Shown here piece by piece: positions 1 through 32,000 of a stretch of 32,000 bases of DNA (positions within the stretch are counted from its first letter, which is position 1; each line of letters starts with the position of its first letter). The notes beneath the pieces are model-generated. The model worked only from the letters and a program-made list of their open reading frames with translations. It had not been told where the DNA came from and searched no databases. Source of the DNA: Halomicrobium mukohataei DSM 12286 (lineage in GTDB: Archaea; Halobacteriota; Halobacteria; Halobacteriales; Haloarculaceae); NCBI RefSeq assembly GCF_000023965.1, contig NC_013202.1, forward strand, positions 1-32,000, in the 5' to 3' direction. The translations under genes and the position numbers were made by a program.

Positions 1-42
1 GTCAGACAGTGATATGTGTCGGGTTAGACGGGTGAATGAGGC

Positions 43-2643
43 GTGACGATACCGGAACACATCGAGATCGATCAGCCCCTTCTCGATGGACGGTCCGTCG
101 CGGCGGGGTTCCGGTCGAACGATCAGACGTGGTGTGACGGCCACAACCAGCTTCAGGGCCTTCTCAGGGTGTTGTACCCGGCCTATCGCGTCGAGTACAC
201 CTACGCCGTCGAGGGGCGGTTCCCGTGGTCGAGTCCGGCCCACGAACGCGAGTACGCGCTGCTCGACGGCCTCTGGGAGGACAACGACGCGGGACTGGCG
301 ATGCATCGCCACGCCGCAAGCGAGACGACGACGATCGATCCGCGGGCGCGCTACGGCGACGCGTCGGTGCCGACGGTCGCGCTCGGCTTCCACGGCGACG
401 AAGCGCGAGCGGCGTCCGTGTTGCCGACCCAGCTCGAACACGAGCGCGAACGGATCGACCGGCAGATCGAGCGGTGGCACGAACAGGCCGACACAGAGGC
501 CTCGGCGGGCAACCACACGAAGGCCCGGCGCTTCCGCGAGCAGGCCGACGCCTACGAGGGCGGCGATCCGCTTCGCGACCTCCGTGAGATCTACGGCTTG
601 CCAGACGGTGTCGACGCCGACTCCTTCGAGGGCGTCGAGTCGATCGATCGAGTGTCTCTCCCCTTCTGGATCGCCGAACTCGGTGCCCAGGACCAGTCCG
701 AACTGTGCTACGTCGCCGTCCGCCCGACCGACGAGGGCTGGGCGCGAGACACCATCACCTCCGTGGGCTGGCTCGAACAGTTCGTGGCGAGCCACCAGTC
801 GGTGCTCGAATCGGACGGCCACTGGCTGGGTGCCGAGGACGTGGCCGTCGAGAGCACGCAAGACCGGATCGACCGTCGGCGCGAGGAGTCGGACGACCGG
901 CCGGCTCGCAGGCAGGACGACGAGGTCGTCGACCCACCGGAGACGGAACTGCTCGACGCCCAGCGACTCGTCGATCCCAGTCCCGACCGGAGCTTCTCTG
1001 ACGTGGGCGGGATGACGGCGCTGAAAGAGACGCTGGAGGAGAAGGTGCTGAAGCCCCTCGAACACCCCGAGCGCTACCGGGAATACGGGCTCAGTACCGT
1101 CGACGGCGTCCTGTTGCACGGGCCGCCGGGCTGTGGGAAGACCTACATCACGGGCGCGCTGGCGGGCGAACTCGGCCAGTCGTTCGTCCGCGTCTCGCCG
1201 GCCGATCTCTCCAGTAAGTACATGGGCGAACCCGCACAGAAGGTCCAGGAGCTGTTCGCCATCGCCAGGGCGAACCAGCCCTGCCTGGTCTTTCTCGACG
1301 AACTGGACGCGGTCACGGTCGCGCGGGACAACGACGACTCGAACCAGAGCGAGCAGGGAATGGTCAACCAGCTCCTGACGGAACTGGAAGGCGTCCGCGA
1401 CGAGGACGTGGTCGTCGTCGGCGCGACCAACCACGTCGACGACATCGACAGCGCGATCCGGCGCTCTGGCCGCTTCGACGAGCGCATCGAGGTGCCGCCG
1501 CCCGACGCCGACGCCCGCCGCGAGATGCTCCGGGTCCACCTCGCCGGACGGCCCACGACCGAGGGCCTCGACCTGTCCGCGACCGTCTCCGCGACGGCGG
1601 GCTACGCCGCCAGCGACCTCGAACGCGTCGTCGACGAAGCGGCCCGCGCGGCGCTGGCAGACGACAGTCCGGTCGGGACCGACCACCTCCGGGCGGCCGC
1701 CGAGCGGACCGAGACGAGCATCGACGAGTGGATCGGCCGCTACGAGTTCGTCGCCGAGGAAACCGACGGGACGGGGACGGTCGTCCAGCCGTCGAGTGTC
1801 GACCACCTCCAGGCCGACGCGATCGTCAGCGGCGACGTGACTCGGACGTTCGACGACGTTGGCGGCATGACCGACCTGCAGACGACGCTCGAAGAGAAGG
1901 TACTGGAGCCACTACGCCAGCCCGAGCGGTTCGAACAGTACGGTCTCGAACCGACCAGCGGCGTCCTCCTGTACGGCCCGCCCGGCTGTGGGAAGACCTA
2001 CATCACCGAGGCACTGGCGGGCGAACTCGATCACTTCTTCGTCGAGATCTCGCCGGCAGAGCTGGTCAGCAAGTGGATGGGCGAGCCCGCCCAGCGCGTC
2101 GCGGACCTGTTCGAGATCGCGCGAGCGAACCAGCCCTGCCTGGTCTTTCTCGACGAGATCGACGCGGTCGCGGGGAGTCGCGGCTCCAGCACGAACCAGA
2201 GCGGCCAACAGCTGGTCAATCAGCTGTTGACCGAGCTGGAGGCCATCTCCGACGAGAACGTGATCGTCGTCGGCGCGACCAACCTGATCGAGGACGTCGA
2301 CGGTGCGATCCGGCGCTCTGGCCGCTTCGACGAGCGCGTCGAGGTGCCGCCGCCCGACGCCGACGCCCGCCGCGAGATCCTTCGGGTCCACCTCGCAGAT
2401 CGCCCCGTCGCCGACGGCGTCGACTGGGATCGGCTGGCGACCGCCACGGACGGGTACGCCGCCAGCGACCTCGAACTCGTCGCCGACGAGGCCGCCCACC
2501 GCGCGCTGCGGGCCGGCGACAGCGTCGACACGACGCACCTCCTGGACGCCGTCGAACGCACAGAGTCGAGCCTGCGCCAGTGGGACGACGGCCAGCGCTA
2601 CCAGCAGAGCGAGGACACGTCGGACCTCCGGTACTTCGGCTAG
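43..2643 (+). CDS. Tandem AAA+ ATPase (CDC48/VCP-like D1-D2) with a ~310-aa N-terminal region of unknown function
   Basis: Two Walker A motifs GPPGCGKTY, two Walker B motifs (CLVFLDELD / CLVFLDEID) and two arginine-finger regions (IRRSGRFDER). GTG start at 43. High GC at codon position 3. The N-terminal ~310 aa do not resemble the usual CDC48 N domain by eye. Confidence 0.85.
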   Translation: MTIPEHIEIDQPLLDGRSVAAGFRSNDQTWCDGHNQLQGLLRVLYPAYRVEYTYAVEGRFPWSSPAHEREYALLDGLWEDNDAGLAMHRHAASETTTIDPRARYGDASVPTVALGFHGDEARAASVLPTQLEHERERIDRQIERWHEQADTEASAGNHTKARRFREQADAYEGGDPLRDLREIYGLPDGVDADSFEGVESIDRVSLPFWIAELGAQDQSELCYVAVRPTDEGWARDTITSVGWLEQFVASHQSVLESDGHWLGAEDVAVESTQDRIDRRREESDDRPARRQDDEVVDPPETELLDAQRLVDPSPDRSFSDVGGMTALKETLEEKVLKPLEHPERYREYGLSTVDGVLLHGPPGCGKTYITGALAGELGQSFVRVSPADLSSKYMGEPAQKVQELFAIARANQPCLVFLDELDAVTVARDNDDSNQSEQGMVNQLLTELEGVRDEDVVVVGATNHVDDIDSAIRRSGRFDERIEVPPPDADARREMLRVHLAGRPTTEGLDLSATVSATAGYAASDLERVVDEAARAALADDSPVGTDHLRAAAERTETSIDEWIGRYEFVAEETDGTGTVVQPSSVDHLQADAIVSGDVTRTFDDVGGMTDLQTTLEEKVLEPLRQPERFEQYGLEPTSGVLLYGPPGCGKTYITEALAGELDHFFVEISPAELVSKWMGEPAQRVADLFEIARANQPCLVFLDEIDAVAGSRGSSTNQSGQQLVNQLLTELEAISDENVIVVGATNLIEDVDGAIRRSGRFDERVEVPPPDADARREILRVHLADRPVADGVDWDRLATATDGYAASDLELVADEAAHRALRAGDSVDTTHLLDAVERTESSLRQWDDGQRYQQSEDTSDLRYFG

Positions 2644-2669
2644 CGCGACGACGATTTTCGATCGCGAGT

Positions 2670-2685
2670 GTCGCTGTACAGCGAC
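2670..2685. repeat. Perfect 16-bp palindrome GTCGCTGTACAGCGAC between the AAA gene stop and the thi4 promoter
   Basis: Read directly from the sequence. It lies 27 nt after the TAG at 2641-2643 and about 80 nt upstream of the thi4 ATG. It could be a terminator hairpin or an operator. Confidence 0.5.
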
Positions 2686-2745
2686 GGCGTCGGTAGCTGT
2701 CGAATCGCGTCAGCGAGTCCAGACCGGAACCACTATTGCAACGTG

Positions 2746-2755
2746 GTGGTACCAC
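2746..2755. promoter_or_regulatory. 10-bp palindrome GTGGTACCAC between a TATA-like element (ACTATTGCA, about 2732-2740) and the thi4 start codon; candidate operator
   Basis: Perfect palindrome read directly. It sits at -9 to -18 relative to the ATG at 2764, a typical position for an archaeal repressor site. Confidence 0.35.
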
Positions 2756-2763
2756 TAGGTTGT

Positions 2764-3687
2764 ATGAGCGAATTCGAGCAGTTCAGCGACGTCGGTGAGG
2801 CGGAAGTCACACGCGCGATCGGGCAGGAGTGGACCGAGGAGTTCATGGACTTCTCGGACTCCGACGTGATCATCGTCGGCGGCGGCCCCTCCGGGCTGAC
2901 CGCGGCCAAGGAACTGGCCGAGCGCGGCGTCCAGGTCATGGTCGTCGAGAAGAACAACTACCTCGGCGGGGGCTTCTGGCTTGGCGGGTTCCTGATGAAC
3001 AAGGTCACCGTTCGAGACCCCGCACAGAACGTGCTGGACGAACTCGACGTGGACTACAAGCAGTCCCAGGACAGCGACGGACTCTACGTCGCCAACGGTC
3101 CCGAAGCCTGTTCCGGCCTGATCAAGGCCGCCTGTGACGCCGGTGCGAAGATGCAGAACATGACGGAGTTCACCGACATCGTCATCCGCGAGGACCACCG
3201 CGTCGGCGGGATCGTCATGAACTGGACGCCGGTCCACGCGCTGCCCCGCGAGATCACCTGCGTCGATCCGATCGCCGTCGAGGCCGACCTCGTCATCGAC
3301 GCGACGGGCCACGACGCGATGGCCGTCAAAAAGCTCGACGAGCGAGGCGTCCTCAACGCGCCCGGTCTCGAAGAGGAAGCCAGCGGCATGGATTCCACCG
3401 GCGACGACACCTACGGCGCACCGGGCCACGACTCGCCCGGCCACGACTCGATGTGGGTCGGCAAGAGCGAGGACGCCGTCGTCGAGCACACCGGCCTCGC
3501 CCACGACGGCCTCATCGTCACCGGGATGGCCACCGCGACCACCTACGGGCTGCCCCGCATGGGTCCGACCTTCGGTGCCATGCTGCTCTCGGGCAAGCGC
3601 GCCGCACAGGCCGCGCTGGACGAACTCGAAGTCGACGCCGAACCGGTCGACGTGACGGCGACGAACGCGACCCCCGCGGACGATTAG
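2764..3687 (+). CDS. thi4: Thiamine thiazole synthase Thi4 (archaeal/eukaryotic type)
   Basis: Dinucleotide-binding motif [11 protein letters not shown], then [18 protein letters not shown] and MGPTFGAM. The internal ATG at 2764 (MSEFEQF...) gives 307 aa. It retains a Cys in the TCVDP motif, which I recall as the sulfur-donor Cys position of cysteine-dependent Thi4 enzymes. Confidence 0.9.
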
Positions 3688-3845
3688 GGAGAGCCTGAGC
3701 GAAGAGAAGGGTCTCCGACGCGACCGCGGAGCAAAGCGATGCGGGAGCAGCGAGAGGGGCGCTGTGAGCGTAGCGAACAGCGGTCCTCGTCAGTGCGAGC
3801 GGGAGTGAGCGAAGCGAACGACACGCGGGCAGAGAGAGGGGATCG

Positions 3846-4313
3846 TTACAGCTCGAACTCGCTGTCGTCGTCCTCTTCGGGAGCCTCCTCGAAGGCCTCT
3901 GGCGGTTGGCCGGCCTCGTCGACGACCTCGTCGGAGACGATCAGCGGGCAGTCGACGCGCAGCGCGATCGCGATGCCGTCGGAGGGGCGAGCGTCGAACA
4001 CCATCTCTTTTCGTCGGTCGTCGAGGTACTGCTCGGTGTCGATCTTGGCGTAGAAGGTGCCGTCGGCCAGATCGTCGATCCGGACGCGATCGATCGCCGC
4101 ACCGAACTCCGCGACCATCTCGACCATGAGGTCGTGGGTCAACGGCCGCTCGAACGGTTCGCCTTCGAGTGCCAGCTGCATCGACTGGGCCTGGTCGGAG
4201 CTGACGAAGATGGGGACGACCTCCTCGCGCGCACGCAAGAGAACGACCGGCGCGCCGGGACCTTCCTCACCGACGCCGATTCCGACGCCTTCCACCGTGG
4301 CCTCGTGTTCCAT
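3846..4313 (-). CDS. Bifunctional nuclease domain protein (BFN/DUF151 family) with an acidic C-terminal tail
   Basis: Translation MEHEATVEGVGIGV...VVLLRAREEVVPIFVSSDQAQSMQLALEGEPFERPLTHDLMVEMV... matches my memory of the DUF151 fold family. The true ATG is at 4313. The listed ORF extension to 4562 runs through the non-coding element. Confidence 0.8.
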   Translation of the reverse strand: MEHEATVEGVGIGVGEEGPGAPVVLLRAREEVVPIFVSSDQAQSMQLALEGEPFERPLTHDLMVEMVAEFGAAIDRVRIDDLADGTFYAKIDTEQYLDDRRKEMVFDARPSDGIAIALRVDCPLIVSDEVVDEAGQPPEAFEEAPEEDDDSEFEL

Positions 4314-4335
4314 GTCCGACGGTTCGGTACGGAGG

Positions 4336-4344
4336 TATGAAAAG
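4336..4344 (-). promoter_or_regulatory. TATA-like box (CTTTTCATA on the minus strand) about 23 nt upstream of the nuclease-domain gene ATG; implies a leaderless or near-leaderless mRNA
   Basis: AT-rich motif in a GC-rich context. The same TTTTCA-type motif recurs at the same spacing before pfdB, dcd and the 18569-19333 gene. Confidence 0.4.
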
Positions 4345-4353
4345 CTGTGCAGT

Positions 4354-4361
4354 GGGCCACA
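4354..4361. repeat. Left copy of the 8-bp direct repeat GGGCCACA flanking the 4362-4743 element (candidate target-site duplication)
   Basis: Exact 8-mer, 4 nt outside the left inverted repeat. An identical 8-mer lies 4 nt outside the right inverted repeat. Confidence 0.45.
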
Positions 4362-4365
4362 GATC

Positions 4366-4378
4366 GTGTTCAGATAAG
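4366..4378. repeat. Left terminal inverted repeat GTGTTCAGATAAG
   Basis: Perfect reverse complement of 4727-4739. Confidence 0.7.
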
Positions 4379-4726
4379 CCGCTGCATCTTCTGAGTTGTA
4401 GACACCGAAAACCCTCGTACAGTTGCGGTCCCGCGACTCGCTGCGCGCGCTTCGCGTGCTTGCCGAGAGGGACTCTCCGAGTCCCTCTGGCCGTGCGAAC
4501 GGGCGCTTTGCGCCCGTGAGCAGACTTCGTCGGGGTTCCCGCAACTGTACTCGCCCTTTCATCCGCCAGGGTTCAGACTGTGAGGCAGCCGAATCCTGGC
4601 GGATGAAAGGGCGAGGCGCAGTCCGGGGTTCTGCGGCGGCACTATCCGAACGGAGTGAGGATATCTGCCACAGAACCTCGGAGCGTGCCGAGGGCTTTCG
4701 GTGCTTCAGACTGCCTGCACCGATCT

Positions 4727-4739
4727 CTTATCTGAACAC
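4727..4739. repeat. Right terminal inverted repeat CTTATCTGAACAC
   Basis: Perfect reverse complement of 4366-4378. Confidence 0.7.
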
Positions 4740-4743
4740 TACC

Positions 4744-4751
4744 GGGCCACA
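4744..4751. repeat. Right copy of the 8-bp direct repeat GGGCCACA
   Basis: Identical to 4354-4361 and placed symmetrically (4-nt spacer from the inverted repeat). Confidence 0.45.
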
Positions 4752-4791
4752 CCGGCGAGTAGTTTAGGGGCGTGGCGACGAAAGCCGAGTC

Positions 4792-5085
4792 GTGAGCGAC
4801 GAGTACCGGGTCGCGATCAAGCCCTCCGCCTGGCAGCGCTCGCGGGCGGTCGGCGAGTGGGTGAACCGCGACGGCGCTCGGCGGGGTTTCGCGTCGAAGG
4901 CGCTGGCCCGGGAGTGGGCCAGGGCGTGCTCGGGCCACGGCGTACACCTGTGGGTCCAGGACGCGCCGGACCGCGAGGATCGGCCGATCGACGGCTACCT
5001 CGTCGGCGGCGCGCGCGGGACCGACCGCGCTGCCGACGGGGGGAGACAGCAGTCACTCGCCGAGGGGACCGACAATCCCGGTTAA
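4792..5085 (+). CDS. Small hypothetical protein (97 aa), no recognisable domain
   Basis: GTG start. Codon position 3 is almost entirely G/C, as in neighbouring real genes. The composition is not the Arg/Pro-rich shadow type. Confidence 0.5.
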   Translation: MSDEYRVAIKPSAWQRSRAVGEWVNRDGARRGFASKALAREWARACSGHGVHLWVQDAPDREDRPIDGYLVGGARGTDRAADGGRQQSLAEGTDNPG

Positions 5086-5203
5086 TGCGAGTTGATTGGG
5101 AACGTAAAACCGGTTGAAGCGGCTTAATCCGGCGGGATTCGACAGTAACGCGTCCCCCCTTCAAGTCCCATCGGCGGCGTAGGTGAGCCCGGAGACAACG
5201 ACG

Positions 5204-5638
5204 ATGCAACTCAAGACAATCGCCACGCTGGTGCTGGCCGTCGCCCTCGTCACGGGCTCGGCGGCAGCACTGCCCGGCAACGCACCTGCACAGGCCGACG
5301 ACCACGCCGATACCGACGCGGCGGACGCGAACGCCGATCGCGACGCGGACTCCGCCGAGAGTGACGACGCCGACGGTGCGGCGAACGAATCTGCCGACGC
5401 CGACCGCGGCCCGCCCGCCGACGTGCCCGGTGACGACCGACGCGGTCCGCCCGCGGACACGCCCGCACAGGTCCCCGACTTCGTCGGTGAGATCCACTCG
5501 CTGATCGGCCAGCACGTCGATGGGGCGCTGGACGGCTCGCTGGGCGAGCAGATCAGCGACGCGACGCCGGACGACGAGAGCGACGACGCGGACATCGACG
5601 ACGCAGACAGCGACGAGCAGACCGACGCGGACGCCTAA
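5204..5638 (+). CDS. Secreted, extremely Asp/Ala-rich low-complexity protein with an N-terminal signal peptide
   Basis: MQLKTIATLVLAVALVTGSAAALPG looks like a signal peptide. The mature part is D/A-rich and carries a tandem RGPPAD(V/T)P motif. I prefer the ATG at 5204 to the listed start at 5183. Confidence 0.6.
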   Translation: MQLKTIATLVLAVALVTGSAAALPGNAPAQADDHADTDAADANADRDADSAESDDADGAANESADADRGPPADVPGDDRRGPPADTPAQVPDFVGEIHSLIGQHVDGALDGSLGEQISDATPDDESDDADIDDADSDEQTDADA

Positions 5639-5680
5639 GCCGACCGTCCCCGCTGATACGGACGCCGACCGAGCGCGACG

Positions 5681-5686
5681 TTTTTT
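5681..5686 (+). terminator. T6 tract: oligo-T terminator for the acidic-protein gene and/or TATA-like element for the gene starting at 5711
   Basis: TTTTTT lies 43 nt after the stop codon and 25-30 nt upstream of the ATG at 5711. The two roles cannot be separated from sequence alone. Confidence 0.35.
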
Positions 5687-5710
5687 ACCACAGCGACCCT
5701 CGGTCCGGAT

Positions 5711-5968
5711 ATGGCAGAGTCCTCCGACCGCATCGACACGAGCGACCTGCGTGACGGCCTCGAACTGAACCGCTGGCAAGCGATCAAGGCCGTCACTCCG
5801 TTCCTGTTGCTCGGACTGGCGGATCTCGTCCTGTTGCTCCAGTGGGGGCTCGACCCACTCTGGGGGTTCATGATCCTGCCGCCGATCCTCTTTATCAGCG
5901 TGCTGGCCTGGATCGCCTTCCGGACGGGCTTCACCAAAGAACGGACACAGACGGCGGCAAAAGAGTAG
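5711..5968 (+). CDS. Small membrane protein (85 aa, two predicted transmembrane helices)
   Basis: Hydrophobic stretches AVTPFLLLGLADLVLLLQWGL and GFMILPPILFISVLAWIAF. High GC at codon position 3. Confidence 0.55.
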   Translation: MAESSDRIDTSDLRDGLELNRWQAIKAVTPFLLLGLADLVLLLQWGLDPLWGFMILPPILFISVLAWIAFRTGFTKERTQTAAKE

Positions 5969-5972
5969 CCCG

Positions 5973-6236
5973 CTACGACGAGAACAGGTCGTCGACGGCC
6001 GCCTGCGCTGCCAGTGCCGCGTCGTCGGCGACGCGTGACTCGTCGTGTCGACCGTCGGGCGCGTTCAGATACACGTCTACGTCGAGGACGCCGTCCTCGA
6101 ACGAGACGGTCACGTCGAGGTCCTCGACAGCACCGGTGTCGTATCGCGAGAAGACGACGTCTTCGGCAGCCGTCGCGGCGGTCTCGACGACCGCCTCGTC
6201 GGTGGGGTCGTCACTGTGCGACTGATCGGTCGACAT
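5973..6236 (-). CDS. Small acidic conserved archaeal protein, possibly DUF3194 family, co-transcribed with prefoldin beta
   Basis: Its ATG lies directly next to the pfdB stop codon (CAT 6234-6236, TTA 6237-6239). Acidic 87-aa product. The family assignment is from memory of gene neighbourhoods only. Confidence 0.55.
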   Translation of the reverse strand: MSTDQSHSDDPTDEAVVETAATAAEDVVFSRYDTGAVEDLDVTVSFEDGVLDVDVYLNAPDGRHDESRVADDAALAAQAAVDDLFSS

Positions 6237-6629
6237 TTACGCGCCGCCAGCGCCGCCCGGACCGGGTGCGCCGCCGGGACCGCCACCGCCCCCCAGCATC
6301 TGCTGGAGCTCGCTCTGGAGGTCCTCGAACTGCTCGCGGACGCGCTCTTCCTGCTTTTCGAGGGTCTCGGTTCGGATCTCCAGTTCGTCGACCTTCTCTT
6401 CGAGGTCCTCGACGGCCTCGGCGTAGTCGGTCTTGACGAGCAGTTCGCCGACCTCGCGGTACATCGTCGAGTCTTCGTCGATGTCGTCGAGTTCGTCGAG
6501 CGCCGTCTGGGACTCCTGAAGCTGTGTCTCGGCCTGCTGCTTCTGGGCTGCGACCTGCTGTGCGGTCTCCTGAAGGTCCTGTAGCTCTTCGAGTTTCTCC
6601 TGTGCTTCCGGCGGCAGATTACCCTGCAT
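6237..6629 (-). CDS. pfdB: Prefoldin beta subunit
   Basis: Coiled-coil heptad-rich sequence [26 protein letters not shown]...[13 protein letters not shown]...[12 protein letters not shown] with a Gly/Pro-rich tail. ATG at 6629. Confidence 0.85.
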
Positions 6630-6649
6630 ACCCACCACCTCGGGTGCCG

Positions 6650-6659
6650 CACTGAAAAA
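6650..6659 (-). promoter_or_regulatory. TATA-like box (TTTTTCAGTG on the minus strand) 21 nt upstream of the pfdB ATG
   Basis: AT-rich motif at the canonical distance for a leaderless transcript. Confidence 0.4.
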
Positions 6660-6702
6660 CCATTGCTTTCGGTGCAGGCGTGTCGAATCCCGGGCCGGCT
6701 CG

Positions 6703-7467
6703 TTACTCGGGATACAGTTCGACGCGTTCGTCGATGCCCTCGATGCGGGCCACGTCGGCCTCGTCGAGCGTGAGGTCGGTCGCGGCGAGGTTCGCTCGCA
6801 GGTGGGCCGGCGAGGAGGCCTTGGGGATCGTCACGACGTTGTCGTGAGAACACAGCCACGCGATCGCGACGGTGGCTGGCGAGGAGTTGTACTTGTCCGC
6901 GATATCTTCGAGGACCGGGTCGTCGAAGACCTTCCCGCCGGCCAGGGGCGAGTACGCGACGAGCGGGTAGTCGTGTTCCTGGGCGTGGGTCAGGAGCTCG
7001 TCCTGCCGGAAGTAGGGGTGGAACTCGACCTGGTGGGCCGCGATCGGTGCGTCGAGGTGCGTGCGTGCCGTTCGCAGCTGGTCGGGCTCGAAGTTCGAGA
7101 GCGCGACCGCCCGCGTCAGGCCCGCGTCGGCGACCGCGTCGAGCGCCGACAGCGTGCTCGCCGGCTCGTAGTCGCCGCGCGGGCGGTGGACGTAGAGGAG
7201 GTCGACGGCGTCCAGACCGAGCCGATCGAGACTCGCCTCGGTACCGGGACGGACGTCGTCGGCGGCGAGACGGTCGATCCACAGCTTCGTCGCGACCGTC
7301 AGCTCGTCCCGAGCGACCGGGCTGGCCGCGATGGCGTCCCCGACCGTGGCCTCGTTCTCGTAGATCTGTGCCGTATCGAGGTGGCGGTACCCCAGTTCGA
7401 TGGCGCGCGCGATCGGGTCGGTCTCGTCGATACCCATCGTCCCGAGGCCGACGGCTGGCAGGTCCAT
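6703..7467 (-). CDS. Aldo/keto reductase family oxidoreductase
   Basis: [31 protein letters not shown] and [14 protein letters not shown] are characteristic AKR motifs. Confidence 0.9.
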
Positions 7468-7506
7468 ACGACCACTACCGAAGGGGACAACTAGTGTCTG
7501 GCGGTG

Positions 7507-7899
7507 CTATCGGAGGACTTCGTCGACGTGTTCGGCCCACTTCTCGACGGTCGGCTGGCCCCAGTAGTGGACCGATTCGCTCCGGCGGTCGAAGTCGAGC
7601 ACGCCCTTCTCGTCGAGTCGCGGGAGGTGGACCTCCACCAGGTCCGTCCGGACGGCAGACACCGATACGACATCGAGACAGTCACGACCCATGCCGCGCT
7701 GTGTGACCGCCGTGGCGAGGGCCTCGACCGTCGCCGACGACGCCTCGGTGTCGACGAAGTGCAGGACGACCGCGCGTCGACGCCAGTCTGCGAGCAGTTC
7801 GAACACGTCGTCGATCATCGGCACGGTGAGACCGCGATCGCGGGGCGTCATCCCACGCCACTCGTCGCCGTCGGGTTCGCCAGTGGGCTGGTTGGTCAT
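7507..7899 (-). CDS. Haloarchaeal winged-HTH protein (DUF7344/ArsR-like)
   Basis: Pattern VFELLADWRRRAVVLHF...LVEVHLPRLDEKGVLDFD...VHY is typical of this haloarchaeal HTH family. Confidence 0.7.
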   Translation of the reverse strand: MTNQPTGEPDGDEWRGMTPRDRGLTVPMIDDVFELLADWRRRAVVLHFVDTEASSATVEALATAVTQRGMGRDCLDVVSVSAVRTDLVEVHLPRLDEKGVLDFDRRSESVHYWGQPTVEKWAEHVDEVLR

Positions 7900-7939
7900 G
7901 GGTCAAGCACTCAGTTGTAACACTCCCGGGTGCCAATAA

Positions 7940-7959
7940 CTAGCCACCTAGGTGGCTAG
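7940..7959. repeat. Perfect 20-bp palindrome CTAGCCACCTAGGTGGCTAG
   Basis: Read directly. It lies 41-60 nt upstream of the HTH gene ATG at 7899, next to a TTATTGG TATA-like element, and 47 nt downstream of the Bat-like gene stop. Confidence 0.6.
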
Positions 7960-8005
7960 GCTATCGGTCGGCCAACAGGACCGCGCGTCGTCCGGTGGCG
8001 CGATA

Positions 8006-10351
8006 CTACCGATCGAGCACGCCAGCGAGGAGGTTCCGCTCTGCTCGGCGGAGGTGCTGGTGGAGTGTCGGCGAGGCGATGCCCAGCGAGTCCGCGAGCT
8101 CCTCGGCGGTCGTCTCGCGAGGCCAGTCGTAGTAGCCCGAGAGGTACGCGGCCCGGAGGACCTCTCGTTGGCGGTCGGTCAGCGGCGACAGCGGCGACCG
8201 TTCACCGTCGCTTTCGGGCTGGGTCCGCTTGCGCTTGGAGACGAGCGTCACGTCCGGGAACCACCGTTCGACGACGGTCTGGACCGATCGGAGGTCCGCG
8301 TCGCCGGTCGTCTCGACAACGAGGCGAGCCCCGCCGGGATCGATCTCGGTCTCGACGAGACGGGCACCCACCTCTGCGAGCTCCGTCCCCGGCGACGACG
8401 GTCCGTGGAGTTCGACGAGAGAGTCCCCGTCGGTCCGGGTCACCGCCGCGTCGTCGACGAGCTCGGACTCGCAGACCGTGTCGACCACCGTACTGGGGGC
8501 GGCTCCGTCGACCCGGAGGTACTGCACCACGCCGTCGCTGGTCTCGACGACGCCGGCCGTTTCGAGCGTACAGTCACAGCTTCGCGCGACCCGGACGAGA
8601 CAGGCGTCGTCGCTGTCGGAGCGAAACGCCAGCCTGAGCGGGGCCTCGTGCTGGAGCAGCCGCTTGTTCTGGATCGCCGTGAGAGCGAGCCCGATCGTCT
8701 CCCCGAGGACGGCGAAGCTACGTGCGATGCGCTCGCTGAACGCGTCCGGTTCGGTCGCGTACACGGCGAGGATGCCGTGGGTCGTCTCGCCGTGACAGAG
8801 CGGGGTGACGATCACCGCCTCGAAGCCAGCAGCCGGTGCTCGCTCTGGCCGGGGCGAGAACGCCGCCAGCGATCGCGTGTCCGAGACGACCTGTACCTCG
8901 CCGGTGCGGTAGGCACGAGCGACCGGAGCGGCATCCGCCCCGTCGTCGGCGCGGAGCTCGACATCGTCGAGGTGCTCGGTCCACGCACCGGCGCTGGTCA
9001 GCGGGACGATCACGTCGTCGCCACCGTGGCGCTCGCCGATCCAGGCCAGTCCGTAACGACCCGACTCGACCAGCCGATCACAGACGGTCTGCCGGAGTTC
9101 GATGGTGCTGGCAGCGGTGCCAAGCGCGCCGATGATGTCCTGTACCAGTACGTTCGTCCGGCTCAGCGTCGAGAGTTCGTCTCGCTGGGACTCGATCCGG
9201 CGGGTCCGCTCGCGGCGTTCGGTCACGTCGCGCGCGACTCCCATCAGACCGCCGTAACTGTCCCCGCCGGTCGACAGGAGCGTGTAGTGGATCGACAGCT
9301 CGCGATCCTCGCCGTCGCGGGTCCGGAAGGTCATGTCGACTTCCGCGCCGTCGGTGTCGGGGTCGTCGAGCAGCGCCTGGACGGTGCGCTGGCCGGCCAC
9401 CAGTTCGCCGGGAGCGAGCATCTCGGACGCGTGCATCCCGATCAGCTCTCCGCGTTCGTAGCCCAGCATCGCCGCGAACGACTCGTTACAGAAGTCGACG
9501 ACGCCGTTGTGATCGAGCGTGTACAGGCCGTCGCGCGCCTGTTCGACCAGCAACGCGAGCAGTCGCCGCCGCGTCTCGCGACGGACGCGGTCCGTGATGT
9601 CCTCGAACTGCTCGATCGTGATTCCGTCTCCCACACTCTCGAGGCGATGTCGCTGGTGGACGTAGTAGCGGGTGCCAGTGGGGGTGGCAACGACCACCGA
9701 GTGGTTCTCGACCGGCCCATCCCGAGGGCCGATGTCGCGGCGGCCACCGTCGTCGGGCTCCGCCGAGACGATCGCGTCCAGTCGCGCGTAGAAGTCCTCC
9801 GTCTCCGGGATCGAGCGCTCGATCCGATCGACGGGAAAGAGCGCTTCGAAGCTGTGGTTCGACCAGCGCACGCGGCCCTCGTCGTCGACGGCGAACAGTG
9901 CGCTGCCTTCGGTCACCTCCCGACAGATCGTCGAGAGAGCACTCCCACGCGCGTCTTCGAAGGCGTCGGGGAACTGTCCGACGAGCGTCTCGATCTTCTC
10001 TGCGAGGAGAGACGCCGCGTCCGCGGTCTCGCGTTCGACGATCGTCTCGACTCGGCGTGTCGTCTCCGCTGGGATCGTCGCCGGGTCCGCGCTCGCGTAC
10101 AGCACCGACGGACAGTCGACGGCATCGAGGAGCGCGCTGCGTCGGTCCGCCTCGATACCGTCGGTCACGACGAGCCCGTCCCACGATTCGGACTCGGCGG
10201 CCGTGACCGCCTCGACGCCGGTCTCGTGGTGTAGGCGACAGTCGGCGAGGCGAGCGGCGAGCCGGTCGGCGACGCTGTCGGTCGGCGTGTCGACGTAGAG
10301 CACTCGCTTTCCGTCGCTCGTCTCCGATCCGGACCCGGTTTCGCCGGTCAT
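8006..10351 (-). CDS. Bat-type transcriptional regulator (receiver-like N-terminus, PAS, GAF, C-terminal HTH_10)
   Basis: The C-terminal sequence LTDRQREVLRAAYLSGYYDWPRETTAEELADSLGIASPTLHQHLRRAERNLL is the bacterio-opsin-activator HTH. The PAS-like segment contains ERTRRIESQRDELSTL. The start is ambiguous (ATG 10351 or GTG 10360). Confidence 0.85.
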   Translation of the reverse strand: MTGETGSGSETSDGKRVLYVDTPTDSVADRLAARLADCRLHHETGVEAVTAAESESWDGLVVTDGIEADRRSALLDAVDCPSVLYASADPATIPAETTRRVETIVERETADAASLLAEKIETLVGQFPDAFEDARGSALSTICREVTEGSALFAVDDEGRVRWSNHSFEALFPVDRIERSIPETEDFYARLDAIVSAEPDDGGRRDIGPRDGPVENHSVVVATPTGTRYYVHQRHRLESVGDGITIEQFEDITDRVRRETRRRLLALLVEQARDGLYTLDHNGVVDFCNESFAAMLGYERGELIGMHASEMLAPGELVAGQRTVQALLDDPDTDGAEVDMTFRTRDGEDRELSIHYTLLSTGGDSYGGLMGVARDVTERRERTRRIESQRDELSTLSRTNVLVQDIIGALGTAASTIELRQTVCDRLVESGRYGLAWIGERHGGDDVIVPLTSAGAWTEHLDDVELRADDGADAAPVARAYRTGEVQVVSDTRSLAAFSPRPERAPAAGFEAVIVTPLCHGETTHGILAVYATEPDAFSERIARSFAVLGETIGLALTAIQNKRLLQHEAPLRLAFRSDSDDACLVRVARSCDCTLETAGVVETSDGVVQYLRVDGAAPSTVVDTVCESELVDDAAVTRTDGDSLVELHGPSSPGTELAEVGARLVETEIDPGGARLVVETTGDADLRSVQTVVERWFPDVTLVSKRKRTQPESDGERSPLSPLTDRQREVLRAAYLSGYYDWPRETTAEELADSLGIASPTLHQHLRRAERNLLAGVLDR

Positions 10352-10472
10352 AGTACCCACCCCGCTGTGATTATCTCAGTGAACACCTCCTTCTGTGTAC
10401 ACATAACTATTTCCACAAACGATCGACTGGCGAAGGCAACGGGCGGAGCGACACTCGCGGAGTCTGGCGGCG

Positions 10473-10718
10473 CTACGGGACGGTGCCGGCGGTCCGTTCG
10501 GCGACGGCGACGAGGGTCGCCCAGGTGTTACAGCCGGCACGGAGCGCCACGAGATCGGCAGCGGTGATCTCGACGACGACTGTCGCCCCGTCTCGACGGA
10601 GCGTGGCGGTCGTCCGCTCCCCGCCGATCTCGCCGATCTCCGGGCGGACGCTGCGTGCGACGCGGCGTGCCTGCTGGTCGTCGTCGTACTCGAAAGAGAG
10701 AACGGCTTCGTGATCCAC
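10473..10718 (-). CDS. pcc1: KEOPS subunit Pcc1-like protein
   Basis: 81-aa protein (…TATLRRDGATVVVEITAADLVALRAGCNTWATLVAV…) with Pcc1-like alternating beta/helix signatures. It lies immediately downstream of rpoP, as in the archaeal exosome superoperon. GTG start. Confidence 0.6.
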   Translation of the reverse strand: MDHEAVLSFEYDDDQQARRVARSVRPEIGEIGGERTTATLRRDGATVVVEITAADLVALRAGCNTWATLVAVAERTAGTVP

Positions 10719-10719
10719 G

Positions 10720-10854
10720 CTACTTGACGTCGACTTCCTTGACGTCGCGCGACCGCTCTTTCAGCAGCACCCGGTGACCGCAGTACGGACAGCGAACGCC
10801 GCCGTACTCGTCGAGCGTCACGTCACGCTTACAGCGGGAACACTTGTAGCTCAT
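10720..10854 (-). CDS. rpoP: DNA-directed RNA polymerase subunit P (Rpo12)
   Basis: Not in the ORF track (44 aa). My manual translation is [44 protein letters not shown], with a CxxC...CxxC zinc ribbon. Its ATG overlaps the rpl37ae TAA (TAATG). Confidence 0.85.
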
Positions 10855-11135
10855 TACTCGTCCTCGTCTTCGGCGAGCGCAGCGCGGATCGAACGGGTGA
10901 CGGTCTTCCCACCGGGGGTCTCCGGACGGTACGTGCCGCCAGTGTACTTGTATCCACAGTAGCTACACTCCCAGATGCCGGTCCCCTTGCGGTCGACGCG
11001 GTCTTTGCCACATTCGGGACAGGCGTGGTCGTCTCGCATGTCGTCCTCGATCTCGGCGACGCGGCGGCGGGCGACCCGGCCGTACCGTGCGCCGAAGCGA
11101 CCGGCACTTCCGGTTCGTCCCTTGTCTTTGGCCAT
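10854..11135 (-). CDS. rpl37ae: Ribosomal protein L37Ae (eL43)
   Basis: [26 protein letters not shown]...CPECG...[15 protein letters not shown]. Internal ATG at 11135. Confidence 0.9.
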
Positions 11136-11162
11136 AGTATCGTACTGTCGGCCCAGGACTTT

Positions 11163-11168
11163 CATAAA
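11163..11168 (-). promoter_or_regulatory. TATA box (TTTATG on the minus strand) about 28 nt upstream of the rpl37ae ATG
   Basis: AT-rich hexamer at the canonical distance. Confidence 0.4.
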
Positions 11169-11267
11169 CCTGTTGAGTTTGGACCGACCGCGGGACCCGG
11201 ACTCCCCACTGGCCACCGCCCCGATCCGATCGAGTCGTCGGCCGACGCCGCGTTCGACACGCCACGC

Positions 11268-11277
11268 TTATTTATTA
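11268..11277 (+). promoter_or_regulatory. Strong TATA-like element TTATTTATTA
   Basis: The most AT-rich decamer of this intergenic region. It lies about 29 nt upstream of the ATG at 11306 (uORF) and 76 nt upstream of the transporter GTG. Confidence 0.45.
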
Positions 11278-11305
11278 GACCCGTCTAATACTACCCGACT
11301 GACTC

Positions 11306-11356
11306 ATGTTCGTCCACGCGGAGCTACCGAACGTCAACCGCGAGGTGAGAGCGTGA
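11306..11356 (+). CDS. Candidate 16-codon upstream ORF (MFVHAELPNVNREVRA) whose stop overlaps the start of the UPF0016 gene
   Basis: The ATG is correctly spaced from the TATA element. 14 of 16 codons end in G/C. Its TGA (11354-11356) overlaps the GTG at 11353 (GTGA). Short ORFs like this also arise by chance. Confidence 0.25.
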   Translation: MFVHAELPNVNREVRA

Positions 11357-12099
11357 CCGGATTCGTCGAGATCGTCGCGGTCGCGATGATCGCGCAGTTG
11401 AGCGTGTTGCCCGGTGAGAAAGTCCAGTTCATCATCGCCGGCCTCTCGACGAAGTACAATCCACTGGTCGTCGTCGCGGCGGCCGGGAGTGCCTTCGCGG
11501 GCTGGACGGCCCTGGAGATCGCCTTCGGAGCGGCCATCCAGGCAGCGCTGCCGGGCGTCTACCTCGATGCCTTCACCGCCGGAATGTTCCTCCTGTTTGC
11601 CGTCCTGCTCTACCGGTCCGCCCCGACGACGGGAGCCCAGCCGGAGCCGGCGGCGATCGCCGACGGTGACGGGGCTGGGGCCGACCACCGTACCGACGGC
11701 GGGACCGCGACCGTCGACCTGCCCGAGGTTGTCACGCTCGCGGGCCGTGAGTTCACCGTCCCCGACCGTTTCGGGAGTTTCCTCCCCATCTTCCTCCTGA
11801 TGGCGGCCGGCGAGTTCGGCGACAAGACCCAGCTAATCACGATCACGCTCGCGGCCGAGTACGGTGCGACGGCGGCGATCTGGGCCGGCGAGATGCTGGC
11901 GATCGTCCCGGTGAGCCTGCTGAACGCCTACTTCTTCTACACCTTCTCGCACCGGTTCGACCTGCGGAAGGCCCACCTCTTCGGAGCGATCCTGTTCGGC
12001 TTCTTCGGGCTGGATACGGTGCTTTCGATCCTGACCGGATTCTCGATCTGGGAGACGATCGTCGACGCGCTCACGACGGCGCTGCTGGCCGTCGTCTAG
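11353..12099 (+). CDS. UPF0016 (GDT1/TMEM165) family cation transporter
   Basis: Two copies of the family motif in transmembrane helices (PGEKVQF and GEFGDKTQL), separated by a Gly/Asp/Ala-rich loop. The GTG at 11353 is preceded by the Shine-Dalgarno-like GAGGTGA. Confidence 0.8.
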   Translation: MTGFVEIVAVAMIAQLSVLPGEKVQFIIAGLSTKYNPLVVVAAAGSAFAGWTALEIAFGAAIQAALPGVYLDAFTAGMFLLFAVLLYRSAPTTGAQPEPAAIADGDGAGADHRTDGGTATVDLPEVVTLAGREFTVPDRFGSFLPIFLLMAAGEFGDKTQLITITLAAEYGATAAIWAGEMLAIVPVSLLNAYFFYTFSHRFDLRKAHLFGAILFGFFGLDTVLSILTGFSIWETIVDALTTALLAVV

Positions 12100-12818
12100 T
12101 CCTGGAGGTCCGCCTCGGCCAGCGCGTCGTTGAGGTCTGCCCGGACGCGTTCGCCGAGTTCTCGGTCGCCGGCCGTCGTCACGATACGGTTCTCCTGAAC
12201 GCTGGAGCCGTCCCGAATCAACAGTCTGACGTTGCCGTGTTCGTCCGCTCGGGTCGCCTTGGCGCGCACGCCGGTCCGCGATCCCGACCCACCGGCGTCG
12301 ATCGGCCCCGGAATCACCTTCTTGACGTGAGGGTGGGCGGCGACCGTCTGGATGGCTCGCTTGCCGGCCCGGCCACCGACGAGCGTCGAGTGTGAGCCGC
12401 CGAGTTTCTCCTCCGGGGCGGCGTCGACGACCTCCAGTGCCGGCTCGCCGCGTCGCTCCAGGACGTGTTCGACCGGCTGATCGCCGTCGACGCGATAGAA
12501 CGGGTAGTGGAGCTGACTGCGGACGGCCCCCACCACGTCGCGATCGCCGGTGACGTACACCTCTTCGGGCCGCTTACGGCGTACGTCGTCGGCGACGAGT
12601 CCCGCGAAGTTGCGCAGTTCGACGACGCCGGTCTCGCCGCCCGCTTCCGGCGTCGTCGTGATCGTCCGTGCGGCCACGACCGTCTCGTCGGCGAGTGCGG
12701 TGACCGTCGCCCGCTCGCGGTCGAGTTCGAGGACGACCACGTCCGTGTTCGCCGACCGACAGACAAGGCAGTAATCGCCCGGTCGGTCGAGTTCGGAGCC
12801 ACACTGCCGACACGACAT
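12096..12818 (-). CDS. Conserved archaeal zinc-ribbon protein (DUF2103-like)
   Basis: N-terminal CRQCG...CLVCR zinc ribbon. ATG at 12818. The family name is from memory. Its stop overlaps the convergent transporter gene stop within CTAG. Confidence 0.65.
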   Translation of the reverse strand: MSCRQCGSELDRPGDYCLVCRSANTDVVVLELDRERATVTALADETVVAARTITTTPEAGGETGVVELRNFAGLVADDVRRKRPEEVYVTGDRDVVGAVRSQLHYPFYRVDGDQPVEHVLERRGEPALEVVDAAPEEKLGGSHSTLVGGRAGKRAIQTVAAHPHVKKVIPGPIDAGGSGSRTGVRAKATRADEHGNVRLLIRDGSSVQENRIVTTAGDRELGERVRADLNDALAEADLQD

Positions 12819-12889
12819 ACAAGCGTTTCGGGGATACGAACGCAAAAGCGAGGCGGTTCGACCGGGCGACCCGAGCGGTGCTAGGCCCG

Positions 12890-14239
12890 TTACAACTGGG
12901 CCGGATCGCGCTTCAGGTACTCACGGAGCAGGACCGTCGCGTAGCTGCCTTTCGGCAGCGAGAACGCGAACTCGACCGCGTCCCCGTCGCGTCGCCGGAC
13001 GTCGATCTGGCTCCGGACCTGAACCGCACGCCGGGTTCCCGACGAGTCGAACTCACCGGGGAGCGCGAAGTCGGTCGGTTCGAGTTCGGCGTCGGCGAGC
13101 ACCGCGCGTTCGATCTCGCCGGGTTCGCCCTCTGCCAGCTCCGTCTCGGTCCCGACGAGGGGAGCAGTGACGAACGCCCGGCCCCGCTCGCAGTGTCGCT
13201 CGACGGTGTCGACGCGCCCGGCAGTGACCCGCTGTGTGCGGTCGGTGTCGGGGAGCGGGAGGCCGTCTGGCGCGTCGCTATCGGCGAAACAGACCACGTC
13301 GCCAGCGACGGGGCGGTCGAAGGGAAGCCCGCGGTCGAGGCGTTCCGAGAGGACGCGGTTGAACAGGTACGACTGGGCGGCGTTGACGAAGAGCGTCTGG
13401 AGGTTCGTCGGCAGCGTCTCCAGCGCGCTCCGGAACGCCGCTGGGGAGGCGTCGTCGGCGTCGGCCAGACTGTGACAGAGCGCCCGCTCGTACCCCAGCG
13501 CTCGCGGGAACCGCTCCAGTGCCCCCTCCCAGTCGTGGGTCTCTTCGACGTAGGCCCGTGCCGCCTGTGTCGCCTCGGGCTCGCGCTCGTTTGGGTTCCC
13601 GAGGTAGGCCATCACCGCGCCCTCCCAGTCGTTCCGGACGATCGCCAGCCCGACCTCGTGGGTGATCGGGCGCTTGCTGCCGAAGCGTTGCTGACCGAAG
13701 TAGTTCGGCACCGCGACCGTCGGCTCGTCGGCGGCGTCGGCGCTGCCGGCGAACTCGCGCAGTTGCTCGGTGATCCCGTCGACGCCGTCGGGGCGGTCCA
13801 CCTCCCGGACGATGATCTCGAAGGCGTTGCCGGCGAGGTCGCCGAACAGCACCGGTCGTCCCGCCCGCCCGACGACGTCGATCTCCGCGCCGTCGATCTC
13901 GGGCACGTCGGCCGCGTCCGCGTCGGCGATCGAGAACAGCTGGGTCGTCACGGCCCGCTTGTCTTTCGTCCCCGCCCACGAGACGCGCTCCCGAGAGATG
14001 CCGAGACGATCCGACAGCGCCGACGCGAAGTCGTTCGTGTCCCAGTTGTGCAGCGTCGCGCGCACGACGAGGTGAGCGTACGCGCCGCTGTCGGCGTCGG
14101 CGGGTTCGGCCTCGAACGCCTCCAGTTCCCGGACCGCGAAGTCCTCGGGCGAGGCACGGAGTCGGCCACCGATGCCGTCGCCGTCGCTGACGTAGTAGCG
14201 CATTCCGACGGCCTGCTCGATCGGCTGGGCTGGGCGCAT
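12890..14239 (-). CDS. truD: tRNA pseudouridine synthase TruD/Pus7 family
   Basis: [40 protein letters not shown] and NYFGQQRFG are TruD signatures. I prefer the ATG at 14239 to the one at 14269. Confidence 0.85.
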
Positions 14240-14353
14240 GGTCTGCTGGGCTCTCGCCGCGGCGCGCACATAGGGCTAGCGGTGCGACTCCGGAGAGAGC
14301 GAGACGCGGATCTCACAGTGCAACGGACGACGAACAAAAGGGAGACGAATCGT

Positions 14354-15067
14354 CTACCGCGCGCCTTCGAAGTCGTCGTAGCCGGTGATGTCGACCCCGT
14401 CGCCGGTGACGGTGGCGACGTAGACGCCGTTGCCCGAGCCGGTGTCGCGCTCGGTCGCCGCGTACACGGCCTCGACGGCCAGTTCCTCTGCCTCCTCCAT
14501 CGAGAGGTCGTCGTGGTAGCGGTCTTCGAGCTTCCCGTGGGCGACCTGCATCCCGCTGCCGGTGACGGTGTAGTCGTCTTCCATGACCCCGCCCGCCGGG
14601 TCGATGCTGTAGACGTGGCTACCCTCCTCGTCGACGCCCCCGAGGATGGGGTTGATCGCGAAGAAGGGACCACCGCGGGCGAAGTTACCCGCCAGCGTCG
14701 CCAGTGCGGAGATGCTCATCGGCTCGCCGCGGCGGACCTCGTAGAGATCGGACTCAGAGCGCAGCGTCCGAATGAACGACTGCGCGCCGCCGACGCTGCC
14801 CACGAGGGTGAGCGCGGCCGACGGGTGGATCTGCTCGACCTTCTGGACCGACTTGTTCGAGACGAAGCGACCGCCAAGCGAGGCTCGCATGTCCGTCGCG
14901 ATGACGACGCCGCCGTCGGTCGTGATGCCGATGGTCGTCGTGCCGGTCTTCGCGACGGCGTCGCCGTCGCCGGCGTCGGCGTCCATGTCGTCGAACGATG
15001 CGAGTTCCGGTTCGTAGGGGTTCGCGTCGAGGTTCTTCATACCAGGGAGGTCGGGGAACTTACTCAT
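14354..15067 (-). CDS. psmB: Proteasome beta subunit with propeptide
   Basis: KTGTTTIGITTDGGVVIATDMRAS carries the catalytic Thr after the propeptide. The start is ambiguous (15067, 15073 or 15076) and overlaps the psmA stop. Confidence 0.9.
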   Translation of the reverse strand: MSKFPDLPGMKNLDANPYEPELASFDDMDADAGDGDAVAKTGTTTIGITTDGGVVIATDMRASLGGRFVSNKSVQKVEQIHPSAALTLVGSVGGAQSFIRTLRSESDLYEVRRGEPMSISALATLAGNFARGGPFFAINPILGGVDEEGSHVYSIDPAGGVMEDDYTVTGSGMQVAHGKLEDRYHDDLSMEEAEELAVEAVYAATERDTGSGNGVYVATVTGDGVDITGYDDFEGAR

Positions 15068-15803
15068 CGTCATCACCTTCGAGTTCCAGCTCGGTAACTC
15101 GTTCGGCGATCTCGTCCTCCGAGAGCGCCGTGAACTGCTCGGACTCGACGTCGATCGTGGCTACGTCGACGCCCGTCGCGTCGAGGCCGTCGTCGCTGAC
15201 CGATCCCAGCGCTCGCAGCGCCAGCGAGAGTCCGGCTTCGAGGTCCATGCCCTCGTCGTACTCCTCTTCGAGGAACGTCTGGATCTCGTCGCGGTCGCCG
15301 CCGATCGCGACGGCCTGCCACTCGTAGGGGGTCCCCGACGGGTCGGTCTCGAAGAGGCGCGGTTCGCCGTCCTCGATACCGCCGACCAGCAGCGCGACGC
15401 CGAACGGGCGTGCGCCGCCGGTCTGGGTGTACTGCTGGATGTAGTCGGTGACTTCCTTGGTGAGCGATTCGACGCCGATCTCCTCGCCGTAGCGCAGGTG
15501 GTTGACCTGGGCCTGTCGACGCGCCAGGTCGATCAGCTGGCGGGCGTCGGCGACGTGGCCCGCGCTGGCGATGCCGACGTGGTCGTCGGCCTTGTGGATC
15601 TTCTCGATGCTGTCACGTTCCAGCAGCGGGGAACGGGCGTGTCGGTCGGCGGCCAGCACGACGCCGTCTGCCGTGCGGACCCCGACACTCGCCGTGCCGC
15701 GCTTGACTGCTTCGCGTGCGTACTCGACCTGGTAGAGGCGTCCGTCCGGGGAGAAGATAGTGATCCCTCGGTCGTACGCCTGCTGTTGATTTTGTCCTTG
15801 CAT
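15060..15803 (-). CDS. psmA: Proteasome alpha subunit
   Basis: [36 protein letters not shown] is the canonical alpha-subunit N-terminus. Confidence 0.95.
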
Positions 15804-15892
15804 TGGCTTCGTTCACCTTGGGTAAGGGGCTGCCAGCTATAACCCTTGTGTCACAGACGGCTATTGCCGACAGCGGTGTCGCTCGCTTGGAG

Positions 15893-16231
15893 TCAGTACA
15901 GGGAGAGGTCACCCGTGACCGCGTCGATCCGGTCGTCGGCCGCCGGCCCGACGGCCAGCGCCGTGACGGTGCCCGGATCGAGTTGCGTGTGACCGGCGTC
16001 CCTGACGATCGCATTCGGCAGGCCCTTCCGCTCGGCGTCGTCGGCCAGGCGGAACAGCGCATCCTCGCCCGCGGCCGCGAGGACGACCTTCTTCTGACCC
16101 TGCCCTTTCCACTCGGACGTGGCCTGTCGATCGGCGTCCTCGTAGGCCATGAGCGAGGCGTGGGCGACCTGGGCCGCCAGCTTGCCTTCACCCATCCCGA
16201 CGTCGGTCCGGGCGACGATGGCCTGCTTCAT
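15893..16231 (-). CDS. pth2: Peptidyl-tRNA hydrolase, archaeal type (Pth2)
   Basis: [27 protein letters not shown]...[22 protein letters not shown]. Internal ATG at 16231. Confidence 0.9.
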
Positions 16232-16349
16232 GCCAGTGGGGTGGACCCGGGCAGGTATATGTCTGGTCCCCGCTACGCTTTTCGCCGCCATCTCCACCTG
16301 AAACTACTCCACGCGAGCCGAGAGAGCCCCACGAGCACGGAACGGAACG

Positions 16350-16356
16350 TTTTCAC
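16350..16356 (+). promoter_or_regulatory. TATA-like box TTTTCAC 23 nt upstream of the dcd ATG
   Basis: Same motif and spacing as the other promoters in this window. Confidence 0.4.
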
Positions 16357-16378
16357 CACCGCGCTCGCGAGTACGCGT

Positions 16379-16969
16379 ATGATCCTCTCGGATACGGACA
16401 TCCTGCGACGGCTCGAAGCCGGCGATCTGGTGATCGAGCCACTCGACGACATCGACCTGCAGGTCCAGCCGGCCAGCGTCGACCTCCGGCTGGGCCGGGA
16501 GTTCCTGGAGTTCCAGCACGCCAACATCCCCTGCATCCACCCCGACAGCGAGCAGGAGACCGAGGAGTACACCGAACGCGTCACCGTCGACGGGGACGAC
16601 GAGTACATCCTCCACCCCGGCGACTTCGTGCTCGGGACGACCCGCGAGCGCGTCGAGATCCCGGCCGACCTGCTCGCCCACGTCGAGGGGCGGTCGTCGC
16701 TGGGTCGGCTAGCGATCGTGGTGCACGCGACCGCCGGCCTGTGCGATCCGGGGTACCAGGGCCAGATCACCCTCGAACTGTCGAACCTGGGGACCGCGCC
16801 CGTCGCGCTGTCGCCGGGTATGCGGATCTCCCAGCTGACCTTCACCGAGCTAAAGACCGAGGCCGAACGCCCCTACGGCGAGGAACGCGGCTCGAAGTAT
16901 CAGGGACAGGAAGGACCGCAGGCGTCGAAGATCGAGAGCGACCACGAATTCGGAGGCGACCAGAAGTGA
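16379..16969 (+). CDS. dcd: dCTP deaminase
   Basis: [21 protein letters not shown]...[10 protein letters not shown]...[12 protein letters not shown]. Internal ATG at 16379 within the long listed ORF. Confidence 0.9.
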
Positions 16970-17006
16970 ACCGGACACCCGCACAGAGCAGGGGAGGGCG
17001 GTCGCC

Positions 17007-17903
17007 GTGAGGTTCGTCGAGGAGATCGTCGTCGACGAGTTCCTGCCAACCTTCAGGTCGCTGCTCGCGGAGGCGTTGCGCGAGCGTGACCTCACCCAGT
17101 CGGAGGTGGCCGAGCTGCTGGGGATCAGCCAGAGCGCCGTCTCGAAGTACGCCCACGGAGAGGTCGAGCGCAACGAGCGCCTGCTGGAGAACGACCGGCT
17201 GGCGGCGCTGATCGAGGAGTTGGCCGACGGGCTGGCCAGCGGCGAGATGACGCCCGTCCAGGCGTTGATCGAGACGGAAGTGGTCGTCCGCGAACTCGAA
17301 CAGGGGGGCACGCTCGCGGCGCTGCACGAGGACGCCGTTCCGGAACTCGCCGAGTACGGCGGCGACTTCGCGGTCCACGACCCCGACAGCAATCTCCGGG
17401 AGGCAGAACAGACCCTCTCGTCGGTACGGCGCGGGCTGCGGCTGCTGGAGAACACCAGTGGCTTCGCCACGCTCATTCCGGCGGTCGGCTCCAACCTCGT
17501 CGAGGCCCTCAGCGACGCGACAGGCATCGAAGACGTGGCCGGCGTCCCCGGTCGGATCCTCGACGTGAAGGGGCGGGCGACGATCCCGGCCGAGCCGGAG
17601 TTCGGCGTCAGCGAACACGTCGCGGGCGTGTTGCTCGCGGCACAGGCCGGCGGTGCGGACGCGAGCGCGATGGTGAACATCCGCTACGACGACGGCGTCG
17701 TCGACGACCTCGAAGCCGCGGGGTACACGACGGTCGCGTTCGACGCCGAGGCCGACACCGAGACCGCGATCGGGGCCGCACTCGACGAGTGCCCGGACGC
17801 CGACGTGCTCTACCAGACCGGCGGCATGGGAATCGAACCGATCAGCTACGTGATCGGGCCCGACGCCAGCGCCGTCGCGGAGATCGTCCGCGAGATCGCG
17901 TGA
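17007..17903 (+). CDS. thiR: HTH (XRE-type) + ThiN-domain protein, ThiR-like thiamine regulator
   Basis: N-terminal LTQSEVAELLGISQSAVSKYAHGE helix-turn-helix. The C-terminal part is a ThiN-like domain (IPAVGSNLVEA...VAGVPGRI). The architecture matches the ThiR repressor described for archaea. GTG start. Confidence 0.7.
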   Translation: MRFVEEIVVDEFLPTFRSLLAEALRERDLTQSEVAELLGISQSAVSKYAHGEVERNERLLENDRLAALIEELADGLASGEMTPVQALIETEVVVRELEQGGTLAALHEDAVPELAEYGGDFAVHDPDSNLREAEQTLSSVRRGLRLLENTSGFATLIPAVGSNLVEALSDATGIEDVAGVPGRILDVKGRATIPAEPEFGVSEHVAGVLLAAQAGGADASAMVNIRYDDGVVDDLEAAGYTTVAFDAEADTETAIGAALDECPDADVLYQTGGMGIEPISYVIGPDASAVAEIVREIA

Positions 17904-18535
17904 TGGGCGACGTGCGCTCGTTCTACGGCCGGTGGGCGCGCCTCTACGACTGGCTGGCGACGCTGCCCGGCGTCCGGTCGTGGCGGCGCGCGGCAGCGTC
18001 CGACCTCGACCTGGCAGCCGGCCAGACCGTCGTCGAGATGGGGTGTGGCACCGGCGCGAACCTCCCGCACCTGCGGTCGGCGGTCGGCTCCGAGGGGCGT
18101 GTCCTCGGACTCGACGTGACACGGGCGATGCTCGACCGTGCGCGCGGTCGCGGCGACGCCGACCTGCTGCGAGGTGACGCGACGCGACCGCCCCTACAGA
18201 GTGGCGTCGACGGCTTGCTTGGGACGTTCGTCGTCGGCATGTTCGCCGATCCCCGCTCGGTCGTCGACGAGTGGTGTACCCTCGTCGGACCCGGCCACCG
18301 GGTCGCACTGTTGCACTTTACGAGGAGCCGGCGTGCGTGGGCGCGACCGATCGACGCCTGCTACCGGGCGTTCGTCTGGGCGTCCTCGACCGACAAGCGC
18401 CAGCGCGACGTGGCCGACAGCCACGACCGGCGCGTCGAGGAGGCCTATCGACGGCTGGCCGAGCGCACGGCGGACTACCGCGAGCGACGGCTGGCCGGTG
18501 GCTACCTCCGGCTGGCGAGTGGCCGCGTCGAGTGA
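17903..18535 (+). CDS. Class I SAM-dependent methyltransferase
   Basis: Motif I VVEMGCGTGAN. Its ATG overlaps the thiR stop (TGATG). Confidence 0.75.
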   Translation: MGDVRSFYGRWARLYDWLATLPGVRSWRRAAASDLDLAAGQTVVEMGCGTGANLPHLRSAVGSEGRVLGLDVTRAMLDRARGRGDADLLRGDATRPPLQSGVDGLLGTFVVGMFADPRSVVDEWCTLVGPGHRVALLHFTRSRRAWARPIDACYRAFVWASSTDKRQRDVADSHDRRVEEAYRRLAERTADYRERRLAGGYLRLASGRVE

Positions 18536-18568
18536 CGGACGGTCGGCAACGGTGGTCCGGACGACGAA

Positions 18569-19333
18569 TCAGGGGCGGTACCGCTCGGCGTGGGCCGGGC
18601 AGAACGCGGTTCCCTGGAGCTGTGCGGCGACGACGCCGGGCTGGCGGTGGGGGTTCGCCAGTCGGCAGCCAGACTCCTCGCAGAATCCCTCGCCCGTCTC
18701 CAGATAGTGGTACGCCTGCAGGACGTAGCCCTTGAGCGCCTCGGTCGTGCGCGGGTCGTCTTCGACGAGAAACTCTCCCTCGACCTCGCTCTCTAGGACC
18801 TCTCGTGGCGGGGAGTCGCCAGCGACCATCGCGTGCTTCTGTTGTTCCTTGTAGTACTGTTCTGGCTTGGCGGGGGCCTCGTAGAGCCCCGGGACCGACA
18901 CGAGCGCCGGCTGACCGAGGACGTTGACGCGCTTGTGCCAGCGGCCGTCGTGGTCGCCCCAGGTTCCGAGGACGCGATCGAGCACCGGAACGTGGAGGTG
19001 ATCGAGCCCGCGCTCGTCGGCGGGCAGTCGTTCCCCGAGGCTCCGCTGGACCTGCAGGCCGTCGTAGATGACGCCGCCCGCCCGCTCGGGGTGGTCCAGC
19101 GCCCGCTGCTCGTAGCGAACGATCCCCAGCATCGTGTTGCCCGTCTCGCGCTCGTACGGCGAGAGCACCCGCGCGGCGGCGAACGCATCGGCCAGCTCGT
19201 CGTCGGCGTACAGATCGAGGAAGCGATCCCGCACCTCGACGCCGGCCTCGATCCGCGCGGCCAGCCAGTCGGCGATAGCGTCCACGTCGGCGACCGTCGT
19301 CGGTGCCCGGTACAGTGTGACCCGTTCGACCAT
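18569..19333 (-). CDS. Conserved hypothetical protein with a C-terminal Cys/His cluster
   Basis: Internal ATG at 19333 (MVERVTLYRAP...). The C-terminus GFCEESGCRLANPH...FCPAHAERY suggests metal binding. High GC at codon position 3. No family recognised with confidence. Confidence 0.65.
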   Translation of the reverse strand: MVERVTLYRAPTTVADVDAIADWLAARIEAGVEVRDRFLDLYADDELADAFAAARVLSPYERETGNTMLGIVRYEQRALDHPERAGGVIYDGLQVQRSLGERLPADERGLDHLHVPVLDRVLGTWGDHDGRWHKRVNVLGQPALVSVPGLYEAPAKPEQYYKEQQKHAMVAGDSPPREVLESEVEGEFLVEDDPRTTEALKGYVLQAYHYLETGEGFCEESGCRLANPHRQPGVVAAQLQGTAFCPAHAERYRP

Positions 19334-19352
19334 GTATGAGTGAGTGGTACCA

Positions 19353-19363
19353 TTCAGTGAAAC
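19353..19363 (-). promoter_or_regulatory. TATA-like box (GTTTCACTGAA on the minus strand) 20 nt upstream of the ATG at 19333; the palindrome TGGTACCA (19345-19352) lies between it and the start codon
   Basis: Motif and spacing read directly from the sequence. Confidence 0.35.
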
Positions 19364-19613
19364 AGTTGCGGTCTGGGCCAACGGTAGAGAACAGATCGAG
19401 CATTCGCGCGAACGAGCGGTTCGAAGAACCCGGAAGTTCGCGCGATTCACCGTCAGAGCAAGCTCTGACGAGCAGTGCGTTCGCGGCTTTTTCACCACCG
19501 GAAGACTCATTTCACTCGTCTTCCGAGCCTTGCCTCGCTTCGCTCGGCAAGACCACGTCTTTGCAAGGGGGTACCCACAGCGCCGCGAAGCGGCGCGAGG
19601 AAACCCCCGCAGT

Positions 19614-19618
19614 AAAAA
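19614..19618 (-). terminator. T5 tract immediately after the leuA/cimA stop codon, followed by a two-tier GC hairpin (19566-19608)
   Basis: The minus strand reads TGA CCCTCTTTTTACTGC GGGGGT..GCGCCGC TTC GCGGCGC..ACCCCC. Confidence 0.4.
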
Positions 19619-19623
19619 GAGGG

Positions 19624-21171
19624 TCAGTCGTCGGCGACGACCGGCTCGTCCTCGTCGGCGAGAAGTCGGTCGATGGCGTCGACCATCGCGTGGACGGAGG
19701 CCCGGGTGATGTCCGAGTCGCTGTTGGAGACCGTCACCGTCCGGTCGCCCCGAGACATCTCGACCTCGACGGTGACGACGGCGTCGGTGTTGCCGGTGAT
19801 GGCGTCGACGTGGTAGGAGTCGAGGTTCCAGTTGACAGAGCTACCGAGCGCTTCCTCGATGGCGGTCATCGCGGCGTCGACCGGGCCCGAGCCGGTGGCG
19901 CTGGCGGGCTCGCGTTCCTCGCCGTCGACGGCGAGGCGGATGCTGGCCGTTGGAGTGCCGCCACCGGCGATGGTCGTCAGATCGAGCAGTTCGACGCGGC
20001 GCTCGCGGTCGGTGCCTTTGACCTCCTCGGCGATGGTCAGCAGGTCGGCGTCGGTGACCCGTCGGCCGCGGTCGCCGATCTCCTTGACCCGCCCGACGAT
20101 CGTCGCGAGCTCGTCGTCGCTCACGTCGATGTCGTGCTCGTCGAGCGCGGCGGCGACCCCCGCGCGCCCGGCGTGTTTGCCCAGCGCGAGGCGGCGCTCG
20201 CGACCCACCTTCTCGGGCCGGTAGGGCTCGTACATCGCGTCGTCTTTCAGCGTCCCGTCGGTGTGGATGCCCGACTCGTGGGTGAAGGCGTTCTGGCCGA
20301 CGACGGCCTTGTTCGGGGCCAGCTGGATCCCCGTCGTGTTGGCGACCAGCTGTGCGAGGTCGTACACCTCGGTCAGGTCCATCGTCTCGACGCCGTAGCC
20401 GTGATCGAGCGCGATGGCGACCTCCTCTAAGGCGACGTTGCCGGCCCGCTCGCCGATGCCGTTGATGGTCCCGTGGACCATGTCGGCACCGGCGGCGACG
20501 GCCACCAGCGCGTTCATCACCGCGAGCCCGAGGTCGTCGTGGGTGTGGGCGCTGACCGGCCCCAGTTTCGAGAGCCGGGAGACGGCTTCGAGCGCGCCGT
20601 CCGGCGTCGCGTGACCGACGGTATCGGCCCAGCAGATCCGGTCCGCACCGGCGTCGATGGCGGCACCGAGCAGTTCTTCGAGGTAGTCCAGGTCCGCCCG
20701 GGAGCCGTCCTCGCCGATGACCTCGACCCACAGCCCCTGCGCTTTGGCGTACTCGACCAGCTCGACGGTCGAGGCGACGTTGTCCTCCCGAGAGGTCCCG
20801 ACCTTGTCCTCGACGTGGCGGTCGCTGGCGGGGACGACGAGGTTGATCCCGTCGACGCCACACTCCAGCGCGAGGTCGATGTCGTTGCGAATGCCACGGC
20901 AGAAGCTCGTCACCGTCGCGTCGAGGTCGAGATCGGCCACGCGGGAGATGGTCTTTCGCTCGCCCGGCCCGGTACAGGCGCTGCCCGCCTCGATCACGTC
21001 GATCTCGGCCGCGTCGAGCTGGCGGGCGATCCGTGCCTTCTCGTCGGGCGAGAGCGAGATTCCGGGGGCCTGCTCCCCGTCTCGAAGCGTGGTGTCAAGG
21101 AACTGTACGCCGTCAGCATCAGAGAGGTCCCGCGTCAGCGGGTGACCCCCGAACAATGTCGTCTCTGTCAC
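19624..21171 (-). CDS. leuA: 2-isopropylmalate synthase / (R)-citramalate synthase family enzyme
   Basis: LDTTLRDGEQAPG, HTHDDLGLAV and HESGIH motifs, plus a C-terminal LeuA-dimer-type regulatory domain. GTG start. LeuA and CimA cannot be told apart by eye. Confidence 0.85.
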   Translation of the reverse strand: MTETTLFGGHPLTRDLSDADGVQFLDTTLRDGEQAPGISLSPDEKARIARQLDAAEIDVIEAGSACTGPGERKTISRVADLDLDATVTSFCRGIRNDIDLALECGVDGINLVVPASDRHVEDKVGTSREDNVASTVELVEYAKAQGLWVEVIGEDGSRADLDYLEELLGAAIDAGADRICWADTVGHATPDGALEAVSRLSKLGPVSAHTHDDLGLAVMNALVAVAAGADMVHGTINGIGERAGNVALEEVAIALDHGYGVETMDLTEVYDLAQLVANTTGIQLAPNKAVVGQNAFTHESGIHTDGTLKDDAMYEPYRPEKVGRERRLALGKHAGRAGVAAALDEHDIDVSDDELATIVGRVKEIGDRGRRVTDADLLTIAEEVKGTDRERRVELLDLTTIAGGGTPTASIRLAVDGEEREPASATGSGPVDAAMTAIEEALGSSVNWNLDSYHVDAITGNTDAVVTVEVEMSRGDRTVTVSNSDSDITRASVHAMVDAIDRLLADEDEPVVADD

Positions 21172-21324
21172 GGTTGTGTCCTGCGAGTTATCGTCGCTGG
21201 CGAATTTCGCGCCCAGCCGCCGTGAGGCGACTTCCTCTATCCTCGTTGTCGGAATCCGACATAGTACTCGATGGTCAAGCGGCCGCCGCTGATTAATCTG
21301 TTGGGATCGTTTCGCACGGTCGGG

Positions 21325-21705
21325 TCACGACTCGATCACCACGCGGTCGCCGGGCTCGACGCCGTCGGCCGCGCCCGCCGGTAGCTCGACGACGGTATCG
21401 GCGCGGGCCATCCCCAGCCCGGTCCAGGGCGACAGCGTCTTCACCTGTGCGACCGTCTCGTCCCGGAGCCAGACCACGTCGATGGGGAACCGAACGAACA
21501 GCATGTGGATCGACTGGTAGCCGTGGTCGCCGAGCAGTGCCGAGAGCGGCCAGGGTGGCCCGTGGAGTCGAAAGACCAGCGCGTAGTCGTCTGGAATCGA
21601 CTCGCGAAACATCAGCCCCTTCGCCTGTTCGACGGTCGACGCGGCCACTTCGACGGTGTCGGCGAGCGTCCGACGTTCGTCTCCATCCTCGTGGACGACG
21701 CGCAT
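21325..21705 (-). CDS. DUF192 domain protein
   Basis: VEVAASTVEQAKGLMFRESIPDDYALVF...IHMLFVRFPIDVVWL is DUF192-like. Internal ATG at 21705. The rest of the listed 298-aa ORF is a shadow. Confidence 0.7.
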   Translation of the reverse strand: MRVVHEDGDERRTLADTVEVAASTVEQAKGLMFRESIPDDYALVFRLHGPPWPLSALLGDHGYQSIHMLFVRFPIDVVWLRDETVAQVKTLSPWTGLGMARADTVVELPAGAADGVEPGDRVVIES

Positions 21706-21783
21706 GGCCGTTGGTGGAGGCCGCGGGGCAAAACCCTTGCTGGCCCGAGACAGATTCAAGCGTCTCGATTCGTCAGTGGGCGT

Positions 21784-22356
21784 ATGGAGAAGGCACCCGG
21801 CGGGACGAGCGTCGGCGTCGACGACCCGTACGCCCACGTCGACCGCTGTGACTGGATCACGGACGACGGGAAGTGCCGGTGGGCCGTCGAACACGGCCAC
21901 CACGACCCCGACTTTGCCGACGCCCGCAGTGCCGAGGACTTTCAGTGTCCCGTCGTCGCCGGGGGAGACGACCACGACCCCAGCGTCTCCTCGACCGGTG
22001 AGCAGGCGGGCCGGTGGGACTGGGGAGACTGCCCGCACTTTCGGCGACGGGAACGCGACCGGGCGTGTACTCGCTGCGGGCTCGAAGAGCGACGGATGGC
22101 CCACACCGACGAGCGGCCGTTGCTGGAAGAACACCACCTGTCCTATCGCGAGGGGGGCGGCGACGACCTGAACCACGAGATCACGATCTACCTCTGTCGG
22201 TGGTGTCACGCGAAAGTCCACCAGTCGTGGGCGCGGATCGACGACGACGCGAACCCGGACCCGGAGGCCGTCGCCGAGCGCGAGGGGCGACGCACGCGCG
22301 AGCGGTCCGAGCTCGGGTTCGAATCGGCGGCCGAGCGGTACCGCGACGACGAGTGA
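21784..22356 (+). CDS. HNH endonuclease-fold protein with an N-terminal Cys/His-rich region
   Basis: CTRCG...EEHHLSY...LNHEITIYLCRWCHAKVH is a zinc-bracketed HNH (beta-beta-alpha-Me) motif. The N-terminus contains CDWITDDGKCRWAVEHGHH. Internal ATG at 21784. Confidence 0.7.
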   Translation: MEKAPGGTSVGVDDPYAHVDRCDWITDDGKCRWAVEHGHHDPDFADARSAEDFQCPVVAGGDDHDPSVSSTGEQAGRWDWGDCPHFRRRERDRACTRCGLEERRMAHTDERPLLEEHHLSYREGGGDDLNHEITIYLCRWCHAKVHQSWARIDDDANPDPEAVAEREGRRTRERSELGFESAAERYRDDE

Positions 22357-22432
22357 GTGTTCTGGGTATCAGATGTGATACTCACAAGACACCGTTAAGC
22401 GCCCCATGTGAAAACTGAACACAAGCACTGCC

Positions 22433-23521
22433 ATGGACCTCACCAAGCAGTCGCTGGGGCAGTCGTACGTCGTCGCGGCAGGCGTCGCCTTGAGTCTGGC
22501 GCTGCTGGGCCACGCCGTCGTCGCGTCCGAGCACGGCTGGCTAACTGCCGTCCTGATCGTCGGTGGACTGGTGCCGGCGCTGACGCTCGCTGGCGCGCAG
22601 TACTGGCTCCCGGCCAGTGGTATCGAGGGCGAGCAAGTGTGGCGCGTCGCCGAGTGGAGCAGTCTCGGAATCGGTATATTGACACTAGTCAACGTCGCGG
22701 TCCTCGCGTTCGGCCATCCACTGAGCGATCTCGGACCGGTGGTGCTGGCGACGAGCGTCGCCATCGGCGGCATAGCCGGTGTCCTCGTGGGGACGATGCT
22801 CGAACTGCGAAACACCAACGCACGGCTACAGCGGAGTAACGACGTTCTCAACCGGGTGCTCCGGCACAACCTCCGCAACGACCTGACCGTCGTCCTCGGC
22901 CATCTGAGCGAACTCGAAGCCAACGTCTCGGGACAGCAGGCCGACCGCGTCCGGCAACTCGAAGGAAAAGTCGACGAGATCGTCGCGACGACGGAGAAGG
23001 CTCGCGAGATCGACGTGGCACTCACCGCCGAACACCGAACGCAGCACCCTCTCGACGTGGTGTCCCACGTCAGGGAACGCGCCGAAGCGGTCGAGACAGC
23101 CTACCCGGACGCGACAGTCGAGACCGACCTGCCAGAGTCGGCATGGGTGTACGGGGACTGGCTCGTCGGGACCGTCCTCGACAACGTCGTCGAGAACGTG
23201 ATCGTCCACGCCGAGGGCGACCCGTATCTCCGGATCGACTGCGAACGAGACGCCAGCGGTGTCACGGTTCGGATCGCCGACGACTGTCCGCGGATTCCCG
23301 ACCACGAGCGCCCGATGTTCGATCACGGTGTCGAGACGCCACTGAACCACTCGACCGGGGTCGGCCTCTGGCTCGTCCAGTCGGTCATGGAGAGCTACGG
23401 CGGCGACGTGACACTGGCAGCCAGCGAGGCGGGCGGGAACCGGGTCGACCTGACGTTTCCGGCGGCACCGAGCGGGGACGAGGAACGGTTCTCCGATCGT
23501 CTGCGCCGAGCAGAGCACTGA
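22433..23521 (+). CDS. Membrane-bound sensor histidine kinase
   Basis: About four N-terminal transmembrane helices, the H-box LRHNLRNDLTVVLGH, and an ATPase domain (NVIVHA..., GVGLWLV). Confidence 0.85.
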   Translation: MDLTKQSLGQSYVVAAGVALSLALLGHAVVASEHGWLTAVLIVGGLVPALTLAGAQYWLPASGIEGEQVWRVAEWSSLGIGILTLVNVAVLAFGHPLSDLGPVVLATSVAIGGIAGVLVGTMLELRNTNARLQRSNDVLNRVLRHNLRNDLTVVLGHLSELEANVSGQQADRVRQLEGKVDEIVATTEKAREIDVALTAEHRTQHPLDVVSHVRERAEAVETAYPDATVETDLPESAWVYGDWLVGTVLDNVVENVIVHAEGDPYLRIDCERDASGVTVRIADDCPRIPDHERPMFDHGVETPLNHSTGVGLWLVQSVMESYGGDVTLAASEAGGNRVDLTFPAAPSGDEERFSDRLRRAEH

Positions 23522-23529
23522 TACGGACG

Positions 23530-23593
23530 GTTGTAGGCGTTTACCCAGTCGACCGCACGACGGCGTGCGGTCGATCTGGTAAAGACCTACAAC
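23530..23593. repeat. 64-nt imperfect long inverted repeat (hairpin)
   Basis: GTTGTAGG..TTTA..CCAG-TCGACCGCACG [ACGG] CGTGCGGTCGA-CTGG..TAAA..CCTACAAC. It has an 11-bp perfect apical stem plus about 15 further pairs. It starts 9 nt after the kinase gene stop. Confidence 0.6.
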
Positions 23594-23634
23594 TTTCCGT
23601 ATGACCCGTCAGGTGCGTTCGGTCGTTTCAAGAG

Positions 23635-23641
23635 ATATATA
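23635..23641 (+). promoter_or_regulatory. TATA box ATATATA 26 nt upstream of the GMP synthase subunit A ATG
   Basis: Read directly from the sequence. Confidence 0.5.
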
Positions 23642-23666
23642 CGGCCCGATAGCGTCCCCTGTAGTA

Positions 23667-24218
23667 ATGACCGAAATCGCCGTCATCGACAATCACGGCC
23701 AGTTCACGCACCTCGAACAGCGTGCGCTGCGCGACATCGGCGTCGACGTGGAACTCGTCGACAACGACACGCCGCCCGGCGAGATCGAGGCCGACGGCCT
23801 CGTCCTCTCGGGCGGACCGGACATGGACCGCATCGGCAACTGCCCGGCGTACCTCGACATGGACGTGCCGATTCTGGGCATCTGTCTGGGGATGCAGCTG
23901 ATGGCCGACCAGCTCGGTGGCCGCGTCGGTGCCGGCGAGTACGGCGGCTACGCCGACGTGACCGTCCAGATCGACGACGACGAGGACCCGCTGATCGGAT
24001 CGCTGGCCCCGGAGACGCGCGTCTGGGCCAGCCACGCCGACGAGGTCAAGGAAGTGCCAGACGGGTTCGAGCGCACCGCACAGTCCGACGTGTGCAACGT
24101 CGAGGCCATGAGCAACGGGACCGATCGCTTCGGCGTCCAGTGGCACCCGGAAGTCGCCCACACCGAAGAGGGCGAAGCGGTGTTCGAGAACTTCCTCGCC
24201 GTCTGTAACGGAGAGTGA
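23667..24218 (+). CDS. guaA: GMP synthase (glutamine-hydrolysing) subunit A, class I glutamine amidotransferase
   Basis: ILGICLGMQL (catalytic Cys) and VQWHPEV (His/Glu). The 183-aa size is typical of the split archaeal GuaA. Internal ATG at 23667. Confidence 0.85.
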   Translation: MTEIAVIDNHGQFTHLEQRALRDIGVDVELVDNDTPPGEIEADGLVLSGGPDMDRIGNCPAYLDMDVPILGICLGMQLMADQLGGRVGAGEYGGYADVTVQIDDDEDPLIGSLAPETRVWASHADEVKEVPDGFERTAQSDVCNVEAMSNGTDRFGVQWHPEVAHTEEGEAVFENFLAVCNGE

Positions 24219-24269
24219 GCCGTCGATACTGCAGGTAACCGATCCACCGCGGGAGGGCGCAGACGGGTA

Positions 24270-24276
24270 CATTTAA
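24270..24276 (+). promoter_or_regulatory. TATA-like box CATTTAA 26 nt upstream of the ATG at 24302
   Basis: Read directly from the sequence. Confidence 0.4.
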
Positions 24277-24301
24277 CCGGATCGATGGGGTGGCCTACAG
24301 T

Positions 24302-26161
24302 ATGACAGCGACGCAAGGGAACCTCGCGGGGCTCTCGCGCTTTATCTTTCGGGCCCCTCGCTGGTACACGAGCGTGACGTTCGCGCTGGTGCTGGCGGCC
24401 GTCACTGGCATCGCCGCCTTCGACTCGCGGTTCGTCCTCGACGACGCCTGGCAGGGCGTGTTCTTCGTGGGGATTCCGACCGTCCTCGCGAGTGTCGGCA
24501 CGGCCTACGTCGACAACGCCCTGGGCGGGCAGCTGACGCCCAACCGCGCGTCGCTGCTGGCGCTGTTTTGCGAGCTGATCGTCATCGCCTTCGTCGTCGG
24601 TGCCGGCGTCGTCTCGGTGCTGACGGCCTTCGACCAGGAGTTCGTCCTCGATTCGCTGCTGGTGAGTCTCGCCGCGATCTTCGCGTTCCGTCTGCTGGTC
24701 GTGATCGCCGTCTCCCGGAGTTCGCTCCCGGTCGCAGCGATCGCTGCGAGCATCCAGCCGGCCGCGGCGGCCGCGCTACTTGCGGTATACACGGGCACGA
24801 CTTCGGCGCTGCTGGACGATCCGACGCTCCGGCGGTTCCTCTCGCGACCGGATCAGGCCCCGCCGGAGCTACAGTTCCTCCAGCCGGTCGACTTCGGCGT
24901 GCTGGCGCTGATGTGCGTGCTGTACGCCGGTGCAGTGTGGCTCTTTCTCGTGTTGCTGGATCGCCCGTGGCGCTCCAGTCTGGGCGTCTCGGTGCTCGAT
25001 TTCATCCAGGGCTTCATCGGGCACATCGCCGAGGGGAGCCGCGAACTGGAGGACTTCTTCGAGGAACTCGGCGAGGAAGCGCTCGTTCCGGTGACAGTGC
25101 TGTCGGTTCGCCGCCCGGACGGCGAGGAGAAAGCCCGCTTCGTCCTCCCGATGATCCACCCGGGTCCGATGGGCGAGATCGGTGGCGGAAACCTCCCCAA
25201 ACGAGTCGCTACCGAGGCCGACGGACTCGCCTTCCCGCCCCACGCCACGGCTGGCCACGACTTCAACCTCGTCACCGAACGCGAGGTCGACTCGATCCTC
25301 TCGGCGGCGCGGTCGGCCTATCGAGAGCTCGAATTCACCGACCGGGCGACGGCGAGCCGCCGGGTGGAGGAGGGGGACGCGTCGCTGCTGGGACAGGCCA
25401 TCGGCGACGACGCCGTGATCGTCTCGACGTTCGCGCCGGGGTTCGCCGACGACGTGGAGTACGCCGTCGGCCTCTCGGCGGCTGCCGAAGCCCGTGCGGG
25501 CTCGCTGGACGAGATCCTGCTGGTCGACGCCCACAACAGCAACGACGGTCTGGAAGGCGAGGACCTGGGCCACGTCGTCCCCGGCAGCGAGCGCTCCTTC
25601 GACATGATCGACGGAGCCGGGAAGCTCGGCGCGGAACTGGCCGCCGCCGACCGGGGCCAGCTACGCTGTGGAGTCGCCTGGGACGAGACGCCCTGGGAAC
25701 CCCAGGAGGGGATCGGCCCGCTGGGGATCCGCGTCGCCGTGTTCGAGGTCGAGGGAACCAGAACCGCCTACGTCCTGATCGACGGCAACAACATGGAACC
25801 GGGGCTGCGAGGCGACATTCTCGCCGCGCTCGACGGCATCGACGACGCCGAGGTGATGACGACCGACACCCACATCGTCAACACCGTCGAGGCGGAGAAC
25901 CAGGTCGGCAGCTCGATTCCCGACGACGAGCTGATCGCGCTGATCGCCGAGCTGACCGAGCAGGCGATCGACGACATCGAACCCGTCGAGGCGGGGATGG
26001 CCAGCGAGAAAGCGACCGTCACCGTCTTCGGGAACGACCGGACCGAGACGCTCGCCTCGACGGCCAACGCCGTCGTCTCGCTGGGCGGCGCGCTCGCGGT
26101 GACGTTCATCCTCACCGTCTTGACGGTCAGTATCGGGATCTTCCTCGTGACCGGCGGGTAG
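24302..26161 (+). CDS. Large archaeal membrane protein (DUF2070-like): N-terminal multi-transmembrane region, soluble domain, C-terminal transmembrane helix
   Basis: About six N-terminal hydrophobic helices. A soluble region contains PMIHPGPMGEIGGGNLP and THIVNTVE. The family name is from memory. Confidence 0.7.
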   Translation: MTATQGNLAGLSRFIFRAPRWYTSVTFALVLAAVTGIAAFDSRFVLDDAWQGVFFVGIPTVLASVGTAYVDNALGGQLTPNRASLLALFCELIVIAFVVGAGVVSVLTAFDQEFVLDSLLVSLAAIFAFRLLVVIAVSRSSLPVAAIAASIQPAAAAALLAVYTGTTSALLDDPTLRRFLSRPDQAPPELQFLQPVDFGVLALMCVLYAGAVWLFLVLLDRPWRSSLGVSVLDFIQGFIGHIAEGSRELEDFFEELGEEALVPVTVLSVRRPDGEEKARFVLPMIHPGPMGEIGGGNLPKRVATEADGLAFPPHATAGHDFNLVTEREVDSILSAARSAYRELEFTDRATASRRVEEGDASLLGQAIGDDAVIVSTFAPGFADDVEYAVGLSAAAEARAGSLDEILLVDAHNSNDGLEGEDLGHVVPGSERSFDMIDGAGKLGAELAAADRGQLRCGVAWDETPWEPQEGIGPLGIRVAVFEVEGTRTAYVLIDGNNMEPGLRGDILAALDGIDDAEVMTTDTHIVNTVEAENQVGSSIPDDELIALIAELTEQAIDDIEPVEAGMASEKATVTVFGNDRTETLASTANAVVSLGGALAVTFILTVLTVSIGIFLVTGG

Positions 26162-26321
26162 GAACTATTATAGCGGCGTCGCGTATTAGGTGATAGATAC
26201 GGTCGAAGGATGACCCGGTAACGCTCTTCTCGGGCCGGCGTGCCCGCCACGGTCAGCGTCTCGACGCGTCGCCAGCCCCGGCTACGGCGACAGCGACACC
26301 GCGATACACGACCAGCCATCG

Positions 26322-28106
26322 ATGTCACTACCCGACCACGCAGACAGAGACGAACAGTACACCTGGGAGACCGGTCAGATCTTCGCGACGCCCGCAGAAT
26401 GGGATCGGTACCGAGCGGAGCTGCAGGCCGACCTCGACGCGGCCGATCCACCCGCCGCCCCGATCGAATCGACGGCCGCGGCGCGCGAGCTCGTCGACAC
26501 GGTCGCCGACTGGTACCAACGCATCCAGCGACTCGAACTGTACGCGACGCTCCGGGACTGCATCACGGACGACCCGGCGGCGAGCGATCGAGGCGGGACC
26601 GCACGCAGCCTCTCGACGCGAGTCGAGACGGCCGTCGGCGAGCACCTCGACCGGCTGCACAGCACAGACGCCGTGACGCTCGATCGGATCGAAGAGGCAC
26701 TCGGAGAGCGACGGCGCTACTTCGCATCGCTCCGTGCGCGGGCCGCTCGCCGTCGATCGCCGGCGGTCGAGGCCGTCGTCGAGCAGTTCGCCGAACAGTG
26801 TTCCAGCGCCGACCGGATCGTCCGGGCCGTCAAGAACGACGACTTCGACGCCCCGACCGTCGAGACGCCCGACGGCGACGAGCGAACCGTCACGCTGGGC
26901 CGGTACGCGACCGAGCTCGCCGCTTCCGACCGCGACTATCGGCGGCGAGTGTACGAGTCCTCGCTGGATGGGCTCGCCACGTTCGAGGGGACGCTGGCGA
27001 CGGCCTACGACGAGAAGCTCACGGCCGCCAGCACGTCCGCCGACGCCGTCGGCATCGACTCGATCCGGGAGCGACAGTTGACGAATCGCTCGTACCCGGA
27101 GGGCGGTATCGAGTTTCAGTTCCCGACGGCGCTGCACGACCGGCTGATCGACGCCGTCGGCGACGCGACGGGGCCCCGAGAGCGCGCTCGCGAGCGCCGC
27201 GCCCGACGGCTGGGGATCGACGCCGTTCGACCGTGGGACACCCAGGTCTCAGTCGCCGACGCCCCCGAACCCGAGATCGAGTACGAGGCCGCCGTCGGAC
27301 ACGTCGTCGACGCCGTCGCACCCCTCGGCGAGGCGTACCAGGAGCGCGCCCGCCGGTTCTTCGCGCAACGGCGCGTCGACGTGTACGAGTGTGCGGACAA
27401 ACGCAGCGACATCCCCGCGTTCTGCCCCTCCTCGGCCGAAGACGGTGCCTTCGTGCTCCTGAACTTCCAGCGGGACGTGCGAACGGTGTTTCACCTCTGT
27501 CACGAACTCGGCCACGCGCTCCACGTCGAGCACCACCGTGAGGGGCCCGCGATGTACGCTACCGGCCCGCGCCCGATCTCGGAGGTGCCGAGCGTCCTCC
27601 ACGAGGTGTTGCTGACCGAGCACCTCGCCCAGCAGAACGGACCACTGGCCGCCCACGCCCGCGAGCGACTGCTGCAGTCACTCGAAATGCTGCTGTACGA
27701 GCAGGCCGCGAACGCGGCGTTCAAGCGTCGCCTCGCCGCGACCGTCGACGGCGGGGAGCGCCTCACCGCCGACCGGATCGCCGACGCCTACCGCGAGACA
27801 CTGGCGCGGTTCGACCCCGCGCTCGAACCGTGTGACCGGACACGGTTCGAGTGGCTCACCGGGGCGCTGTTCCGCGACGCCTTCCACCACTACCAGTACG
27901 TTCTGGGTGCCGTCGGCGCGCTCCACGTCCGCGAGTCGCTCCGAGACGGACGCCTCGATCCCGCGACCTACCGAGAGTTCCTCCGCTCGACGGGACGAGA
28001 CGACCCCGTGTCGCTGTTCGAACGACTGGGCGTGGATCTGACGACGAGTGCGCCCTACGAGCGGGCGGCGCAGGCGTTCGAGGGATATCTGGATCGCTGG
28101 ACGTAG
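26322..28106 (+). CDS. pepF: Oligoendopeptidase F family metallopeptidase (M3B)
   Basis: HELGHALH zinc-binding HEXXH motif in a context and protein length (594 aa) typical of PepF. Confidence 0.85.
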   Translation: MSLPDHADRDEQYTWETGQIFATPAEWDRYRAELQADLDAADPPAAPIESTAAARELVDTVADWYQRIQRLELYATLRDCITDDPAASDRGGTARSLSTRVETAVGEHLDRLHSTDAVTLDRIEEALGERRRYFASLRARAARRRSPAVEAVVEQFAEQCSSADRIVRAVKNDDFDAPTVETPDGDERTVTLGRYATELAASDRDYRRRVYESSLDGLATFEGTLATAYDEKLTAASTSADAVGIDSIRERQLTNRSYPEGGIEFQFPTALHDRLIDAVGDATGPRERARERRARRLGIDAVRPWDTQVSVADAPEPEIEYEAAVGHVVDAVAPLGEAYQERARRFFAQRRVDVYECADKRSDIPAFCPSSAEDGAFVLLNFQRDVRTVFHLCHELGHALHVEHHREGPAMYATGPRPISEVPSVLHEVLLTEHLAQQNGPLAAHARERLLQSLEMLLYEQAANAAFKRRLAATVDGGERLTADRIADAYRETLARFDPALEPCDRTRFEWLTGALFRDAFHHYQYVLGAVGALHVRESLRDGRLDPATYREFLRSTGRDDPVSLFERLGVDLTTSAPYERAAQAFEGYLDRWT

Positions 28107-28155
28107 GCCGACGACTCCCACAGCGCTCGCTGGAAGAGCTCTGTTCGCAGAGAAA

Positions 28156-28241
28156 CGCCGAGGGAGAGATTTGAACTCTCGTGTCCTGAACGGACAGTTG
28201 CTCTCGAAGCAACCGCCTTGGCCGGGCTAGGCTACCTCGGC
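28156..28241 (-). tRNA. tRNA-Ser (anticodon CGA), type II with a long variable arm; CCA not encoded
   Basis: My manual fold: acceptor GCCGAGG/CCUCGGC; D arm GCC..GGC; anticodon stem GUUGC/GCAAC with loop UUCGAGA; variable arm GUCC-GUUCA-GGAC; T arm GAGAG-UUCAAAU-CUCUC; discriminator G. Confidence 0.85.
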
Positions 28242-28266
28242 TCACTTCATCGTAGCGCGATGTGCT

Positions 28267-28273
28267 CTTTATC
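28267..28273 (-). promoter_or_regulatory. TATA-like box (GATAAAG on the minus strand) 26 nt upstream of the tRNA-Ser 5' end
   Basis: Read directly from the sequence. Confidence 0.4.
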
Positions 28274-28334
28274 GGTTTCGGTTCGGGCCGGGAGTGACAA
28301 CCGTTGGACAGCGCCATCCCGATGCCTCCGACAG

Positions 28335-28341
28335 TAATATT
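28335..28341 (+). promoter_or_regulatory. TATA-like box TAATATT 24 nt upstream of the MoxR ATG; a GGAGG Shine-Dalgarno-like motif also precedes that ATG
   Basis: Read directly from the sequence. Confidence 0.4.
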
Positions 28342-28364
28342 GCGTGTGGCTGACAGAGGAGGGC

Positions 28365-29321
28365 ATGAACGTGACAGAAGCCAGCGACGTGTGTTCGCGG
28401 GTGTTAGACGAGATCGGATCGGCGGTGATCGGCGAGCGAGCGTTCTTCGAGACCGTCCTGCTGGGGGTCGTCGGCCGCGGTCACGTGCTGCTGGAGGACG
28501 TACCCGGCACCGGCAAGACGCTGACGGCACAGACGATGGCCCAGACGCTTGGCCTCTCCTTCTCGCGGATCCAGTTCACTCCCGACCTGCTGCCGGCAGA
28601 CATCACCGGGACCCACGTCTTCGACGAGCGCGAGCGGAGCTTCGAGTTCAACGAGGGGCCGATCTTCGCCAACGTCGTCCTGGCCGACGAGATCAACCGC
28701 GCACCGCCAAAGACCCAGTCGGCGCTGCTGGAGGCCATGGAGGAAGGTCAGGTCACCGTCGACGGCGACACCTACGAGCTGCCACGGCCCTTCTTCGTCA
28801 TCGCGACCCAGAACCCGGTCGAGATGGAGGGCACCTTCGAGCTGCCCGAGGCGCAGGTCGATCGCTTCCTCGCGAAGACCTCGATCGGCTATCCCGACGA
28901 GGACGGCGAGTTCGAGTTGCTCCAGCGTCGGGCCGGCCGCGTCGAGCAGAGCCCCTCCGTCGAGACGGTGCTGTCGCCCGAGGACGTCGACGAACTGCGA
29001 GCGCTGCCCGAGTCGATCACCGTCGAGGACGACGTGTTGCGCTACGTCTCCAACGTCGCACGGGCGACGCGAGAGCACCGCCACGTGGACGTAGGCGTCT
29101 CGCCCCGTGGCACCCAGCGACTCTTCGAGGCGGTCCGCGCCCGAGCGCTGATCCGCGGTCGGGAGTTCGTGACGCCCGACGACGTGAAGGCCGTCGCACA
29201 GCCGGTGCTGGCCCATCGAGTCGTGCTGACGCCGGAGGCCCGCGTCGAGAACGTCGCCGAGGCGGCCGTCGTCGAGAGCGTGCTGGACGACGTGCCCGTG
29301 CCGACCGTGGCTCGCCAGTAG
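28365..29321 (+). CDS. MoxR-family AAA+ ATPase
   Basis: Walker A LEDVPGTGKT and Walker B VLADEINRAPPKTQSALLEAMEE, then TVDGDTYELPRPFFVIATQNP. I prefer the ATG at 28365 to the GTG at 28344. Confidence 0.9.
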   Translation: MNVTEASDVCSRVLDEIGSAVIGERAFFETVLLGVVGRGHVLLEDVPGTGKTLTAQTMAQTLGLSFSRIQFTPDLLPADITGTHVFDERERSFEFNEGPIFANVVLADEINRAPPKTQSALLEAMEEGQVTVDGDTYELPRPFFVIATQNPVEMEGTFELPEAQVDRFLAKTSIGYPDEDGEFELLQRRAGRVEQSPSVETVLSPEDVDELRALPESITVEDDVLRYVSNVARATREHRHVDVGVSPRGTQRLFEAVRARALIRGREFVTPDDVKAVAQPVLAHRVVLTPEARVENVAEAAVVESVLDDVPVPTVARQ

Positions 29322-29323
29322 CG

Positions 29324-29845
29324 TCACCGGTCGAGCGCGTAGGTAAACAGCAGTGCCGCGCCGAGCAACAGGACGATCGCGGTCGTGGGCTGTCCGGTGC
29401 TCGCGGCGTCGTAGACGACGTAGCCCACGACCGCGACCACGGAAGCGACCGCGACCGTCACGCCCACGTGTGCGAGCTGGGCACGCGTCGAGACCGCCGC
29501 GTGTCCGAGTTGCCGACCGAGGCCGATACCGTGCTCGCCCGCGTCCCACGCGACGACCGCCGCCCCCGCAGCGACCAGCATCGGGACGGGCGAACTCCCC
29601 GCGACGCCGGCCAGCAGGACGGCCCCGAACAGCCCCGCGGAGCCGATCCGGTGGAGCACTCGCGAGCCCCGACGCACGCCGATCGGGACCACGACGAGGC
29701 CGCACAGCCCGACGGCACCGGCGAGGGGCGTCGTCGCGCTGACCAGCACGGTCACGAGCGCGGCGGCGACCGCGACCGCGACCGAGGCCGTACCGGGTCG
29801 CGCGTCGATGGACTCCGCGTCGGCGTCGGTGGTGCGCGTGCTCAT
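29324..29845 (-). CDS. Polytopic membrane protein, last gene of the DUF58 operon
   Basis: Ala/Val/Gly-rich hydrophobic helices. Its ATG overlaps the DUF58 gene stop (ATGA). Internal start at 29845 within the listed 308-aa ORF. Confidence 0.6.
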   Translation of the reverse strand: MSTRTTDADAESIDARPGTASVAVAVAAALVTVLVSATTPLAGAVGLCGLVVVPIGVRRGSRVLHRIGSAGLFGAVLLAGVAGSSPVPMLVAAGAAVVAWDAGEHGIGLGRQLGHAAVSTRAQLAHVGVTVAVASVVAVVGYVVYDAASTGQPTTAIVLLLGAALLFTYALDR

Positions 29846-31197
29846 CGCGACCCCCCGTCCCAGCGGGCGAGCGCGTGCGGGAACGGTTCCGTCCCGTCCC
29901 AGTCGACGACCGGGATGTTGCGCTGCCGGAGGTCGGCGATGCGCAGCGACCGCCTGACTCCGGCCAGTCGGTGACCGACGGAGTCGTCGGCCGTCGGGTC
30001 CGGCGAGATCACCGTCGTCCGGTGGCCGTTGGCGTCGAGTCGGATCGCAGAGCCGGCCACGCGATCGTCGGTCAGCGGCGAGAACACGACGATCTGGGCG
30101 TCCGTCGGCGCGCGACGCCTGATCCGCTGGACCGCGGCGTAGAGGGAGGTCTCCGCGTCGGGCCCAGACGGAGAGAGCGCCGGCTCCGTCGAGAGGAACT
30201 CGCGTGCTCGAACGCGGTGTTCGTCCCCGTTGCCCGGCGAGAGCCAACACTCCGTCGGCGACAGCGCCGTCAGCCCCACGTCGTGGCCCGCGTCGGTCAG
30301 CGAGACGTAGGCGTGACCCGCCGCGTCGACGGCCGCGTCGAGCGCCGTCCGGGCCTGTGGCGCTGGGGCGGCGTACGCTGCCTGTCGGGCGTCGACCACC
30401 AGCACGACCGAGACGCTGCGTTCGACCCGGTACTGGACGGTGGTGAGGTCACCAGTCCGGGCGGTGCGGTTCCAGTCGACCCGGTTCAGCGGGTCGCCCG
30501 GCCGGTACTCGCGGGTCGCGTAGAACTCCACGCCGGGCCCGCCGGTGTCCGCCGGGAACCGTCCCGTGTGACGGGTGGTCTGTGACCGCAGCGGAAAGGA
30601 GACGCTCTGGCTCGGCAGCGACGCCTCGCAGTCGACGGTGTCTGGCGCGTCGACCGTGCCGCGTCGCTCCGTGGCTCCGGACGCGTCCCGAGTGAGGATC
30701 GTCGTCGGCTCGAACTCGTGGCGACCCCGCCGAGCCCGCAGCGAGTAGGCGAACGTCGTCTCCTCGCCCGGTCGGAGCGCGGTCGCCAGGCGGGGTGACC
30801 CCTCGGCCACGGTCATCTTCGGCGGGACGCCGTCGACGAGCCGCAGGTCCGGCATCGTCCGGTCGCTCTCGTTGCGCACCGTCACGGTCACCGCGACGGT
30901 GTCGTCGGTGTCGGGAGCGTCGTCGCTGATCGAGCGCTCGACGCTCACCTCGACCGGCGGCGGCGAGGTGACCTGCCCGTAGCCCGCGAAGGCGATCCCG
31001 AAGGCACTGGTCAGCAGGAGGCCGGACTCGCGGGTCAGGACCCCCGCTCCGAGCGCCAGGAGCGCGAAGACGGTGACGGCGTACCACCGCCTCGTCCGGC
31101 GGTCGACGACCGTGCCCGGCTCGATCTCGAACTCGGCCGCTTCGTCGGTCACGTCGGCAGAGCGCGTGGCCGCCGCCGGAATCGAGCTGAACGACAT
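29842..31197 (-). CDS. DUF58 (vWA-like) domain protein with N-terminal transmembrane helices
   Basis: FYATREYRPGDPLNRVDWNRTARTGDLTTVQYRVERSVSVVLVVDAR is the DUF58 signature. This family is a common partner of MoxR ATPases. Confidence 0.85.
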   Translation of the reverse strand: MSFSSIPAAATRSADVTDEAAEFEIEPGTVVDRRTRRWYAVTVFALLALGAGVLTRESGLLLTSAFGIAFAGYGQVTSPPPVEVSVERSISDDAPDTDDTVAVTVTVRNESDRTMPDLRLVDGVPPKMTVAEGSPRLATALRPGEETTFAYSLRARRGRHEFEPTTILTRDASGATERRGTVDAPDTVDCEASLPSQSVSFPLRSQTTRHTGRFPADTGGPGVEFYATREYRPGDPLNRVDWNRTARTGDLTTVQYRVERSVSVVLVVDARQAAYAAPAPQARTALDAAVDAAGHAYVSLTDAGHDVGLTALSPTECWLSPGNGDEHRVRAREFLSTEPALSPSGPDAETSLYAAVQRIRRRAPTDAQIVVFSPLTDDRVAGSAIRLDANGHRTTVISPDPTADDSVGHRLAGVRRSLRIADLRQRNIPVVDWDGTEPFPHALARWDGGSR

Positions 31198-31772
31198 CAG
31201 GCCTCACCACCGTCCTCGACGATGCGGTCGAGCTCTGCGGCCACGCGGCCGGCACGTCGCGGGAACGGCCCCGACCCCCAGAACGTGCCGGTGACGGACT
31301 CGCGCAGCGACGAGCCGGCACCGCTGGCGGACGCGAAGAACTCCGCCGCAAGCTCGTCGTCGGTCCAGGTGCCCGCTTCGAGGCGGCGGCGCGCTTCCGT
31401 CTCGGAGAGCCCACGGTACTGTGTCAGCACCGACAGCGCCGCGTCTTCGAGGTCGCTCCGGACCGCGAGCGCCCGCTGGTCTCCACCGGAGACGCCGAAC
31501 GAGGGGGCCTGCGAGAGTACGGCGTCGAACTCGTCGCCCGGCACGGCGGCCGGCCGGCCACGCTCCGGCTCGGGGAGCGAGCCGGCGTCTGGGTCCCGCC
31601 CGAACCACTGGTAGGCGCGATACAGGCCCGCGAGGACCGCGAGGCCAGCGAGCACCGTCGGGAGCAACGGCGGCAGCGAAACGACGGCGACGGCGTCGGG
31701 AGCGAACGCGAGCACGAGGCCGACGACGGCGGCACCCGTCGCGCCTGCCAACAGGAGCCTGCGGCGGTTCAT
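31197..31772 (-). CDS. Membrane-anchored hypothetical protein in the DUF58 operon
   Basis: Two N-terminal hydrophobic helices. Its start overlaps the upstream gene stop (ATGA) and its stop overlaps the DUF58 start (TGATG). Confidence 0.6.
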   Translation of the reverse strand: MNRRRLLLAGATGAAVVGLVLAFAPDAVAVVSLPPLLPTVLAGLAVLAGLYRAYQWFGRDPDAGSLPEPERGRPAAVPGDEFDAVLSQAPSFGVSGGDQRALAVRSDLEDAALSVLTQYRGLSETEARRRLEAGTWTDDELAAEFFASASGAGSSLRESVTGTFWGSGPFPRRAGRVAAELDRIVEDGGEA

Positions 31773-32000
31773 CGGTCGCCCTCCGAGCGCAGCCGATCCA
31801 GCGCGGACCGCGCGCTCGTCTCGCGCTCGCTGGTCGGCGGGCGCTGGCCGTACCGGACCTCGCGGAAGCGGTCGGTCAGCGTCGCCACGGCGTCTCGGTC
31901 GAAGCCCGCCACCCGCGCACGAGCGGCGATCTCCGCGGGCGTCTGGGTCCGGCGGTCGGCGTCCTCGACCTCGCTCGCAAGCTCCCGCCAGGCCCGATAG
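31769..32000 (-). CDS. 3' end of a DUF4129-like protein gene (partial; continues beyond the window)
   Basis: My manual translation of the minus strand is ...YRAWRELASEVEDADRRTQTPAEIAARARVAGFDRDAVATLTDRFREVRYGQRPPTSERETSARSALDRLRSEGDR*. The TP-E-IA...L...F-EVRYG pattern is typical of DUF4129 C-termini. Confidence 0.55.
   Translation of the reverse strand, partial: YRAWRELASEVEDADRRTQTPAEIAARARVAGFDRDAVATLTDRFREVRYGQRPPTSERETSARSALDRLRSEGDR

What the first reader, a model, noticed from the sequence alone, without database searches (positions are those of the whole stretch)
4354..4751. 382-bp inverted-repeat-bounded, direct-repeat-flanked, helix-packed non-coding element (MITE-like insertion or novel structured RNA)
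Seen directly in the sequence:
- The 13-bp perfect inverted repeats GTGTTCAGATAAG (4366-4378) and CTTATCTGAACAC (4727-4739) are each followed, 4 nt further out, by the same 8-mer GGGCCACA (4354-4361 and 4744-4751). This is the geometry of a target-site duplication around an element with about 17-bp imperfect terminal repeats.
- The arms remain complementary further in: CACCGAAAACCCTCG (4403-4417) pairs with CGAGGGCTTTCGGTG (4689-4703), 14 of 15 positions.
- The interior is not a simple foldback. A 12-bp perfect stem (4417-4428/4539-4550) closes a junction with three hairpins: 4443-4459, 4467-4487 (GAGGGACTC/GAGTCCCTC) and 4499-4517 (ACGGGCGC/GCGCCCGT).
- This is followed by a 20-bp perfect stem (4551-4570/4595-4614) with a 24-nt loop, and by a 16-bp stem (4622-4637/4667-4682).
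- G-U versus A-C mismatches are split between the strands, so the transcribed strand cannot be assigned.
- No ORF in this region has credible composition. The element lies just outside the TATA-like box of the nuclease-domain gene.

I do not recognise it as any known RNA family. Independent multi-helix domains of this kind are unusual for a plain MITE.
Basis: seen in the sequence. Interest (0 to 1): 0.72.

Follow-up and report, generated by a model that had tools for sequence, protein, structure and literature searches.

The report
Haloarchaeal IS6-type MITE insertion
The 382-bp helix-rich sequence is a small non-coding jumping element (a MITE) that borrows the ends of the haloarchaeal insertion sequence ISH29. 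It landed recently between two Halomicrobium genes, so it is an ordinary kind of element, though with an unusually well-conserved folded core and a second tiny hairpin element nested inside it.

Summary
Window 4362-4743 is a 382-bp non-autonomous transposable element flanked by an 8-bp target-site duplication, GGGCCACA.

- **Empty site:** eight related Halomicrobium loci carry the same intergenic region with one copy of the 8-mer and exactly 390 bp less.
- **Parent IS:** the right terminal repeat, GGTAGTGTTCAGATAAG, is identical (17/17) to the end of ISH29. ISH29 is a 697-bp haloarchaeal IS6-family element that makes 8-bp duplications.
- **Family:** dozens of relatives sit at other sites, each with its own 8-bp duplication. 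They occur in H. katesii, in Halomicrobium sp. IBSBa and in metagenomes.

The free-standing RNA gene branch is not.

Two features go beyond a plain MITE:
- The ~320-bp core folds into a four-way junction that is kept across 28 family members through many compensatory changes. G:T and A:C mismatches are about equally common, which points to a DNA-level constraint or a strand-neutral one, not a one-strand RNA.
- Positions 4463-4524 are a nested 62-bp double-hairpin module. It is absent from the closest relatives. It belongs to a dispersed repeat that also flanks a TnpB gene.

Verdict: new member of a known kind; modest interest.

The parts
4354..4361 (.). Left copy of the 8-bp target-site duplication GGGCCACA
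   Evidence: Direct repeat D7. Related Halomicrobium loci L002-L009 have a single TGTGGCCC at this point.
4362..4743 (.). The 382-bp MITE, a non-autonomous element of the ISH29/ISH14 group of the IS6 family
   Evidence: It is exactly the extra DNA relative to the empty sites (390 bp = 382 + 8). Its terminal repeats equal those of ISH29. Its interior is unrelated to ISH29. Family members lie at other loci.
4362..4378 (+). Left terminal inverted repeat GATCGTGTTCAGATAAG (tip GA)
   Evidence: It matches ISH29-type ends, GG(C/T)(A/G)GTGTTCAGATAAG, at 15 of 17 positions.
4727..4743 (-). Right terminal inverted repeat; read inward it is GGTAGTGTTCAGATAAG
   Evidence: It is 17/17 identical to the right end of ISH29 on Halobacterium pNRC200. 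The same 17-mer occurs in at least 120 stretches, almost all from Halobacteria.
4744..4751 (.). Right copy of the 8-bp target-site duplication GGGCCACA
4403..4417 (.). Inner conserved box CACCGAAAACCCTCG, the 5' arm of the closing helix P1
   Evidence: It pairs with 4689-4703 (I4). This is helix 3: 15 pairs, 10 of them invariant in 28 sequences, 99% of cells paired.
4689..4703 (.). Inner conserved box CGAGGGCTTTCGGTG, the 3' arm of P1
   Evidence: This box was part of the metagenome search pattern, so its conservation in those copies is partly by selection. It is also conserved in the copies found without it.
4417..4550 (.). Left domain: the 12-bp stem P2 (4417-4428 / 4539-4550) closing the inner hairpin P3, which holds the nested insert
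   Evidence: I7. Helices 4-8 show compensatory changes, for example UA to CG and GC to AU.
4463..4524 (+). Nested 62-bp double-hairpin module ('module A'; boundaries uncertain by 1 nt), with no terminal inverted repeat and no duplication
   Evidence: It is absent from the 96%-identical H. katesii copy L085 and from the other 320-bp copies. Homologous double hairpins occur in haloarchaeal plasmids. Covariance model R1 finds it inside other ISH29-type MITEs, as solo copies in intergenic DNA, and on both sides of a TnpB gene.
4550..4615 (.). Hairpin P4, a 20-25-bp stem (CTCGCCCTTTCATCCGCCAGG / CCTGGCGGATGAAAGGGCGAG) that is conserved in sequence across the family
   Evidence: I1. This is helix 9: 20 pairs, 97.6% of cells paired, mostly invariant.
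4622..4682 (.). Hairpin P5, a 16-bp outer stem plus inner stem, variable in sequence but conserved in structure
   Evidence: I2. These are helices 11-13. In helix 11, 9 of 13 pairs changed on both sides, with up to 4 pair types per position.
3846..4313 (-). Flanking gene: bifunctional nuclease (BFN/DUF151) protein, 155 aa. A TATA-like TTTTCATA lies at 4336-4343, about 27 nt before its ATG
   Evidence: PF02577. The promoter assignment is read from the sequence and is an inference.
4792..5085 (+). Flanking gene: DUF8081 protein, 97 aa. A TATA-like TAGTTTAGG lies at 4760-4768, about 28 nt before its GTG
   Evidence: PF26297. The promoter assignment is read from the sequence and is an inference.

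Best explanation
Window 4362-4743 is a 382-bp miniature inverted-repeat transposable element (MITE). It carries the terminal inverted repeats of the haloarchaeal ISH29/ISH14/ISHmu2 group of IS6-family insertion sequences but has no transposase gene.

It was inserted recently, within the Halomicrobium mukohataei lineage, into the ~26-bp spacer between the two divergent TATA-like boxes of the BFN nuclease gene and the DUF8081 gene. The insertion duplicated the 8-bp target GGGCCACA.

Shown here:
- the insertion is precise;
- the ends are identical to ISH29 ends;
- the duplication length matches that of the parent IS;
- a family exists whose copies lie at many sites.

Inferred:
- A 211-aa IS6-type DDE transposase supplied in trans binds the 17-bp ends and moves the element. 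ISfinder lists ISHmu2 and ISHmu9 for this species.
- If archaeal IS6-like enzymes work like bacterial IS26 (replicative, through a cointegrate), clean single insertions would need resolution by homologous recombination. That should be easy between the many identical chromosome copies of a polyploid haloarchaeon.

The ~320-bp core is a four-way junction made of P1, P2/P3, P4 and P5. It is kept by compensatory change but shows no preference for G:T over A:C mismatches. The most likely reading is that the constraint acts on DNA. Either a fold-back or cruciform form of the element brings the two ends together and favours copies that still transpose, or the two arms of each palindrome correct each other. 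This step is inference.

Positions 4463-4524 are a later, separate insertion of a 62-bp double-hairpin module. This module is related to the end structures of haloarchaeal IS1341/TnpB-type elements, so it resembles a PATE (palindrome-associated transposable element).
For: Empty site:
- The intergenic region is 478 bp in the window and in L001. It is 88-89 bp in eight related Halomicrobium loci.
- Those loci have one TGTGGCCC and otherwise near-identical flanks.

Ends and parent IS:
- The right end is 17/17 identical to ISH29, which is 697 bp long with the 8-bp duplication GATAGGCC.
- The ~697-bp elements that carry these ends encode a 211-aa protein. It scores 191 bits on NCBIfam NF033587 (IS6 family transposase; cutoff 125).
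- An intact copy with the 8-bp duplication GATTCGAA lies in the Halomicrobium urmianum chromosome.

Literature:
- IS6 elements make 8-bp duplications and have GG tips and a cTGTt motif (PMC7986276).
- ISH29 is 697 bp, 211 aa, GG tips, 8-bp duplication. ISHmu2 of H. mukohataei CP001688 has a 13/14 repeat, ends GG/GA and an 8-bp duplication. ISfinder already lists IS6-family MITEs (PMC6807381).

Family:
- The 17-mer occurs in at least 120 genome stretches, nearly all from Halobacteria.
- Among distinct short elements bounded by these repeats, 13 of 36 from genomes and 9 of 31 from metagenomes have perfect 8/8 flanking duplications. The chance of that is about 1.5e-5 each.
- H. katesii holds at least 6 relatives at different sites. 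One is 96% identical to the window copy.
- Halomicrobium sp. IBSBa has an independent 369-bp relative about 1 kb away, with its own duplication and its own empty site.

Structure:
- 96.5% of cells pair, against about 40% when partners are slid.
- 27 of 84 pairs changed on both sides, and 0 of 500 shuffles reach the observed values.
- Pairs with any G:T number 29, against 23 with any A:C.

Nested module.
Against: - No second copy lies in the 32-kb window. I could not scan the whole source genome, so the copy number there is unknown.
- The presence of a working transposase in that genome rests on the literature table, not on a test made here.
- The left tip is GA, not GG, and differs from the right end at 2 of 17 positions.
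- The mechanism of archaeal IS6-like transposases has never been studied experimentally (PMC6807381), so the cointegrate route is an assumption.
- The strong covariation would also fit a functional RNA. Raw cell counts lean towards G:T (86 against 38), although most of that excess comes from two doubtful pairs.
- Nothing tested here shows that the fold matters for transposition.
Confidence: 0.9

Rival explanations
1. The conserved four-way-junction core is a functional structured RNA, a new RNA family carried as cargo and spread by the MITE. The covariation then reflects selection on the RNA fold. This is compatible with the element being a MITE. It competes only on what the helices are for.
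For: There is very strong covariation in 28 sequences. P5 keeps its stems while its sequence turns over. The RNA fold has z-scores of -13 to -15. Raw cell counts show more G:T than A:C, 86 against 38.
Against: - Nothing in Rfam matches, even at E <= 10, other than chance microRNA-like hits on the long hairpin.
- Both strands fold equally well.
- After two doubtful pairs are removed, G:T and A:C are nearly equal (48 against 38 cells; 27 against 23 pairs).
- Almost all stems are perfect Watson-Crick palindromes.
- No conserved promoter-like A+T box stands out in the family alignment (by inspection).
- Copies carry 50-62-bp inserts at several positions inside helices. A functional RNA would tolerate that poorly.
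Confidence: 0.1
2. The whole element is an IS200/IS605-type derivative (a PATE). It would be moved as single-stranded DNA by a Y1 transposase that recognises its hairpins, not by an IS6-type enzyme.
For: The interior is packed with hairpins. The nested module resembles the end structures that flank a TnpB gene. PATEs built from near-terminal palindromes are known in Haloquadratum (PMC3119063).
Against: By definition, IS200/IS605 elements and PATEs have no terminal inverted repeats and make no target duplication (PMC3119063). This element has 13/17-bp terminal inverted repeats identical to ISH29 ends and a perfect 8-bp duplication, as do its relatives.
Confidence: 0.02
3. It is an internally deleted remnant of a full ISH29-type insertion sequence, not a member of a distinct MITE family.
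For: It has the same ends and the same duplication length as ISH29.
Against: Only the 17-bp ends match ISH29, and no interior segment aligns. The interior is shared instead with dozens of other short elements that have the same architecture.
Confidence: 0.03
4. The repeats and helices are a chance feature of G+C-rich intergenic DNA.
For: The 8-mer repeat alone is not significant.
Against: The fold z-scores are -11 to -15. The insertion is precisely polymorphic. The family contains dozens of copies.
Confidence: 0.005

Closest known systems
ISH29 / ISH14 / ISH15 / ISHmu2 group of haloarchaeal IS6-family insertion sequences (about 697 bp, 211-aa DDE transposase)
   Same: The terminal inverted repeats are the same: 17/17 with the ISH29 right end, with a GG tip and TGTT at positions 6-9. 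The target duplication is 8 bp. The host range is Halobacteria (PMC6807381 Table 5).
   Different: The MITE has no transposase gene. Its interior is unrelated to the IS. It is about half the length. Its left tip is GA.
IS6-family MITEs already listed in ISfinder (MITEHarch3 from halophilic archaeon DL31; MITEBth2), of 227 and 336 bp
   Same: They are the same kind of element: IS6-type ends and no transposase (PMC6807381, PMC7986276).
   Different: No full-length match was found in any PLSDB haloarchaeal plasmid.
Haloquadratum walsbyi MITEs, PATEs and small mobile repeats (Dyall-Smith et al. 2011, PMC3119063)
   Same: Their MITEs share only the terminal bases and the duplication length with the parent transposon. 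Elements lie nested inside other elements. There are very short (52-bp) palindrome-only derivatives of IS605-type transposons. Mobility is inferred from strain-specific insertions.
   Different: The organism and the sequences differ. That paper does not describe an IS6-type MITE, and its supplements do not mention ISH14, ISH29 or this repeat. It reports no covariation analysis of a conserved core.
Bacterial structured MITEs such as Neisseria Correia elements, ERIC, RUP and BOX (from my own knowledge, not tested here)
   Same: They are short, terminal-repeat-bounded, non-coding elements that fold into long stem-loops and sit in intergenic regions next to promoters.
   Different: They are unrelated in sequence and have different parent transposases. 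For several of them RNA-level effects have been shown, whereas none is shown here.

Membership tests
MITE of the IS6 family (ISH29/ISH14 group) | Terminal inverted repeats that match those of the parent IS | tested here: met
   The right end GGTAGTGTTCAGATAAG is 17/17 identical to the ISH29 right end. The left end matches ISH29-type ends at 15 of 17 positions.
MITE of the IS6 family (ISH29/ISH14 group) | Target-site duplication of the parent's length (8 bp) | tested here: met
   GGGCCACA lies on both sides, and the empty site has one copy. ISH29 has GATAGGCC, the H. urmianum IS has GATTCGAA, and 16 of 36 IS-size copies have perfect 8/8 duplications.
MITE of the IS6 family (ISH29/ISH14 group) | Too short for a transposase and carrying none; interior unrelated to the IS | tested here: met
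   The element is 382 bp. Family members differ by 52-62-bp indels that are not multiples of three. The ORF that runs through it is an annotation artefact. Only the ends align to ISH29.
MITE of the IS6 family (ISH29/ISH14 group) | Multiple copies at different sites, each with its own duplication | tested here: met
   H. katesii has L085 (GTGCAGTT), L040 (GTATGAGT), L047 (GTTTCTTT) and L116 (TGCGGAGT). IBSBa has L009 (GCCGACCG). About 30 distinct copies come from metagenomes. Copy number in the source genome itself could not be measured.
MITE of the IS6 family (ISH29/ISH14 group) | Insertion polymorphism: the site is empty in relatives | tested here: met
   Eight loci, L002-L009, lack the element precisely. 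There is a second example for the L009 copy against L002.
MITE of the IS6 family (ISH29/ISH14 group) | A cognate autonomous IS that supplies transposase in the same genome | not tested
   The literature table lists ISHmu2 (ends GG/GA, 8-bp duplication) and ISHmu9 from H. mukohataei CP001688. An intact copy was verified only in H. urmianum.
Structured non-coding RNA gene | Match to a described RNA family | tested here: not met
   Rfam 15 gives no match at gathering thresholds. At E <= 10 there are only chance microRNA-like hits on the long hairpin.
Structured non-coding RNA gene | Covariation that supports a conserved fold | tested here: met
   96.5% of cells pair, 27 pairs changed on both sides, 0 of 500 shuffles reach this, and slid controls give about 40%.
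Structured non-coding RNA gene | Strand-specific signature: G:U tolerated, A:C avoided | tested here: inconclusive
   Raw cells are 86 G:T against 38 A:C, but 38 of the G:T cells come from two doubtful pairs. Pairs with any G:T number 29 and pairs with any A:C number 23.
Structured non-coding RNA gene | Conserved syntenic position as a single-copy gene | tested here: not met
   It is absent from the syntenic site in close relatives and present at many unrelated sites.
Structured non-coding RNA gene | A discrete transcript | not testable with these tools
   No expression data are available here.
PATE / IS200-IS605-type terminal-only element (applied to the nested 62-bp module only) | No terminal inverted repeats and no target duplication | tested here: met
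   Window against L085...GTGCTTG[62 bp]C(T/A)TCGTC..., with no duplication beyond one ambiguous C. The module starts CCGAGAGGG and ends GAGCAGA, which are not inverted repeats.
PATE / IS200-IS605-type terminal-only element (applied to the nested 62-bp module only) | Near-terminal palindromes similar to those at the ends of IS605-type (TnpB) transposons | tested here: met
   Model R1 hits both sides of an annotated TnpB gene in inverted orientation (L192 2483-2549 on + and 3889-3952 on -; gene at 2625-3869). It also hits the 3' end of a TnpB gene in L010.
PATE / IS200-IS605-type terminal-only element (applied to the nested 62-bp module only) | Mobilisation by a Y1 (TnpA) transposase at a specific target motif | not tested
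   I could not derive a common target motif from the few filled/empty pairs. The presence of TnpA was not examined.

The most novel reading that the evidence does not exclude
The conserved, covarying four-way junction is a functional nucleic-acid structure, not a by-product. One possibility is a fold-back or cruciform DNA form that archaeal IS6-like transposases need in order to move short elements in trans. That would make this family a natural probe of a transposition mechanism never studied in archaea. The other possibility is a new structured RNA spread by a MITE. In addition, the hairpin loops of these MITEs may serve as preferred landing sites for a second layer of ~50-62-bp double-hairpin mobile modules related to the ends of TnpB elements.
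Probability: 0.2. Interest if true: 0.6.

Novelty: new member of a known kind. Interest (0 to 1): 0.3.

Why it matters
- **Annotation.** The element explains an odd 478-bp intergenic region. It also corrects the 238-aa "DUF151" protein of H. mukohataei DSM 12286, which is a 155-aa protein with a false N-terminal extension read through the MITE.
- **Mobile-element biology.** It documents a sizeable family of IS6-type MITEs in Halomicrobium and relatives that was active recently and makes clean 8-bp duplications. This bears on how archaeal IS6-like transposases work, for which no experimental data exist.
- **Open question.** The core keeps its fold through compensatory changes with no strand bias, and several kinds of double-hairpin module are nested at different places. 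This gives a tractable system for asking whether DNA secondary structure is selected in non-autonomous elements.
- **Limits.** None of this is a new kind of system.

Tried and rejected
- **Rfam.** A scan of the whole window and a permissive scan of 4200-4900 found no family for the element.
- **BLASTN.** A search of the element against PLSDB plasmids and INPHARED phages gave no full-length relative. The only hits were 45-50-nt matches, which turned out to be the nested module.
- **Another copy in the window.** None was found.
- **Copy number in the source genome through ORFs called on MITE copies.** A protein search with a 107-aa MITE reading frame gave only one weak hit and was uninformative.
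- **H. mukohataei's own IS6 transposase.** A protein search listed only the best 120 of 2524 hits and none was from H. mukohataei. An H. urmianum copy was used instead.
- **Literature.** Searches for a named MITE of this family, and of the Haloquadratum paper's supplements for ISH14, ISH29 or the repeat sequence, found nothing.
- **Whole element as a PATE or IS605 derivative.** Considered and rejected, because the element has terminal repeats and a duplication.
- **ISH29 deletion derivative.** Considered and rejected, because the interior is unrelated.
- **Target motif for the nested module.** I tried to derive one from its flanks but could not.
Full report
**1. Observation**

- A perfect 13-bp inverted repeat, GTGTTCAGATAAG, lies at 4366-4378 and 4727-4739. 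It has two matches in the window against 0.12 expected, even allowing two mismatches.
- The 8-mer GGGCCACA lies at 4354-4361 and 4744-4751, 4 nt outside each repeat.
- 4403-4417 pairs with 4689-4703 at 14 of 15 positions.
- A perfect 12-bp stem joins 4417-4428 and 4539-4550.
- The long stem 4550-4574 / 4591-4615 is 25 nt at 96%.
- The stem 4622-4637 / 4667-4682 has 14 Watson-Crick pairs plus one G:T and one C:A.

The 398 nt fold far better than shuffled sequence on either strand. As RNA the values are -244.5 and -244.4 kcal/mol, z = -13.2 and -15.0. The + strand of the 382-bp element (the only strand folded with DNA parameters) gives -129 kcal/mol as single-stranded DNA, z = -10.9. The repeated 8-mer by itself is not significant, because 12 of 100 shuffles give two copies. 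Its meaning comes from what follows.

**2. Source and context**

The flanking proteins place the window in Halomicrobium mukohataei or a near relative.
- The 155-aa BFN/DUF151 nuclease-family protein (3846-4313, minus strand) is identical in two >3-Mb chromosomes.
- On the other side lies a 97-aa DUF8081 gene (4792-5085, plus strand).
- The two genes diverge.
- TATA-like boxes lie about 27-28 nt before each start codon, at 4336-4343 and 4760-4768. This is read from the sequence and is an inference.

**3. It is an insertion**

In the window and in L001 the intergenic region is 478 bp. In eight other Halomicrobium loci it is 88-89 bp. These comprise four genomes of H. mukohataei-like strains, H. 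katesii, strain IBSBa and three metagenome contigs.

Written out side by side, the relatives read ...CTCGCTGG TGTGGCCC ACTGCACAGC... with one copy of the 8-mer. The window reads ...GG TGTGGCCC [382 bp] TGTGGCCC ACTGCACAGC.... The extra DNA is exactly 382 + 8 = 390 bp. The bases just outside the 8-mers differ, so the duplication is exactly 8 bp.

H. mukohataei DSM 12286 carries the same insertion. Its annotated 238-aa "DUF151" protein (P0002) begins with 83 residues that are the exact translation through the element. That extension is an annotation artefact.

**4. Whose ends are these?**

The inward-reading right end is GGTAGTGTTCAGATAAG.

Pairing forward and reverse copies of the 13-bp core in those loci gave two classes.
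- The dominant class is a 696-701-bp element. Its ends are GGTAGTGTTCAGATAAGCTG and GGCGGTGTTCAGATAAGGAT. It occurs in many genera, and 16 of 36 distinct copies have perfect 8-bp flanking duplications.
- Its single ORF is a 211-aa protein that scores 191 bits on NCBIfam NF033587, "IS6 family transposase" (cutoff 125). It scores 26 bits on Pfam DDE_Tnp_IS240, just under the cutoff of 27.
- The copy on Halobacterium pNRC200 is annotated "IS6-like element ISH29 family transposase". It is 697 bp, ends GGCAGTGTTCAGATAAG... / GGTAGTGTTCAGATAAG..., and is flanked by GATAGGCC on both sides.

The window element's right end is therefore 17/17 identical to an ISH29 end. Its left end, GATCGTGTTCAGATAAG, matches at 15 of 17 positions. 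Outside the ends nothing aligns between the element and ISH29.

The literature agrees.
- IS6 elements make 8-bp duplications and have GG tips and a cTGTt motif (PMC7986276).
- ISH14, ISH29 and ISHarch12-14 are 696-698 bp with 211-aa transposases and 8-bp duplications.
- H. mukohataei CP001688 contributes ISHmu2 (repeat 13/14, ends GG/GA, 8-bp duplication) and ISHmu9.
- ISfinder already lists two IS6-family MITEs, MITEHarch3 and MITEBth2 (PMC6807381).
- An intact ISH29-like IS with the 8-bp duplication GATTCGAA lies in the H. urmianum chromosome.

**5. A family of copies**

The second class is short elements of 122-481 bp bounded by the same repeats. Of 36 distinct ones, 13 have perfect 8/8 duplications and four have 7/8.

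Close relatives of the window element sit at six different places in H. katesii DSM 19301, most with their own duplications:
- L085, 320 bp, 96% identical, duplication GTGCAGTT;
- L040, 264 bp, GTATGAGT;
- L047 and L116, 320 bp, about 90% identical, GTTTCTTT and TGCGGAGT;
- L083 and L018.

Strain IBSBa has an independent 369-bp relative only about 1 kb from the window's site. It is flanked by GCCGACCG, and the other strains have a clean empty site there.

A metagenome scan used a family-specific pattern for the right end. It gave 58 stretches and about 30 distinct elements of 316-395 bp. Nine have perfect 8-bp duplications and eight have 7/8.

Every criterion for a MITE is met except two. I could not count copies in the source genome, and I could not check its transposase directly.

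**6. The helices**

An alignment of 28 family members (A2) shows a common ~320-bp core.
- The 17-bp ends come first.
- A ~22-nt variable segment follows at each end.
- An invariant inner box, CACCGAAAGCCCTCG, pairs with its inverted partner to form P1.
- P2 (12 bp) closes an inner hairpin, P3.
- P4 is a 20-bp stem that is conserved in sequence.
- P5 has a 16-bp outer stem and a 5-bp inner stem.
- P1, P2, P4 and P5 meet with 0-6 unpaired bases between them, forming a four-way junction.

On this alignment 96.5% of cells form standard pairs, against 37-44% when partners are slid by 1-3 columns. Twenty-seven of 84 pairs show changes on both sides. None of 500 column shuffles reaches the observed values. 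In P5, nine of 13 pairs covary, with up to four pair types per position. Examples are TCCGGGGTTCTG/CAGAACCCCGGA, TAGCCGGATCTG/CAGATCCGGCTA and TAACCAGATCTG/CAGATCTGGTTA.

The fold is therefore maintained. It is not simply a young palindrome.

The signature is not that of a one-strand RNA.
- Both strands fold equally well.
- G:T and A:C mismatches occur at similar numbers of pairs, 29 against 23.
- The raw excess of G:T cells (86 against 38) comes mostly from two doubtful pairs.

I read this as a constraint on DNA, or a strand-neutral process such as mutual correction of palindrome arms. The RNA reading stays open at about 10%.

**7. A nested second element**

Compared with its 96%-identical H. 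katesii relative and all other 320-bp copies, the window element has 62 extra bases. They lie at 4463-4524 (boundaries uncertain by 1 nt) in the loop region of P3. The sequence is CCGAGAGGGACTCTCCGAGTCCCTCTGGCCGTGCGAACGGGCGCTTTGCGCCCGTGAGCAGA. The insert has no terminal inverted repeat and no duplication.

This piece alone produced the partial plasmid hits. The hits are homologous double hairpins with compensatory changes in the first hairpin.

A covariance model built from six copies (R1) finds the module in several contexts:
- inside at least seven other ISH29-type MITEs (L020, L044, L061, L107, L128, L158 and L169);
- as solo copies in intergenic DNA next to housekeeping genes (L180, L142 and L162);
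- on both sides of an annotated TnpB gene in inverted orientation (L192);
- at the 3' end of another TnpB gene (L010).

In L158 the module sits at the same place as in the window. In L169 it is inverted.

Other family members carry different ~50-60-bp double-hairpin inserts at other positions and in either orientation. This fits the palindrome-associated, terminal-only derivatives of IS605-type transposons described in Haloquadratum (PMC3119063). I could not derive a target motif for it.

**8. Mechanism**

Shown:
- precise insertion with an 8-bp duplication;
- ends identical to those of an IS6-family IS;
- no coding capacity;
- recent activity in several Halomicrobium lineages.

Inferred:
- The element is mobilised in trans by a 211-aa IS6-type DDE transposase.
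- If the enzyme acts replicatively like IS26, simple insertions require cointegrate resolution. That should be easy between identical chromosome copies in polyploid haloarchaea. No experiment exists for archaeal IS6-like enzymes (PMC6807381), so a direct simple-insertion pathway is equally possible.
- The element landed in the ~26-bp spacer between two divergent TATA-like boxes, leaving both intact. This is probably why it is tolerated. Whether it alters their regulation is unknown.

**9. Verdict**

This is a new member of a known kind, a haloarchaeal IS6-type MITE. It is not a new RNA gene. Its conserved, covarying, strand-symmetric core and its nested hairpin module are of modest specialist interest.

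Noticed in passing
window 3846-4562 (minus strand): The 238-aa ORF annotated in H. mukohataei DSM 12286 as 'protein of unknown function DUF151' (P0002) is the 155-aa BFN protein with a false 83-residue N-terminal extension translated through the MITE. Relatives without the MITE have the 155-aa form.
   Followed up: yes
L009 1064-1432 (Halomicrobium sp. IBSBa, GCA_017612575.1): An independent 369-bp relative of the MITE (about 71% identical) is inserted about 1 kb from the window's site, between the DUF8142 gene and the next gene. It has its own 8-bp duplication GCCGACCG, and the other strains have a clean empty site there.
   Followed up: yes
window 4463-4524; also L192 2483-2549 and 3889-3952, L010 1989-2057, L180 2452-2520, L142 6233-6301 and 7269-7337, L162 5322-5390: A dispersed ~62-65-bp double-hairpin repeat, in which hairpin 1 is variable with compensatory changes and is followed by the conserved GCGAACGGGCGCTTCGCGCCCGTGAGCAGA. 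It occurs inside several unrelated ISH29-type MITEs, as solo copies in intergenic DNA, and on both sides of a TnpB gene in inverted orientation. The second hairpin contains a tandem G.A/A.G step.
   Followed up: partly
alignment A2: L173/L009/L154; L134/L140/L160/L149; L181/L149; L141/L149: At least four further kinds of ~50-60-bp double-hairpin insert occur at different positions, and in one case in both orientations, within members of the same MITE family. The hairpin arms stay complementary while their sequence changes.
   Followed up: partly
L003 3149-4520 (GCA_041530035.1): One Halomicrobium strain has a strain-specific IS605-type OrfB/TnpB gene (414 aa) plus a 40-aa ORF inserted just downstream of the same BFN gene. 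The other strains lack it.
   Followed up: no
loci, 696-701-bp class: Twenty of 36 distinct full-length ISH29-type copies have no matching 8-bp flanks. This is what recombination between copies, or intramolecular replicative transposition, would leave behind.
   Followed up: no
L193 770-794 (ISH29, pNRC200); L194 1020-1044: The transposase reading frame of ISH29-type elements runs into the right terminal repeat, and its stop codon TGA lies inside the repeat (...W N Q L I stop = tggaatcagcttatcTGA).
   Followed up: no
window 21199-21251 (minus strand) and 28156-28241 (minus strand): Rfam finds a leuA-Halobacteria cis-regulatory RNA (69.8 bits) and a tRNA. ARAGORN calls the tRNA tRNA-Ser(CGA), 86 nt.
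   Followed up: no
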